A stretch of 63,934 bases of DNA, filler included, from an uncultured Myxococcia bacterium (GTDB lineage Bacteria; CAZTWC01), in the NCBI GenBank assembly GCA_964617105.1. It is 3 parts of 3 records of this genome, joined end to end, with 100 filler letters (N's around TTAATTAATTAA, not from the genome) between each part and the next. Parts side by side here need not be neighbours in the genome. Positions count along the whole stretch, not along the records: positions 53,041 to 63,934 come from CAZTWC010000107.1; 2 more parts are not named here. The stretch is one strand, 5' to 3'. A program made the translations under genes and the position numbers. Shown here one piece after another: positions 1 through 63,934 of this stretch. How positions within the stretch are numbered: the first letter of the stretch is position 1; each line of letters begins with the position of its first letter. The notes below the pieces were generated by a model. It searched no databases, was not told the DNA's origin, and saw only the letters and a list, made by a program, of their open reading frames with translations.

Positions 1-275
1 TATTCGTTGAAGGGGAAAAAGACGGTCAAAAAATTCGTCATAGTTTTGACCTTGTCGATTATTACGACGCCAAGACAAAAACTCACTCAATGGCACGTAC
101 CACCGGATATACCGCAACCATGGCCATTCGCTTATTGGCCGAGGGACTTTATTCTCAAAAAGGTGTCATCCCCCCCGAGTTGATAGGACGGCATAAAGAC
201 TGTGTTGATTTTATGGTGGCTGGACTGCGTGAGCGTGGAATCGTTTATCGGGAGTCAGTAGAATTGCTCGGTTAA
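1..275 (+). CDS. Saccharopine dehydrogenase family protein, C-terminal part (5' end outside window)
   Basis: Frame open from position 3: ...FDLVDYYDAKTKTHSMARTTGYTATMAIRLLAEG...GVIPPELIG; SMARTTG and G-V-x-PPE are typical of the saccharopine dehydrogenase C-terminus. Confidence 0.75.
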   Translation, partial: FVEGEKDGQKIRHSFDLVDYYDAKTKTHSMARTTGYTATMAIRLLAEGLYSQKGVIPPELIGRHKDCVDFMVAGLRERGIVYRESVELLG

Positions 276-437
276 TCAAGTTTAGGGTAATTCTTAATTG
301 TCATGATGAAGAAATAGACAATCCATTCAAAACATATCAAATTAAATCTTGCAATTATCTCTGAATACTATATTATGTCGTTCTTATTATGTAATATAGT
401 ATCGTATTCAAATCAATCTCAGTAGGAAAACAACTCT

Positions 438-3041
438 ATGCAAAAAATAAACAAGTTTAAAATTTTTACTCTCCTACTTCTGACCCTGGTTATAACGGTT
501 TTCTTCTCCTGCGGCAGCGGCCTCAAACAGAAAACTCCACCTGTAGCCAAAAATGGAGTGCTAGATGTCACTGGTTGGGACTTTAATAGGGATGGTTCCC
601 TTAAACTAGAAGGTGAGTGGGACTTTTACTGGAAAAAATTGATAGACCCCAAGGAATTTAAAAAAAATCCAGAAAAGTTTCTACCCAAAAAAAATACTAT
701 CCCGGTACCTGGAAATTGGAACACCTTTACTCCCCCTGGAGGGAAGGAAGTTGGCGGGATTGGCTATGCTACCTATGTTTTAAAGATTGTGGGTTTATCA
801 GCCGATTCAAAAAAGGATTTGGGCCTTCAATTGTTTGAAGCCGGAACAGAATACGCAGTATACTTTTTGCCTGTTTCCACCAGACACTTTTTTCCTGCTG
901 CAACCAGCCTTGAACCTAACCAAGACCTTGAACCCGTTATGCAAAATGGGATAGTAGCCACTGATAAATCAAATTCTCTTCCCCACTCTTTTCCCTTGAT
1001 AAAAAAAATACCTCAATGGAAAAAAACCTCTTATATCCTGGTCCAGATATCCAATCACCGTCACCGGTCTGGCGGATTCTGGGAACCACTGTGGTTTGGC
1101 TATAAAAATAGCCTCGTCAAAAAAAGGGAAAATAGCAGGGCGCGATCTTTTTTTATCCTCGGCATTATACTCATTATGGCTCTTTATCACTTAGGCCTTT
1201 TTAGCCAGCGCAGAGAGGACAAAGCCAGCCTTTTATTTAGTATGTTTTGTTTTAATATTGTTGCCCGTGTGAGTTGTACCGACAAATTAATCCATGAACT
1301 TTTTTCTACTCCTGGAGAAATCACCTTTGAACTGCTATATAAATTAGAATACATGACCTTTTATCTGGCCACACCTATTTTTTATACTTTTTTATGCCTC
1401 GTTTTTACAAAAGAGTTTCCCCGCATTGTACATCGCTTTATGTGGGTAATAGCGGGTTTGTTTATTCTTGAACTTCTGATCTTTCAGATAATATTCTACT
1501 CTGTTTATAACTTTATTTATCAACTTATAACTCTCACTATTTGTTCATATGCGGTTTATTGCATCGTCAAGTCAGTTTTCCATAAGAGAGAGGGGGCTTT
1601 AATAACATTTGTCGGGTTTATGATACTTTTTGTAACAACAATACAGGACTTTCTGCATTCACAAAATATTATTAACACCTCGTTGCTTAACCAGTATGGC
1701 CTGGTGGCTTTTATATTTGCCCAAAGTTACATGTTGTCAAAACTTTTTGCCCGGGCCTATATTACATCAGAAAAATTAGGTAAACAATTGGCTGTGGTTC
1801 ATAACATTGGCGCCTCTATCTCGCGTATGAATAAAATTAAGGCGTTGCTGGAAGAGTCAATTCAGTCAATTTGCAAACTCCTCGGTGCTAAAGAAGGCTC
1901 CATTTTTTTATATAACGACAAAGAAAACTCCCTGATGAGTGAAGTGACTTATGGTATAAATGATGATAAAATACCTTCTGTATTCCAAATCGGGGAAGGA
2001 ATTGCCGGTCTCAGTTTCCAGGATAGGAAAACCATCCTGATTGATGATATTAACAAAGATGAGCGGTTTATAAAACCAGACACAACATCATCCAAGAGCA
2101 GACGTAGCGCTATGATGACCATACCTTTAACATACCAGGATACAATCTACGGGGTCATCAATATCAACGATAAGCAGACTGACTCTTTAATATTTGACCA
2201 GAACGATCAATATGTGGCCGAGATGGTATCAACCAACATCGCTATCCAGATAAAAAATATCGAATTGCTGGTGGCTACCGCTGAACAGGCGCGCATGGAC
2301 CAGGAATTGAAAACCGCTCAGGCCGTACAGGAGGCTCTCTTTCCAGAAGAAGATCTGAGCCAGGAAAGATTGACAACCGCTGGTTTTTTCCAGTCAGCAT
2401 CGGAAACAGGCGGTGATTGGTATGGATATGTCATGGATGGTGGGCGCTATCAATACATCCTCATCGGAGATGTCACCGGCCACGGCTCTCCGGCGGCGTT
2501 AGTTACCGCAGCAGTTGACGGCGCCTGCTCTACCATCCAAAGAATGTTAGATGAAACAGGGTTGCTTACACTTTCACCTGCTTCGATGATGGTATTCTTA
2601 AATTCCGCGGTGTTTAAGGCTGGTAAACAAAAATATGTCATGACCTTCTTTGCCTCCCGGTTCGACATCCAAACCCGGGAATTGGTATTTTCCAATGCTG
2701 GGCACAATTTTCCTTATTATTACTCAGCAGAGAAAAATAAATTGCGGGGTTTGGCTTTACGGGGAAACCGGCTGGGCTACAATAAAGATGTTACATTTAA
2801 AGAAAAAACAATACAATTGTCTATAGATGACATGATACTGTTTTTTACAGACGGACTAATTGAGTGCACCAATGAAAAAGGCGAAGAATATGGCAAAAAA
2901 AGATTGAAGAATAACTTAATTGCCAATGCGCACAAGGACGTATACGAAATTCGGGATAAGATTGTAAAAGATGCGTATGAATTCTTCGGAGACGAACCAA
3001 GAGACGATGATGTGACTCTGGTGGTGGCAAAAATTTCTTAA
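438..3041 (+). CDS. Membrane sensor phosphatase: 7TM-DISM extracellular + 7TM + GAF + SpoIIE/PP2C
   Basis: LEGEWDFYWKKL and VPGNWN (DISMED2-like), seven hydrophobic segments, GAF (GEGIAG), PP2C motifs GGDWY, GDVTGHG, FTDGL, DDVT. Confidence 0.88.
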   Translation: MQKINKFKIFTLLLLTLVITVFFSCGSGLKQKTPPVAKNGVLDVTGWDFNRDGSLKLEGEWDFYWKKLIDPKEFKKNPEKFLPKKNTIPVPGNWNTFTPPGGKEVGGIGYATYVLKIVGLSADSKKDLGLQLFEAGTEYAVYFLPVSTRHFFPAATSLEPNQDLEPVMQNGIVATDKSNSLPHSFPLIKKIPQWKKTSYILVQISNHRHRSGGFWEPLWFGYKNSLVKKRENSRARSFFILGIILIMALYHLGLFSQRREDKASLLFSMFCFNIVARVSCTDKLIHELFSTPGEITFELLYKLEYMTFYLATPIFYTFLCLVFTKEFPRIVHRFMWVIAGLFILELLIFQIIFYSVYNFIYQLITLTICSYAVYCIVKSVFHKREGALITFVGFMILFVTTIQDFLHSQNIINTSLLNQYGLVAFIFAQSYMLSKLFARAYITSEKLGKQLAVVHNIGASISRMNKIKALLEESIQSICKLLGAKEGSIFLYNDKENSLMSEVTYGINDDKIPSVFQIGEGIAGLSFQDRKTILIDDINKDERFIKPDTTSSKSRRSAMMTIPLTYQDTIYGVININDKQTDSLIFDQNDQYVAEMVSTNIAIQIKNIELLVATAEQARMDQELKTAQAVQEALFPEEDLSQERLTTAGFFQSASETGGDWYGYVMDGGRYQYILIGDVTGHGSPAALVTAAVDGACSTIQRMLDETGLLTLSPASMMVFLNSAVFKAGKQKYVMTFFASRFDIQTRELVFSNAGHNFPYYYSAEKNKLRGLALRGNRLGYNKDVTFKEKTIQLSIDDMILFFTDGLIECTNEKGEEYGKKRLKNNLIANAHKDVYEIRDKIVKDAYEFFGDEPRDDDVTLVVAKIS

Positions 3042-3043
3042 CT

Positions 3044-4111
3044 GTGCTCAGTGAGGAGAAGCTGTTGAAAGGCAATAAAATTACCCCCATAATTAATTAT
3101 CACTTTTTTCTTCTTATAATACTATCCTTTCTGATTATTCCAACTAACAGTTGGGCTAAAAAGAAAAAAAGGATAAAAATAAAAATCGCTACTACGGCTC
3201 CTAACAACACTCCATGGACAGATGCCCTTAATACCATTAAAAAGAAACTCAACAAGGCAAGTAAAAAGCGTTTTAGGGGAAAACTTTACCCCGGGGCCAT
3301 TCTGGGCGGTGAAAAGTTTATGTTGCGATCCTGTTCCAAGGGAAAAATACAGATTTTTGCCGGTTCTCCGGGGGCAGTGGCCGCTTATGCACCTATTGTC
3401 GAACTTCTTGAGCTACCCTTTCTATTTGATACAAACAGTGAAGTCGATTATATCATCGACAAGGTTGTCCACCAGGTTTTGTACAATGCTATATATGAAA
3501 AAGGTTTTGTCCTTATGGGATGGTCTGTAAACGGATGGCAGAACATGGCTAATTCTAAACGGCTAATTAAATCACTTTCGGACCTGAAAGGATTAAAAAT
3601 GCGGTCACAGGAAACAGCGCTTTTTATGGATACCTGGAAGGCTTTTGGGGCTTCACCTATACCCATTGCAGTCACGGAAGTTTTATCGGCTCTGCAGGTA
3701 AATATTATAGACGGGTTTGCCCAGACGCCCCTATATACCTTTGCGACCTCCTGGTACCAGGGCATCAAATACTACTCTCTTACACGCCACATCTACCAGC
3801 CAGCAATTGTGGTAGCCAGCAGAAAATGGTATGATGCTCTACCCCAAGATTTGCAAAAAGTGTTTCTCGAGTCTCCCAAAAAGATTATAATCGATTCCAG
3901 AAAAAATGTCCGGAAATTAAGCCCGGTCTTACTCGAAAACCTGAAAAAGGCGGGCGTCCAGACTTATACCCTCACCGAGCAGGAGCGCCGGGCCATTGCC
4001 AAACCAGCCCAAAAGGTGCATACTAAATATATAGCCAATGCTTCTCCCGGGGCCCAGAAACTCTACCGGAAGATCATAGCCGCCCTGAAGAAACGCAGAA
4101 AAACTAAATAA
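3044..4111 (+). CDS. dctP: TRAP transporter substrate-binding protein (DctP family)
   Basis: Signal peptide; ATTAPNNTPW, ELPFLF, DLKGLKMRSQ, EVLSALQVNIIDG. Confidence 0.9.
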   Translation: MLSEEKLLKGNKITPIINYHFFLLIILSFLIIPTNSWAKKKKRIKIKIATTAPNNTPWTDALNTIKKKLNKASKKRFRGKLYPGAILGGEKFMLRSCSKGKIQIFAGSPGAVAAYAPIVELLELPFLFDTNSEVDYIIDKVVHQVLYNAIYEKGFVLMGWSVNGWQNMANSKRLIKSLSDLKGLKMRSQETALFMDTWKAFGASPIPIAVTEVLSALQVNIIDGFAQTPLYTFATSWYQGIKYYSLTRHIYQPAIVVASRKWYDALPQDLQKVFLESPKKIIIDSRKNVRKLSPVLLENLKKAGVQTYTLTEQERRAIAKPAQKVHTKYIANASPGAQKLYRKIIAALKKRRKTK

Positions 4112-4127
4112 ACGATTAGGAGATATT

Positions 4128-5180
4128 TTGATGGAACAATTTTTTAAAACTTTCCGCTCGCCTATCTATGTGGCACTATTTTCACTATTCTTTCTCCTGC
4201 AGTTTGATAATGAATGCCTGGCCAAAAAGAAAAAAAAGAAAAGGATAAAGGTAAAATTGGGTTCTGTAGTTCCAGAAGGCACTCCCTGGTCTGAATCTGG
4301 AAAGTGGATTAAAAAACGCTTAGAAAAAAACAGTAACAAAAAATTTAGAGTTAAATTGTATTTTGGCGGTACACTAGGTGACGAGAAAAACATAATCAAA
4401 CGTTGCAAAAAAGGAAGTATCCAGATGTACGGCGGCAGTATAGGGAATTTGGCAAATGAGGTACCCCTGTTCGACATCCTGGAGTTGCCCTTTATGTTCA
4501 ATACGCTGGATGAAATAGATTTCGTACTGGACGAAGTGGCTAAACAGGAACTTAAAAAAGCTATGTATGAAAAGGGATTTGTCTTGATGGAATGGACGGA
4601 AAATGGTTGGCGAAATTTTGCCACCATAAAGGGATTTATCAAATCACCCAAGGACCTGAAAGGTCTGAGGATGCGCTCCCAGGAAAATCCTATCTACATC
4701 AATACCTGGAAGGCTTTTGGCGCTTCCCCTTTACCCATCGGAGTAACGGAAGTGCTAAGTTCGCTACAGGTCGGGGTGGTGGACGGTTTTGACCAGACTC
4801 TGCTCTTCACCTTTGCGACTTCCTGGTACCAGGGAATAAAATATTACTCTGTCTCCCGCCATATCCACCAGGCTGGTGCCATCTTTGTCAGCCGTAAGTT
4901 TTATGATAAGTTGCCCCAGGATCTGCAAGATGTGATGATGAATGGTACTGATAAGGAGACAGTACTGGTCCGCAAAAAGGTCAGAGCCTTAAGTAAGGTC
5001 TTACTAGAAAACCTGAGAAAGGCAGGTGTCCAGACCTATACCCTCACCGATCAGGAACGCCAGACCTTTGTCAAACCGGCCCAAAAAGTACAATCTAAAT
5101 ATATAGCCAAAGCTTCTCCCGAAGTCCAGAAACTCTACCGGAAGATCACCGCCGCCCTGAAGAAACGCCGGGGCAAATAG
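4128..5180 (+). CDS. dctP: TRAP transporter substrate-binding protein (DctP family), paralog of upstream gene
   Basis: GSVVPEGTPW, ELPFMF, ENGWRN, DLKGLRMRSQE, LQVGVVDG. Confidence 0.9.
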   Translation: MMEQFFKTFRSPIYVALFSLFFLLQFDNECLAKKKKKKRIKVKLGSVVPEGTPWSESGKWIKKRLEKNSNKKFRVKLYFGGTLGDEKNIIKRCKKGSIQMYGGSIGNLANEVPLFDILELPFMFNTLDEIDFVLDEVAKQELKKAMYEKGFVLMEWTENGWRNFATIKGFIKSPKDLKGLRMRSQENPIYINTWKAFGASPLPIGVTEVLSSLQVGVVDGFDQTLLFTFATSWYQGIKYYSVSRHIHQAGAIFVSRKFYDKLPQDLQDVMMNGTDKETVLVRKKVRALSKVLLENLRKAGVQTYTLTDQERQTFVKPAQKVQSKYIAKASPEVQKLYRKITAALKKRRGK

Positions 5181-5225
5181 GACTGGAAAATTTTGCCCCC
5201 CAAAATGAGATGATTCTTCAAGGAT

Positions 5226-5756
5226 ATGTGGCCTACTCAACTTGATTTTATCTTTGATGAACAGATTTACCACCAGGTTATCCGGGAACGGATCCCTGCG
5301 GCTAAAATATTTGTTTGGATTGCCACCGCTGACATAAAAAATCTGCATGTTCATCAAGGGAAAAAGATGGTGCCTTTTTTGAAAATATTGTCAGAATTGA
5401 TGCGCCGGAATATCCATATTCGACTCATTCATGCCAAAGAACCGGGTATATCTTTTAGAAAGGATTTTGACCGTTTTCCTCTGCTTTTCAATATGGAACG
5501 GCTATTTTGCCCCAGAGTTCACTTTAAAACAGTGGTAGTTGATGGTAATTTTGCCTATTTAGGCAGCGCCAATTTAACCGGCGCTGGAATGGGGGCTAAA
5601 AGTAAAAAAAGGAGAAATTTCGAAAACGGTATCATTACCGAGGAACAGATACTGGTTAGTAAAATTATGGATCAGTTTGATGGATTGTGGATTGGAAAAC
5701 ACTGCCCCACCTGTGACAGAACCGATTATTGCGATTCACACAAAGATATGAATTGA
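5226..5756 (+). CDS. Single-domain phospholipase D/nuclease family protein
   Basis: HKD motif HFKTVVVD followed by GSANLT; C-terminal CxxC-x5-C. Confidence 0.85.
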   Translation: MWPTQLDFIFDEQIYHQVIRERIPAAKIFVWIATADIKNLHVHQGKKMVPFLKILSELMRRNIHIRLIHAKEPGISFRKDFDRFPLLFNMERLFCPRVHFKTVVVDGNFAYLGSANLTGAGMGAKSKKRRNFENGIITEEQILVSKIMDQFDGLWIGKHCPTCDRTDYCDSHKDMN

Positions 5757-5825
5757 ACCAGGCTAAAAAACATTATCCTAACCGTATGATATTATCGCAG
5801 AAATAGTGGACTTTGGTCAATTTGC

Positions 5826-6332
5826 TTACAATTCAATAATCTCCCCCCGTAGTTCTCCATCATCAAAATAAATTCTGCCTACTGTAACAGGTTTTCCCTC
5901 CCTCTTATAACCAGCACTGCCTGGATTAAAGTACATTACCCCATTTCTATCGTATATTGAAGGCATATGGGTATGCCCATGGATAACGGCATGAAATCCT
6001 GCTGCTTGGAGATCAATATCCAAATTGTCCAGGTCATGGAGTACACAGAATAACCATTTCCCATACTCTACTATCTCATATTCATGATAATCATCAGACC
6101 AGGCTGCCGGTGCATCCATATTGCCCTTTACTGCATATACAAGAGCAATCTCCTGAAGTCTATCTATAACTTTCCGGGCAACAATATCTCCAGCATGAAT
6201 GATGATTTCTGCACCCATAAGAACTTTTAGCGCCTCTGGGCGGATAAGTCCGTGGGTGTCTGATATAATGCCTATAAACGGGTGGTTGTTACTTTTTTCT
6301 CTGTTTTTCATACTCTGTCCGCTCTTCTCCAC
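5826..6332 (-). CDS. Metallophosphoesterase (YfcE/MJ0936 family)
   Basis: SDTHG, HAGD, GNMD, HGHTH, NPGS motifs. Confidence 0.9.
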   Translation of the reverse strand: MEKSGQSMKNREKSNNHPFIGIISDTHGLIRPEALKVLMGAEIIIHAGDIVARKVIDRLQEIALVYAVKGNMDAPAAWSDDYHEYEIVEYGKWLFCVLHDLDNLDIDLQAAGFHAVIHGHTHMPSIYDRNGVMYFNPGSAGYKREGKPVTVGRIYFDDGELRGEIIEL

Positions 6333-6558
6333 TTTGAAACTCTTCTACAATTTCCCAAACTATTACTATTAGTCGAAAAGATATCAAGTAAAGATTCTTG
6401 CGTCAATGGAATTGATCTCTTTCCTGGTCAGTGGATAAAATAATTTACCGCCACAAGAATTATCGGTCAACCCGGGATTGTGTTATTTTTTGTTAATTTA
6501 TGATATGTTCTTTTTATCTTTTTACGTGAATTTTAAATCAATTAAAAGGAGACGAAAT

Positions 6559-7293
6559 ATGTTGGAAAATAGAGAAGGTCAACAAGTGCCAGAGGTAACA
6601 TTCAAAATGATTGAAAATGGCAAATGGCAGGAAATTTCCACGGAAGAATTATTCAAAGACAAGACTGTCATTGTCTTTTCTCTGCCTGGAGCGTTCACTC
6701 CCACCTGTTCTTCCAAGCATCTGCCTCGTTACAACGAATTGGCCGGAGTTTTCAACGCCAATGGTATCGATGATATAATCTGTATTTCAGTAAATGATAC
6801 TTTTGTAATGAATGCCTGGAAAAAAGATCAAAATGGCGACAACATTACTTTTATTCCAGATGGCAATGGAGAATTTACCCAAAAAATGAAGTTACTGGTA
6901 GATAAATCCGCCATTGGATTCGGCAAGCGTTCCTGGCGGTATTCTATGCTGGTAAAAAACTGTGTTATCGAAAAAATGTTTATTGAACCGCAAAAAGATG
7001 GCGACCCTTTTGAAGTTTCCGATGCCTATACTATGTTGAACTATATCAATGCAGATGCGCAATTGCCAGATAACATCACTCTTTTTACCGTTCAGGGCTG
7101 CCCTTTCTGCGCCAAAGCCAAGAAATTGCTGCAAGAGAAAGGCCTGAAATATGAAGAAATAATAGTTGGAAACAAGGAGATCACCTCCCGCAGCCTGCGA
7201 GCCGTGTCCGGAAAAGCCACGGTTCCCCAGGTATTTATCAATGGCAAACATATTGGAGGTTCGGAAGATTTGGCCAATTTTTTCAACGGCTGA
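6559..7293 (+). CDS. pgdx: Hybrid peroxiredoxin-5/glutaredoxin (glutathione peroxidase)
   Basis: LPGAFTPTCS peroxidatic motif, CPFC glutaredoxin motif, TVPQVFI..IGG; AAGGAG RBS before ATG 6559. Confidence 0.92.
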   Translation: MLENREGQQVPEVTFKMIENGKWQEISTEELFKDKTVIVFSLPGAFTPTCSSKHLPRYNELAGVFNANGIDDIICISVNDTFVMNAWKKDQNGDNITFIPDGNGEFTQKMKLLVDKSAIGFGKRSWRYSMLVKNCVIEKMFIEPQKDGDPFEVSDAYTMLNYINADAQLPDNITLFTVQGCPFCAKAKKLLQEKGLKYEEIIVGNKEITSRSLRAVSGKATVPQVFINGKHIGGSEDLANFFNG

Positions 7294-7353
7294 ATTAACG
7301 CAAGATTGGCGATAGATTCCAATTATCCAACGTAATATGGGGTCGGATAACTT

Positions 7354-8795
7354 ATGAAAGAATTAACTGCAGATATTGTTATAATCGGAGCCGGTACGGC
7401 TGGTTTGAGCGCTTTCAGGGCCGCCCGTAAACATACGAACAGTGTTGTTTTAATTGAGAGTGGTCCCTATGGCACCACCTGTGCAAGAGTGGGCTGTATG
7501 CCCAGCAAACTATTAATCAGTGCGGCCGATGCCGCCCAGGCTGTCAAATCCGCATCCAAATTCGGTGTTCACCTGGTTGAAGAGGCCCGGATTAATGGGC
7601 GTGAGGTTATGGCGCGGGTTAGAAGAGAAAGAGACAGGTTTGTCGGTTTTGTCACCGACTCGATCGATAATTCCATCCCATCTCAATACAAGATCAAGGG
7701 CCAGGCGCGTTTCCTGGATAACTACAATATCCAGGTAGGTGACAACCTAAAAGTGAAAGCCGGCAGAATAGTCATTGCTACCGGCTCATCACCTTCCTTT
7801 CCACCAACTTTCGCTGAATTGGGGGAGCGCCTGATCACTAACGACCAGTTATTTCAGTGGCAGGAGTTACCCGAATCAATAGCGGTTTTTGGGCCGGGTA
7901 TCATCGGGCTGGAGCCCTGCACAGACTGGGAGTTAGAATTCGGATGTTTGGAAGAGGGGGCCAGGTGGGTCCCTTTTTGGATCCAACGATTAGAGACTAT
8001 GCCACCACTCTCTTTGACAGAGAATTCTACCTTGATACCGATGCTGAAGTGAAAAAGATAGAATTGGCCGGAAACAAGGTAAGGATCAATTTTGTTGATA
8101 AAGAAACCAGCAAAGAGTTGGAAGAAAAATTCGACTACCTCCTGGCTGCCACTGGCCGGAAACCTAATGTTGCCCAGTTAGGTCTGAATAAAACAGACCT
8201 GAACCTGGATGAACGCTCAATCCCCATATTCAACCCTTATACCATGCAGTGCGGTGACTCCAATATCTTTATCGCCGGTGACGCCAATAATGATCGGCCT
8301 TTGCTCCACGAGGCGGCTGACGAAGGTCGTATCGCTGGAGACAATGCCGGTCGGTTTCCCAATATACGGGCCGGAAACAGGCGGGCTCATCTGGCGGTGG
8401 TGTTCACTGAGCCCCAAATGGCGGTGGTTGGCTGCAATTATCGCCAGTTAACCAGTCAGGGGACAGAATGCTTCCGCACTGGAGAAGTGTCTTTCGAGAA
8501 CCAGGGGCGCAGCAGAGTGATCCTGAAAAATAAAGGGCTTATGCACCTTTATGGCGAGCCTGGGAGCGGGCGGTTTCTGGGAGCGGAATTGATTGCCCCG
8601 GCTGCTGAGCACCTGGCCCACTTACTTGCCTGGGCGCTGCAAAACAAGATGACAGTGTCTCAGATGCTGGAGATGCCATTTTATCATCCAGTGATCGAAG
8701 AAGGCCTGCGTACGGGCCTCCGAGACCTGAACCACAAACTCAAAATCGGTTCTGCCTATGATCAGCGCTGTCTGGATTGCGGTCCAGGAGTCTAA
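7354..8795 (+). pseudogene. Dihydrolipoamide-dehydrogenase-like pyridine nucleotide-disulfide oxidoreductase, frameshifted near 7912
   Basis: ORF 7354-8052 has GAGTAG and CARVGCMPSK; ORF 7857-8795 has ATGRKPN, FIAGD and YHPVIEEG; frames switch between GIIGLE and ALHRLGV. Confidence 0.85.
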
Positions 8796-8800
8796 TATTT

Positions 8801-8911
8801 TTAATCCGCAGCAATTAACTTGTAAAGCGGTCTTTCTCCTTTAATACCTTTCAGTTCAAAGTCACCAGCCTTCTCAAATAAATTCCCCTCCAGATAGTTG
8901 GCCACATCGCC
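8801..8911 (-). pseudogene. C-terminal fragment of a probable class III adenylate/guanylate cyclase
   Basis: Minus strand reads GDVANYLEGNLFEKAGDFELKGIKGERPLYKLIAAD*, resembling the cyclase C-terminal 'G.FELKG....LY.L' motif; no upstream part present. Confidence 0.4.
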
Positions 8912-9088
8912 AAACCCCTATTTCCAACCCAAAGCCGAGAGCCAATCGACCTGTCCAGAATCCCAAGAGTAATCAATAGTTGCTTCACCCCATCCAATCT
9001 TGACTAGTTTAGCGATTTGCATTCCTTCCCAGGCGGTGGTTCCCTGGTTGCGGCCATTTAGATGGGGTGATAAATTATCTATACCCCT

Positions 9089-9134
9089 AAAATGACAAAC
9101 CTGCCTTCGCGGCATGAACCTGGTTAATTCGTCA
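9089..9134 (+). repeat. 46-bp dispersed repeat, copy 1
   Basis: aaaatgacaaacctgccttcgcggcatgaacctggttaattcgtca is the exact reverse complement of 35047-35092. Confidence 0.9.
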
Positions 9135-9476
9135 CGAGTTAATACTTTTTGCTGACATCGATGAAATCTATTATTGGAAACAATTTGTTTTGATTACCAC
9201 TAAAATTAGCGCTACGAGCTGGTAATAGATCTTAAAAATTTATTCAGCCTGCAGCGGAGAACCAGTGCACCCGGGTTGGCCTCGAGGTTGAAATTTGCCA
9301 CATGTCGAAAGCCTCCTTTTGAGTTCCGGTTGACATTACGACTTAATTTTTATAAAATTAAAGAAATTTGGGATATTTAGTAAAAACTAGATTGAACTGC
9401 CGATATGGATATTACATTCTTAATCATTAAATATATCTTAACTTGAACTTGTGTAATTGCTCAATTGAGGTGAAAT

Positions 9477-9962
9477 GTGATAAAAAAAACAATACTAATT
9501 GTGATGGTTTTGGGGTTGCTGGCTAACTGTCAACAACCGACATCTGGTCTAAATCCCACTGTCGGGGACATAACGGGAACATGGTTTTTGCATGGCCAAC
9601 TAGTGCATAGCGAATGTGACCACAATTATCCGACTTCAGAGACTGATTTTAGAGAAAATCTGAGTTTCCCTTATGGCCGTACCCCCGTAATTTTCGATGC
9701 TAGTGAAGATAACATCAGGATAACGTCGCAAAATGGACAAAAGACTGAATATCTTGTACAGGGTTCCAGATGGTTACACAGTGAGGTCGTAAATGCTGCT
9801 CCTGGCACCTTAACCTTGGAAAGCCGTTGGACTATCAGCGGACATTCCCAAAATAAATTGATATCTCTTTTCGAGTTACAGTTAAATCTAAAACAGGATA
9901 AAGATAAGGGGAGCAAAAAGATCTGCTCGGCCATTTTCCATGTGAAAGGAGCCCGTCAATGA
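9477..9962 (+). CDS. Hypothetical lipoprotein
   Basis: GAGG RBS, signal peptide with lipobox LANC; overlaps next gene by ATGA. Confidence 0.65.
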   Translation: MIKKTILIVMVLGLLANCQQPTSGLNPTVGDITGTWFLHGQLVHSECDHNYPTSETDFRENLSFPYGRTPVIFDASEDNIRITSQNGQKTEYLVQGSRWLHSEVVNAAPGTLTLESRWTISGHSQNKLISLFELQLNLKQDKDKGSKKICSAIFHVKGARQ

Positions 9963-10858
9963 GATTTCGCACTTTGATTTTCGTCAGTTTTATTCTTTTA
10001 TTTATAGCAACTTGTGGCTGGAAAGAGGTACAAGGAATAGGTTTTCTAGTTTGGTCAGATGACGATGTTGAGCAAGCCTATGTTCATTCTACCTGGGAGA
10101 CTGAAACTAGTCTCTTTGGTGTTATGGAGGGCGCAAAAGTTAGAAATGTTAGGCACAGTCTAATATTACAAATACAAAAATCAGATGGGTCCAAACGACG
10201 TGCGCTTTATAGCAATGCTCCAGGATCAGGAGGAGGCGACTTATATTATATGCGCAGCCAGGGTTATGTAATAATGGAGTTTGCTGACAATTCGGGCAGG
10301 TATTTTGAAAAAATCAGCCTCAATGGCCAACGACAAGTAGTTGGCGAAAAAATTACCCAACAGAAACTCTGCGATGATTATGATATAATTCCCTCTCCCA
10401 ACGGTGAAGTATTAGCGGCTGTTAAGCATGTAGTCCCGAATCCGTATAATCCATCACCAACTGGTGAAATGCAGATCAAATGTGGTAACGGAACTGTTAG
10501 TGTTGAGTTTTTCAATGCTCATAACCTTAATCGCCTGGCTGGACCTTTTACCTGGAATATTACCGGTCTTATGGAAGCAGTTTGGTCACCAGCACAAGAG
10601 TTGTTCATTGTTACTGGTGACGAAGCCTCTGGGATAGAGCCTCAAGGTGGAGCACATACGCTTACAGGCAATGTCAATGTTTGGAAAATAGATCCCAACA
10701 GTGGGAGTGGGCCTGTTACAGGCGCTTTACCCTCGTGTCTATACCCCAAAACCACCAGTAGCAACGTCTCGGCGGCAGGGGTAAAAATCGGTCCTGGACC
10801 CGTTAATGATCCCGTTAAGGTAATTTCAACAAATGCCACATCTTTCGGTTGCAACTAG
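9959..10858 (+). CDS. Hypothetical lipoprotein (beta-rich)
   Basis: Signal peptide with IATC lipobox, translationally coupled to upstream gene, 299 aa. Confidence 0.7.
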   Translation: MRFRTLIFVSFILLFIATCGWKEVQGIGFLVWSDDDVEQAYVHSTWETETSLFGVMEGAKVRNVRHSLILQIQKSDGSKRRALYSNAPGSGGGDLYYMRSQGYVIMEFADNSGRYFEKISLNGQRQVVGEKITQQKLCDDYDIIPSPNGEVLAAVKHVVPNPYNPSPTGEMQIKCGNGTVSVEFFNAHNLNRLAGPFTWNITGLMEAVWSPAQELFIVTGDEASGIEPQGGAHTLTGNVNVWKIDPNSGSGPVTGALPSCLYPKTTSSNVSAAGVKIGPGPVNDPVKVISTNATSFGCN

Positions 10859-10899
10859 GAAACAAATAGAAACTGATTGAGATCCCTATGTGTTGAGTT

Positions 10900-10945
10900 T
10901 GTCAACCTGGTTTGGCCCCATTTGATCTTTTATTTTGGCCCCACT
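10900..10945. mobile_element. Possible IS21-family end remnant
   Basis: Starts TGTCAA and has tttggcccca twice 23 bp apart (10911, 10934), like the reiterated transposase-binding repeats of IS21 ends; no istA/istB seen. Confidence 0.35.
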
Positions 10946-11173
10946 CTGTACCTTCATAGTGTATGTAACCCCCTAAGGGAGCCAATAGGAATCTAGGTTG
11001 CATTTCTTTTGAGATGCGGCCTTTTTTCGTTGCCAGCCCTGGTTGTATTCGGCAATGATGTCGAAGGGTTGGCGTTGGCCGTCCACCAAAGGGGGCAGAA
11101 TTTCGTTGCTATATCTTTGCCAATATCTTAATCTTATAAAAAATAATTTATCAAAAGTATAACGGAGGAAATA

Positions 11174-14100
11174 ATGAAAAATGTGTTAGAAATCTGCCTG
11201 ATATTGTTTCTAACTCTGGTTATGACGAATTGCAGTGGCGACAAAGCAGAAAGTATCTGCACTCCAGATGCAATACAGGATTGTATCTGTACTGCAGACG
11301 GCGAAGGTGTCCAAACATGTAGCGAGGATGGTACAGGATGGCAAGATTGTAAATGTAAAGTTGTTAACGTTAACAGTGATGGCAGCGACGGGGGTAGTGT
11401 CTCAGACGACAAAGACACCGAGGGAAATGATTCTGCCTTCGATGCAGTTACCTTAACCGTTTCAGCAAGTCCGGCAAATTTGACTGCGGATGGTCATAGT
11501 ACCAGCATTATAACCGCTATAATTACTGATGCAAAGGGCAATCCGGTTATAAATGGGACTACTTGCAATTTTTCTACAAATGATGGGGAATTAAGTGCCT
11601 TAACTGCAACAACGACCCAGGGCGTTGCTACAGTAACATATACCGCTCCCAATTATGTCCCAAGTGGTGGAAGTACTACCATAACTGCTGAAACAACAAA
11701 TTCAATAAAAAATTCAACTGTTATGACATTGATCGGCTCTCAAATTGATAGTATTTCCCTTGCTGCCAGTCTCACCAGTTTGCCTGCAGATGGAACCAGC
11801 ACTGCAAATATTATAGCAACGGTTTCTGCCCCTGGTGGATCAAGTGCTCCCGATGGAACCACTGTAACCTTTTCCATCTATAAATTTTCTGTACCTGACA
11901 CATCAGGAGGAAGTATAACCTCTTCTGTAAATACTTCCGCTTGGTGAAGAATTTAGTATTGCAGCGGCATTTAAAAATATCTCCGGCCTTCGTGATTTAG
12001 GTCTCAAGGATACTATTACAGTTTTTGTAGGTGATCATTATGGTAATGCAATTTCTGATAATACGGCCATCTCTTTCAAAACTTACAATACAGGTGGTCT
12101 TTTTTCACCGACAAATACAGGAACAACAACAGGAGGTATTGCTACTGCAAGGTTGCAGTCAACCAGCAACCCCACACCTTCAGAAGGATTTTTAACCGTT
12201 ACTGCTGAGGCAAATAATGGTGGTAGAACTACATATATTACCAGCCTTGCCATTGTTCAGGGAGCAGACCCGGGCAGGCATATTTTATATGCGGGAACTA
12301 ATGGAGGGGGAATTTATAAATCAACCAATTCAGGGGTCAGTTGGCGTTCCGTCAGCAGATCAACGTCCAGTATAAAAATGAATCTAATTGACCCATATAT
12401 CAATGATATTGCCATTAAAGCCGATAATAAAAATGTCATATATGCAGCCACAGGTTATCTGGGAGAGGGAAATGTTTATCGCAGCATGGATGGTGGAGGG
12501 AACTGGAATAGTGACAATACAGAAGAATGGCAGGGTATGTTCAGTTCAAATTGGCCAGTTGATAAAGATGGAAATGCCATCCCATCAATGTCCCAGGTTT
12601 TAACCATTTTAACCGATAGCACTGGAGATTATTTATGGTTTGGCACCAATGGAACCGGGGTTTTTTATTCTCCTGACGGCGAAAAGTTTATTCAGGCAAC
12701 TTCAAATTTGACCACGGGAAAGGTTGTTAGAGATTTGGTTAGAGCCACAGGCAACGGATCAACAGCAACTTTATATGCTGGCACCACAAATGGAATTTAT
12801 AAAAGTACAGATGGAGCTCAAACATGGGCTAAAAGAACATCCTTTATTGGTGAAAATGTAAATGTTCTTGAATTACATCCAGATGACCCAACTAAGGTGA
12901 TTTATGTGGGCACGGAAGATGCCGGGTTTTTTTACAGCGTAAATGGCGGAACAACCTGGACGCCATATAATCAAGGCTTGGGTTATGGACTAAATGCAAC
13001 CATTCCGGAACCGGCTTCAAGCAATACAGGAAATGGAGCCATGAGTTCAGTTACGGTTTCAAAAAATACTCTTACCGAAGATTGGACTGTTACCTGCTCA
13101 ACAGCCGGTGGCCTTGGAACCGGTAAATTTTTAGTTACTGGAAGTGTTTCAGGAATTCAAGGCTCTGCAACAGTTGGCAATCAATTTATCTCAACAAATC
13201 ATTTTGTCTCTTTTACTATCACCAGCGGTAACATCAAATTTGCTTTAAATGATTCATTTACCTTTAAAACAACAAGGGATCCTGGTAAAAAAATCAAAGA
13301 TTTGCTTGTCTTTGATACTGGTGGAGCAAGTGACCGATTGTATGCAATAACAAATTTTATCGGTTCAGATGAAGCCCATGCAGTTGGCCAGGTTTATTAT
13401 TTAGATATCAATCCTAACACTTTCCTCCCTTCTGCCCAATGGTCTCAAGCTAATGCTGGCCTACCTCAATATGATCCACCCGATGATATAACCCTATTTC
13501 CACAGCATCTATTTTTAACAGATAATCAAACTGCCCCAGATTACCTGTTTATTGGCGGTGAAGGCATTAATTTTTATAAAGCAACCACTGGCATAACAAC
13601 AGGCGTCCCAAACTGGACTCAAAGCAAAACAGGTCTATCAAATCTAATTATGGCAAGAATGCCCCTTCTTTTTACCGGTGAATGCCCTATGGAGTTGACT
13701 GCTTATGGAATTGCGACAACAGCAGTTGAAAAAACGGGGGGTAATACCGGAAATGGCTCAATTAGTAGAATTACAGGCTCTTCAGAGACCGTTGGCCCCT
13801 TAATTACGGATTATTGGACTGTAACTTTTACTTCACCATGGGTGTTTACTGTTACAGGCTTAAATTCTGGTGCTCAAGCCTGTGGTGGTATAACCTGTAC
13901 AATTGATAGCGCAACAGGAAAAATTAAATATATTACCGATAATAATACCATGGGTTTTACAATTGAAAATGGTACCACCGATTTTGCAGTTGGAGACCAG
14001 TTTACATTTTATACGAAACGCAGCAATAGAGTATCTAGTGCAACTACCCCCATTGCTATTGCAGGAAATACAGGCAATGGAACAATAGGTGCCGTTACAA

Positions 14101-14657
14101 CAGGTACCAATACAAAAACTGAAGAATGGACAGTTTTCTTTACCTCAACTACGGCTTTTACTGTAACGGGAACCACCTCCGGTTTACAATCCAACAATGG
14201 AACCTTTATTGACGGAAATCATACTACAAGTGTAACCAGTTATAGGTCTGATAACAGTGAAGTAAGTTTTACAGTTACCAATGGCAGCAAAATTTTTGTG
14301 CCAGGTGATTCATTTACTTTTTCTACTGCTGAAAGTACCTTGGGAACAGTATGGTATACAACCTATATTCAGGATGCCAACGGAAATCCACCCATTGGTA
14401 CAACAGAATATCAAGTTACTCATTATGTAGCGGCATTAGATAAAACTTATACCTTAAAACGGGTTGTATATCCTGATACTTATACTTACCAAGGGACATA
14501 CCGGGATAGAGCAAACGCAGTTACAAATTGGCCATTTATAATAACAGGATCTGTTTCAACTAATGACACCATTACACATACATATACACCTAAATGCGGT
14601 TATGAGGTTCCTGGTTGCTCTGGTTCTGCAACTTCAAAGATGTATGGCCCTTTCTAA
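11174..14657 (+). pseudogene. Large surface lipoprotein (Cys-rich N-term, Big_1/invasin Ig domains, BNR-type beta-propeller, three GNTGNG repeats), broken at ~11940
   Basis: Lipobox MTNC; Big_1 motif LTADGHSTSIITAIITDAKGNPV; frame of the 12153-14657 ORF is already open at 11943 (GEEFSIAAAFKNISGL...VGDHYGNAI); repeated YxSxDGGxxW Asp-boxes. Confidence 0.75.
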
Positions 14658-14658
14658 T

Positions 14659-14913
14659 TTAATGAGTTAAGGGGTATTGAAGCACAAGCAAAAGGCTTAG
14701 TTCCCCTTCCAGCAGCAAAAATAGTTCAGGGCAATCGTGTTCCTCCAACTCCTCTATTTGCCCGACTGAAGTTGCGGCCGGGGAATATACGCCTATCCGG
14801 TAGTTGCCAGTATCTCCGCAGAGCACCTGCCATATCTGGTCCGTTTCTATCTCTAAAAAACTATTGGCTGGAAATTCTGGAAAAGAGGGTCTGGTGGTTT
14901 CAACTTTTTTCAT
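14659..14913 (-). CDS. Hypothetical cupin-like protein, probably 3'-truncated
   Basis: LEEHDCPELFLLLEGELSL resembles a cupin motif; ORF ends abruptly against the convergent gene. Confidence 0.45.
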   Translation of the reverse strand: MKKVETTRPSFPEFPANSFLEIETDQIWQVLCGDTGNYRIGVYSPAATSVGQIEELEEHDCPELFLLLEGELSLLLVLQYPLTH

Positions 14914-14963
14914 ATGCTGTCCTGGTTCACTCGTGTCTGTCCAAGAATTTGCTTCGTCGCCAT

Positions 14964-15730
14964 TTAATCCTTTTTAGGTAACGGCCACTTAAAAAATTTC
15001 ATCATCAATCGCTCCAAAACCGAGCTGTTTAGTAGTTTGCGGTATTTCCACAAGGGCGAATGGCAATCCATCTTATTTCCCTGGTGGATAAACTCAACTA
15101 CCAATTGGGCACAAGTCTGGGACAAATGTTCCAACAGGTCCCGCCCCGCTTCTGCAGAGGCCAGGGCTGGATAGCCATGATAGTTAAAACTACGGTAATA
15201 GTCCAGTTTACGAGCCAATTCTGCGATTTCGGCCACAGAGGACAGCACTCCCTGCCACAGTGGTGCTTTGCCGGAAGTGCAACAATCATCTTCGCGGACT
15301 GGAGAAGATGTAGCCTTATCTGTTCTCTTCTCTGTTAAAGGCTCCAGGGTATTCCATATTTGTTTTACCAATTTTGGATATAGATGAACGGCCAAACTGG
15401 TTTCAATAAAACCGGCATGAAAATCGCTGAGTAACTGCTGATGGGTAATCTTGCATCCACGGGTATTTTTTATCCCCTGCATCAGAAAATCCTGCTCATC
15501 TACACGGGCTATTGCCATGGAAAATAGAGAGCCCGTAGGCTGGCCGAATTCATTGGCAATCAGGTCTGCCGCCTCTTCCAGGGCGCAAATATGACGCGGG
15601 CTGGAGTGAAAAGATGAGATCAATAATCTACCAAAACCCTGCTGGGCAAAGGGTTTCAGCAGGTGAAAGGCTGCCTCCCGCACCATTTTTACCGGAAAAT
15701 TGACTGAACCCCGCCAAGGGATACTGTCAC
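14964..15730 (-). pseudogene. Creatininase/creatinine amidohydrolase family protein, 5'-truncated
   Basis: GDSIPWRGSV, SSFHSSPRH, DFHAGFIETS, GYPALASAEAG; N-terminal E-x-H-G-x-H part missing. Confidence 0.7.
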
Positions 15731-15732
15731 CC

Positions 15733-16121
15733 GTGATGCCCGAAAACTACATCCACCCTGAAATCACTTGATATTTCAAACCCTATCAGTCATGCTAACT
15801 TTCATGAAAATAATACTGGAGATATCATTATTTGTCTGCCTAAATTTTTACCTTTTTTGTTGCTTGCATAAGAGAATACCACTGCTCAAAGGTTTTTACC
15901 ATCTCTCTAGTCTCTGCCAGGAGTTCTCAGTCTGGTATAACCAGTGGCGACCCCATATGACCCTGGAAGGTGGCCGGCCTGATGACAAATATTTTCTCCA
16001 TGATTGGCGGCCACCGGAGAAAGAGGCCAAAGTAATCCTTGTTGACTTTGAAAATGAAATCGAAAAGCGGTATTTCAAAGCCACCAGGATAACTGGGTAT
16101 AGGTTGAAGAATGCGGCCTGA
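15733..16121 (+). mobile_element. IS remnant (integrase core-domain transposase fragment) with possible left end
   Basis: WYNQWRPHMTLEGGRP is the C-terminal motif of rve-type transposases; DDE core absent; end-like sequence gtgatgcccgaaaactacatcc at 15733. Confidence 0.55.
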
Positions 16122-16389
16122 AAATCGGAGCCTTTTTCCCGACTCTCAATTCCAATTCAATCCGGGGATTGATCTTATCCTGGTTTGGATAGGTTTGGCC
16201 TTTTTAGGATCTTTTCTTGTTGCCGTTGATGCCGACCACAAATTTCCTCAATCAGCCCACTTTCTGCATTCTTTTCTTCTATTTTTCTCCGTCGATTATT
16301 CAGTTTTCAAAGAACTTTGGGCCGTAAAAACGACTAATTATTCATGTTTTGTGGTGTCTCGCTGGCGCTTGGCAAGTACAGGTATCCTC

Positions 16390-16546
16390 CTTTGCAGATA
16401 CGCTCAAACGCCTGACGGTGCGATTTAGTAGGCCGGTACATGGCCATGAGGTCCGCATTTTTCTGCGATTCTTCAAAATTGCTTTTCAATTCCACAAAAT
16501 TTGCGTATCCTGTCTTTAAATTAACCACATCGGCTATTTTACTCAT
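16390..16546 (-). pseudogene. N-terminal fragment of a putative large P-loop ATPase (BrxC/SspC-like)
   Basis: Coupled to upstream gene (GATGAGTAA overlap); MSKIADVVNLKTGYANFVEL...YRPTKSHRQAFERICKG resembles the pre-Walker A segment of such ATPases, then degenerates. Confidence 0.4.
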
Positions 16547-18119
16547 CTTTGCTCCGCATTCCCTTCAATAGTTCTTTTCCTTTTTTTGTAACACGATACT
16601 TTTGTTTACTGCTTTTGGGCTTGTCCGGGATAGTCATTTCAATAACACCTGCTTCAATTGCCGGTACAAGATATGCCTGGCGAAAATGCTCCTCATGCTT
16701 TAGATCCAGTTCTTTTTGCAATTCACTACGTTTCATTTCTCCCTGCAAGGCTGCCAGAAGTCTCAACACTTCCCCTGCAACTTCCTCGGTGACTTCCCCG
16801 GTGACATCCCCGGTGGCTTCACCTGTATCGTTCTCGGAAACTTCACCTGTGACTTCACCTGTATCATTCTCGGCAGCTTCCTCGGTGACTTCCCCGGTGA
16901 CTCCCTCTGCCCCTTGTTTGAATTTTTCAGATTTCTCAAAATCAAGGGCTGGTAAAAAGATGATATATAAATATCCCGACTGTTCCCGCCACTCAGGAGA
17001 AGGGTTATGACCCTCTTTACACCAATCAAGTATCTTTAAGGTTCCCATGCCCCATTTCTCGATAATACCGGCACGATAGAATACTCCGGCCATAATTGGA
17101 TTCCAGGGGCGTGACTCATGAAGCCGGATCAAATCGTCTATTTGCATGCCAAAATGTAATTCACCGGGGCTGGCTACCTCCAAACGGTTATCATACATAG
17201 CTACACTTATCGAATCTGCGGCATGGATATAATCGCGGTGACATAATGCATTCGCCAGGGCTTCTCTGGTAGCAAGCGGCGGATAAAGCGGCCTGTCTTC
17301 CCGTTCGAACCGCCCGGGAACAACCCGCCCGGCGATTGGCACATGATCCGCGAGAAACCTTTGAGCCTGGCGTAAAAGTTCAAAAGCGTTTCCCAAATAC
17401 TGCCGGTTATCCAAAAAATCCCCCAGCCGGTTTTTGCCGCGAAAACGCGCTAACCGAATGCTGAATTGGGGAAAGAGAACCCGCAATTTTTCGGTTTTGC
17501 CAAAAAGCGCAGCCGCCGCGTTCAGAAGATTTCCTTCATGAATCAGCCCCAACCCCCGCAGGATTGATTCGATGTCCTGTTTCAACCCTGGTTCCAGCCT
17601 GCCCAACCTTTGCGCGCTTTCAACTACTCTCATAATTTCATCCGTATTCAGGTCAGAAGTAGTAAAGCCCTTTGGAACAGGCTCGTTTTCCCATCGTCTG
17701 GACGCATGCAATCGTTCCAGCAGCATTTGCTCAAACAATGTTTTGGGCATGACAGAAGTGGTAGGACCACGGCGAACATATGGACGTCCGTCATAAATAT
17801 ATGGCTTGCCACTGCCGCTCTGTACGAGTAAAGCGATTATTGAATGACCACTGGGGAGATGAACTGTTTGGACATCAGGAAATGCGGGCGGTTCGATCTT
17901 TTGCAGTTCCTCGGCAAGAGACCTGGTTGTCTTTTCACTTACTTCCTGACCTGCGATGAGTCCGTTATTCTTAACGCCAAAGAATAGATAACCACCATTG
18001 GCGTTGAGCATGGCGCATACTGTTTTAACAGCGCTTTTTCGCTGGCCGGTGGAGGCTTTGAATTCTACGGTTTCAGATTCTCCCTTTGCCGTGATTTTTT
18101 TTAGTTCATCCAGATTCAT
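16539..18119 (-). CDS. AlbA_2/Schlafen-domain ATP-binding protein with HATPase_c_4 (RecG-C-like) and C-terminal HTH
   Basis: GESETVEFKAS, CAMLNANGG, REALANALCHRDY, RLEVASPG, IEKWGMG, TIPDKPKSSKQKYRVT. Confidence 0.9.
   Translation of the reverse strand: MNLDELKKITAKGESETVEFKASTGQRKSAVKTVCAMLNANGGYLFFGVKNNGLIAGQEVSEKTTRSLAEELQKIEPPAFPDVQTVHLPSGHSIIALLVQSGSGKPYIYDGRPYVRRGPTTSVMPKTLFEQMLLERLHASRRWENEPVPKGFTTSDLNTDEIMRVVESAQRLGRLEPGLKQDIESILRGLGLIHEGNLLNAAAALFGKTEKLRVLFPQFSIRLARFRGKNRLGDFLDNRQYLGNAFELLRQAQRFLADHVPIAGRVVPGRFEREDRPLYPPLATREALANALCHRDYIHAADSISVAMYDNRLEVASPGELHFGMQIDDLIRLHESRPWNPIMAGVFYRAGIIEKWGMGTLKILDWCKEGHNPSPEWREQSGYLYIIFLPALDFEKSEKFKQGAEGVTGEVTEEAAENDTGEVTGEVSENDTGEATGDVTGEVTEEVAGEVLRLLAALQGEMKRSELQKELDLKHEEHFRQAYLVPAIEAGVIEMTIPDKPKSSKQKYRVTKKGKELLKGMRSKDE
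16770..16905 (-). repeat. Imperfect 12-nt tandem repeats encoding (T/A)GEV units
   Basis: GVTGEVTEEAAENDTGEVTGEVSENDTGEATGDVTGEVTEEVAGEV; gtgacttccccg/gtgacttcacct units. Confidence 0.85.
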
Positions 18120-18139
18120 TGCTGTTTGCTCCCCATACC

Positions 18140-19425
18140 TTACTTCAAGCCATCGTGCTGAAGAACCTTTTTGATTCGGTCATATTCCTCCAAACACTTT
18201 CGCTTTGACATAAACTCGCCAAAGGCTTTTTCCTCCTTTTTCTTGAGTACTGGAAAGGTGTCGAGGATATAGGCGAAATCATCACGGCAAAGGCCGTAAA
18301 GGTGCGCCACATAGGCATCGATTTCCGCCCGCATTTGGGCTCGATCTCCTTCTGCCTGTCAGTCTCATCTTCATCTATCCGTGAAATCTGAACGATTTTA
18401 TCACAGGCCTTTGCCAGAACATCGGAAAGGTTGTTATAGTCAAAGAGTAATCCTGACTCTTCCTTCTTTTTGCCGTCTTTTTTCCTCTTTGGTATCTCAT
18501 CCAGTTTCTTTAACGACCTGATGCCCATCAAACTGTTGCCCTGTTTCAGGTGATGGTCTAAAAAGGTCAGTTTATGGTCGACCGCAAAGCAGTTGAGCCA
18601 TAAGGAGAGTTTGGCCAGGTTGACGGCCAGGGGATTTAAATCTACGCCGTAAAGGCAGTGGCGGGTGACAAGCCTCCTGAAATAATTGGGATCGCTTGGA
18701 ACCGAAACCTCTATCCCCTCGATATAGGGAATTTCTTCCAGGAGCGATACAGCAAATCCTGACATCTGGTTGGCGGCATCAACCAAAAAGTGGCCGCTTC
18801 CCATGGCTGGATCGCACACCTTAAAATTGAGCAATTCCTCTTTTACAAAGTTTTCCACCAGAGCAGCGGCAGACTGAGACGCGCCGCGTCTGGCATTGGG
18901 GTCGTGAGCGTTATGCGCCTGGTCGATAAACTGCTCGAAACGCTTTTTATGTTTTTGCTTAAAACACTGTGAAAGCGGTTTTATAATTGTTTTTTCATTA
19001 ATAAATTTTACCAGCGATTCGGGTGTGTAATATGAGCCAGTCTGCTTTCTTTCCAGGGCGGATTCGCCAAAAAAGATATCCCCTTTTTTAATCATCCTGT
19101 CGCCGGCCTGCGTGCTTGTCTGAGAAGTCAGCAGAAGTTCCACTCCCTTTTTAGTGCGGCGTCTGATTCTGTCCGCATCAGCCAGTTGTACGGTGTATTC
19201 AAGGATATTCTCATAGAGTTCGCCCAGATGGCGCACTTCCAAATCCTCGTATGGAATGGGATATTCGTCTTTCTGTTTTGTGTTGTCCAGCGGCTCAACA
19301 TAGGCAAGCAGATAAAGCGCCCTGGCCAAAAAATCGTTTCGCAGTTGATGCCTGGCTAAAAACTTTTCCTGTTCATCATCAAAAAGACCACCGTTATAAC
19401 CTAAAATGCCATATTCAGGATCGCC
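18140..19425 (-). pseudogene. Eco57I-like (type IIG/IIL) N6-adenine restriction-modification methyltransferase, internally deleted
   Basis: YNGGLF, LGELYENILE, RKQTGSYYTP, CDPAMGSGHFL, LYGVDLNPLAV, GNSL; NPPY motif and TRD absent; C-terminal RAEIDAYVAHLYGL...ILDTFP in another frame from ~18345. Confidence 0.85.
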
Positions 19426-20367
19426 GTCGATGATAAACCTTACCTCCTGAGAGAGATTTTTTTTAATTGTCCCTGGCGTATAATCAGCGGCCAGAGCGGT
19501 TTTAAAATATTCTGTCAGTTCTTTTTGCAACATGAGATTGCGCTTTTTTAGAACATTGTTAAACATTTCATACCAGATAAGATTACGATAGGAACCCGCA
19601 CCCATATAGTGACACCATTCAAGCGTAGTCCGATTTTCCAGAAAGATATCATTTTCAGCGATTATCAAACCGACAGGAGTAAGAATCTGAACGCCTCCTT
19701 TAATCAAACCCATGGCTGAACCAATACTTACAAGACCTGCTACCTGTCTGTCAGATAAACCAGTATTCTCTGTAAGCACGGCACGAGGTATCTTCTTTTT
19801 CTTTTTATTTTCAAACAGAAAATTTAAAACCCGGGCAAGTTGATCAAATTCAAGACAATATCCATTACTCACCTGTAATTTGCGGCTTTCTCTCTTTTGA
19901 GATTTGTCACATAAAACTGTTGGAGCAGTTTCATCAATGGATTGATATTTGCCATTAGGTTCCCTGAGTTTTTCACCAGATCTATTTAATTGTTGCCTAT
20001 TGCCGTTATAGTTACTACTAATCTGTGGTTTAAAGTGCGTATCTACTCGGGCATTTTGGGATTCATGATTAAATAATTGCAACTGATTAATACTTTGATT
20101 GACCTGGTCACGATAAATCGGAGATGACATTTTATTATTTCTGCGGATAAAATCGACAATTTTCAATAAAACTGCCGACGATTCACCAATTCCTTTTATT
20201 TTTGCAAGATCTTTTGCATTGGCGGAAAGAACTGTTGAGAGGTCACCATATTGTTCTAATAAAGTATTTACAAGCGGTTTTACATCTTTTCTCCCAATTG
20301 AATAAGTAAGCAACAGTTCGAGAATAGACGCGTCACTTTTGGAGCCTTTTTTTTCTTTTGTTGTCAT
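19426..20367 (-). pseudogene. RadC-like helix-hairpin-helix + DUF4007-like protein, 3'-truncated and fused in frame to the methyltransferase fragment
   Basis: LELLLTYSIGRKDVKP...IKGIGESSA (RadC N-terminal HhH); LTPVG..I...DIFLENRTTLEWCHY...WYEMFN matches the DUF4007 pattern. Confidence 0.65.
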
Positions 20368-20394
20368 CTATATCACATAGTACCAACAAGGTAA

Positions 20395-20610
20395 TTATTG
20401 TTTAGAAATCTGTTTTCTCGCACTCTCACCGCTTGTGACCCATTCATCAATCTCTTTTTTCCTGAATTTCCAGAGCCTCCCCACCTTGTGCGCCGGCATC
20501 TTCTTTTCATCAATCCACTTATAGACCGTGTCACGCTTTATGCCGAGATGCTCTGCAATTTCGTCAACAGATAGCCAGCGATCATCCATTATTTTCTCCC
20601 TGTTTTCCAT
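20395..20610 (-). CDS. Excisionase-family helix-turn-helix protein (HTH_17)
   Basis: RWLSVDEIAEHLGIKRDTVYKWI...MPAHKVGRLWKF..EIDEW. Confidence 0.92.
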   Translation of the reverse strand: MENREKIMDDRWLSVDEIAEHLGIKRDTVYKWIDEKKMPAHKVGRLWKFRKKEIDEWVTSGESARKQISKQ

Positions 20611-20800
20611 AAATCATGTTTTTTATCCTGTGATCAAAGTATTCTGCAATTAAAGAGAACTACCTGGCAAATGTATAATTTTAACTATTTTATCTATTAT
20701 TATCCCCCATTAAACATGATGTCAATAAATGTTTTATGATCTAGCCGGATAAACTGGGATAAAACATGATATAGATTATAAAAGGAATCGATATGGTTGT

Positions 20801-21340
20801 TTAATTGACAGGACCACTGGGGTTAAAAAAATAATCTTTTCCAATGTGCTCTTTGCACATTCCAATTTTATCCCTGGTACGTTCGGCGATCATTTCCCTT
20901 TCAAATTCAGCAAATGACATGAGCATATTAAGGGTAAGCCTGCCCATGGCATCAGCAGTCGAAAAGTTCTGGGTAACGGCGACGAAAGCGACACCATGCT
21001 GATTAAACTTATTCATCATCTGGGCAAAGTCGAGTAATGAGCGGCTGAGTCTATCTACCTTATAAACCACTACCACATCAATTTTGCCGGTTTCAATAGC
21101 CAGCAATAATTTCTGAAAACCAGGGCGATTGATGTTGGCTCCTGTAAAACCGCCATCTTCATAGGTTTCTGGTACAAGTTCCCATCCATCATACTGGCGA
21201 TTGATAATATACTGCTCGCAAGACTCCCTCTGGGCGTCCAGTGAATTAAAATCTTGCTCCAGCCCGGCTGTAGTTGATTTTCTGGTGTAGATAACCGCCC
21301 GTTTTTTTACTGGCTGTTTTAATTCCACCATCGAACCCAT
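20801..21340 (-). pseudogene. Large serine recombinase, catalytic domain only (truncated after ERTRDKI)
   Basis: [42 protein letters not shown]; recombinase and Zn-ribbon domains missing. Confidence 0.85.
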
Positions 21341-21620
21341 TTACGCACCTGCCTTTTCTTTTGCCTTTTTGGTCTTGGTCAGACCGAAAAACAAAAAACC
21401 ATTCCAAGTAGTGCTGGTGATTTCTTTGGCAATTTTTGAAAGACTGCGGTAGGCCTGGCCGTTATATTCAAATCCCCTTTCAAGCATTTTGACTTGGTAT
21501 TCCTTGCCTTTGTAGATTTTTCTGATGGTTTCGCCAACTGCAGGAAGTCGCTTGTCCCTATTGACATCATTTTTCTGCTCTATTTTTTTTTCAATAACAA
21601 TACTCCTGATTTTATCTTTT
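21341..21620 (-). pseudogene. DUF2924 family protein (partner of large serine recombinases), no in-frame start
   Basis: Not in ORF track; minus strand reads RDKRLPAVGETIRKIYKGKEYQVKMLERGFEYNGQAYRSLSKIAKEITSTTWNGFLFFGL; stop abuts recombinase ATG. Confidence 0.75.
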
Positions 21621-21732
21621 CCATTCTTGCCGAAGTGCTGCCAATAGAAATCGCTTTCATTTTTAAGATATCTTTGCTAGATTAAACTGGTAACATTAAT
21701 GGTTTAGGCTTTGAAAATAAAGGTAAATCTAA

Positions 21733-22278
21733 ATGGCAGCCAACAAAAAGCAAACCTGGAAAGATGTAAAATCCATCCTGGTTGAAAAAGAAAAATCAGA
21801 ATTATTGAAATTGATCGCAGATCTATATTCCTTCAATACTAAAAACAAATTGTTTATTCACACAAGATACTCTGTTGGCGGAAAAACACTGGAACCATAT
21901 AGAACCATAATATCTGAATCACTCTATCCAGATGGTTATAAACCAATAAAACTCTCTGTAGGAAAAAAAGCAATATCAGATTATTTCAAGGCCACAAAGG
22001 ACAAGGCAGGCCAACTTGAGTTAATGGTTCACTACCTCGAAACAGGAACCCAGTGCACGGTTGATTATGGCGATATAGACGAACAGTTTTATTACAGTCT
22101 CGAGTCAATGCTTGAAAGAATACTTGCCACCTTAAAAAAACAACCTGCAGATGTTCAAGAAAAAAATTTCTCACGGTTAGAAAAAGTTGTTTCCTCTGCC
22201 AGGAATATTGGCTGGGGTTATTATGATTCTATTAGTGATTTGTTCAGTGAATATAAAAATGACATCAGAGGCACCTGA
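21733..22278 (+). CDS. Conserved hypothetical protein (DUF6155-like)
   Basis: KKAISDY, ELMVHYLE.G, YGDIDEQFYYSLESM, GWGYYD; AAGG RBS. Confidence 0.7.
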   Translation: MAANKKQTWKDVKSILVEKEKSELLKLIADLYSFNTKNKLFIHTRYSVGGKTLEPYRTIISESLYPDGYKPIKLSVGKKAISDYFKATKDKAGQLELMVHYLETGTQCTVDYGDIDEQFYYSLESMLERILATLKKQPADVQEKNFSRLEKVVSSARNIGWGYYDSISDLFSEYKNDIRGT

Positions 22279-22329
22279 CAAAATAAGCAGTCTTGGTTGC
22301 TTAAAACTCTGCTAATTTGGATTTTATCA

Positions 22330-22719
22330 ATGATAGACACAGAAATTCCTCCAGAATATTATGGTTGGTGGCGGATTATTGAGACGTCACAGTGGGTGAA
22401 CGATGATATTGACATCATCGGCACAGCCCTGATTTCACTTACAGGATATGACGACCAACTGAGGATGTTCGTTTTGCTTGCCAATGTAAACTGCAGACCA
22501 ACCAAAACGGGCGTCTCATTTACCTGGCAGGGAGCCTGGGAATATGACCCTGTCTCTGGAACCGGAAGTGTGAAACTCCGGAAGGATGGTCGCCTCACGG
22601 GCAGGCTCAAGATAAAAAATGGCGATGAAAGCACATTTATCGCTGAAAGGGCGGATGAACCGGACGAGCCCATTCCTGATCCACCAAGTTACCGTGACAA
22701 ATGGCGGCGCAGGTGGTGA
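22330..22719 (+). CDS. Conserved hypothetical protein
   Basis: GWWRIIETSQW...FTWQGAWEYDPVSGTGSV...GDESTFIAER. Confidence 0.65.
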   Translation: MIDTEIPPEYYGWWRIIETSQWVNDDIDIIGTALISLTGYDDQLRMFVLLANVNCRPTKTGVSFTWQGAWEYDPVSGTGSVKLRKDGRLTGRLKIKNGDESTFIAERADEPDEPIPDPPSYRDKWRRRW

Positions 22720-22794
22720 ACATCGAAATTGCTTCCACAATCAAGGCACCTGGCAAAAACTGTATGGCCCATTGTTCTCCTTCTCTCTCTTTGA

Positions 22795-23736
22795 TTAAAA
22801 AAGGTCAGTAACTTTTATCACATCATCCAACTCTCGTTTAAACGCTACATGCCGGTTAAATTTCACATTACGGAATTCATCTATCATTGCCGTGGCCTTT
22901 TCTGACATCCCCATTAACACAAAGGTTTCCGCCAGTGCGCCTAACACTTCTGAAGCACGTTTATATGCCCTGCGATGTTTGTTGCTGACAATATCCTCAA
23001 CCCGTTTCCAGCCAATATCCTTTGCCCATGACCAGTAGATTTCTCTCTCTTTTTCTTTTAAATCGAATTTTTTTAGTGCCTCAACAATATATTTTGAAAT
23101 CTTAGGTATTGTTTCATCCCGGTCATCACTATCCAGCGCCAAAGAGAATGAATCGTTTTCATCGATATATCTGGACATATTCTGCTGGATAATTTTTGCT
23201 TTTTGGTTTCCGTCAACAAGGGCAAATAAAATAGAAGAAAAAACAATTCCCACCGGTTCATCGACACAGGACCAGCCAATTATTGTTTTTTCGTTTTTGA
23301 CCTTTCCCATAACCAGGGAAATCTGGCCAAGCATCATCATCATCTTTACCTGGAGACATTTTTTAAGGGGTTGCTTTTCTTTTTCCAGCCAGTCAATGGC
23401 TGCTTGAATTTGCTCCTGGCGTTCTGCTTCCTCCAAATCACAAATCCAAATCCGGAGATGATATTCTCCTGGTTCTGAATAAAAAAGGGCCTTTCTCCCC
23501 AGGATCATCGCTGAATTATTGCCGCATTTCATTGCAGTTTCTATCAATAGCGTGGCCAATGTTGAACAAACCTTATCAAAACTCAAATTTCCAATGGCCT
23601 CCAATCCAACCTGACAGGCTGATTTCCACTTTGAATCTCTCACCAACATTTTCATCCAAAACAGATATCCCCAAGGTTTATCCCCTTTCCATTTAATTTT
23701 CAAAGAACTGAGAACTTTTGGCTGCTTGTAAAGCAA
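22795..23736 (-). pseudogene. Hypothetical helical protein, 5'-truncated
   Basis: 313-aa ORF with no good start or RBS; C-terminal IVSNKHRRAYKRASEVL...FNRHVAFKREL. Confidence 0.55.
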
Positions 23737-23794
23737 CCGACAATTTACTGTTTTGTGAATATCACTGACTTCACTGACTATTTGAAAGCCACAT

Positions 23795-24622
23795 TCACTT
23801 CAACATCTGCTTAAATTCACTTAGAGATTCAACTGTAATGGCTCTTTTATGCAAGTCATCCAACTTTTTCAACTCAACTATACACTTAACGGCAGTTGAA
23901 ATGGGTTCGGGAACTGAATCAAATCGTGTCGCTAAAACATCAATTACAGCGTCCTGGGATTTTTTAATCATCCCTTGAACAATTCCCTGTTCCACACCCT
24001 GCTGCATCCACTTCTCGGCTAATGTCGGCATGATATCATCTCCCTTATCCTTAAATACCTCTTTGAGAGCATGTTTAAGGTCTTCTTCCTTGATTTTATC
24101 TGTACCTTTAGACAGATAATGTAATACAGTTTTTATTGCTTCAAGACCACTTGGTGTCTCGATTATTTCTACAAATACATCAAAAATATCAGGCAACTTC
24201 TCCAATAATCTATCACTGCGGGAATATTTCAGCGTCATAAACGCTCCCTGCAGCATTGCCGCACCACCTCTCTTGAGTTCCTCATCCGAGTAATTTGATA
24301 GATCACACAGGGAATATCTAAAATTGGGAATAAACTCTTCAAACTTTTCACTATCGGTTATCAAACCAGAAAGATCTCTGGATATACTCCATTCTCGCAC
24401 TCCATGATAGAGGACCAAAGGAATTATCGATGGTAAGTGCTTTAGGGATTTATCTTGCTTTAACCACTGATCCCAAATTCTCACCATATATCGCAAAATA
24501 TCCAGAGATATCAATGGCTCAGGATAACTCTTATGCTCAAACAACAGGTAGATAGATGCTTTGGAGCCATCTTTCAATCTCAAACTGTCATGGGGATTTG
24601 ATATCCTGTTGGGGCTCATCAA
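23795..24622 (-). pseudogene. Rpn/YhgA-like recombination-promoting nuclease with in-frame internal deletion
   Basis: NPHD directly followed by IYLLFEHKS; IIPLVLYHG, MPTLAEKW..QG repeats; SDxLY segment missing. Confidence 0.85.
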
Positions 24623-24699
24623 TAAACCTTAATCCTTTTAACATTGTTATGGTAAAATTATGGCAAAACGGAACTGCGGAGCGCTAGGTTAGATCAGTA

Positions 24700-25209
24700 A
24701 AACAGGGAATTCTGCATCATGTGATAATATTCAATGAGCGCCATCTGCGTAGATTGATGGCTGAATATGTTGACTATTATCACAATGATCGGACTCACTT
24801 GGCTCTGAACAAGGATACTCCAGCCGGAAGGTCTGTTGAACAGAAGCCATCTGATGATGCTGATATAAATACCAATGCCAAAATTGTTTCCCTACCGAGA
24901 CTCGGCGGTCTCCACCATCGTTATACTTGGCAAGAGAAAAAGAAAAAAGATCAAAAACAGGCTGCCTGATATTCGGTTGTCAAAGAACTGGGTTAATGGT
25001 TGTTAAACACGACTTTGTCGTGAGTGGATTGATCCGTCCCCCGACGTCAAAAATAGCAAGTTACAATCTCATTGCTGCCTAAATAGCCGGTAAGCCCCTC
25101 CATCTCTTTACATTCTACAATATATCCTCTCAATCTGGAAGGAAAAATTGCAAAACAATGTATGGATATCTCCTACATTTGGGGGCTGGATGGGTTTTTG
25201 GAAGGTACA
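24700..25209 (+). mobile_element. IS remnant: integrase core C-terminus and probable right end
   Basis: HVIIFNERHLRRLMAEYVDYYHNDRTHLALNKDTP...LGGLHHRY (24721-24969); end-like ggatgggtttttggaaggtaca at 25188-25209. Confidence 0.7.
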
Positions 25210-25248
25210 ATGTAATTATGGTGGAGTTTCTGTTTTGTGATAAATAGG

Positions 25249-25640
25249 TTACCTTACACATTTTGCATAAAAATTATCATGGGGAATTGACCCCAAATTA
25301 AATCTACTAACTTCAGCATTATAATAATACTGATGTGCCCATGATTTAAAAATAACTCTATCTGATGTCCAGTAAAGATGGTAGTCTGATTTAAGAAATA
25401 GTATGGTTCTACAAGCTCCCATACAACTTGAACAATTAATAGTTAGATATTTATCTGGTGCACTACATTTATCATTAATTAAACTAATAATATCATCCTT
25501 TGACGACAAGGCCCAATCATTATATCCGCCAAGTTGGAGATTATTGCAATGTGAGATAGCATCAGTAATACTTGTTCGGCCAAATCTCATTTTAGTCCAC
25601 ATCTTATTTGTTTTTACTCCATCAAAGTTATATAAATCTC
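25249..25640 (-). pseudogene. DUF1566/Lcl C-terminal (C-type lectin-like) domain fragment
   Basis: MW...AISHCNNLQLGGYNDW.L....I.SL...YWTS...AKCVR*; AT-rich; no upstream part. Confidence 0.65.
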
Positions 25641-25685
25641 TGAATAACTACTACCGGCAAAGATGAATCATCGATTGTAGTCCAC

Positions 25686-26655
25686 TCACCACCATCCCAA
25701 AAAACCGCTCACATCCTTCATCTCACTCGGGTCGGCACCACGCCGGCCGGCGATGTTGGATTTTCGCTTTATGCCATACTTAGTGAGATCTTCGGGCAAC
25801 TGCTTTTGGGCTTTGAGCATTAAAATCATCAGGTCCTGTTTCAGCAATGTTTTAGTGGATGTGCCGGTATCAGCGCCGCGGCGGCCACCCAAACTGGAGG
25901 TCGGGCGTCGAGCCTGGGCATCTTTCAAATCATCGCCGCCCGTTTTGCCAGCCAAGTCGCCTTTGACTTGAACCAACAGGGCCATTATCTCCTGGTTGTT
26001 GCGCAACTCCTGGTCGCTGGCATCAGTACCCCGGCGGCCGCCCAAGGAGCGTGGCTTGTTGGCGGCGGCACTCTTGACCTGGCCCGCTTGTGATAGTGCC
26101 TGCCGCGACCTATTCATCAGCATGGCCAGATCGAATTTTAATTGGGCCCGGCCATTTTTTTCGGTTCCCCGCATCCCGTTATCGGTCAAACTCAGCCCCA
26201 TCTGCACCAAAAATGGCTCGGCTCCATATTCAACCGACTTTTTCATCCACTTGAGGGCTTGCTTCTCAGCACCTTTGACAAAATTGGCAATAGCCAGGTT
26301 GGAGGTGATAACCGCCTGGATACTGTTACCACTTGAAACATTATTTCCAGAACTGCTGGAATCTTTACTCGCGCTGTCATTACCGCCTTTGTTGTCACTA
26401 CCGCTGCCACTGATTTTAAAGGCTTGGTTAAATTCCCCAATGGCCTTGTTCATGTTGCCGGCTAAGAAAGACACATTGGCCAGGTTATTGAGCAGGCCGG
26501 GGTTGTGGTTATGCTTTTGCAATCCCTTTTGGATATTTTTTTTCGCATCCTTAAGCCGGCCGGTTTTAGCTAAGAGTTGGCACTGTCGACCAATAGACCG
26601 GGGATCATCTTTGCCCTTTAATTGCTTGAGCATTTTGGTCAAATAGGCATTGTTA
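25686..26655 (-). CDS. TPR-containing protein with repeated GRRG(A/T)D motifs, 5' end cut by contig end
   Basis: TPR-like LLNNLANVSFLAGNMNKAIGEFNQA and SNLAIANFVKG; four RG-motif + helix units. Confidence 0.7.
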
Positions 26656-26755
26656 NNNNNNNNNNNNNNNNNNNNNNNNNNNNNNNNNNNNNNNNNNNNT
26701 TAATTAATTAANNNNNNNNNNNNNNNNNNNNNNNNNNNNNNNNNNNNNNNNNNNN
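26656..26755. other. Artificial contig spacer
   Basis: N44-TTAATTAATTAA-N44, stops in all six frames. Confidence 0.98.
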
Positions 26756-28719
26756 TTTAAAATAGGATATAATGTTTCATTTATAAGTGATGACTTCCCA
26801 TTGCCAGAAACCCCTGTAACTGCAATCATCTTTCCTAATGGAAAAGAAACATCTATATTCTTTAAATTATTTCCATTACATCCAGATAGATTAATTTCAT
26901 TACCATTACCTGATCTTATTTTAGATGGAATTTTTATTTTTTTTCTATCAGTTAAATAATCAGATGTTAATGTTTTAGTTTTGATTATTTTATCTGGGGA
27001 ACCCTCATATATAATCTCACCACCTCTTAATCCAGCATTTGGACCAAGATCTATTATATGATCAGCATTTAAAATCATTTCCTTATCATGTTCAACAACA
27101 ATTATTGAGTTACCAGAATCTCTTAAAGTTTTTAATGAATTTATTAATTTAATATTATCCTTTTGATGCAATCCTATACTAGGTTCATCAAGTATATAAA
27201 GCACCCCGGTAAGGGAAGAGCCAATTTGGGTGGCCAGGTGGATACGCTGTGATTCGCCTCCAGACAGAGTAGAGGCGCTGCGGCTCAGAGAAAGATAATT
27301 TAACCCCACGTTTTCAAGAAAAGAGAGACGCTCTTTTATCTCCCGGATTATCCGGGCCGAGATATCTTGCTCCCGTTTGCTCAACATCAGTTGGTTAAAA
27401 AACTGGTACGCCTGGCTGATAGGTTTCTGGGTAATCTGTTGAATATTCAGACCGCCCACTTTAAAATGGAGGCTTTCTTTCCGCAGTCTGGCCCCTTGGC
27501 ACTCCGGGCATTCCCGGGTATTCATAAAGGACTCCATCCATTCCCGCATCCCCTCCGACTTGGTTTCCCGGTAACGTCTCTTCAAGTTGGTCAGCACTCC
27601 TTCAAAAGGCCGCCTGGTCTGGTGCGACATAGAGTTGCCCTCAAAAAAGAAGTCAAACTTCTGGTCTCCCGAGCCGTGCAGGATCACCTCTTTGGCTTCC
27701 TGGCTCAACTGGTTGTAAGGAGTATCCAGGCTAAAACCATAGTGGCGGCCTACCGACTTTAGCATAGAAGTAAAAATCGGTGCCAGTCCATTGGATCCCC
27801 AGGCAGCAACAGCTCCATCCCGCAGAGACATGCTGGTATCTCGCACCACCAGGTGGGGATCAAAATAGAAGTTTTTTCCCAGGCCGGTACATTCGGGGCA
27901 GGCACCATAGGGGCTATTAAAGGAAAACATCCGCGGCGCCATCTCCGGATAGGAGATACCGCACTGGATACAGGCCAACCGTTCACTCAACAGTTGCTCT
28001 TTTTCTCCCTTAAAATCGATGATACAAAGACTTCCCGCTATTTGCAAAGCCATCTCTATCGATTCGTAGATTCGGCTGCGGTTGCTATCTTTTACTACTA
28101 GCCGGTCAATATAGAGATCGATATTGTGCGTAGTATTTTTATTGAGTTGAATATCTTCTCCCAAATCGTGAACTTGGCCATCAACTCTGGCTCTGACAAA
28201 TCCCTCTTTTCTCCAGGCCAAAAATTCCCGCCGAAACTCCCCCTTGCGGCCCTGTACCATGGGCGCTAAAATCGAAAGCCTGGTACCTGGTTGGTGGCTC
28301 AAAACCAGGTTGGTCATCTGTTCTACTGTCTGTGATTCGATGGGTTGGCCGCACTGGTAACAGTAAGGATGGCCAATACGGGCAAAAAGGAGACGCAAAT
28401 AGTCGTAAATTTCTGTAACCGTGCCTACAGTGGAGCGGGGATTACGGCTGGCATTTTTTTGTTCGATAGCAATGGCTGGACTGAGGCCTTCGATGGAATC
28501 CACATCGGGCTTGGACATCTGTTCTAAAAACTGGCGGGCATAAGCAGACAAAGATTCCACATAACGGCGTTGACCTTCAGCGTAGATAGTATCAAAAGCC
28601 AATGATGATTTACCCGAACCGGAGAGACCAGTGATCACCACCAATTTATCCCGGGGAATTTGCACATCTATATTGTTTAAATTGTGCTCTCTGGCGCCAC
28701 TGACAGTTAATGTTTTCAT
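26756..28719 (-). CDS. uvrA: Excinuclease ABC subunit A, 3'-partial; segment 26756-~27195 appears to come from another organism
   Basis: [21 protein letters not shown], Zn fingers, [19 protein letters not shown]. Confidence 0.96.
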
Positions 28720-29777
28720 CTATTTCGGTTTCCAGCCATCTGAATCGCGATTTCAATAGCCCGGATCATACTAAAAGGCGAAGCTATCCCCTGTCCGGAG
28801 ATATCGTAGGCTACTCCATGATCGACAGAAGTGCGAATAATGGGCAATCCCAAAGTGACATTGACGCCATCATCAAAGTGAACCAGTTTCAAAGGAGCCA
28901 GGCCCTGGTCATGGTACATGGCCAGCACCACGTCAAAATCACCTTGATAGGTCTGATAAAAAACAGTATCTCCCGGCAAAGGCCCATGAACGTCAATATC
29001 CTCATCTCTAGCCATAACAATAGCGGGAGCAATTATCTCCTCCTCCTCCCGGCCAAACATTCCCCCGTCAGAGCAATGGGGATTCAGACCGCAAACCGCT
29101 ATTTTAGGCCTGGGAATATTAAAGTCACGTCCAAAGGCTCTATGGATCAGGGCAATTTTCTGATAAATCAGAGTTTGATTCAAAGCAACGGGCACATCGT
29201 GGATGGCCAAATGGGTGGTGGCCAGCACCACTTTCAGTCGATCTCCTCCCAGCATCATAGCGTAAGGGCCAACTTTATCTGCCTGACCAGATATCCTATC
29301 CATCTCCCCTTTACCCAGACAATATGAAGCTAAATACTCGGTGTGACCCGGATAGGGTAGACCCATGCTGGCCAAGCCCTGTTTATGTATGGGACCGGTA
29401 ACCATAGCCTCGATTTCCCCATCAATGGCTAGTTTTACCCCCTCCTTAATATAGGCGAATTGTGCCCTGGCAGCCTCAATATCCGTGGCCGCTCGCTTAA
29501 AATCCTTTAACCTGCTTAGATTGTAAACCCCTATCCGCTCCTCCCAACCGCTGTTGCCCTGGGGATGCCATTTAGCCATCTTCATCTCTATACCCAGCCT
29601 CTGGGCGGTTCTGGATAAAAGGCCTAAATCTCCTAGCACCACCAAAGAGGCCTTCCCCTGGAAGCGTTTAAGGGCCTTTATTATAATCTCCGGCCCGATT
29701 CCCGCCGGATCTCCCATGGTTATACCAATTATGGGAAAATCTCCACATGACTCTTTTTTTTCACATCTAAAATCCAT
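28716..29777 (-). CDS. pdxA: 4-hydroxythreonine-4-phosphate dehydrogenase
   Basis: [37 protein letters not shown]. Confidence 0.95.
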
Positions 29778-30694
29778 TGAGAATACTTCTCCTCCAGTTT
29801 TTCCTGCAACAGGCGGCCACGAATTTTCTCTTTAACCTCCTGCAGAGATTTGGTCCCAACATTTTTAAACTCCACTAATTGGATCAGGTGAAAGCCAAAA
29901 GCCGTCTTTACCGGTTCGCTTATATCCCCTTGTTTCATAGAAAAAGCCTTTTTTTCAAATGGTTCCACCATCTCGCCTCGGCCAAAAAAACCCAAATCTC
30001 CGCCATTCTTGGCACTGGGACACTGGGAATATTGCCGGGCCATCTCGCTAAAGTCGGCTCCCTGGGAAATTTTTTCCTTTATCATCTTCAGCTTTTGCAA
30101 AACACTCTTTTCCTGTTCAGGAGGGTAATCACCCTCTAATTTTAGTAATATATGCCTCACTCGGATTTGTCGATCCTTATTGATTACATTTGCCGTCTGG
30201 CTGTAATAATTTTTAATATCCTCATCACTAACCTTGACTTGCCGCCTGAACATACGGTTTACCACCTTTATTTTTAATATCTGCCCAGCGATCACCCGCC
30301 CATATTGTTCCAAAGACATGCCCTGCATCTTCAACGCCTGGGTAAACTGCCCCTGATCCATATTGTTTTGAGCCATAACTCCCTTGAGATAACTCTCTAT
30401 ATCCTTCTTACTGACACTTATCCCTACTTTGGCTGCCGCTCCCTCCAGTAACCTTTGTTCGATTAGTTCATCCAACACTTTTTTTAATACAGCCTCCTCC
30501 TTTTCCCGGTATTCAGGTGTAGAACCCATGGATTGGTAAGGTTTCAGGTAAGGCCGGGCCAATTTATGCAAATCATAGCGGGTGATAATCTGGTCGTTAA
30601 CCCTGGCCATAATCCGGTCAATCAACTCGGCCCGGGATAAATTTCCCCATAATATCAACCCAATAAAAAACCCTAAATATGCTAATTTTTTCAC
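29729..30694 (-). CDS. surA: SurA-like parvulin peptidyl-prolyl isomerase
   Basis: Signal peptide, IDRIMARVNDQIIT, RHIL, GGDLG, FGFHLI; upstream of pdxA. Confidence 0.8.
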   Translation of the reverse strand: MKKLAYLGFFIGLILWGNLSRAELIDRIMARVNDQIITRYDLHKLARPYLKPYQSMGSTPEYREKEEAVLKKVLDELIEQRLLEGAAAKVGISVSKKDIESYLKGVMAQNNMDQGQFTQALKMQGMSLEQYGRVIAGQILKIKVVNRMFRRQVKVSDEDIKNYYSQTANVINKDRQIRVRHILLKLEGDYPPEQEKSVLQKLKMIKEKISQGADFSEMARQYSQCPSAKNGGDLGFFGRGEMVEPFEKKAFSMKQGDISEPVKTAFGFHLIQLVEFKNVGTKSLQEVKEKIRGRLLQEKLEEKYSQWILDVKKKSHVEIFP

Positions 30695-30706
30695 CCTTCT
30701 CTCCTT

Positions 30707-31678
30707 TTATAAATCCCCATAAAAAATTTCTATCTCGGCCCTTCGCTTAAGATCATCCAGCCAAAACTCTTCCAAAACTAATCGCCGTTCCATCTTTAAT
30801 TTCTTGATGATCACAGGTTTTGCCTCTTGGAAAGTTAAATACCCCGCCTTTTTCCTATCCAGCAACTTAAATATATGAAAACCATAGGAACTCTGAATAA
30901 CATCACTGATTTTACCTTTTATTAAATTAAAACAAACCCTGTCAAATATCTCCGGCATCACCTTGCGTTTAAAAAAGCCTAAATCCCCACCTTGTTTTGC
31001 CTCTGGCGCCACCGAGTACCTTTTAGCCAAAATGCCGAACTCTTCACCAAATTCCAATTGTTTCTTTATCCTTTTGGCCTCTTCCTCTGTCCTCACAATT
31101 ATATGTAGAGGATGTACCTGCTCCGGTTGATAGAAATCGTGATAACTTAAAAGATAATAGTGCCGCACCTCTTCATCGCTAAACACCAATTGTTGGACAA
31201 ATAACTTATTAACCAATTTTTGCATCAACAACTGCTTGTGGACAATCTGCCGGTATTCAGCATTGGTAATTGACTGATCGATAAGTTGCCGGACAAAGTT
31301 TTCTGAGCCATACTCTTTTTTGGTTTGCTCCTGGTATTCATGGATTTCATCTTCGCTAACATATAGTTTTGCTTTCTTGCTCGCCCCCAAAATCAACCGC
31401 TCCTCTACCAAAGAATTTATCAGATGAATTTTCAACTTTTTAATCTTCTCTGAATCCAGAGCCTGGCGTGCCAGGCTGGCTCGCTGAGAAAATCTCTGAA
31501 ACAAGAGGTTAAACTCTTCCTGAGTAATGACTTCGCCATTTACCATAGCCGCTATTTTCTCAATTTCTTTATTTTTATATGGTTGCAGGCAAGCGGCAAA
31601 TAACCACAGAAATATCAATATAGTATAGAAAAAATTCTTATAAATTCTTGGAATTAACTTGTTGGTGGGCGTTTCCAT
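30707..31678 (-). CDS. Parvulin-type PPIase lipoprotein
   Basis: Lipobox FAAC, VNGEVIT, GGDLGFF, YGFHIFK. Confidence 0.85.
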   Translation of the reverse strand: METPTNKLIPRIYKNFFYTILIFLWLFAACLQPYKNKEIEKIAAMVNGEVITQEEFNLLFQRFSQRASLARQALDSEKIKKLKIHLINSLVEERLILGASKKAKLYVSEDEIHEYQEQTKKEYGSENFVRQLIDQSITNAEYRQIVHKQLLMQKLVNKLFVQQLVFSDEEVRHYYLLSYHDFYQPEQVHPLHIIVRTEEEAKRIKKQLEFGEEFGILAKRYSVAPEAKQGGDLGFFKRKVMPEIFDRVCFNLIKGKISDVIQSSYGFHIFKLLDRKKAGYLTFQEAKPVIIKKLKMERRLVLEEFWLDDLKRRAEIEIFYGDL

Positions 31679-31686
31679 CTTTATTC

Positions 31687-32979
31687 TCAAGCAGCCTGAT
31701 AGACCACTTTGCCTTTATGTATAGTATAGAGTATCTGACCGGGTAATTTTTTACCCGCCAGAGGAGTATTTTTACCCCGCGACAAAAAACGGATCGGCTC
31801 AATGATCTGTAAAGCATCCGGGTCAAAAATAGTTATATCCGCCCTGGCACCAATTTTAATCTCACCTCGCTCTAGGCCGAGAATCTTTGCCGGAGCGGTA
31901 GTCAAAGCCTCCACCGCTCTAAAAGGGGTTAAAAATCCATCTTTCACCAGTTGAGACACAACATTGGCAGCAGTTTCCAAACCAGAGATGCCAAAAGCAG
32001 CCAGATCGTATTCCACCAATTTTTCCACTGAACTATGGGGGGCATGGTCAGTGGCAATAACATCGATAGTTCCGTCAGCCAGCGCTTCTATCAGAGCAAG
32101 CCTATCCTCTTCAGTCCGCAGGGGAGGATTCACCTTGCTATAGGTATTGTAATTATTCACTGCCGTATGGGTTAAAAACAGATGGTGTGGTGTTACTTCC
32201 GCGGTTACCGGAACTCCTCTCTTTTTGGCCTGACGAAGAACTCTTACCGCTTCCATGGTGCTGAGGTGGGCTAAATGCAAATGAGTCCCTGTCAATTCCG
32301 CCAGGGCGATATCTCTGGCCACCATCACTTCTTCCACCTGAGAGCATATTCCAGTTAAACCCAACCGGGTAGATATCTCCCCCTCGTGCATCACCCCCTT
32401 ACCCCGTAAATTCAAATCCTCACTGTGGGAAATAATTATCCGGTTAAACTGGCCAGCATATTCCAAGGCTCGGCGCATAACTTCCGAATTCATTACCGGA
32501 TGACCATCGTCAGAAAAAGCGATGGCTCCGGCCTGGAAAAGGTCACCAAATTCACAGAGGTGCTCTCCTTGCTGACCACTGGTAATGGCAGCCACGGGTA
32601 ATACTTCAACCACTCCCTCTGACTGGGCTTTCTCTATAATAAAGCCGGTTATTGAACTGTTGTCATTCACCGGCTTGGTATTGGGCATACAACAGACAGT
32701 AGTAAAGCCACCTGCGGCTGCTGCCCTGGTGCCGGTTTGAATAGTTTCTTTGTACTCCTCACCCGGTTCTCTCAAATGAGTATGCATATCAATAAAACCG
32801 GGCACCATCCATTTGCCGCAAGCATCTATCTCAATAACTGGCGGCTGATTTTTTTCCGCCCCTTCCTCCCTGGCCAAATTGCCGATAGAGGTTATTTTTC
32901 CCCCTTCTATTTTCAAATCGGTTATTTTATCAGTTTTTGAGGCTGGATCTATCAGACGGCCATTTTTAATAACTAGCAT
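31687..32979 (-). CDS. pyrC: Dihydroorotase
   Basis: DMHTHLREPG, MPNT, FSDDG, EVTPHH, KVNPPLR, ATDHAPH; start chosen by GGAG RBS. Confidence 0.95.
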   Translation of the reverse strand: MLVIKNGRLIDPASKTDKITDLKIEGGKITSIGNLAREEGAEKNQPPVIEIDACGKWMVPGFIDMHTHLREPGEEYKETIQTGTRAAAAGGFTTVCCMPNTKPVNDNSSITGFIIEKAQSEGVVEVLPVAAITSGQQGEHLCEFGDLFQAGAIAFSDDGHPVMNSEVMRRALEYAGQFNRIIISHSEDLNLRGKGVMHEGEISTRLGLTGICSQVEEVMVARDIALAELTGTHLHLAHLSTMEAVRVLRQAKKRGVPVTAEVTPHHLFLTHTAVNNYNTYSKVNPPLRTEEDRLALIEALADGTIDVIATDHAPHSSVEKLVEYDLAAFGISGLETAANVVSQLVKDGFLTPFRAVEALTTAPAKILGLERGEIKIGARADITIFDPDALQIIEPIRFLSRGKNTPLAGKKLPGQILYTIHKGKVVYQAA

Positions 32980-33090
32980 CAATTTTTCTCCGTAATTCGT
33001 TTCTTGGCAGAAATCTATTTTTGGCATAATATACAGATAACAATTACCTTAATACTCTAAAAATCCCTAGACTTCAAGCTGGAGTGATAA

Positions 33091-34341
33091 ATGATAAATA
33101 TTTCCAAGTTATACTGCGGAGGTGAATCCCAATCAGATACACTTCGCTATGGACACCAAAACAAAAAACAAAAAAACCTTTCTGGAGCCCCAATAAAAAT
33201 TAAAAGCGCCGCCCAAAGGCACCCGGTGGTAGTCTGGAATGTAACCAAAAGATGCAATCTGCACTGCGTCCATTGCTATACAGATTCAAAAAATAGATCC
33301 TATGACCACGAATTGACTACTCAAGAAGGGGAAATGCTAATACAGGACCTGGCCCGATTCAAAATACCGGCGCTGCTTTTTTCCGGCGGAGAGCCCTTGA
33401 TGAGAAAAGATCTCTTCCATCTGGTACAACAAGCAGTGCAACTGGGGATCCGGCCCACTCTTTCTACCAACGGAGTTTTGATTGACCAGAAGATGGCTCA
33501 AAAAATCAAGCACGCCGGCTTTACTTATGTGGGAATCAGTTTAGATGGCATCGGCGAAGTCAATGATCGTTTTCGAGGAAAAAAAGGCGCTTTTGACCGG
33601 GCCATTAAGGGTTTTAGAAACTGTAGAGAAATAGAACAGCGGGTGGGATTACGCTTGACCCTAACCAGGCAAAATTTCCAGGAATTGGATAAAATATTCG
33701 ACTTTATCGAGCAGGAAGGTATTGATCGAGCCTGCTTCTATCATCTGGTTTATTCTGGCCGGGGTAGCGATATCAGTGAACAAGCCTTGCAACATCACGA
33801 GAGCAGAGAAGCCCTGGATATAATCTGTCGCCGGACCCGGGATTTTGCCAACCGTGGATTAAACAAAGAGATTCTCACGGTTGACAACCATGTGGATGGG
33901 GTTTATACCTTGCTGAAACTGCAGCAGGAAGGCTCGTCCAGGGCAGAGGAAGTCTTTAAGCACCTGGAATGGAATGGAGGAGGAAACCATTCTTCTGGAG
34001 TAGGGATAGGTGACATCGACTTTTTCGGTGATGTCCATCCCGACCAGTTTTGGATGCACTACCGGTTGGGAAATATAAAAAACCGGCCATTTTCCGAAAT
34101 CTGGCAAGACTTAAGCGATCCCCTTCTGGCCGGATTGAGAAACAGAAAAACCAAACTAAAGGGGAGATGCAAATACTGCAAATGGTTGGATCTATGTGGA
34201 GGCGCATTGAGAGTCAGAGCTGATTTGGTTTATCACGACCCCTGGGCACCAGATCCGGCCTGTTATCTAACCGATGATGAAATCGGTTTAAATCCAGAAA
34301 ATATTAATCGAATTATTTCCGAAAATGAAAAATACGAATGA
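33091..34341 (+). CDS. ahbC: Radical SAM protein AhbC/NirJ1 (alternative heme biosynthesis)
   Basis: ISKLYCG..SD.LRYG, VVVWNVTKRCNLHCVHCY, CFYHLVYSGRG, LTVDNH, VHPDQFW, SPASM cysteines, APDPACYL. Confidence 0.82.
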   Translation: MINISKLYCGGESQSDTLRYGHQNKKQKNLSGAPIKIKSAAQRHPVVVWNVTKRCNLHCVHCYTDSKNRSYDHELTTQEGEMLIQDLARFKIPALLFSGGEPLMRKDLFHLVQQAVQLGIRPTLSTNGVLIDQKMAQKIKHAGFTYVGISLDGIGEVNDRFRGKKGAFDRAIKGFRNCREIEQRVGLRLTLTRQNFQELDKIFDFIEQEGIDRACFYHLVYSGRGSDISEQALQHHESREALDIICRRTRDFANRGLNKEILTVDNHVDGVYTLLKLQQEGSSRAEEVFKHLEWNGGGNHSSGVGIGDIDFFGDVHPDQFWMHYRLGNIKNRPFSEIWQDLSDPLLAGLRNRKTKLKGRCKYCKWLDLCGGALRVRADLVYHDPWAPDPACYLTDDEIGLNPENINRIISENEKYE

Positions 34342-34576
34342 AGGAAAAATACGCCCCGTGCGGTTCTAATAAGCGTCGGCAACCGGAATTCCTTGTGCTT
34401 CAAGGGGTTGACGGCAACGGCACCTCGCAACCCCATAACACATTGATATTGCGAACAATTTAAATTCACAAAAAAAAACCTTTACAGCCCTGTTTCAACA
34501 TGCTATCAAGTCTTTAGTTTAACGCACACTTTTTTATCTATTTGCTTATTCACATTAATTAAAGGAGAGAACATCC

Positions 34577-34858
34577 ATGACCAAACAAGAATTTATCGAC
34601 AAAATCAAAACAGACAAACGTACACCCGACGGACTTTCAAAAAAAGCATTGGGCGAAATAGTCGATGTAGTCTTCGGCACTCTTTCCGATGCCATTAAAA
34701 AAGACAAAAGATTTCAGTTCCCTTCTTTTGGTACCTTCAAAGTAGCTAAAAGGAAATCCAGAAAAGGCCGCAATCCTCAGACTGGTGAAGAGATTACCAT
34801 CAAAGCTTCCAAGACTGTTACTTTTAAGCCGGCACCCACGTTTAAAAACAAACTATAA
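34577..34858 (+). CDS. hup: HU family DNA-binding protein
   Basis: FGTFKV..RKSRKGRNPQTGEEITI.AS..V.FKP; AAGGAG RBS. Confidence 0.93.
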   Translation: MTKQEFIDKIKTDKRTPDGLSKKALGEIVDVVFGTLSDAIKKDKRFQFPSFGTFKVAKRKSRKGRNPQTGEEITIKASKTVTFKPAPTFKNKL

Positions 34859-34866
34859 TAAGCGTC

Positions 34867-34985
34867 GGTTGTTGATTGCAGCGCATCTGCGGCGTTGCCG
34901 ATATAAATTTAATCCTCGACGTATAATTATACGACTGCGGTTAAATTTATATCGGCGCCTTGCATCTGCACTACACTCAACAACC
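34867..34985. repeat. Long imperfect palindrome (REP/MITE-like hairpin)
   Basis: ggttgttga/tcaacaacc outer stem; perfect 16-bp stem 34897-34912 with 34941-34956; central palindrome cgtataattatacg. Confidence 0.85.
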
Positions 34986-35046
34986 TCTATTTGACTATAG
35001 CAATTCTTAATAGATTTTATCGATGTCAGTAAAAAGTGTAACAGAT

Positions 35047-35092
35047 TGACGAATTAACCAGGTTCATGCCGCGAAGGCAGGTTTGTCATTTT
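35047..35092 (-). repeat. 46-bp dispersed repeat, copy 2
   Basis: Reverse complement identical to 9089-9134. Confidence 0.9.
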
Positions 35093-35156
35093 GGGATCCA
35101 AGCATTTACCATTAAAAACGTTAAGAATTTCAAACCTGTTTGAGGGCTTATGGGAC

Positions 35157-36863
35157 TCAATAATACTTCTGAATAAGTGTTTCTGAAAAATAGTGATGTA
35201 GTATCTGCTTGTAATTAAATCCCAATTCTGCCATACCCATGGCTCCCTGTTGACACATTCCCACTCCATGCCCCCATCCGCCGCCTTTAACCAGGTACTT
35301 TACCGGGCTATTTTTTTCTTTCACCGGCTGGATAGTAAACATACCGCTATTCAGATTGTTTAAAAATTTTCGCACCGGCAATTCTCGTAAGATACTGACC
35401 CGCTTGCTCTGTCCCAAAAAATTTAGTCCAGTAATGCGCCCACCGTCAGCCCGATCAACTATCTGGATATTTTGCAGCCGGTCAAATTTAAATTTACTTT
35501 TTAGCGCTCTTTCCATCTCCTGCTGGGAAAAATAGTTTTGCCAACGAAATTTACTCTCCTGGAAATATTTTGAATAGCGGCAAAAAGAGGGTGGCGAAAT
35601 ATCAAGCCACTGTTCGATTAGATCGGTTGAGTGAAGTTGCCTGTTATAGTGGCGGATTACCGGAAGTAGAGTGGGCGCAAAAGGAAGTGGGCCGGGATAA
35701 TCTTCCGGGTTAGTAATAATATCAATTTTGCCCTGTAACGCTTTTGACGGCGGTTCCGGCCACACCTGGTGATTATCTTCAGTATGACCGCCACAACAGG
35801 AGGAATATACAGTTTGCACCACTCGATTATTCTGAACCACCAATTCACCCCTGGTGGCTTCCACTGCCGCACTAGTGGCAGGAGTTTCCCTGGGCAACCC
35901 GCCGTAGACCTGGCAATGCTGCAAATTACAAAAATGATAGGGTTCCGTGGCATGTTCACGTCCCAATTTTGAAAATATCATCCCCCTAGCCGCGATAGCC
36001 TGTGCTTTTAAGGCGTTCTCCGATGCTGACGCAAAAATCTCCGCAGCCACTACCCCTTTCAGCAAATCTTCCACTTTTACCAAATTTACTGCAGTTAAAA
36101 GTCCGGATGAGCCAGAAGTCAATATTATTTGACCCCGGTATTTTCCATTTTTCTTTTTATCTCCAGAAGCCAAATCTTTAGGTTGGGTAATTGCCAAATG
36201 AGTCTGACAGGAAACTACTTTAAAAAATGATGCAGATAACCTCAAATCCCTGTTTAAGGACTGAACCTCAAAACTAGAGTTAGGGGGTTTGATAAGAGCC
36301 TTATAGATAAAAGGTGAATGGCCAAAATCGATAAAAATCTTTTGCATGGCTGACGCTACACTTTTAGCCCTGGGGGATTCCTTTATAGAAACATAGTACC
36401 GCCGGTTATCTAACACTTTGCCCCCTAAAGCAAAGAGTGAACCCACCTCAATTAGTTTGACTGAAAATCCTCGCTGGCGCCATTGTTTAATAAAATTTTT
36501 TCCATCTTCATCCAAAGGATAATTTACACTACCAACCACCAGATGAAACTTTACTCTTCCCTTCACTCTCCGGGCGATTTTTACTCTGAATTTATCCTTG
36601 GGACTGATAATTCTGACCAACTTTTTCCCGTTGGCAGCCGGGTATTCCAAACGGCAACCGTTAGAAAAGAGCAACTCCTTCTGCTCCCGGGCTATCATTA
36701 CGGTGACTAAAGGTTCCCGATTTTTAAATAGCATCATAGGCGAAAACAAAAAAGACAGGGTGCTCTTCTGGTAATTATCTTCGCTTTCCGGGCCGCCATG
36801 GGCAAAAACTGGGGACAAAAAGAGTATAAATAGGATATTTAAATTGATAATTTTGCCTCTCAT
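35157..36863 (-). CDS. SpoIID/LytB domain protein
   Basis: LKGVVAAEI, ALKAQAIAAR, HCQVYGG, YSSCCGGHTE, GGGWGHGVGMCQQGA. Confidence 0.92.
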   Translation of the reverse strand: MRGKIINLNILFILFLSPVFAHGGPESEDNYQKSTLSFLFSPMMLFKNREPLVTVMIAREQKELLFSNGCRLEYPAANGKKLVRIISPKDKFRVKIARRVKGRVKFHLVVGSVNYPLDEDGKNFIKQWRQRGFSVKLIEVGSLFALGGKVLDNRRYYVSIKESPRAKSVASAMQKIFIDFGHSPFIYKALIKPPNSSFEVQSLNRDLRLSASFFKVVSCQTHLAITQPKDLASGDKKKNGKYRGQIILTSGSSGLLTAVNLVKVEDLLKGVVAAEIFASASENALKAQAIAARGMIFSKLGREHATEPYHFCNLQHCQVYGGLPRETPATSAAVEATRGELVVQNNRVVQTVYSSCCGGHTEDNHQVWPEPPSKALQGKIDIITNPEDYPGPLPFAPTLLPVIRHYNRQLHSTDLIEQWLDISPPSFCRYSKYFQESKFRWQNYFSQQEMERALKSKFKFDRLQNIQIVDRADGGRITGLNFLGQSKRVSILRELPVRKFLNNLNSGMFTIQPVKEKNSPVKYLVKGGGWGHGVGMCQQGAMGMAELGFNYKQILHHYFSETLIQKYY

Positions 36864-36912
36864 GCTATATTTATCCCATGTATTTTCATGTTTTGCAACC
36901 TCTTAGACCAAA

Positions 36913-39900
36913 ATGAATTTCCCCATGAACACTGGTAAAAATAGACTCTTTATCCTGGTATTTTCCCTACTTTTTCTCCTGGTTATAAATCAAAATGTTT
37001 TTGCCTTGAATCCTAACAAATCGATCAATCAGTATGTTCTCGATTCCTGGCAAATAGAAGACGGACTTCCACAAAATTCTGTCCGGGCTATCACCCAAAC
37101 CAAAGATGGATATATCTGGCTCGGCACTCAAGAGGGTGTGGTCAGATTTGATGGGGTAAAATTCACAATTTTTGATAAAGCCCTCATCAAAACAATAAAA
37201 AGTAATGAGATCAGAGCGCTGCTGGAAGATAGCCGGGGCAATTTATGGATCGGCACTTTTGGCGGAGGATTATTACAATATGATGGTAAAAATTTTATCC
37301 ATCACGGCAAAAAGAGCGGCTTGAACGGCAGCCAGGTGCACGCTCTGGCCGAAGATGGCGAAGGACATATCTGGGTAGGAACCGATTTGGGACTATACTG
37401 CCGTTTATTGGATATTTTTGAATCGATCAATTTAACATCTTCCGACCAAATAAGTGAAGTTACCGCCTTATTGCCCACCGGCCGCAATCAGATGTGGATT
37501 GGCTCCAGTAAAGGCTTAAAATTTTATAATGGCAATCAAATACAGGACTATAAGAGTAAAAACGATAATCCACTTTTTAAGGGACCGGTGCACTCCCTAC
37601 TGATAGACAGCCTACAAAATATCTGGGTAGGGACCTTTGGTCATGGTTTAGGTAAAATTGGCAATAATCAGGAAAAGATATTTACCACCGCCCAGGGATT
37701 GGGTGACGACAAGATTACAGCACTTTGGCAAGACCGGGAAAAAAATCTGTGGATCGGCACTTACGGCGGGGGAATAAACCGCTTAAAAAAGGATGGCGGG
37801 TTCGAATCATTTACCAGCCATTCAGGTCTGTCCGATGATATGATTACCGCCCTGTATGAAGACCGGGAAGGCAGCCTCTGGGTTGGAACTACCAGTGGCG
37901 GGCTAAATAGATTCAAAGATGAAAAAATCACTGCCTTTACCAAAAAAGACGGGTTGTCCCATAATCTGGTGTTTCCTATCTATGAAGACCGGGAAGGAGA
38001 TCTGTGGGTGGGCACTTATGGCGGTGGGCTAAACAAATACAGCCAGGGTAAATTTACCTCTCTAACCACTGAGGACGGACTGACCGACAACTTTATTACT
38101 GCCATTCACCAGACTAAAGACAGGGCCCTGTGGGTGGGCACTTACGACAGTGGCATCAATATTATCCGGGGAGACCAAATACAGGTGATCTCTACAAAAC
38201 AGGGGTTGAGCAGCAATCTGATCTACTCTATCTATCAAGACAGCCGAAATAATGTTTGGGTAGGCACCAGAAAAGGGTTAAACCTTATCAAGCCCAACGG
38301 AAAGATAATTTCTTTTAGTAAAAAAGATGGGCTGCCCGATGAGGTTATCCGGCCTATAATCGAAGATAAAAATGGGCATATGTGGTTCGGCACCCAACAG
38401 GGATTAAGCCGGTATGATTATCAGGATAATAAATTCAGTAATCTCGGCATTGCCAAAGGATTGAGCCACCCTCGCGTCCAGTGCTTTTACCTGGACCAAG
38501 ATAATATACTATGGGCCGGTACTGCCGAGGGACTCAACCGCATAGAAAACGGAAAAATTACCGGTTTTACCTCCAAAGATGGTCTGTTTGACGACAGAAT
38601 CATGCAAATCCTGGAAGATGGTCAAAATAACTTATGGCTGAGTTGCAACAAAGGAATTTTCCGGATCAATAAAAAAGATTTACAACGGTTTACCAAAGGG
38701 GAAATTAGCAAAATCCCCCATCTGTCCTATGGTAAATCTGACGGCATGAAAAGCAGTGAGTGCAATGGCGGCCCCCAGCCTCCAGGCTGGAAAAGCCGGG
38801 ACAATATTCTTTGGTTTCCAACCATAAAAGGAATGGTGCGCATCGACACCGAAAATGTTACTGTCAATAAAACACCACCGCCAGTGGTGTTGGAAAAAGT
38901 GATGACTGACAACCAGACCATCGATTTGACTCCGCCTATCTCCCTGTCAGCCGGTACTCAAAAAATCGAATTCCATTATACTGCCCTCAGTTTCATCAAT
39001 CCCGCCAAAATCCGCTTCAAATACAAGTTAGATGGATTTGACAAAAAATGGGTCGAGGCCGGTGGAAGGAGAGTAGCCTATTACACCAACATTCCCCCAG
39101 GAAAATACTTGTTCAAAGTGATAGCCTGCAACAACGACAATATCTGGAACCGGAAAGGGAACACTTTTCCTTTCCAAATAGCCCCCCACTTTTATCAAAC
39201 CAAACTGTTCTATTTACTTTGTGCTGTGGGCCTTATGCTCATTGGGGCAAGCATATACAGCACCAGAGCCAGGCGGATGAAATTAAGACAGAGGGAGTTA
39301 GAGGCTTTAAGCCGAAATTTAAAAAAAGAAGTAGAGCAACAGACTAAAGAATTGAGAGATCAGAGAAGAGAATTAGCCCTATCCAACATCAAACTGATGG
39401 AACAGTCGGAAAAACTAAAAGAACATGCCCAGGATATTGCCGAATTGGATCGGCAAAAAACCTCCTTTTTCCAAAATATCTCCCATGAGTTAAGAACCCC
39501 GTTAACCTTGATAATAAACCCTTTGGACGAATATTGTCAGGAACATCCCCGGGATAATCAGATGCAGATGGCAGCCAAAAATTCACGCCGCCTTTTACGT
39601 TTAGTCAATCAATTTCTGGATTTTCAAAAAATATCGGCCGGCAAAATGAATTTGAGTCTCACGCCAGTAAACCTGGTTCCTTTTATCGAGTCTATCTCGG
39701 AGTATTTCGCCCCCTTATGCAAAAGAAAAGGGCTACATTTTATTACCAACCAGCAAAAAAACCAGGAGATCTATATCGAAGCAGAGATAGACGCCCTGGA
39801 AAAAATCATCTTTAATCTTTTATCCAATGCCCTTAAATACACCCCCGAAGGGGGTAATATATTTCTGAATCTGGATCTAATCGACAAAGGACATAGCGGT

Positions 39901-41424
39901 AAATGGGTCATGCTCTCTGTAGAAGACACCGGTAACGGGATCAGTCCTGAGGAGCAAAATAAATTGTTCAAAATATTTTCTCAATTGGAAAATACCGTCT
40001 CTGATCAATACGATGGCACTGGATTAGGATTAGCCCTGGTCAAAGAATTGGCTGAAGCCATGAAGGGGAGAGTAGGGGTTGAGAGCGAAGTGGACAAGGG
40101 AAGCAAATTTTGGGTAATCTTCCCTGTCTATGAGGAATTGAGCGATGAAGTAACCCGTCGGGTAAAAATGACCCAATTCAGAGACTGGCATTTTGCCGAC
40201 TCAACTGTGGTGATGCATACGGAACTCAACCAAGAAATTTACTCGGAATCGCCGGAGCAAACCGAATCCTTTAGCCGAGAGTTGATCTTGGTGGTGGATG
40301 ATTTACCGGATATGCGCAAAATGATTGGCAACATTCTGACCAAAGAACATTACCGGGTGGTGACCGCTTCCGATGGTTCAAACGGAATAAAAGCAGCTAA
40401 GGAACATAACCCTAAACTAATAATCTGTGATTGGATGATGCCCAGGGTAACCGGACCGGAAATGATAATAAAAATTAAGGCTGATCCGGAATTGAGTTCC
40501 ATTCCCATAATCCTGGTGACCGCAAAAAGTGATGAAGAAAGCCGTATGAAAGGGATAGAGATCGGTGCAGATGGTTACCTGGGCAAACCTTTCGAGGCCA
40601 GAGAACTGGTTTCTATGATGCAAAATCTATTGAATTTGAAACAAAAAGAACAGGTATATTCCCAGGAACTGCAACTAGCTGCCAATCTGCAAAATTCAGT
40701 TCATCTGGAATTGAGTGGTGATTATCACGGAATTAAAATCTCCAGTTTTTATAAGTCTTGTAGCGAAGTGGGTGGAGATTTTATGGTGGTCAACGAAGTA
40801 AACGATAAATCACTGTTTATCGGCCAGTGTGATCTATGCGGTCATGGTCCCCAGGCTTCCCTGCTGTCCTTCTATTTACGTGGTGTGCTGGATTCAATTT
40901 TTGATACCCTGCCCGATCAAATTATGGAGCCGGAGTTGCTATTGCAGTATGTGATCAGAAAAATGGATTACCAGTTGCGGGAAAAGATAGGGGACAGCAA
41001 ATTCGCAACTTTTTTCTTCATCTTTCTGGACAAAGTAAAAAAGCGTATCTATTACCAGAGCGGCGGCCATCCACCAGGTATATTGCGCCACCCATCAGGA
41101 CAATACCAAATAATCCAGGGGTCCTCCCTACCCCTGGGTCTCTATGATCTTTTGGAAGATGAAGATCTTTCCGGACCAGAAATCCATAATCTGGAACTTC
41201 CGGAAAAATTTCTATTACTGATTACCACAGACAGTGTTTATGAACTTAAAGGCAGTAAATTTTTCGCCCCCATAGTGGGTCCGGAAAAATTTGTCCAACT
41301 AACCAAGCAATACATAGAACAAACCGAAAAGCCCGATGCTGAGGATTACGCCAAATATTTCTTGGAAATCACTGGAAACTCCAGGTACGATGATGACTGT
41401 TCCGTGTTGTTCATAAGCGGATAG
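36913..41424 (+). CDS. Hybrid sensor: two-component beta-propeller + YYY + HisKA/HATPase + receiver + SpoIIE/PP2C
   Basis: Many DxxGxLWxGT repeats, YTNIPPGKY, ISHELRTPL, NLLSNALKYT, GTGLGL, VVDD..DWMMP..K, VGGDF, CDLCGHG, DDCS. Confidence 0.92.
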   Translation: MNFPMNTGKNRLFILVFSLLFLLVINQNVFALNPNKSINQYVLDSWQIEDGLPQNSVRAITQTKDGYIWLGTQEGVVRFDGVKFTIFDKALIKTIKSNEIRALLEDSRGNLWIGTFGGGLLQYDGKNFIHHGKKSGLNGSQVHALAEDGEGHIWVGTDLGLYCRLLDIFESINLTSSDQISEVTALLPTGRNQMWIGSSKGLKFYNGNQIQDYKSKNDNPLFKGPVHSLLIDSLQNIWVGTFGHGLGKIGNNQEKIFTTAQGLGDDKITALWQDREKNLWIGTYGGGINRLKKDGGFESFTSHSGLSDDMITALYEDREGSLWVGTTSGGLNRFKDEKITAFTKKDGLSHNLVFPIYEDREGDLWVGTYGGGLNKYSQGKFTSLTTEDGLTDNFITAIHQTKDRALWVGTYDSGINIIRGDQIQVISTKQGLSSNLIYSIYQDSRNNVWVGTRKGLNLIKPNGKIISFSKKDGLPDEVIRPIIEDKNGHMWFGTQQGLSRYDYQDNKFSNLGIAKGLSHPRVQCFYLDQDNILWAGTAEGLNRIENGKITGFTSKDGLFDDRIMQILEDGQNNLWLSCNKGIFRINKKDLQRFTKGEISKIPHLSYGKSDGMKSSECNGGPQPPGWKSRDNILWFPTIKGMVRIDTENVTVNKTPPPVVLEKVMTDNQTIDLTPPISLSAGTQKIEFHYTALSFINPAKIRFKYKLDGFDKKWVEAGGRRVAYYTNIPPGKYLFKVIACNNDNIWNRKGNTFPFQIAPHFYQTKLFYLLCAVGLMLIGASIYSTRARRMKLRQRELEALSRNLKKEVEQQTKELRDQRRELALSNIKLMEQSEKLKEHAQDIAELDRQKTSFFQNISHELRTPLTLIINPLDEYCQEHPRDNQMQMAAKNSRRLLRLVNQFLDFQKISAGKMNLSLTPVNLVPFIESISEYFAPLCKRKGLHFITNQQKNQEIYIEAEIDALEKIIFNLLSNALKYTPEGGNIFLNLDLIDKGHSGKWVMLSVEDTGNGISPEEQNKLFKIFSQLENTVSDQYDGTGLGLALVKELAEAMKGRVGVESEVDKGSKFWVIFPVYEELSDEVTRRVKMTQFRDWHFADSTVVMHTELNQEIYSESPEQTESFSRELILVVDDLPDMRKMIGNILTKEHYRVVTASDGSNGIKAAKEHNPKLIICDWMMPRVTGPEMIIKIKADPELSSIPIILVTAKSDEESRMKGIEIGADGYLGKPFEARELVSMMQNLLNLKQKEQVYSQELQLAANLQNSVHLELSGDYHGIKISSFYKSCSEVGGDFMVVNEVNDKSLFIGQCDLCGHGPQASLLSFYLRGVLDSIFDTLPDQIMEPELLLQYVIRKMDYQLREKIGDSKFATFFFIFLDKVKKRIYYQSGGHPPGILRHPSGQYQIIQGSSLPLGLYDLLEDEDLSGPEIHNLELPEKFLLLITTDSVYELKGSKFFAPIVGPEKFVQLTKQYIEQTEKPDAEDYAKYFLEITGNSRYDDDCSVLFISG

Positions 41425-41507
41425 AAATCATTTTTAACTTGCAAAACAAAATGTTTAAGACTAATATAATAGCATAGATAACTGGGTAGAAAAGTCAGGA
41501 GGTTCAG

Positions 41508-41870
41508 ATGGAAGAAAAACAATTGAATAATTTCAGAAGAGTTCTTATTACTCACAAAGAGGAATTACTGCGCAAAGCCAAAAGAACTCTTTATGAAGAA
41601 GCCGCCTTTGATACTAATGACTTACCAGACGAAATAGATCTGGCATCTTCAGAATATAACCAATCCCTGGTTTTCCGGCTCAGAGACCGGGAAAAAATAC
41701 TGCTTAGAAAAATAGATAAGTCGCTTGGAAAAATAGATAATGGAGACTATGGTATTTGCGAAGGGTGCGGAGAGGACATTTCCAACCGCCGCCTGGAAGC
41801 CAGGCCGGTCACTAATTTATGTATCCGATGCAAAGAGGAGGAGGAAAGGATCGAAAAGTCCTACGCCTAA
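41508..41870 (+). CDS. dksA: DksA/TraR family C4 zinc-finger protein
   Basis: DEIDLAS, CEGC...RLEARPVTNLCIRC; AGGAGG RBS. Confidence 0.9.
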   Translation: MEEKQLNNFRRVLITHKEELLRKAKRTLYEEAAFDTNDLPDEIDLASSEYNQSLVFRLRDREKILLRKIDKSLGKIDNGDYGICEGCGEDISNRRLEARPVTNLCIRCKEEEERIEKSYA

Positions 41871-41903
41871 CTAACCATTTTGGCGCTAAAACAAAAACTA
41901 TCT

Positions 41904-43127
41904 CTATCTAATTTCCAACCGGAATAATTGCTCGCCAATTAGAACCAAATCATTATTACCAATCACCTCTTCTTTATTGATCTTAATAAATGTCCCATTA
42001 GATGAGCCCAGATCCTCCAAGAAAAAACTCATCTCTTCACTCTTCCTCAGCAGAGCATGTTTGCTGGACACAAAACCATCTTCGTTGAAAAGCACATCGC
42101 CAAAATCCCTTCCCAGGTAGTTATCATCCTTTTTTAGCAGATAACGACTTCCCAATATTCCAGTTTCCACAATTGTGGTCAGCACTCCCCAGTAGCCCAG
42201 GTTGGGAGAACCACTAACAGCCGCATCATCATCCTGAGACTGAAGTTTAACAGTTTCCAGTTGGCAAGAAAAAACAATTAATTGGCGGCCAAGGCGAAAA
42301 AGATCGCCATCTTTTAATTCCACCGGCCCCTTTATACGGACAAAAACTCCATTGGTGCTATTTTCATCGCGGAGTATCAATTTATCATCTTTAAAAATAA
42401 AGGTGGCGTGAAGGGGAGAGATATACATATCCTCTTCAATTATTATATCCCCCTTTTGACGCCCTAAGGAGATTTCACTGGTCTGCAGATTGTATATAAA
42501 CCCTTCCGAACCATCGGGGTTTATAGTAACCAGTCTGCCGCGGGGGCGCTTGGTTACCGCTGCAGTGGCAATATGCATAAACTGAGTTCTAGCCGGTCCG
42601 TCTGGTGTAGGAACACCTCCCTCCGAATATTTGGCCCCACATTTGCCGCAAAAAAGAAAACCAATGGGCAATTCACCGCCACAGTTACGGCACATCCTGA
42701 CTTCAGGAACCTCGGGTTGACCAGGGGCTTCGGTAGAGGATATCTGCTGTTCTGAAGTTGGGTGAACCGGCGAAGGTGGCGAAGCCTTGGGCTTCATAAA
42801 GTCTTCCGGAGAAAAAACCGGACCGGTCTCAGGGCTGGCAGTGAGTACAGGAGGAGCAACCGGGGGTGGCGGCTGCGGTGGGGCCTGCTGGATAGGCGGG
42901 GCAACCGGGGGTGGCGGCGGTAATTCTACTGGCGGTTGAGGAGTCCCCTTTTTCTGGGTTAGCAAAATAGGTTCCACTGCCGGTTGCTGGTCGGCATTGG
43001 CTGCCGAGATAGTGGCAAACTGGGTGGTGGGGAGGGGTTTCAACTTATCTTTCAATTCATTTCCACAATCCAGACAAAAACTGAAAGAATCGGAATTTTC
43101 TCGGCCACAAGAACTACATTTAATCAT
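41904..43127 (-). CDS. Zinc-ribbon, Pro-rich, double FHA domain protein
   Basis: CSSC..CLDC, Pro-rich linker, CRNC..CGKC, two GR..S..H..S.NG FHA motifs. Confidence 0.9.
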   Translation of the reverse strand: MIKCSSCGRENSDSFSFCLDCGNELKDKLKPLPTTQFATISAANADQQPAVEPILLTQKKGTPQPPVELPPPPPVAPPIQQAPPQPPPPVAPPVLTASPETGPVFSPEDFMKPKASPPSPVHPTSEQQISSTEAPGQPEVPEVRMCRNCGGELPIGFLFCGKCGAKYSEGGVPTPDGPARTQFMHIATAAVTKRPRGRLVTINPDGSEGFIYNLQTSEISLGRQKGDIIIEEDMYISPLHATFIFKDDKLILRDENSTNGVFVRIKGPVELKDGDLFRLGRQLIVFSCQLETVKLQSQDDDAAVSGSPNLGYWGVLTTIVETGILGSRYLLKKDDNYLGRDFGDVLFNEDGFVSSKHALLRKSEEMSFFLEDLGSSNGTFIKINKEEVIGNNDLVLIGEQLFRLEIR

Positions 43128-43188
43128 AACAACACCCCTCTAAGTTTTCTTCCTGGACTAGACCTGGTTGTGCCAGCAGGAAACTGGT

Positions 43189-43240
43189 TAAAAAAAGAAT
43201 CCCCGGACCGGCAACTACGTCCGGACCGGGGATTCCTTAT
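43189..43240 (-). terminator. Rho-independent terminator
   Basis: Minus strand gaatccccggtccgg-loop-ccggtccggggattc followed by a T run, just after the 43260 stop. Confidence 0.85.
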
Positions 43241-43259
43241 TTAGCACAAAAATTAAGTC

Positions 43260-44681
43260 TTACTTAAAGAGCAACTTAAACTGTAAGATGAATTGGTGAG
43301 CCAGATCAACATTTTTACCAGTGATTATCCGGCGGTATTTGGCTGCAGCCTCGATGGGCAGGATAAACTTCCGCTCCCCTTCCGGTTTCTTGTATTCAGC
43401 TTTTACCCAAGGTAGAGTCGAAAAGCCGATAGAACCTTGTACTTCGTAGCTCCACTTGTCGGTTTCATCTCTAAGAGACTGGTAATTGACAAAGGTGTCC
43501 ACGCCCTGGTAATTAACCCACCTGGCTTTTTGATCGATATGATCTCTGGCTTTGATATAAACAAAGTTCATAAATTCAATAGAGACCACATCGATGGGGT
43601 TGTAATGAACCTCAAACTCTAGTTCAGCATAATCGCCCAGTTTCCGATCCACCTCTTCCTTATAACCAGTTAAAGGCTTGTTTACATCAGAGGGAACCCT
43701 CAGTTCCTGTTTGTCGGGCAGTTGGACAACATAGCGGAGGGTAAAGTTGAACCACAACTCTTCCCAGGGAGAGACATAATCGTTCATGAGATAGAGGGCC
43801 ACATCGGTCTGGCCATTGCCATAGGGGATATCCACCATATTATCGGGGTCATCGTTTTTACCAGTTGGCAGCCGGACTCCTGTCTGGAGAGCAAAACGGA
43901 AATTATCGGTTTTGTAATACTGATATTTAAAACCAATCTCGATATCGCCTATGCCCATGCCTCCGTCCCAATCATCGAAACGATCATAACCATAAAGTGC
44001 ATTCAGCAGATTTTGCACATCATCGGCTACCATCCCGTTTTCGGGATAATCCCAGTCCTTATTTTTGACATCTGCAGTGCCATCATTATATTTAATACCC
44101 CTTTGTATACCTTTAAACAAATCTGGAGCGCTTATAGAGTCGGAGAGGGGAACGATAGGCACGCCGGTAAAACCGTTAAACATCGCATCTTTGTTAGGAT
44201 TGGGTCCCACTGAGGCGGATCCCTTTCGTATATCGGCATCGACATCCATTTTTCCCCAGATAAAGGGAGCGATTATGCCCAGGGTAAGATTTTCAGTAAG
44301 GCCGTATTCCAACGCAGTTCCCAGTATAAATACGTTGGCCTTAATCTGGAGGTCTACACGACCGGCGGAAAGTATGGTTCCCGATTTTAGGAATCCAGCA
44401 TCTTTTAGACCATCCTCCATGGCTCCCAGGTCGGAGAAGATATTGCGATCCAAATCGGTGTTATAGTCACGGGCCAGGTTTTCTATATCGCTGTTTGGAT
44501 CAACCCGTTCATTAAAAGAAGTATAAATTGGTTTGACCCACAGTCGAAAAAAGCCTTTGGGCAAAACCATGGCGTCATCGGCCTGGACCGGTGGGGTCAA
44601 AAAGAGTCCCATACAGGCGAACATCAGAAAAAGGGAGATAAAATATTTGCCTATTGATTTCAGAACCATTGCTCGAGTCAT
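43260..44681 (-). CDS. Putative outer-membrane beta-barrel (MetA-pathway/transporter-like)
   Basis: Signal peptide, LEYGLTENL, GIGDIEIGFKYQ, GVRLPTG, aromatic C-terminus. Confidence 0.65.
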   Translation of the reverse strand: MTRAMVLKSIGKYFISLFLMFACMGLFLTPPVQADDAMVLPKGFFRLWVKPIYTSFNERVDPNSDIENLARDYNTDLDRNIFSDLGAMEDGLKDAGFLKSGTILSAGRVDLQIKANVFILGTALEYGLTENLTLGIIAPFIWGKMDVDADIRKGSASVGPNPNKDAMFNGFTGVPIVPLSDSISAPDLFKGIQRGIKYNDGTADVKNKDWDYPENGMVADDVQNLLNALYGYDRFDDWDGGMGIGDIEIGFKYQYYKTDNFRFALQTGVRLPTGKNDDPDNMVDIPYGNGQTDVALYLMNDYVSPWEELWFNFTLRYVVQLPDKQELRVPSDVNKPLTGYKEEVDRKLGDYAELEFEVHYNPIDVVSIEFMNFVYIKARDHIDQKARWVNYQGVDTFVNYQSLRDETDKWSYEVQGSIGFSTLPWVKAEYKKPEGERKFILPIEAAAKYRRIITGKNVDLAHQFILQFKLLFK

Positions 44682-44831
44682 AAATTTCCTCCTTGTTGTG
44701 TTGTGTCGAAAAAATTGTAAAACCTAATACTCTACATTACACTAATTAGGTAATAGGTCTTTCAAAATTTAATAAAAATTAAGAATTTAGTTTTTTTTTA
44801 TTCCATACCTTTGATAAAGTCAAGTTTAAAG

Positions 44832-46169
44832 TTAAAATACTCCCAGTTTATATAAAAAAATCATTAACACTGCCACCGGACAAAAATAGCGCACGAGTTG
44901 CAGCCACCACTTAAACAGGAAAGCCAACCAAGAGTTAGCAATAAATTCCTGGTTTTTTACTTTATGGTCCAGCACCCATCCCACATAAAGGGAGATAAAC
45001 AAACCGCCTAATGGTAAAAACCAGTTGGATGCCACATGATCCAATAGATCAAAAAAATTCTTCTCAAATAAAAATGTCCCCCACCAGCCGGAGATAGCAC
45101 AGGGGATACCCAGCAGGGTTATGGTCAGGCCAGTTACCAGAGTTGCCTTGATCCGCGGCCAACCCCTCTCATCAATAAAATAAGAGGTAACCACCTCTAA
45201 AAGCGAAATAGCGGAAGTCAAGGCTGCTACGATTAACAGTACAAAGAACAGGATGGCCAGGATTTGACCTCCTTTTATGCTGGAAAAAACAATCGGCAGG
45301 GTTTTAAAAACCAAACCGGGACCGCCGGCCGGGTCCATGTTGTGGCTGAATATTATGGAGAAGATAACCAGGCAGGCCATCAAAGCGATCAGAGTATCCA
45401 GGCCACTGACGATTAAAGCAGACTTGGGGAGGTCAGCCTTTTTATCCAAATAACTGCCATAGGTTATCATTGCCCCCATACCTAACGAGAGAGTGAAAAA
45501 TGCATGACCCAGGGCTTCTAAAACCGATGATGGGGAAACTTTTTCTATATGGGGTGCAAAGACAAAATCCAAACAGCGGCCAAAACCATCACTAAATACC
45601 GAATAAATTAATAGTACCCCCAAAATAACCAATAAAACCGGCATCAATACTTTTGACCATTTTTCTATTCCTCTTTTAATACCACCAATTACGATACCAA
45701 CGGTGAGGAGCATAAAAGTTATATGCCAAAAGAGATTTGGGCCTGGAGAAGCATAGAGGGTATCAAAAATATTTTCTATCTGGGCTGGCTCTTTGCCAAA
45801 AAATTGATCCGTTATCGAAAGATAACTATAGTGCATGGCCCAGCCAGCCACCACACTGTAATAAGATAAAATAATAAAACCGGTGATAACCCCCAGCCAA
45901 CCCACCAGAGCCCACTTGGTATCCTGGCCACTCAAAGTTTTAAAAGCGCCTACCGGCGACTTGCTGCTTCCCCGGCCAATAATAAATTCGGAAATCATTA
46001 TTGGCATGCCAATAACCAAAATGCAGAACAAATAGATCAGCACAAAGACTCCACCTCCGTTTTCACCGGTAATATAGGGGAATTTCCAGATATTCCCCAA
46101 ACCAACGGCGCTGCCGGCGGCTGCAAATACGAATCCCATTTTGGTGCTCCACTGTCCTCTTTGGCTCAT
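44832..46169 (-). CDS. Sodium-dependent transporter (NSS/SNF family)
   Basis: GFVFAAAGSAVGLGNIWKFPY..GENGGG, AFFTLSLGMG, GPGLVF. Confidence 0.95.
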   Translation of the reverse strand: MSQRGQWSTKMGFVFAAAGSAVGLGNIWKFPYITGENGGGVFVLIYLFCILVIGMPIMISEFIIGRGSSKSPVGAFKTLSGQDTKWALVGWLGVITGFIILSYYSVVAGWAMHYSYLSITDQFFGKEPAQIENIFDTLYASPGPNLFWHITFMLLTVGIVIGGIKRGIEKWSKVLMPVLLVILGVLLIYSVFSDGFGRCLDFVFAPHIEKVSPSSVLEALGHAFFTLSLGMGAMITYGSYLDKKADLPKSALIVSGLDTLIALMACLVIFSIIFSHNMDPAGGPGLVFKTLPIVFSSIKGGQILAILFFVLLIVAALTSAISLLEVVTSYFIDERGWPRIKATLVTGLTITLLGIPCAISGWWGTFLFEKNFFDLLDHVASNWFLPLGGLFISLYVGWVLDHKVKNQEFIANSWLAFLFKWWLQLVRYFCPVAVLMIFLYKLGVF

Positions 46170-46351
46170 TATGTTACCCTTTAATAAAAAGTTCTCAGGT
46201 GTTGTCAAACAAAAAGTCGATTTTGCAGAAAAAAAGTAACCCTGTCAAGGTGAAGCTGGAAATTTCTAAATATATGTAATACAAATGTAATACGTATCTA
46301 TGAATATACAGTTGACTATGCTGCATTTTTACTTTTTAGTTGGAGATAAAA

Positions 46352-47857
46352 ATGGGAACTACCATAAGAACCCGAGTAGCGCCGTCGCCTACTGGCGAAC
46401 CGCACGTAGGCACCGCCTACATCGCTCTTTTTAACTACTGCTTTGCCAAAAAATTCGGGGGCAAATTCGTCTTGCGTATCGAAGACACAGATCAAGCCAG
46501 ATCCAGTTATGAGGCGGAGGGGGCCATACTGGACTCTTTGAAATGGCTGGGCCTTAAATGGGATGAAGGACCCGAAGTAGAAGGCACTTTAGGGCCATAC
46601 CGGCAATCGGAGCGGCTTAATATCTACCAGAAACACGTTCAAATCCTGTTGGAACGAGGATGGGCCTACCGCTGCTTTTGCACTGCCCAGGATTTAGCCG
46701 ATATGCGACAACAGCAACAAAAGGAAAAAACCAATCTAGGCTACTTTGGTGAACGGGAATGCCGCGAGTTGCCGGAAGAGGAGGTGCAAAAGCGGATCCA
46801 AGAGGGACACCCCTTTGTAGTGCGCCTAAAAGTCCCGCGGTTAAAACCGGAAAGGGTTATCCAATACTACGACCATATCCGCCGCCAGGAGATCGGAAAA
46901 AAGGTCAAAGAAATTGATGACCAGATACTGATGAAATCTGACGGTTTTCCAACCTATCATCTGGCCAATGTGGTGGATGATTATCTGATGGGCATCACCG
47001 ATGTGATCCGGGGCGAAGAGTGGATCGCCTCCACCCCCAAGCATATTTTACTATACCAGGCCTTTAGTTGGCCGTTGCCCAAATTTTATCATCTTTCTTT
47101 GCTCCGTAATGTAGATCGCTCAAAAATATCCAAACGAAAGAATCCGGTTTCCCTGCGTTGGTTCAGGGCAGCGGGTTATTTACCAGCCGCCCTGCTAAAT
47201 TTCCTGGGATTGATGGGTTATTCCCGCGATACCAGTGGCATGAGTGAAGAGGAAGCCCGCCAGGCAGAAACTTTTTCAGTGCAGCAGTTATGCCAAGAAT
47301 TAAACCCTGACCGTTTTACTGCCTCAGAACCGGTTTTCGATTTTGTCAAACTGGACCGAAAAAACGAAGATTACTATCGAGAGTTAAAGGATGATGATTT
47401 TATCGCCGCCTTGATGGAAAAACAACGCTATGCCGGCAACTATCTAAGGGATCTTATCCCCTTTGTGCAAAAACGGTTTAAATGGATCAACGGTGATTTT
47501 AAACATTGGACCGATTTTATTTTCCAACCGGGGTTGAGTTATCAGTATCCCCAAATGCTCCCGAAGAAAATGGACAAAAAAAGGATGGAAGCAGTTTTAC
47601 GCCAGGTGCGTAAATTTATCAGCAAAAAGAAAAAGCCAGATCAGATAAACCATAGAGAGGAGATGGAAGAGGTGCTGCAGGAGTTTATCGCTAAAGGCGA
47701 CTTTAACCAAAAAGAGGTGCTGATGTCAGTTCGGGTGGCCATAACCGGTTCTCAGGAATCGCTTCCTCTTTACGAATCCATGGAAGTTTTAGGAATCTAT
47801 CCCTGTTTGCAGAGGATGAAAGAAGCGGCTGATTTTCTAAAAAGCCATCGTGACTAA
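46352..47857 (+). CDS. gltX: Glutamate--tRNA ligase
   Basis: RVAPSPTGEPHVG, LRIEDTDQ, PTYHLANVVDD, KISKR. Confidence 0.95.
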   Translation: MGTTIRTRVAPSPTGEPHVGTAYIALFNYCFAKKFGGKFVLRIEDTDQARSSYEAEGAILDSLKWLGLKWDEGPEVEGTLGPYRQSERLNIYQKHVQILLERGWAYRCFCTAQDLADMRQQQQKEKTNLGYFGERECRELPEEEVQKRIQEGHPFVVRLKVPRLKPERVIQYYDHIRRQEIGKKVKEIDDQILMKSDGFPTYHLANVVDDYLMGITDVIRGEEWIASTPKHILLYQAFSWPLPKFYHLSLLRNVDRSKISKRKNPVSLRWFRAAGYLPAALLNFLGLMGYSRDTSGMSEEEARQAETFSVQQLCQELNPDRFTASEPVFDFVKLDRKNEDYYRELKDDDFIAALMEKQRYAGNYLRDLIPFVQKRFKWINGDFKHWTDFIFQPGLSYQYPQMLPKKMDKKRMEAVLRQVRKFISKKKKPDQINHREEMEEVLQEFIAKGDFNQKEVLMSVRVAITGSQESLPLYESMEVLGIYPCLQRMKEAADFLKSHRD

Positions 47858-47882
47858 CGGCAACTAAAGGAGTTTTCAAATC

Positions 47883-49631
47883 ATGAACCCCAAAAAAAAC
47901 GGAACCAATAAAAAGCCAGATGACCAGAACATAGAGGATACTGCTCCCCGGGATTTTATCCGAAAAATTATAGCGGAGGATTTAAAGACCAATAAAAATC
48001 AGGGAAAAGTGATGACCCGGTTTCCCCCTGAACCCAACGGTTATTTGCACATCGGGCATGCCAAATCTATCTGTCTCAATTTTGGGGTGGCGGGAGAGTT
48101 CGGCGGAAAATGCAACCTACGCTTTGACGACACCAATCCCACCAAAGAGAATACCGAATATGTGCAAGCCATTAAGGATGATATCCGCTGGCTGGGCTTT
48201 GACTGGGAAGATAGGCTCTATTTTGCTTCAGATTACTATGAACGCTTTTATCAGTACGCCCTGGAGTTGATCAAGGCTGGCAAAGCCTATGTCTGCCATT
48301 TGACCGCCGAGCAGATAAAGGACTATCGTGGAACCCTTACGGAACGGGGAAAAGAGAGCCCCTATCGTAACCGCTCGCCGGAAGAAAATTTAACCCTTTT
48401 TCAACAGATGAAGGAGGGAAAGTTCCAGGAGGGTGAATGCGTGCTGAGAGCCAAAATCGATATGTCTTCACCCAATTTTAATATGCAAGATCCCACCATT
48501 TACCGAATCCGGAAGGCATCTCACCACCGCACTGGTGATAAGTGGTGCATCTACCCAATGTATGACTATGCCCACTGCCTATCCGATTCCATGGAGGGGA
48601 TCACTCATTCACTCTGCACCCTGGAATTTGAGGACCACCGCCCCCTTTACGACTGGTTTCTGGATCAGTTGGAGGTCCACTGCCATCCACAGCAGATAGA
48701 ATTTGCCCGTCTCAACTTGACCTACACAGTGTTGAGCAAGAGAAAACTGCTCTCTCTGGTGAATGAAGGTGATGTCAGCGGCTGGAACGACCCCAGGCTG
48801 CTTACTATCAAGGGTTTGCGCCGCCGGGGTTATACCGCCAAATCGCTCAGAACCTTTTGTGAACGAATAGGCCTGGCCAAAAGGGACAGTGTGGTGGATA
48901 TGGCGCTATTGGAACATTGTCTGCGAGAAGATTTGAACCAGAGAGCCCCGCGAGTAATGGGGGTATTGGAGCCTTTAAAAGTTGTGATCACCAACTATCC
49001 AGAGGGAGAGGTTGAGGAGTTAGAAGCTATTAACAACCCGGAAGATGAAAGTGCCGGCACCAGAAAAGTGCCCTTTTCCCGGGAGTTGTATATCGAGAAA
49101 AAAGATTTCCTAGAAAATCCGCCAAAAAAGTTTTTCCGCCTGGGTCTGGGACGGGAAGTGCGCCTGCGCTACGCCTATTTTATCACTTGCCAGGAGGTAA
49201 TCAAGGACCCGGATAGTGGTGAAATCAAAGAATTGCTATGCACCTACGACCCGGCCACCCGGGGAGGAGATGCGCCAGACGGCCGTAAGGTTAAAGGCAC
49301 CCTGCACTGGGTTTCGGCCAGGGAGTCGGTGCCGGTGAAAGTACGCCTATACGACCGCCTGTTCTCTCAAAAGGACCCTGAAAACAGCAGCCAGGGAAAA
49401 GATTTTCGCCATTGTCTGAACCCCAACTCTTTGGAGGTGCTGGAAGATTGCCGGGTGGAGCCTAGCCTGGCTCAGGCTGAGCCAGAGTCTATCTTTCAAT
49501 TTGAACGACAGGGTTACTTTTGTGTGGATCAAGACTCCAAGCCAGGTCAACTGGTATTAAACCGTTCAGTTTCTCTGCGGGACAGTTGGGCCAAAATAGA
49601 AAAGCAGATGCAAAAACAGAAAAAAAAGTAG
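47883..49631 (+). CDS. glnS: Glutamine--tRNA ligase
   Basis: [47 protein letters not shown]. Confidence 0.97.
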
Positions 49632-49648
49632 GCCTAAAAATTGTAGTT

Positions 49649-51004
49649 CTATCTTTTCCTGTTCTTACTTTTGCCTTGCAGTTTTACTCTAACCGGTACG
49701 CCCTGGAAGCCGAAAGCGGTTCGCAACTGGTTTAGCAGGTAACGCTGGTAGGATTTGGGCAGACCCTGGGGATAATTGCACTTGATGTTGAAAGTTGGAG
49801 GCGCCTCTCTGGTCTGGGCAATATAGTAAAACTTGATCCGCCGGCTCCGGTAAACCGGTGGTTGGTGGGCTTGCTGCACCACCTCCAGCCAGGAGTTCAA
49901 GTCTGGGGTGGGTAATCTCCTGAGCCACTGTTCTTTGATGTTATTGATAAATTGAGGAAACTTCCGGAGGTTATAACCGGTTTTGGCGGAAATAAAATGA
50001 ATATCAATATGGTTCAGGTAGGGAACTTTGTCCCGCAATTGGCGGCGATAGAGAGATGGTTTATTGTCCGATTTATTTTTCTTTACCAAATCCCATTTAT
50101 TAACTAATATCACCAACCCCTTTCCCCGCTCCTCTATATAGGAGATCATGCGCTGATCCTGATCCGACAATCCCTGTTCTCCATCCAGCAAATAAAAAAT
50201 TACCTGGCTGTTGGTTATTGACTTCAGGGCTCTTACTACGCTAAATTTTTCCTTTAATTTAGATATCTTGGAGCGCCTGCGAATGCCGGCCGTATCAATG
50301 AAAAGATATTTTTTTCCCTCCAGTTCCACCAAACTATCAATGGAGTCTACCGTTGTACCCGGTTTGGAATCAACAATAACCCGGTTTTGACCGGTCACGG
50401 CATTTAAAAGGGTGGACTTGCCCACATTGGGTTTGCCAATCAGGGCCACCTTTGCTTCCACCTCCTCCTTAGGCTCGCTCTCATCCTCTCCTGGTAATAG
50501 ACCCACCAAATCGGTGAGCATATCCATCACTCCCCGGCTATGTTCAGCAGAGATAGTGTGCCATTGATCTATTCCCGAGCGGTAAAAATCGTAGATATTA
50601 TCCTCTTGAGCCGGGCCATCGATTTTATTGGCTACATACAAGGTGGTTTTTCCCTTTTGCCGTAAAAGATTTATCATCTCTTGATCAAAAGGGGTGAGCA
50701 TTGCCCGACCATCAGCCAAAAAAATCACCAGGTCAGCCTCCTGAATAGCCTCCATAACCTGAAAAACCACCAAAGAGTCCATTTTTTGGCTGGCAGTGGG
50801 ATTGAAACCACCGGTATCTACCAGCAAAAAAGGAACCGAGTCAAAGGAGGTCTCCTGGTAAAGTCGATCTCTGGTGATGCCCGGAGTATTCAGCACGATT
50901 GCCCGGCGACGGCCGATAATTTTATTGAACAGGGTGGATTTACCCACATTAGGCCGCCCCACTATGGCCACCACCGGCAAGTATCTATCGATTATTTCTG
51001 TCAT
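49649..51004 (-). CDS. der: Ribosome biogenesis GTPase Der
   Basis: Two G domains GRPNVGKS / GKPNVGKS, DTGG/DTAG, NKID/NKWD. Confidence 0.96.
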   Translation of the reverse strand: MTEIIDRYLPVVAIVGRPNVGKSTLFNKIIGRRRAIVLNTPGITRDRLYQETSFDSVPFLLVDTGGFNPTASQKMDSLVVFQVMEAIQEADLVIFLADGRAMLTPFDQEMINLLRQKGKTTLYVANKIDGPAQEDNIYDFYRSGIDQWHTISAEHSRGVMDMLTDLVGLLPGEDESEPKEEVEAKVALIGKPNVGKSTLLNAVTGQNRVIVDSKPGTTVDSIDSLVELEGKKYLFIDTAGIRRRSKISKLKEKFSVVRALKSITNSQVIFYLLDGEQGLSDQDQRMISYIEERGKGLVILVNKWDLVKKNKSDNKPSLYRRQLRDKVPYLNHIDIHFISAKTGYNLRKFPQFINNIKEQWLRRLPTPDLNSWLEVVQQAHQPPVYRSRRIKFYYIAQTREAPPTFNIKCNYPQGLPKSYQRYLLNQLRTAFGFQGVPVRVKLQGKSKNRKR

Positions 51005-51010
51005 GAGCCC

Positions 51011-51937
51011 TTAATATTTTCCGCTTCCATATCCCAGACGGGACAACTTTTTCTGATCCCGGGTCCAATTCTTCTCTACCCGCACCGTCAACTGAACAAA
51101 TATGTTTACCTGGAAAAACTTTTCCAACTGAGCCCGGGCTGAGATGCCAATGGCTTTCAGTTTTTTCCCCCCTTTGCCGATAAGCATCCCCTTTTGGGAG
51201 TTCCTCTCTACGTGCAAAGAGGCATCCATCTTGATTAACCCCCTGTCCCCCTCCTTCCGGGGGCCCTCTTCCTGAAAACTGTTTATAGTTATTGCCACGC
51301 AATAGGGGAGTTCCTGACCGGTGTGCTCATATACACTCTGGCGGATCTTTTCAGCGGCAATAAATCGCTCTGCCTGGTCGGTAAGCATGTCAGATGGGTA
51401 ATACTGAGGGCCAACTGGTAGATAACTTTTCAGATGTTGAATTAAATCCTTCACTTTATGACCATAAAGGGCTGAGATAGCCATTTTAAAATCAAAATCG
51501 ATATGGGGGAGAATCTCCTGGAGATGGGCTGGAGGATTATCGAGCCGATCCGCCTTGTTGAGGATCAAGCCCACTGGTTTTTTTAAATCCTGCAATCTCT
51601 CGGCAATAAATTGATGCCCGGCCAAATATTTTTTACTGCCAGAGGGTGGCAAATCAATAATAAGCAGGTTACAATCAGATTCTGCCATTGCCGACAGGGC
51701 AGCATCCACCATGTATTTGTTCAACCCTCCCTTGGCCTTGTGTATTCCCGGCGTATCGATAAACACTATCTGGCATTCATCCTCCCGGGTATAAATCCCC
51801 CTGATGCTGTTGCGGGTGGTCTGCGGTTTTTTGGAGGTAATGGCCAAATCGCAGTCCAAAATTCGATTCAACAGGGTGGATTTACCCACATTGGGACGGC
51901 CTATTATACCTATGAAACCTGAACGAAAATTGGTCAT
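51011..51937 (-). CDS. era: GTPase Era
   Basis: GRPNVGKS, KPQTTR, DTPGIH, QELPY, SQKGMLIGKGG KH motif. Confidence 0.96.
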   Translation of the reverse strand: MTNFRSGFIGIIGRPNVGKSTLLNRILDCDLAITSKKPQTTRNSIRGIYTREDECQIVFIDTPGIHKAKGGLNKYMVDAALSAMAESDCNLLIIDLPPSGSKKYLAGHQFIAERLQDLKKPVGLILNKADRLDNPPAHLQEILPHIDFDFKMAISALYGHKVKDLIQHLKSYLPVGPQYYPSDMLTDQAERFIAAEKIRQSVYEHTGQELPYCVAITINSFQEEGPRKEGDRGLIKMDASLHVERNSQKGMLIGKGGKKLKAIGISARAQLEKFFQVNIFVQLTVRVEKNWTRDQKKLSRLGYGSGKY

Positions 51938-51949
51938 AATTCTGGTCTA

Positions 51950-52612
51950 TTAAGGCATTTCGCCAGAGGTGATGGTAACTTTTTTCAACACCACTTCCTG
52001 GTTGGGCTGGTTGGTTTGAGGATTGCGTTCTAAGTTGCCAATGGTGGTCACCACATCCTGCCCCTTTATTACCTGGCCAAAAATAGTGTGTTTGTTGTTC
52101 AACCAGGGGGTCTCCTTGTGGGTGATAAAAAACTGGCTGCCATTGGTGTTGGGGCCCGAATTGGCCATGGCTAAAAGCCCTGGTTTATCAAACTTGAGTT
52201 CAGGATGAAACTCATCTTCAAACTGGTAGCCGGGACCGCCAATTCCCTGTCCCAGAGGATCGCCGCCCTGAATCATAAAATTGGGAATCACCCGGTGAAA
52301 AACCGTGTTGTCATACAGAGGTTCTTGAGTTTTTTGCTGGGTTTTAGGATCGGTCCACTCCTTTTCTCCCCGGGCTAACTGAACAAAATTTTCTACTGTT
52401 TTGGGGGTTTTATCGGGAAACAACTCGATAATAATATCTCCCTCAGAAGTTTCAAATTTGGCATACATATTTTGTGGGGTTTTGGTTTCTGATTCCATTT
52501 TGGTTTCTCCTTTGGTGGTGTTGACGCTCTCATCCTTTTTACATGATTTGCAGCCCGAAACAATTAACAGGCTTCCCAGGACAACAATTAATAGCAACTT
52601 TTTAGCCAGCAT
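51950..52612 (-). CDS. Cyclophilin-type PPIase lipoprotein
   Basis: Lipobox VSGC, FHRVIPNFMIQGGDP, AMANSGPNTNGSQFFIT. Confidence 0.94.
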   Translation of the reverse strand: MLAKKLLLIVVLGSLLIVSGCKSCKKDESVNTTKGETKMESETKTPQNMYAKFETSEGDIIIELFPDKTPKTVENFVQLARGEKEWTDPKTQQKTQEPLYDNTVFHRVIPNFMIQGGDPLGQGIGGPGYQFEDEFHPELKFDKPGLLAMANSGPNTNGSQFFITHKETPWLNNKHTIFGQVIKGQDVVTTIGNLERNPQTNQPNQEVVLKKVTITSGEMP

Positions 52613-52657
52613 AAATTACCTCCTAAAACAAAGTGAATGCCCAAAGGGTTTTAGGCT

Positions 52658-52940
52658 TTATTTTATTAACAGAGTTGTGACCTTTATTCGATCAAAACCA
52701 TCGTTGTAAACTTCCTGTAAGTTAATAATCGGCATCCGGTGCTCTACCTGACGTTCATCAAACAGGCCAATCCAAATCACCACCCGCCCCGGTTTAAAAT
52801 TGGACGGCAGTTTAAAACTTACTTTATCTTCGATTATCTCCCCTTTTTTCCACATCTTAACCGGGTAAAGATTCTCGATGGCATGGTGATCCAGGTTTAT
52901 TCGTCTTCCATCTTTCTCCAGGTGAACAAAAATTTTCCAA
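52658..52940 (-). CDS. Hypothetical protein, C-terminal part (contig end)
   Basis: WKIFVHLEKDGRRINLDHHAIENLYPVKMWKKGEIIED...IWIGLF. Confidence 0.65.
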
Positions 52941-53040
52941 NNNNNNNNNNNNNNNNNNNNNNNNNNNNNNNNNNNNNNNNNNNNTTAATTAATTAANNNN
53001 NNNNNNNNNNNNNNNNNNNNNNNNNNNNNNNNNNNNNNNN
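52941..53040. other. Artificial contig spacer
   Basis: N44-TTAATTAATTAA-N44. Confidence 0.98.
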
Positions 53041-53356
53041 ATATTACTGGTCGAGAGCATAGTTCTCGTGCATCTTCAAATCCGGAACATCCGTTTGATG
53101 GTCCCGATCCGGGAAAGTTTAAGAAAAGTTGTTTGAATTCAACGAGTTCCTTTTTGCGCAAAATGACATAATCAATCCCCTCGACAAATTCATCTTTCCA
53201 TTCACCGGTAATTTTAGACACCAGCCGTTTACCCAGATTGCTGTAACCTAAAATCTTCCCTACTTCTTTGCCGATCCAACACGGTAGTCCCTGGTAATAA
53301 ATTGTGGAGATAAGATTGCCATTAAACTCATTGGTTAACTGAACAAAATCGGTCAT
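53041..53356 (-). CDS. BRO-N/antirepressor-like protein, 3'-partial
   Basis: FNGNLISTI..G.PCWIGKEVGKILGYS...EFVEGIDY. Confidence 0.65.
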
Positions 53357-53433
53357 AATTTATCCCTTTCTGATGTTTATTTAAAAATTCCTAAAATTTT
53401 CCTGAAATATTTCCCAATATTCGCTTCAAAATT

Positions 53434-54261
53434 CTATTTGACCGCCATTAAAACACAGCGGCAGAGCGGGTGACTGGGCGGTGGCTCAACCTTATCTGTT
53501 CTGTACACCTGGCCATGTTTGGAAGCACACCCAGGACAAGTCCTCCGGTCAAGCGCCGCCCACCACTGAACTTTTTTAACCCCTGCCTCTTTGTAAAACG
53601 CCACCCGGCCGGCATTGTGAGCACGGTTAATCTCGGTCCGGCATATCAGCCTCAATCTCTGCTGCGTGCTTTTAAATACAGTTTTGCCAGCTTTTTTAAA
53701 ATTTTTATCATCGATTACTTTGCCAATTTCCCTGACCATCTCGGGGGTGCTTTTGCCAGATACAATCCCTGCGGCAATTCTGGTTTTAATCTCATACTGT
53801 AATTGCTCCGAAAGACTGCCCATAAGTTGCATCCGGTATTTGATAAAAAAATCAAGCGCATCTTTGTCAATAGTGGTAAAAACAATATCCACAAGAGCAT
53901 TTGCTTCACCTGCTTTTACGGCAGCGTAGTCAGGGATTTTTAGATATTTCAAATCAGAAACTCCTTCAAGCATCCCCTGCCTGAAGGCTTGCCGGGTATG
54001 ATCAGGTGCCGTACCTGTCAAATCTCTTTCCAATGCGCTGGCAATCCTGTCAATCGCTCCTTTGAGCGTGGCCATTTGCGCCAGCCTTGCTGCCTGACCT
54101 TGCGACAATGGCGCTGCCTCCTCAAAAGTATAGATTTCCTCTTTTACTTGACGGGCAGCCATCCTAAGAACTCTTTCCAACTCCTTTACCTGCCTGGTTT
54201 CAAGCCGATCATGTTTGGAACTAATCCTTTTTCCAACTGATTTGAATGCCTGGCTGTCCAT
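53434..54261 (-). CDS. Phage head morphogenesis / minor capsid protein (SPP1 gp7 / Mu gpF family)
   Basis: RLICRTEINRAHNAG, WWAALDRRTCPGC...HG, PPSHPLCRC. Confidence 0.93.
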   Translation of the reverse strand: MDSQAFKSVGKRISSKHDRLETRQVKELERVLRMAARQVKEEIYTFEEAAPLSQGQAARLAQMATLKGAIDRIASALERDLTGTAPDHTRQAFRQGMLEGVSDLKYLKIPDYAAVKAGEANALVDIVFTTIDKDALDFFIKYRMQLMGSLSEQLQYEIKTRIAAGIVSGKSTPEMVREIGKVIDDKNFKKAGKTVFKSTQQRLRLICRTEINRAHNAGRVAFYKEAGVKKVQWWAALDRRTCPGCASKHGQVYRTDKVEPPPSHPLCRCVLMAVK

Positions 54262-55602
54262 TTAACAACTCCCATAAATTTGTTCTGTTGCCGCAGCCTC
54301 CGGTTCCCTTTCTCCATTATCTTTCAATCCAAGCATATGCCTGGCCTCATTTGGCGTCATCACATCCAGGGAGATCAGTTTAACCAAATCATCCACACTA
54401 AAATTGTTGTCAGTAACAGTTTTTTCCTGCTCTTTATTGGCATTTTCCAGGGCAGGATCAAGCCCCATCTTGCCCTGCAGAGTTTTTTGGGATATAAGCC
54501 CCCGGTCATACATCTCCAAAAATATTTTTTTAATGTCAGTCTCGTTGTGCAAATCAAGGTCATTGAACTGATAGGCAATTTTTTTATCTTCATTACCCTT
54601 CATCTGCTGCCAGGCATAAAAAACAAAATCCAGAATATCCCGGGCAGCCTGCTTAATTTCCTTCAACTGGACGATAAATTTCTGCAATGAAATAGATGCA
54701 GTGGCATAATTTGGGCCATCCCCGGTAATAAGACTTCTGGACATACCCATTGCTACCAGGATATCTTCCTTTATCTGTTTGACCTTCTCGTTAGTATCCA
54801 AAGTATGGCCATCTGTTCCGTGGGTCTCGACAGTCACATAGTTCGGCACCACAGCCCCGGCCTGCAAATCCATGCTGTTTAGCACATTGCGTAAATCTTC
54901 AATCTCCCGCTTATCAGGCATAATGTATTTTTTTCCAAACACACCGCCCACCTTGATTAGCCTTAGCGGCGTTGTCCACCGCCTGGCTATCGCTCGCTCA
55001 GCCCGCCTGTAATCACGCAATAGTTCAATAGACTCAAAAGCAGGCAGCACCATCGAGTTACCCCTTTGGGAATACTGCGGGCAGTTCCACTTATAATGAA
55101 TAATTTTCTCCAGCGGCAGGGATATTTCATCAGTTGCCGATGCTCCCTGAGCATTCTTTGCTTTTTGCACCGCTTCAATCAGTTTGCCGCTTTTATACTG
55201 CAGATTCACAGTAGTTGGGTTCACGCATATCACCCGGCCAATATCATCTTTGGCAGTTGTGCGCTCAAAATAGCCAATCGCATCACCTTTTACCAAAAGT
55301 TGAAGCACCATATCTTTGACAAAACGGTTTAAATTCTGCCGGTTATAAAATTTTCGGGCATCTTGTTCAACCTCAGAATCCTCGCAGGTAACCTTGATTT
55401 CATCACCTAAAGCAAACACCCGCCAGCAGTTGATAATGTTCGATATCAGCGGCTCTTCACAATAATATTGCCAAGCCTGCCCGGCTTTTTCATGCCAATT
55501 GTCAGGGACAGCGTCTTTAGCTGTATATGCCTTGAAAACACTGGTGTCAAGGGCTGCAGCAGCCATTTGTCCCCGGGTGATTAGATTGCCGTTGATTTCC
55601 AT
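54262..55602 (-). CDS. Phage portal protein
   Basis: Position between terminase and head morphogenesis genes; LLVKGDA, IIHYK..RGNS, GDGPNYATA, MTPNEARHMLGL. Confidence 0.85.
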   Translation of the reverse strand: MEINGNLITRGQMAAAALDTSVFKAYTAKDAVPDNWHEKAGQAWQYYCEEPLISNIINCWRVFALGDEIKVTCEDSEVEQDARKFYNRQNLNRFVKDMVLQLLVKGDAIGYFERTTAKDDIGRVICVNPTTVNLQYKSGKLIEAVQKAKNAQGASATDEISLPLEKIIHYKWNCPQYSQRGNSMVLPAFESIELLRDYRRAERAIARRWTTPLRLIKVGGVFGKKYIMPDKREIEDLRNVLNSMDLQAGAVVPNYVTVETHGTDGHTLDTNEKVKQIKEDILVAMGMSRSLITGDGPNYATASISLQKFIVQLKEIKQAARDILDFVFYAWQQMKGNEDKKIAYQFNDLDLHNETDIKKIFLEMYDRGLISQKTLQGKMGLDPALENANKEQEKTVTDNNFSVDDLVKLISLDVMTPNEARHMLGLKDNGEREPEAAATEQIYGSC

Positions 55603-55620
55603 TAGTTCCCCTCTTTGGTG

Positions 55621-57156
55621 TTAAATGAATATTGGGTCTGTTATCGCAAAAGGCATTTTGATAATAAGTTCCATTGGCTCTATTTCATTGAGCCTCTCCA
55701 TGTCCCGGGCCATAAAGGCAACCCTCACAGCATCAATTATATGGTCCCGGCCTTTGCGGTAGATAATCCCATTGGCAGTAACATTATAGGTATGGCTGAT
55801 AAACTGATCTTCCAGTTCAATATCATCTGATGGAAACTCCACCTTTTTCCGTGACAGCGCTGAGTTGATAAGCGATGTCATATACTCTTTGGTGCGCTTT
55901 TTTAACGGCTTGTCACCGTTATAGCCAACTGTTGTCATACCGCCAAAATCAATACCATAGAGTCTTTCTCGCAAATCATTGGCCCTGAATTTATCCAGTG
56001 TAAGCAACTCCTGGACAACCGCCATACCATTGCCGCCATTGTCAATCCCCAGTGCCTCCGGCTTATACGCCATATCCATGGTAGCGATGATATCTGCTAA
56101 AATGGGATAGGAAACATGTTCTGTATGAACCCGGAGTTTTAACCGCAAAACCCCATCTATCTCTTCAAAAAGCACTATTTCAGATGGGTCGGCAGTATAG
56201 CCAAGGTCAGCCCCCAGATAGTAAATACCTTTGCATTTGGGTAGATTCAAAATATCAGAAACCCGGTTTTGGATCTCTTCTTCACAGTTGCAACTATCAA
56301 ATGCTTCGGAGGTAATTACTATTTTCCAGTAATCCTGAATATCGATAAGACAGCGCATAAACTGTTCGGCATTAAATACATTATAGGCTGGCCGGCCATG
56401 CTCGCCCGCTATCTCATGCTGCCAGTCCGGATTGTCTCTGCCGCCGTAAAACTCAAGAAGTTCCCTTTCCCGCTTTTTACTCCAGAGCGGGCTTATCCAA
56501 CTTGGCCAGTGGAATTTTGTCCAGCCCGGTATCTTGGTAGTTAGTTTGTAATAATAAGTGTCCCGAACACCGTTGGGAGTAGAGTAAATTCGCATTTTTC
56601 CTTTGGGTAAAAGACACATTCTGAGTGCTTTCCAGGCTCTGTCGGGAATATAAGCCGCCTCGTCAACATATAGTCTCATCACATGCAGCGACCGCACCGC
56701 CTTGCCATCAGGCCCGGCTGATCTAAAATGCAATACTGTTCCGTTGGAAAACTCGATGCGATAGTAAGGTTTGCGGATAATTTTAAGGTTGCCGGTCTTG
56801 GTCTTGGCAATACTGGCCATCAGGTCTTCAACATTCTCCAGTTGAAACTCCAATTCATCTATCAGAGTGTCCAAGTGACCCTGGTAGGGCGCCACTATCA
56901 GGGCTGACCCACCCATGGTGATAAAAGCATAGTGAAGAACATGGGTGACAAGAGATACGCTTTTGCCCGTCTCCCTTCCATCCTGGTGGACAATATACTC
57001 GTCCTGGCAGCGCAGGTCTTCTCTCTGGTGCTTCCAGTATTTACGGCTTTTACAGTTTCGGTTTTTGAGGTAAAACTCCGCCCACTTAACTGGATCACTT
57101 ATGATCGCCATGATTTTCTCTTTGTCCATCTTGCAAATACTTTTTAAAGCAGCCAT
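55621..57156 (-). CDS. terL: Terminase large subunit
   Basis: Walker A GRETGKS, Walker B LYVDEAA, STPNG coupling motif, nuclease LGADLG and DHIIDA; AAGGAG RBS. Confidence 0.9.
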   Translation of the reverse strand: MAALKSICKMDKEKIMAIISDPVKWAEFYLKNRNCKSRKYWKHQREDLRCQDEYIVHQDGRETGKSVSLVTHVLHYAFITMGGSALIVAPYQGHLDTLIDELEFQLENVEDLMASIAKTKTGNLKIIRKPYYRIEFSNGTVLHFRSAGPDGKAVRSLHVMRLYVDEAAYIPDRAWKALRMCLLPKGKMRIYSTPNGVRDTYYYKLTTKIPGWTKFHWPSWISPLWSKKRERELLEFYGGRDNPDWQHEIAGEHGRPAYNVFNAEQFMRCLIDIQDYWKIVITSEAFDSCNCEEEIQNRVSDILNLPKCKGIYYLGADLGYTADPSEIVLFEEIDGVLRLKLRVHTEHVSYPILADIIATMDMAYKPEALGIDNGGNGMAVVQELLTLDKFRANDLRERLYGIDFGGMTTVGYNGDKPLKKRTKEYMTSLINSALSRKKVEFPSDDIELEDQFISHTYNVTANGIIYRKGRDHIIDAVRVAFMARDMERLNEIEPMELIIKMPFAITDPIFI

Positions 57157-57194
57157 CAGCACTCCTTAAGATTTATCCATTTATCTGCATATTG

Positions 57195-57225
57195 CTTGAC
57201 TTCTTCTCAAATGGAAGCAAGCATG
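57195..57225 (+). promoter_or_regulatory. Conserved promoter-like motif CTTGACTTC-N11-AAGCAAGCATG
   Basis: Second copy with identical spacing at 57742-57772; TTGACT -35-like hexamer. Confidence 0.65.
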
Positions 57226-57271
57226 CCATTGGTAGTTGGCAATAATGTCTTGAACTTATTGGAGGAAGATT

Positions 57272-57613
57272 ATGATTGAAGTAAAAACTCTCAAAGACGC
57301 TGTTCCCGAATACATGGCCTATCTGGAATCCCAGGGGAAAAAGAAAAGCACCCAATACACCGTCAATTTGAACCTCAATTTGATGGTCAAACACTTTGGT
57401 GAGGAGAAAGAACTTGGTAAAATGTTGGCTACCCATGTGGCTAGTTTTTTCAATAGCGAATTGGCTACCAAGGTTAATGGCCGACCAAGGAGCGATGCTA
57501 CCAAATTGCAAATCAGACGTATCGCCAGACAATTTCTGGTCTGGGCAAATAAAGAGGGTTTGATAAACTCTATCCCCCTTCCCAATGATGAAAAACGATT
57601 TATTAAAAACTGA
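57272..57613 (+). CDS. Stand-alone phage integrase N-terminal SAM-like (core-binding) protein
   Basis: TLKDAVPEYMAYLESQGKKKSTQYT...HVASFFNS...RSDAT...RQFLVWA..EG; GGAGG RBS; no catalytic domain. Confidence 0.65.
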   Translation: MIEVKTLKDAVPEYMAYLESQGKKKSTQYTVNLNLNLMVKHFGEEKELGKMLATHVASFFNSELATKVNGRPRSDATKLQIRRIARQFLVWANKEGLINSIPLPNDEKRFIKN

Positions 57614-57741
57614 TTGAAAAGATTGATCCTGCCCATTTTTTAGTGAAGCAGAATATATATTCGCTTCAATCACAGGCGTCGGGCATCTTCCGGCGCCTTT
57701 CTTCGTTCCAGATAAAGTGGTTGATATTGCAGCACTATTGA

Positions 57742-57772
57742 CTTGACTTCCATTAGAAGCCAAGCAAACATG
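57742..57772 (+). promoter_or_regulatory. Conserved promoter-like motif CTTGACTTC-N11-AAGCAAACATG
   Basis: Matches 57195-57225 in both blocks and spacing; lies upstream of the recombinase gene. Confidence 0.65.
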
Positions 57773-57856
57773 AGGATAGAAGGTCGCAGATGACAGGTAC
57801 AGGCCAAGAGAGAAAATAAGCAGGCTGGCAATAGTATTCAAGGGAGAGAGGTAAAA

Positions 57857-58741
57857 ATGCAAATTTCTGAATCTATCGAAAAGTTTCTGACCACCCAGGC
57901 AGCATCCAATAAAAGCGAACTTACCATTGATGTCTACAGGCGGGAGTTTGGCAGGCTTACCACTTTTACCGGGGATATTGATATTACCGGTTTTACCCCT
58001 GACATTATCAACAACTTCATCCTCTCTGATCTGGCTCAAAAAACTCCCACCGGCCGGATGCGCTCTGAGATTACCATCTCCAGGCTGAAAGCGTGTCTGC
58101 GCTCCTTTGGCAACTTTCTGGTCGACCATGATATTTTTGCGAAAAACCCGGCCCGGGGCCTTGCCATCAAGAGAACTGTCAGGCAAGAGCCCACTTTTCT
58201 GAGTGCTGATGAAAGAAAACTTTTGATTAAAGTTATCACCAGGCAGCGAGGGGAGATGGCTGAACGGGACCGGGTTATTTTTGAACTCTTTTTGGGAACC
58301 GGCATCCGGCTCTCTGAACTTGTCAATCTCAATATTTGTGATGTCAGGCTGGATGATAAAAAAATCACTATCAAAGCCAAGGGAGGAAGGAGTGAAAGCC
58401 GGTTTATCAATAGCCATTTGCGCAGGCTTTTGAAAAACTGGCTGAGAAAGAGAAGGGATATGGTATCGGCAAGTAAAGCGTTTTTTCTGTCCAACCGAGG
58501 CTCCCGCATTACCAGAAGGCAGGTGCAGCGCCGGTTTAGTCAGTGGGTTGATGCTGCAGGCATTACTAAAAAACTCACCGTCCACTCCCTGCGCCATACT
58601 TTTGCCTCCAGCCTGTATGGCAGAACCAGAAACCTTATCCTCGTATCCAAAGCCCTTGGCCATCGCCAGGTTGCCACTACCCAGGTCTACACCCATCTTT
58701 TTGACCACGAACTGGAAGATGCTATCGAGGACATGGCATAG
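57857..58741 (+). CDS. XerC/D-like tyrosine recombinase
   Basis: TGIRLSEL, KGG, HSLRHTFAS, LGH...TTQVYTH (R-K-H-R-H-Y catalytic set). Confidence 0.95.
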   Translation: MQISESIEKFLTTQAASNKSELTIDVYRREFGRLTTFTGDIDITGFTPDIINNFILSDLAQKTPTGRMRSEITISRLKACLRSFGNFLVDHDIFAKNPARGLAIKRTVRQEPTFLSADERKLLIKVITRQRGEMAERDRVIFELFLGTGIRLSELVNLNICDVRLDDKKITIKAKGGRSESRFINSHLRRLLKNWLRKRRDMVSASKAFFLSNRGSRITRRQVQRRFSQWVDAAGITKKLTVHSLRHTFASSLYGRTRNLILVSKALGHRQVATTQVYTHLFDHELEDAIEDMA

Positions 58742-58878
58742 GGACAAAGTTGAAAAGCCAAGAGCAGCCATCCTGCCTTTGATAGTATTTGCCAACTTTT
58801 TATCATTTGTCATTTTTGCCATTTTTTTACTCAATCCAGTGTCAATCGTGAGAAATTTTTACCAAAGTCGCTTCAATA

Positions 58879-58908
58879 AAGGTCGCAGAAGTTATCATCT
58901 GTGACCTT
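58879..58908. promoter_or_regulatory. Putative tyrosine-recombinase core site (11-bp arms, 8-bp spacer)
   Basis: aaggtcgcaga-agttatca-tctgtgacctt, arms 10/11 complementary; extra half-sites at 57780 and 58964. Confidence 0.55.
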
Positions 58909-59106
58909 CTTAAAAATCTGACTGTCGTGATCATGCATAGTTACAAAATCCTTCCCAACGACATCTGTGACCTTTTTTTGCCGTTTTCGGCGAAATCATA
59001 GCCTTTACCCAATTCTGTCAAAGTGAATCCAGTATCTTGAAAATCATCCCACCCTTGATTTAAGCAGGGATTAGTGGTATCTTTATAATTAAAGGGAGGT
59101 GTCAAA

Positions 59107-59334
59107 ATGAGCGTTACAGCCAGAAAAAATGAAGTGGCAATAGCACATGCCCAAGTATTTATTACTGCCTTTCGTGCACTCAACTCTGATATCAGGCAGG
59201 AGATAATTTCTGAACTTTTAAACGATGAAGATTTACGTGATGACATCGAATCTGCTCTTTTATGGGAAGATAGAAAAAGTGAACCTAGCCGTTCTTTTCG
59301 TGAATACCTGACTGAATATGAAGCCACCCTCTGA
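59107..59334 (+). CDS. Putative antitoxin (RelB-like, acidic)
   Basis: AQVFITAFRAL...LLNDEDLRDD...RKSEPSRSFREYL; GGAGG RBS and TATAAT upstream. Confidence 0.6.
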   Translation: MSVTARKNEVAIAHAQVFITAFRALNSDIRQEIISELLNDEDLRDDIESALLWEDRKSEPSRSFREYLTEYEATL

Positions 59335-59403
59335 TCGCACACTAAATTTTTCCTATTCCAAATCGCCTGAAAAAGAGTTACTATTGTCTTAGGAGGTTTA
59401 AAC

Positions 59404-59634
59404 ATGGCAGTTACAGCACCATCAAAAAAAGTAGAAGCCATCTTTGGCCAGATTCTCCAGTTGGATGAAGATTCCCTCTGGAGACTGGTCTGCAAACTCT
59501 TCCCAAATAGTGACGAAGAGGATCTGGAGGATATTTTTGACTCCATTCTATCTTCCATGCGCAGCCAGGGGCCTCGAATACCGGCGGATAATGTTTTTAC
59601 TATAGAAGACTCTAGGCGAGGCATTACCCGTTGA
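59404..59634 (+). CDS. Putative antitoxin, cognate to downstream RelE
   Basis: Small acidic protein, AGGAGG RBS, TTGA overlap with toxin start. Confidence 0.65.
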   Translation: MAVTAPSKKVEAIFGQILQLDEDSLWRLVCKLFPNSDEEDLEDIFDSILSSMRSQGPRIPADNVFTIEDSRRGITR

Positions 59635-59892
59635 AATACTCCATCGCTTTTCATCCCACCGCTCAAAAAAATCTGGAGAAACTTTCCAGCGAATACTACG
59701 AGAAAGTCCGAGAAAAAATTTATGCCCTTCAAGAAGACCCCCGCCCAACCGGTGTAACCAAACTGAAAGGGAGAAAAATTTCTTGGAGAATACGAATCGG
59801 TACNNNNNNNNNNGGTTGTCTTTTGCATCGATGATACTGCTCAGGAAGTTTACATCACCTCCATTGGACACCGCCGGCAGGTTTATCGTTAA
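59631..59892 (+). CDS. relE: RelE/ParE family toxin (10-N gap inside)
   Basis: AQKNLEKL...IYALQEDPRPTGVTKLKG...WRIRIG[N gap]VVFCIDD...IGHRRQVYR*. Confidence 0.88.
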
Positions 59893-59900
59893 TCCTGCTG

Positions 59901-60485
59901 TCATTTTTTTACCCCACGTTTATCCAATTTCTTTTTCCCAATCTCCCGTTTCTTACACTCTGCCATCAAACTGGCCGCCCAGTCCGCCGGACTGCTAATC
60001 TTGATTTCTGTTCCCTCCCGTTTCTCTCGGGTGATTTTCAGGCAATTCAGGTTTTTCCTCATCAGCCGGTCGTAGATGGCTGACATATCCAGCATGTTGT
60101 CCCTGACTGCCTTTTGCCACTGGACAAAATAGTAGGCCGCCATCTGCGCCTGCATCTGGTCCGAAGAACCGTTGAGCCTGAAATCACGCTCGATGCTGTC
60201 CAGGGTGTTGTCCAGCAAAGCCTGCTCCTCGGGGTCTTTTAGATGCAAAGCCAAAATGCCTGTGCGCCATGGGTTTTGTATGTTGCCCACATTTTTCATC
60301 CTGATTTTTCGCTCCCCGTAATGACTCCAACAGTATTTTTTTCCCAACACTGCTGGGTTTGTACATGGTTTTCCTCGAAGGGTTGTTGCTTCACACTGTT
60401 TTGCTTTCTCGTTAAATGGCAAATCAATTCTCTTTCCTGTTTTAATAGTCCTGAGATTTGCGCCCAGCTTGAGAAATCCACACAC
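59901..60485 (-). CDS. Putative terminase small subunit-like protein (HGGxSTG-type N-terminal Zn motif)
   Basis: CEATTLRGKPCTNPAV.GKKYCWSHYG, GN.NPWRTG, helical C-terminus; same strand as and upstream of terL. Confidence 0.5.
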   Translation of the reverse strand: MCGFLKLGANLRTIKTGKRIDLPFNEKAKQCEATTLRGKPCTNPAVLGKKYCWSHYGERKIRMKNVGNIQNPWRTGILALHLKDPEEQALLDNTLDSIERDFRLNGSSDQMQAQMAAYYFVQWQKAVRDNMLDMSAIYDRLMRKNLNCLKITREKREGTEIKISSPADWAASLMAECKKREIGKKKLDKRGVKK

Positions 60486-60719
60486 CTATGTGCTTTTCTA
60501 ACTGCAATTATATCAAACCGAACTGTCCAAACCCCCTCTCTGAGCGCAACAGAATACAGCATTATTGCAATGGGCAAAAACACTAAACATTTCGCGTAAT
60601 TACAAAGGGGCATATTTGGGGCCAAGGCATTTTTGAAACGATTTTCAGAACGCCACCTGATTGTTGTTAAAAAAGCCCAATGATTACGCCAAGATAACTT
60701 TTTCACACTATTGACACCG

Positions 60720-60986
60720 CTAAACATGATTGGGATACCTTTCACGAAAAGCCTGCAGCAGTTGAAAAATACGGCGTTCAGTCAATCCCATTCGCAGAGC
60801 AATCGCCTTTGTTGACAAACCCTCTTCGTAATGCAGATAACCTACAAATTTACATCGTTGGATTACTTTTTCTGTCTTGCCGGTTGAAATATAAATATAC
60901 ATCCCACCCAGACCCATAGCCCGGATTGTTTTTATCATCTCTGCCGGTAAAACTTCTTCAGCCTTTCTGCTTCTGGTGTTCTTCAT
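60720..60986 (-). CDS. Small HTH regulator (Mor/late-activator-like)
   Basis: AEEVLPAEMI...YIYI...GLSTKAIALRMGLTERRIFQLL. Confidence 0.65.
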   Translation of the reverse strand: MKNTRSRKAEEVLPAEMIKTIRAMGLGGMYIYISTGKTEKVIQRCKFVGYLHYEEGLSTKAIALRMGLTERRIFQLLQAFRERYPNHV

Positions 60987-61303
60987 GACCGCTCCTTAAA
61001 AGTTGGTAATTGATAGACCTTTTGAAAATCGGTTGCCCTTGCTTTCAACTCCTTGATGAACTTGATTACTTCAGCCTTATTTTCGCTCATCGATTCGTAA
61101 AATTTACACCTGACCTTCCTCCTTTCAAAAACCCGGTGGGCATCATAATATTTTTCATCTCCTAACAAATACCGCCACCTTCCTTTGGTGCACTTCACTT
61201 TGAAAACAAATTGAGTTCCCTCCTCATTGTAACTTCTAAAACGTTTACAGAACGCGCAGTCGGCGCAGTAAATGTGTCCGTTATTAGATTTTGAGTTACT
61301 CAT
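60983..61303 (-). CDS. Hypothetical Cys-containing phage protein
   Basis: IYCADCAFC...VKC..C; coupled to both neighbours. Confidence 0.6.
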   Translation of the reverse strand: MSNSKSNNGHIYCADCAFCKRFRSYNEEGTQFVFKVKCTKGRWRYLLGDEKYYDAHRVFERRKVRCKFYESMSENKAEVIKFIKELKARATDFQKVYQLPTFKERS

Positions 61304-61643
61304 CTTCAGTCTCCTCCTCTTCTGAGCCAAATATCTCAAACAACTCTTCTAAAAACCCTAAAAACTCTTCGAGAAACATTGCGGCCACAGGCTCTTGTCC
61401 AGGCCGCTGGCAAATAGCCATCACTGGACGTGGTAGATCACAGTTGTACCGGGCGAAATCTAAAGTATCTTCCAGAGATGCTAATTCACCGTAGGCTGAC
61501 TCAGCCCAAAAATACGGCATCTCGATAGTGGGGCCGGGGCTACCAAAAATCTCTCCTTCGCCAACAGCCACCTCCCCAGGGCCGAAAAGTTCTTCAAGTT
61601 GGATTGTAATCATTTTTTCCCATTGCCGGTTTCGCTTTGCCAT
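61296..61643 (-). CDS. Hypothetical acidic phage protein
   Basis: GGAG RBS, coupled to next gene; P.RPVMAICQRPGQEPVAAMFLEEF resembles the C-terminus of phage Holliday-junction-resolvase-like proteins. Confidence 0.55.
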   Translation of the reverse strand: MAKRNRQWEKMITIQLEELFGPGEVAVGEGEIFGSPGPTIEMPYFWAESAYGELASLEDTLDFARYNCDLPRPVMAICQRPGQEPVAAMFLEEFLGFLEELFEIFGSEEEETEDE

Positions 61644-61667
61644 GAAACTCTCTCCCTTTTGCTGCAG

Positions 61668-62462
61668 TTAAAATTGACATATATTTTTGTTGTAAAAGCG
61701 CAGAACGCTGCCTGTAGACGTTTTCAGTTCGATAGTCCGGGATGTCACTTCGCCCAGCCTGTCACCGTTATCTATAAAGTTGACAATCCCCCAGTCGAAA
61801 CCATAGGGGAAGGCGAAAGTTCCCTGGTTTTGATAAAGGCTGGATTCCGTCCAGCCAAGTGATATGGCGTTGTCTTTGACCGCATCCACCTGGGCGATAG
61901 CCCAATCACTTACCGGATTGCAAATCGGCAAAGTTGCATCTGCTGGAAACATAAAGATAGTTTTCCCTTTGTTGTTGAGTGAAGGCATCGGCAGAATATT
62001 GAGCCGGCGTTTGGCAGCATCAAAATCGTCTGGATTAAAAAATCTATTGGCCAGAGATTTGATACTGTTAAAGCGGATATCAACTATTTCGGCGATTTTA
62101 CGGTCAACCAATTTTTTCTCTACCGCCCGTTTAAAATTAAAAAATCGTTTTGTAATCCACATAAAATAATCGGGTGATAGACGTCTATATTTTTTACCGC
62201 CATGCAAAATATCCTCTCTGGCTGTGCCAGCCTTAAGTCCATCTAATATTTCCAAATCGGTCGCCACCCAGATATCAACATTCCGCTTGTCACAAACATT
62301 GCAGCGTTGTAATTGATATTGACTTTGCAACTGCCATTTTGGAAGTTGATTTTGGGGTTTACAGGCTGCCAGCCGCTGCTGCGTAACGTTGGATGTAGCA
62401 TTCATCATCCCCTCTCTCCCTCTTCCTGATTCGATTCCCTGGTTTGCCGTTGGCATTGTCAA
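61668..62462 (-). CDS. Hypothetical phage protein, paralog B
   Basis: Aligns over full length with 62479-63357. Confidence 0.8.
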   Translation of the reverse strand: MTMPTANQGIESGRGREGMMNATSNVTQQRLAACKPQNQLPKWQLQSQYQLQRCNVCDKRNVDIWVATDLEILDGLKAGTAREDILHGGKKYRRLSPDYFMWITKRFFNFKRAVEKKLVDRKIAEIVDIRFNSIKSLANRFFNPDDFDAAKRRLNILPMPSLNNKGKTIFMFPADATLPICNPVSDWAIAQVDAVKDNAISLGWTESSLYQNQGTFAFPYGFDWGIVNFIDNGDRLGEVTSRTIELKTSTGSVLRFYNKNICQF

Positions 62463-62478
62463 ATTCCCCTTGTTTCAA

Positions 62479-63357
62479 TTAACGACGTAAATATTTTTTA
62501 TTTAAAACGGGATTGAATTCGCCCGTGGACGAAATCACCTCGATATACCGAGAAGTGACATTTTCAATAATGTCCCCACGGTTAATGACATTAACCAATC
62601 CCCATTCATATCCGTATGGAAATGAGGCTGTTCCTTGGTTCTGATAAAGACCAGGCTCCGTCCAACCCAGATGGAGTGCTTCATCTTGGATAGTATCTAC
62701 CAGAGACAAAACATAATCGGTTACCGGATTGAAAATCGGCAATTTCTCATTTGCAGGGTACATAAATGGAGTTGGCTTTTCATCTTCGGGGGAAATCATT
62801 GGAAATGTTTTTAGTCTGATTTCGGCAGAATCATAATCTTGTTGATTAAAAATTTTTTCTGCCCAGAAATGAATCTCCTGTAAGAGTGATTCAATTATTA
62901 TTGAAGTTTCACTGTCAATTAACTGTCTTTCTTTCATCCACTTAAAAGATTGAAACCGTTTTTTAATCCACAAAAAGTAATCCGGAGACAGACGCCTGAA
63001 AATTTTATCAGCATGCAAGATATCCTCTCGAACAGTATTTGGCTCGGTAATCTCGAGAATTTCCAAATCTGTTGCCGCCCAAATATTTACCTGCCGTTCA
63101 TCACAGATACGATAGCGTTGTAATTCATTTTTGCTTTGAGTTTGCCATTTATTGGCAAACATGGCGTTGCAGGTAACCAGTCGGCGCTGCGAATAGTTGG
63201 ATGTAGCCTTTTTGATTTTCATCTTCTTTTTTTGAACTGATTCGACTCTTGGATTTGCTTTTTGCATTGTCAAATTCTCCATTTTATTTTTTGTGTCATT
63301 GTAATGCTTTGAAATGACATTGATTTTTTCCCAAAAGCACCTCCCTTGTTTTTTCAC
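62479..63357 (-). CDS. Hypothetical phage protein, paralog A
   Basis: Shared blocks W.ATDLEIL, REDILH, RRLSPDYF.WI.KRF, LGWTE..LYQNQGT..FPYG..WG. Confidence 0.8.
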   Translation of the reverse strand: MKKQGRCFWEKINVISKHYNDTKNKMENLTMQKANPRVESVQKKKMKIKKATSNYSQRRLVTCNAMFANKWQTQSKNELQRYRICDERQVNIWAATDLEILEITEPNTVREDILHADKIFRRLSPDYFLWIKKRFQSFKWMKERQLIDSETSIIIESLLQEIHFWAEKIFNQQDYDSAEIRLKTFPMISPEDEKPTPFMYPANEKLPIFNPVTDYVLSLVDTIQDEALHLGWTEPGLYQNQGTASFPYGYEWGLVNVINRGDIIENVTSRYIEVISSTGEFNPVLNKKYLRR

Positions 63358-63363
63358 TTAAAA

Positions 63364-63912
63364 CTATGTACTTATAATATAGTTATTAGTGAAAAAACGG
63401 GGGAATCGCTTTTGTCCATTTTTACCTACAATTTCAAAAGGTTCTGAAAGACCGGGGTAACTTTTCAAAAAATCGACTGCACAAGATACTTTTTCTGGAC
63501 CATTTATGAACACATCGATTTTGGTTCTATTTTTTCTGGCGCTGGCCATTAGTGAAATTCTTTTCAATCCCAACTCCTCTCTCACAGCATCCTTGAATCG
63601 ATAGAATGCTGATTTAGAAATTTTTCTGTCTTTGACAATATTTTTCCAAAAACCCGATTTTTTCAGATATTCTTTTACCTCCGGAGAGGGCCTGGCGTCC
63701 TTACCGACAACCGGCCAAAGAGTTCGGGCCGGACAGACAAATCCCATTGTTTTAAGTTGCTGTTTGAAGTATTTACGAACCAGCGATAATGCTTTTTCTG
63801 TTTTTGGCGGTTTTTTCCGGCCCAATATGTCATCGATTGACACCAGTTTTGCAACTGGTAAATCTGGTATAACCAGGTTGGTTAGCAGGAAAATTTCCTT
63901 AGATGAATCCAA
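63364..63912 (-). CDS. Hypothetical phage protein (start uncertain, may extend beyond window)
   Basis: 182-aa basic ORF co-oriented with the operon. Confidence 0.6.
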   Translation of the reverse strand: MDSSKEIFLLTNLVIPDLPVAKLVSIDDILGRKKPPKTEKALSLVRKYFKQQLKTMGFVCPARTLWPVVGKDARPSPEVKEYLKKSGFWKNIVKDRKISKSAFYRFKDAVREELGLKRISLMASARKNRTKIDVFINGPEKVSCAVDFLKSYPGLSEPFEIVGKNGQKRFPRFFTNNYIIST

Positions 63913-63934
63913 ACAAGGTCGAATACGATTTATG

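Follow-up and report, generated by a model that had tools for sequence, protein, structure and literature searches.

A conserved Xer-type recombinase, core-binding protein and dif-like site beside the packaging genes of a temperate phage family may form a site-specific recombination module

Introduction

Why a phage would encode a tyrosine recombinase among its packaging genes, on the strand opposite to them, is the question raised by a locus from an uncultured Myxococcia bacterium (GenBank assembly GCA_964617105.1). The window, which is the whole stretch of DNA analysed here (63,934 nt), consists of three contigs glued by N spacers, and the contig of interest is a 10,894-bp phage contig at positions 53041-63934; because of this joining, the 'host' genes to its left are unlinked to the phage locus. 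ORF calling placed five plus-strand ORFs between terL and a gene for a 194-aa protein, which both lie on the minus strand and are separated by 2738 nt. An earlier sequence-only reading had described five plus-strand genes inside a minus-strand phage operon, and all five ORFs lie at the positions it gave. It had taken them for an inserted cassette, which would serve either the maintenance of an extrachromosomal prophage or a switch for packaging genes, and it had considered that the arrangement could be an assembly join. The last explanation is contradicted by a single 720-nt contig that spans the gene for a 76-aa protein, the RelE gene and the 3' end of the 194-aa gene.

Results

The terL gene (55621..57162, minus strand) encodes 513 aa and opens a terL-portal-MuF head block. 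It was assigned through Pfam Terminase_6C (4.9e-5) and PHROG 2, terminase large subunit (1.3e-26), and it matches the T4-type Terminase_6 domains of Pfam; terminases of this type are often headful. Its product is 50-57% identical to the TerL of 160 related loci, and no cultured phage comes closer than 28% terL identity. On the other side of the five ORFs lies the 194-aa gene (59901..60485, minus strand), the product of which combines a zinc-ribbon-like N-terminal part with four long helices. Searches of Pfam, PHROG, NCBIfam and PDB profiles gave no match for this protein, an HGGxSTG motif scored weakly (1.5e-4, under cut-off), and Foldseek comparison of its AF2 model (pLDDT 78.5) with PDB and BFVD recovered no terS fold. 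From the Atlas came only one cluster, at rank 19 (score 0.78), in which 28% of the members carry Terminase_4. In two relatives without the recombinase and its partner, a homologue is the next gene upstream of terL, at a distance of 43 nt in C273 and 75 nt in L175, and it is this position that makes the 194-aa protein a candidate small terminase. Some relatives have ORFs of 94-109 aa directly upstream of terL.

Upstream of the 194-aa gene, an 88-aa helix-turn-helix protein resembling sigma-70 region 4 is encoded on the minus strand at 60720..60986 (HTH_23 1.3e-4 and Sigma70_r4_2 1.9e-4, both under cut-offs). This gene is kept at the same place in sister contigs, and its product is a possible late activator. 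Two tandem paralogues of 264 and 292 aa (61668..63357, minus strand), which are 48% identical to one another and have no assigned function, also belong to the conserved block; neither matched a Pfam or PHROG family, and of the 160 related loci, 91 have a homologue of one and 92 of the other.

The recombinase and core-binding genes are a regular feature of this neighbourhood. Among terL homologues, which the sequence-only reading had named as the place to look, the two genes lie antisense upstream of terL in 109 of 114 related loci (those with at least 3 kb of upstream flank), across many phyla, and the 194-aa gene also lies beyond the pair in 92 of the 100 loci with at least 5 kb of flank. After dereplication at 90% terL identity, the corresponding counts are 31/35 for the pair and 27/34 with the 194-aa gene included. 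Record titles of carriers include Desulfobacterota, Hydrogenedentota, Armatimonadota, Planctomycetota, Nitrospirota and Gammaproteobacteria. Sister elements within the same assembly have the same gene order at approximately 60% protein identity, and two prophages with 73-79% identity elsewhere reach 93% over the stretch that runs from the 264-aa-like gene to terL. In a terL tree of 51 rows, the pair is present throughout apart from four scattered rows scored as lacking both genes, and the loss in those rows suggests that the module is dispensable at least in some backgrounds. Recombinase and terL diverge in step (both 61% relative to sister contig C110), and the recombinase follows the terL tree. 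In this phage family, the core-binding protein, the recombinase and the DNA site described below apparently belong to the packaging block as an ancestral, conserved component, and the idea of an inserted cassette holds only for the toxin-antitoxin genes, which are variable cargo.

The recombinase gene (57857..58741, plus strand) encodes a 294-aa Xer-type tyrosine recombinase with a core-binding and a catalytic domain (Pfam Phage_integrase, 3.8e-37). Its membership of the tyrosine recombinase superfamily is clear from a PF00589 score of 128 bits against a cut-off of 27, and the catalytic residues R151, K175, H243, R246, H269 and Y278 are invariant in 19/19 aligned family members. The top NCBIfam matches are XerC (2.4e-55) and XerA (3.4e-51), yet the scores fall short of every Xer equivalog cut-off: 188 versus 335 bits for XerC, 174 versus 220 for XerA, 168 versus 330 for XerD and 117 versus 267 for XerS. 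An N-terminal arm-binding domain of the lambda type is absent from the protein.

Upstream of the recombinase gene, a 113-aa protein (57272..57613, plus strand) consists of a stand-alone core-binding (SAM-like) domain and has no catalytic domain; it matches PHROG 1 integrase in the N-domain part only (4.9e-9). Its fold prediction (AF2, pLDDT 94.8) matches the core-binding domains of lambda integrase and XerD at TM 0.6-0.8 (Foldseek), and profile comparison (hhalign 99.0%, E 3.7e-18) identifies it as paralogous to the N-domain of the recombinase itself. The partner family comprises 657 clusters, with lengths of 117-168 aa among the 120 matches listed. A domain-only paralogue as the partner of a recombinase was not found in a full-text literature search. 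We know of no core-binding-only partner and no distal half-site in the Cre and Xer systems, which leaves this part of the mechanism proposed below without precedent.

The divergent intergenic region between terL and the core-binding gene (57163..57271), as read from the sequence, contains a 31-nt stretch (57195-57225) that is repeated at 71% upstream of the recombinase gene (57742-57772), and the intergenic region may have a promoter role. Between the two genes of the pair lies a terminator-like hairpin (57674..57698, plus strand) with a 10-bp stem, seven GC pairs and a T-rich tail. The GC-rich element can also be seen in sister contigs C110 and C405.

A core site, in which two inverted arms of 11-12 bp flank a centre of 6 bp (or 8 bp), was recognised from its repeats at 58879..58908, where the sequence-only reading had pointed out a palindrome. 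It starts 138 nt past the recombinase stop codon, between the recombinase and 194-aa genes, and with two imperfect inverted arms of approximately 11 bp, a 6-8-bp centre and a place beside the gene it has the make-up of a dif-type site. Sister contigs C110, C457, C474 and C166 keep the core despite only approximately 60% protein identity. They also keep a distal half-site (58962..58977), which repeats the right arm in direct orientation 66 nt downstream, when measured start-to-start, and has a T run after it. Across the family, the layout is a dif-like 11-6-11 core with a second right-arm copy 66-76 bp away. The strict three-element pattern was detected in 47 of 101 distinct spacers compared with 1 of 505 shuffles; in 33 of the 47 the spacing is 66-76 nt, and the other 14 mostly match repeat arrays. 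A looser pair of right arms, with the copy 60-80 nt away, was detected in 79/101 distinct spacers and 17/505 shuffles. Arms vary by lineage, with at least eight distinct sets seen across the family, and the right arm and distal copy change together. The distal element duplicates a core arm rather than being an arm-type sequence of another kind. The two arms of the core disagree at 5/11 positions in the largest lineage, where the right arm and distal copy remain alike. In two complete genomes, each prophage has the core 21-mer once, and the rest of the genome has none at up to three mismatches; the 10.9-kb contig likewise holds one core. The three-element site is missing in all three loci without the pair that were scanned (L175, L182 and L178; 17.5 kb). 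Arrays of 11-bp or 27-bp repeat units adjoin the site.

A tyrosine recombinase with its own site could be an integrase after all, either because the site is an attP for a second chromosomal target or because the enzyme is the main integrase where a serine enzyme is absent, but we regard this as distinctly improbable. In the available text of PMC5357621, integration can be carried out by simple tyrosine recombinases that have a site close by, and elements that exploit Xer integrate at dif. In a complete Syntrophus chromosome, however, the homologous pair and an intact site lie in the middle of a prophage, with phage genes on both sides, rather than at a prophage junction split by integration. 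The end of that prophage, approximately 20 kb from the pair, carries a large serine recombinase and an S24 repressor, which indicates that the tyrosine recombinase is not the integrase of that prophage and bears out the view of the sequence-only reading that this is not an ordinary attP integrase. Contigs of the assembly do break at the site, but they break there because the site is a repeat common to sister elements, with 55-nt overlaps. The absence of a second core copy from two complete chromosomes and of an arm-binding domain from the 294-aa protein also speaks against integration. The most distant clade (G056, four copies) has no partner gene, and homology between copies C6 and C2 stops approximately 200 nt past the recombinase gene, with no replication or lysogeny homologues found beyond that end; on the other hand, a search of the G056 element ends detected no flanking direct repeats. 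In this clade, the recombinase may have an integrase role.

The same comparison bears on the extrachromosomal prophage that had been proposed. The same assembly has, on its contig C99, the serine integrase, the repressor and the replication genes of this family, homologous to the Syntrophus arm, and the relatives that can be placed are integrated prophages, not plasmids. These observations go against an extrachromosomal state, and a maintenance role of the kind that Cre has in P1 lysogens does not apply to these relatives.

A regulatory function has a slimmer chance still. The core-binding-only protein, perhaps together with the recombinase, would bind arms or repeat arrays and control late or packaging transcription, or the site would belong to an inversion switch. 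Consistent with regulation, the pair is divergent from terL and its two genes share the repeated upstream element, and the fold matches of the 113-aa protein include the recombinase-fold phage repressors SroF of phi3T (9rd5) and MrpR of SPbeta (8a0a), which act without catalysis. According to their PDB titles, these are full-length, two-domain master repressors, whereas the 113-aa protein is a single domain that is always paired with a predicted active recombinase. An extra left-arm half-site at 57780..57790 (plus strand), an exact 11-mer repeat of 58879-58889 located 67 nt upstream of the recombinase start, raises the question of an operator, but it is not conserved in sister contigs C110 or C405, and the left-arm 11-mer occurs 57 times in the whole 4.07-Mb assembly at up to one mismatch. 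Pure regulators tend to lose catalytic residues, and the retention of all six in every aligned member argues against this role. A switch for packaging genes, as had also been suggested, is disfavoured by the single core in each prophage: neither complete genome holds a second copy, and no inversion partner that would bracket a promoter or gene segment was found.

The remaining ORFs of the locus differ in character from the pair. The RelE/ParE-type toxin gene (59631..59892, plus strand) matches phrog_1213, RelE-like toxin, in its N-terminal part (8.5e-11), and its start overlaps the stop codon of a small upstream gene (59631-59634), as in type II toxin-antitoxin systems of this family. That upstream ORF (59404..59634, plus strand) encodes the 76-aa presumed antitoxin, a 34%-identical relative of which precedes a ParE/RelE gene on contig C326. 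A 75-aa ORF before it (59107..59334, plus strand), possibly an orphan antitoxin, resembles it weakly (26% over 62 aa, E 0.023) and is confined to this one contig of the assembly. Both of the antitoxin-like genes of the sequence-only reading thus exist as ORFs, but they matched no Pfam, PHROG or NCBIfam family. RelE is interrupted by a run of N's (59804-59813), and in this 10-N version its C-terminal part continues in another frame. The run is a scaffold gap spanned by contigs of two other runs with four letters fewer, which indicates a true gap of 6 nt that keeps RelE in frame.

Elsewhere in the family, the cargo spot holds Doc/Fic, nucleotidyltransferase, MTES_1575/DUF559 endonuclease-like or N6/N4 methylase genes. 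Here the cargo lies between the distal half-site and the 194-aa gene, and in L163 and L196 it lies between the recombinase and the core. We conclude that the RelE toxin-antitoxin genes are unrelated, swappable cargo in a permissive spacer between two convergent genes. Such variety by the site might suggest that the recombinase belongs to an integron-like platform or a small mobile element that captures genes, but this is very unlikely, since cargo can lie to the left or right of the site and has no repeated site copies around it, and since the recombinase tracks terL in divergence and in the tree, unlike a hopping element. For annotation, the spacer beside the recombinase is useful as a hotspot for toxin-antitoxin, methylase and nuclease cargo.

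Least likely of all is that the conserved element serves as a pac site, or as a hairpin or terminator in RNA where two convergent genes meet, and that the recombinase acts elsewhere, even though the palindrome folds as RNA better than its shuffles (z -2.68, with 3/200 shuffles as good), several lineages have a T run after the distal copy, and repeat arrays adjoin the element, as at known pac sites. The mismatched arms of the largest lineage argue that a hairpin is not what is conserved, the element is missing from the three loci that lack both genes, and the 11-6-11 layout with inner GAA/TTATC is of the dif type described in the available text of PMC5357621.

Discussion

The explanation that best fits the locus, which we hold tentatively and at somewhat less than an even chance, is that the core-binding protein, the Xer-type recombinase and the tripartite site form one conserved site-specific recombination module, Cre/lox- or Xer/dif-like, that would circularise or resolve phage DNA and is coupled to the packaging genes of widespread temperate phages. 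It would be a previously undescribed recombination module with its own DNA site, and of the roles offered by the sequence-only reading it is the resolution-type one that this reading preserves. The recombinase would act on two copies of the one site of the phage once these are brought together. Headful-packaged DNA with terminally redundant ends could supply both copies after injection, and the reaction would then circularise the genome; alternatively, the copies could come together in replicon dimers or multimers, which would be resolved before packaging. Cre/loxP performs such reactions for phage P1. No product of such recombination turned up in the runs containing this DNA, which are stored as contigs and would miss rare junctions. 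The catalytically empty paralogue probably binds one arm, the distal half-site or the nearby repeat arrays, and once bound it would be an architectural or regulatory partner.

Among known systems, Cre/loxP of phage P1 is similar in having one simple tyrosine recombinase and one palindromic site per genome, beside the gene and near packaging genes. In the P1 record, which names Cre 'cyclization recombinase', the pac cut is at 90,804-90,813, lox at 94,784-17 and cre at 436-1467, placing lox approximately 4 kb from pac. Further parallels in P1 are a late activator gene just upstream of pacA, the small ORF cra just upstream of cre, and the phd-doc addiction module approximately 2 kb upstream of pacA. 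A core that occurs once per prophage, as in both complete genomes, is what a Cre/lox-type cyclisation module would have. The likeness does not extend to kinship, as the family profile matches P1 Cre at only 0.4% and the partner matches P1 Cra at 0.16% (hhalign). Moreover, lox is 13-8-13, whereas the site here has the layout 11-6-11 and an additional half-site; the P1 prophage is a plasmid, whereas a serine recombinase integrates the relatives described here; and, unlike in P1, the module and its site sit between terL and the candidate terS.

The single-recombinase Xer modules (XerS/difSL, XerH/difH and XerA/dif) are close in other respects, as the best family matches of the recombinase are XerC, XerA and XerD, and those modules likewise have two imperfect inverted arms of approximately 11 bp, a 6-bp centre and a site that forms one module with the adjoining gene. 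The available text of PMC5357621 gives dif as 11+6+11 and describes a recombinase gene that adjoins its own site as a hallmark of single-recombinase systems, and dimer resolution is the role presumed for the Xer-like recombinases of plasmid prophages in that of PMC8026635. The present module differs in that its scores lie far under the equivalog cut-offs, it is borne by phages rather than chromosomes, no link to FtsK is known, and to its recombinase and core it adds a partner gene for a stand-alone core-binding domain and a third, distal half-site. An accessory role for the partner is suggested by analogy with XerCD at plasmid cer and psi, where accessory DNA flanks one side of the core and non-catalytic proteins impose resolution selectivity (available text of PMC5357621), and with XafT of TLC-phi, a small phage-encoded factor that controls an Xer reaction (available text of PMC6744903). 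However, PepA, ArgR, ArcA and XafT are not recombinase-domain paralogues, whereas here the recombinase's partner duplicates the DNA-binding domain of the enzyme itself.

A more specific version of the module, which we consider speculative and rather unlikely in its full detail, is a two-protein tyrosine-recombinase machine. It would combine an active Xer-type enzyme with a non-catalytic duplicate of the enzyme's core-binding domain and an asymmetric dif-like core with a distal half-site approximately seven helical turns off. The partner, on one arm or the distal site, would set direction or selectivity, and the machine, tied to the packaging genes of integrative temperate phages, would circularise or resolve their DNA.

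For annotation, a tyrosine recombinase beside terL should not define the end of a prophage. If the proposal is true, a domain-only paralogue would enter recombinase biology as a type of partner, and the family would offer compact recombinases of approximately 300 aa with naturally diversified 28-bp sites, which are potential orthogonal tools for genome engineering. The circularising or resolving function has so far been linked to plasmid prophages such as P1; hundreds of prophages of uncultured hosts and a few of cultured hosts would have a second dedicated recombination system beside their integrase, and the logic of Cre/lox would reach past phage-plasmids to phages that integrate.

The recombinase pair lies on a single contig with terL and a candidate small terminase gene

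The window is made of three contigs (C16, C17 and C107) of a 489-contig, 4.07-Mb assembly, with N spacers at positions 26656-26755 and 52941-53040 that each consist of 44 N, 12 bases and 44 N. These spacers join separate contigs, which makes adjacency across them artificial. The recombinase locus is contained entirely within C107 (10,894 bp; window 53041-63934), which indicates that the cellular genes to its left in the window are unlinked to the locus. All 60 relatives of the genome showed kinship at the domain level only, which renders the host lineage uninformative. The runs containing C107 DNA were marine or seawater metagenomes, and no RNA run was among those listed.

On the minus strand, C107 encodes in order a 189-aa ORF, tandem paralogues of 292 and 264 aa, ORFs of 115 and 118 aa, an 88-aa HTH protein and a 194-aa protein (59901-60485); past the plus-strand genes, the order continues with terL (55621-57162), portal, a MuF-like head protein and a Bro-N-like fragment. 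The tandem paralogues (61668-63357) are 48% identical to each other and gave no family match, and their homologues were found upstream of the HTH and 194-aa genes in 91-92 of 160 related loci.

The five plus-strand ORFs that the sequence-only reading had placed between the 194-aa gene and terL were recovered at the same coordinates. The 294-aa protein (57857-58741) is a complete tyrosine recombinase, with best family matches to XerC, XerA and XerD that all fall well under the curated cut-offs. The 113-aa protein (57272-57613) is a lone core-binding domain, with a PHROG match that covers only the N-terminal part of integrases, a 99.0% profile match to the N-terminal domain of the recombinase family, and a confident predicted fold (pLDDT 94.8) that resembles the core-binding domains of lambda integrase and XerD. 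This partner family comprises 657 clusters, which, where named among the matches listed, are called 'hypothetical', 'Core-binding (CB) domain-containing' or 'XerD'. PHROGs backed the identity of RelE (59631-59892), and the two small ORFs preceding it had no family match. A run of 10 N within RelE is a scaffold gap that contigs from two other runs span with four letters fewer, and a 720-nt contig runs from the 76-aa gene across RelE into the end of the 194-aa gene. Because the gap is bridged in this way and the RelE frame needs a multiple of three, the structure is real, which rules out an assembly join as its origin. Two runs contained a second contig variant of 59271-59313 with six base differences within the 75-aa ORF, a sign that this cargo differs between strains.

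The 194-aa protein had no small-terminase match in Pfam, PHROGs, NCBIfam, a PDB profile search, or Foldseek against PDB and BFVD, and an Atlas search with it produced a lead at most. On C273, a contig of the same assembly that lacks the recombinase pair, a similar gene is directly upstream of terL, and at L175, one of the related loci, 75 nt separate the two genes. From this gene order, the 194-aa gene is a candidate terS only.

The pair is conserved upstream of terL

A scan of viral contigs with the single TerL protein returned no match, and an alignment was required instead; the alignment search yielded 160 loci, half of them from IMG/VR and half from named genomes. Record titles among the latter include the cultured strains Syntrophus buswellii DM-2, Desulfosarcina alkanivorans PL12, Desulfobulbus rhabdoformis DSM 8777 and Ectothiorhodospira shaposhnikovii DSM 243. 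The best match among terL relatives in cultured phages was 28% identical, which leaves no model phage. A recombinase and a core-binding gene were antisense upstream of terL in 109 of the 114 loci with at least 3 kb of upstream flank, and a 194-aa homologue was also found further out in 92 of the 100 loci with at least 5 kb. After dereplication at 90% terL identity, the pair was found in 31 of 35 loci, and the pair with the 194-aa homologue in 27 of 34. The five loci in which the two genes were not both seen were L055, L056, L175, L178 and L182; at L055 and L056 the recombinase was found and the partner match was missing. Thus, the pair proved to be conserved among terL homologues, as the sequence-only reading had proposed to check, and its view of an inserted cassette fails for the recombinase pair.

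The pair occurred throughout a 51-row terL tree, in which the four rows without either gene were scattered; this suggests that the pair is ancestral and has been lost now and then. The midpoint outgroup consisted of four copies from G056, the genome of the most distant clade, in which the recombinase is present and the partner absent. Recombinase divergence tracks that of terL, both being at 61% against the sister contig C110.

The assembly carries five or more sister elements, their terL genes being 48-66% identical. C110 shows the order 264-aa-like, 118-aa-like, HTH and 194-aa-like genes, the antisense recombinase and core-binding gene, terL, portal and MuF, without toxin-antitoxin genes; C405, C294 and C457 contain portions of this order. 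Copies of the packaging region, as sisters and relics, were observed on C110, C294, C405, C457, C273, C166, C326, C322 and C474. Multiple copies were also observed elsewhere, with four in G056 and two in one complete Desulfosarcina genome, and several prophages of this phage family per genome seem to be common. C474 and C326 (L031) share 55-nt overlaps at both ends, which indicates that a 5.75-kb path through the recombination site has inverted-repeat flanks in the assembly graph. In the C474/C326 copy, the site core adjoins a 130-nt remnant of the MuF 3' end instead of the recombinase, and on C166 recombinase residues 80-292 run straight into MuF residue 36; both copies look like relics from which packaging genes were deleted.

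A terL identity of at least 90% was common to 62 of the 160 loci, with hosts titled Geobacteraceae, Desulfobulbus, Ectothiorhodospira, Syntrophus and others. One 2.4-kb terL contig (L176) belongs to a MAG titled Aenigmatarchaeota archaeon; since the family is otherwise spread in bacteria, this assignment is probably a binning error.

A dif-like site with an extra half-site lies downstream of the recombinase

Downstream of the recombinase, at 58879-58908, two inverted arms of 11-12 bp flank a 6-bp centre, and the right arm is repeated 66 nt further on, at 58962-58977. This site element of ~100 bp is near-identical in the sister contigs C110, C457, C474 and C166, with proteins just ~60% identical. 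Of 101 distinct spacers separating the recombinase from the 194-aa gene, 47 contained a strict three-element pattern, compared to 1 of 505 shuffles; 33 of these matches had a spacing of 66-76 nt, and the other 14 were mostly on adjacent repeat arrays. Under a looser search that asked for the right arm plus its distal copy, 79 of 101 spacers and 17 of 505 shuffles matched. The core 21-mer occurs once per prophage in two complete genomes and, allowing up to three mismatches, nowhere else in them. The site element was absent from all three of three loci without the gene pair (17.5 kb scanned), and two control loci had exactly one element each, within the spacer.

Arm sequences vary by lineage, with the right arm and the distal copy co-varying. 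The left and right arms of the largest lineage mismatch at 5 of 11 positions, which is the asymmetry typical of dif-type sites. The palindrome on C107 does fold as RNA, but the arm mismatch in the largest lineage speaks against a conserved RNA hairpin.

C457 (L030 389-445) and C110 carry five copies of the 11-bp unit TTTGTACATGG in the stretch from the recombinase stop to the core, where the Syntrophus type (L210/L211) has four to five near-palindromes of 27 bp. Such arrays could be accessory sites or pac repeats. C107 has only a weak 9-bp repeat. It also has an exact left-arm copy 67 nt upstream of the recombinase start, which we rejected as a conserved operator because it is not conserved in C110 or C405. 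An inverted 20-nt pair (57133-57152 and 58773-58792) was likewise rejected as an inversion site, its 80% match being at chance level against 24 others in 2.9 kb.

Toxin-antitoxin genes are cargo

Across 104 loci, 154 to 2435 nt separate the recombinase from the 194-aa gene, and longer spacers carry differing genes: a Fic/Doc gene (L196, and also C326 and C322 of the present assembly), a nucleotidyltransferase (L197), MTES_1575/DUF559 endonuclease-like genes (L112, L155 and L163) and an N6/N4 methylase (L145). Depending on the locus, cargo was found on either side of the site, and no site copies bracketing cargo were found. The toxin-antitoxin genes of C107 are cargo.

The recombinase is not the integrase in placed relatives

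One relative sits in a complete Syntrophus chromosome, where genes were called from ORFs and GC3 and then named via Pfam. Following cellular nuo-type genes, the order comprises a 564-aa large serine recombinase, an S24/LexA-like repressor, a PD-(D/E)XK nuclease, AAA_24, DUF669, a RecD-like helicase and primase; then the 264-aa, HTH and 194-aa homologues, and the recombinase and partner, antisense and with overlapping ends; and finally two small ORFs, terL, portal, a 1527-aa MuF fusion and further long ORFs, which their size and N-terminal motif alone suggest to be tail genes. MuF forms the N-terminal part of the 1527-aa protein (L211 5896-10479), and a 1287-aa protein (L211 11436-15299) begins with a D12 adenine methyltransferase domain; both are large head-module fusions.

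The Syntrophus pair is therefore embedded ~20 kb deep in an integrated prophage with a serine integrase of its own, which indicates that the recombinase is not the integrase, at least in relatives, and agrees with the earlier view that it is not an ordinary attP integrase at a prophage end. An IMG/VR provirus (L213-L214) is colinear with the Syntrophus prophage (L209-L212) at 73-79% nucleotide identity, but the 6.4 kb that begin with the 264-aa-like gene and finish at the terL stop are 93% identical; the packaging block, module included, is thus inherited or exchanged as a unit. C99, another contig of the assembly, encodes homologues (36-47%) of the serine integrase, repressor and replication genes; C99 is only a candidate part of the same element as C107.

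The enzyme of the G056 clade could still be used as an integrase, with the recombinase at a prophage end. The recombinase gene there is followed by variable low-GC DNA, and homology between copies returns more than 10 kb later. Direct repeats at the G056 element ends were limited to chance 11-13-mers, and no tRNA genes were found near 16 loci. On G056 contig C6 (L022 12199-17000), ~10 kb of low-GC DNA (0.40-0.52 vs 0.65-0.70) follows the recombinase gene; this DNA may be either an island of cargo at that position or the element flank.

The proposed extrachromosomal prophage did not hold for relatives that could be placed, all of which are integrated, and a plasmid-maintenance role is thus inapplicable.

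A proposed Cre/Xer-like module in a new setting

Our analysis showed that the Xer-type enzyme looks active, that its domain-only paralogue is conserved, that the one dif-like site carries an additional half-site, that the module keeps a fixed position within the packaging block, and that one relative has a separate integrase. Judging from this comparative analysis, the leading reading, put at somewhat below even odds, is recombination between two sites that would yield monomer circles. The recombinase would join two site copies when they meet, whether in replicon multimers or, once DNA has been injected, on its terminally redundant ends. Conceivably, the domain-only partner would set selectivity or timing by sitting on the left arm, which is the divergent one, on the distal copy or on the arrays. 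No recombination joints were seen in contigs from four runs, a source that cannot reveal rare forms.

Phage P1 provides a precedent. In its record, pacB follows the pac cut at 90,804-90,813, and lox-cre comes 4 kb later; pacA is preceded by a late activator gene and cre by a small ORF, with phd-doc lying 2 kb upstream. The P1 lox site lies within the redundancy of the first headfuls. Against the cyclisation or resolution reading, a few lineages have lost the module, and the family shows no resemblance to Cre beyond the superfamily level. One review gives dif as 11+6+11, describes single-recombinase Xer genes as adjoining their site, and states that cer requires accessory proteins (PMC5357621), and another source describes Xer-like enzymes of plasmid prophages as believed to resolve dimers (PMC8026635).

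Full-text searches, which did not extend to subscription journals or bioRxiv supplements, found no account of a core-binding-only protein partnering a recombinase between terminase genes. We class the module as Cre/Xer-like, with a partner, site layout and setting that are new.
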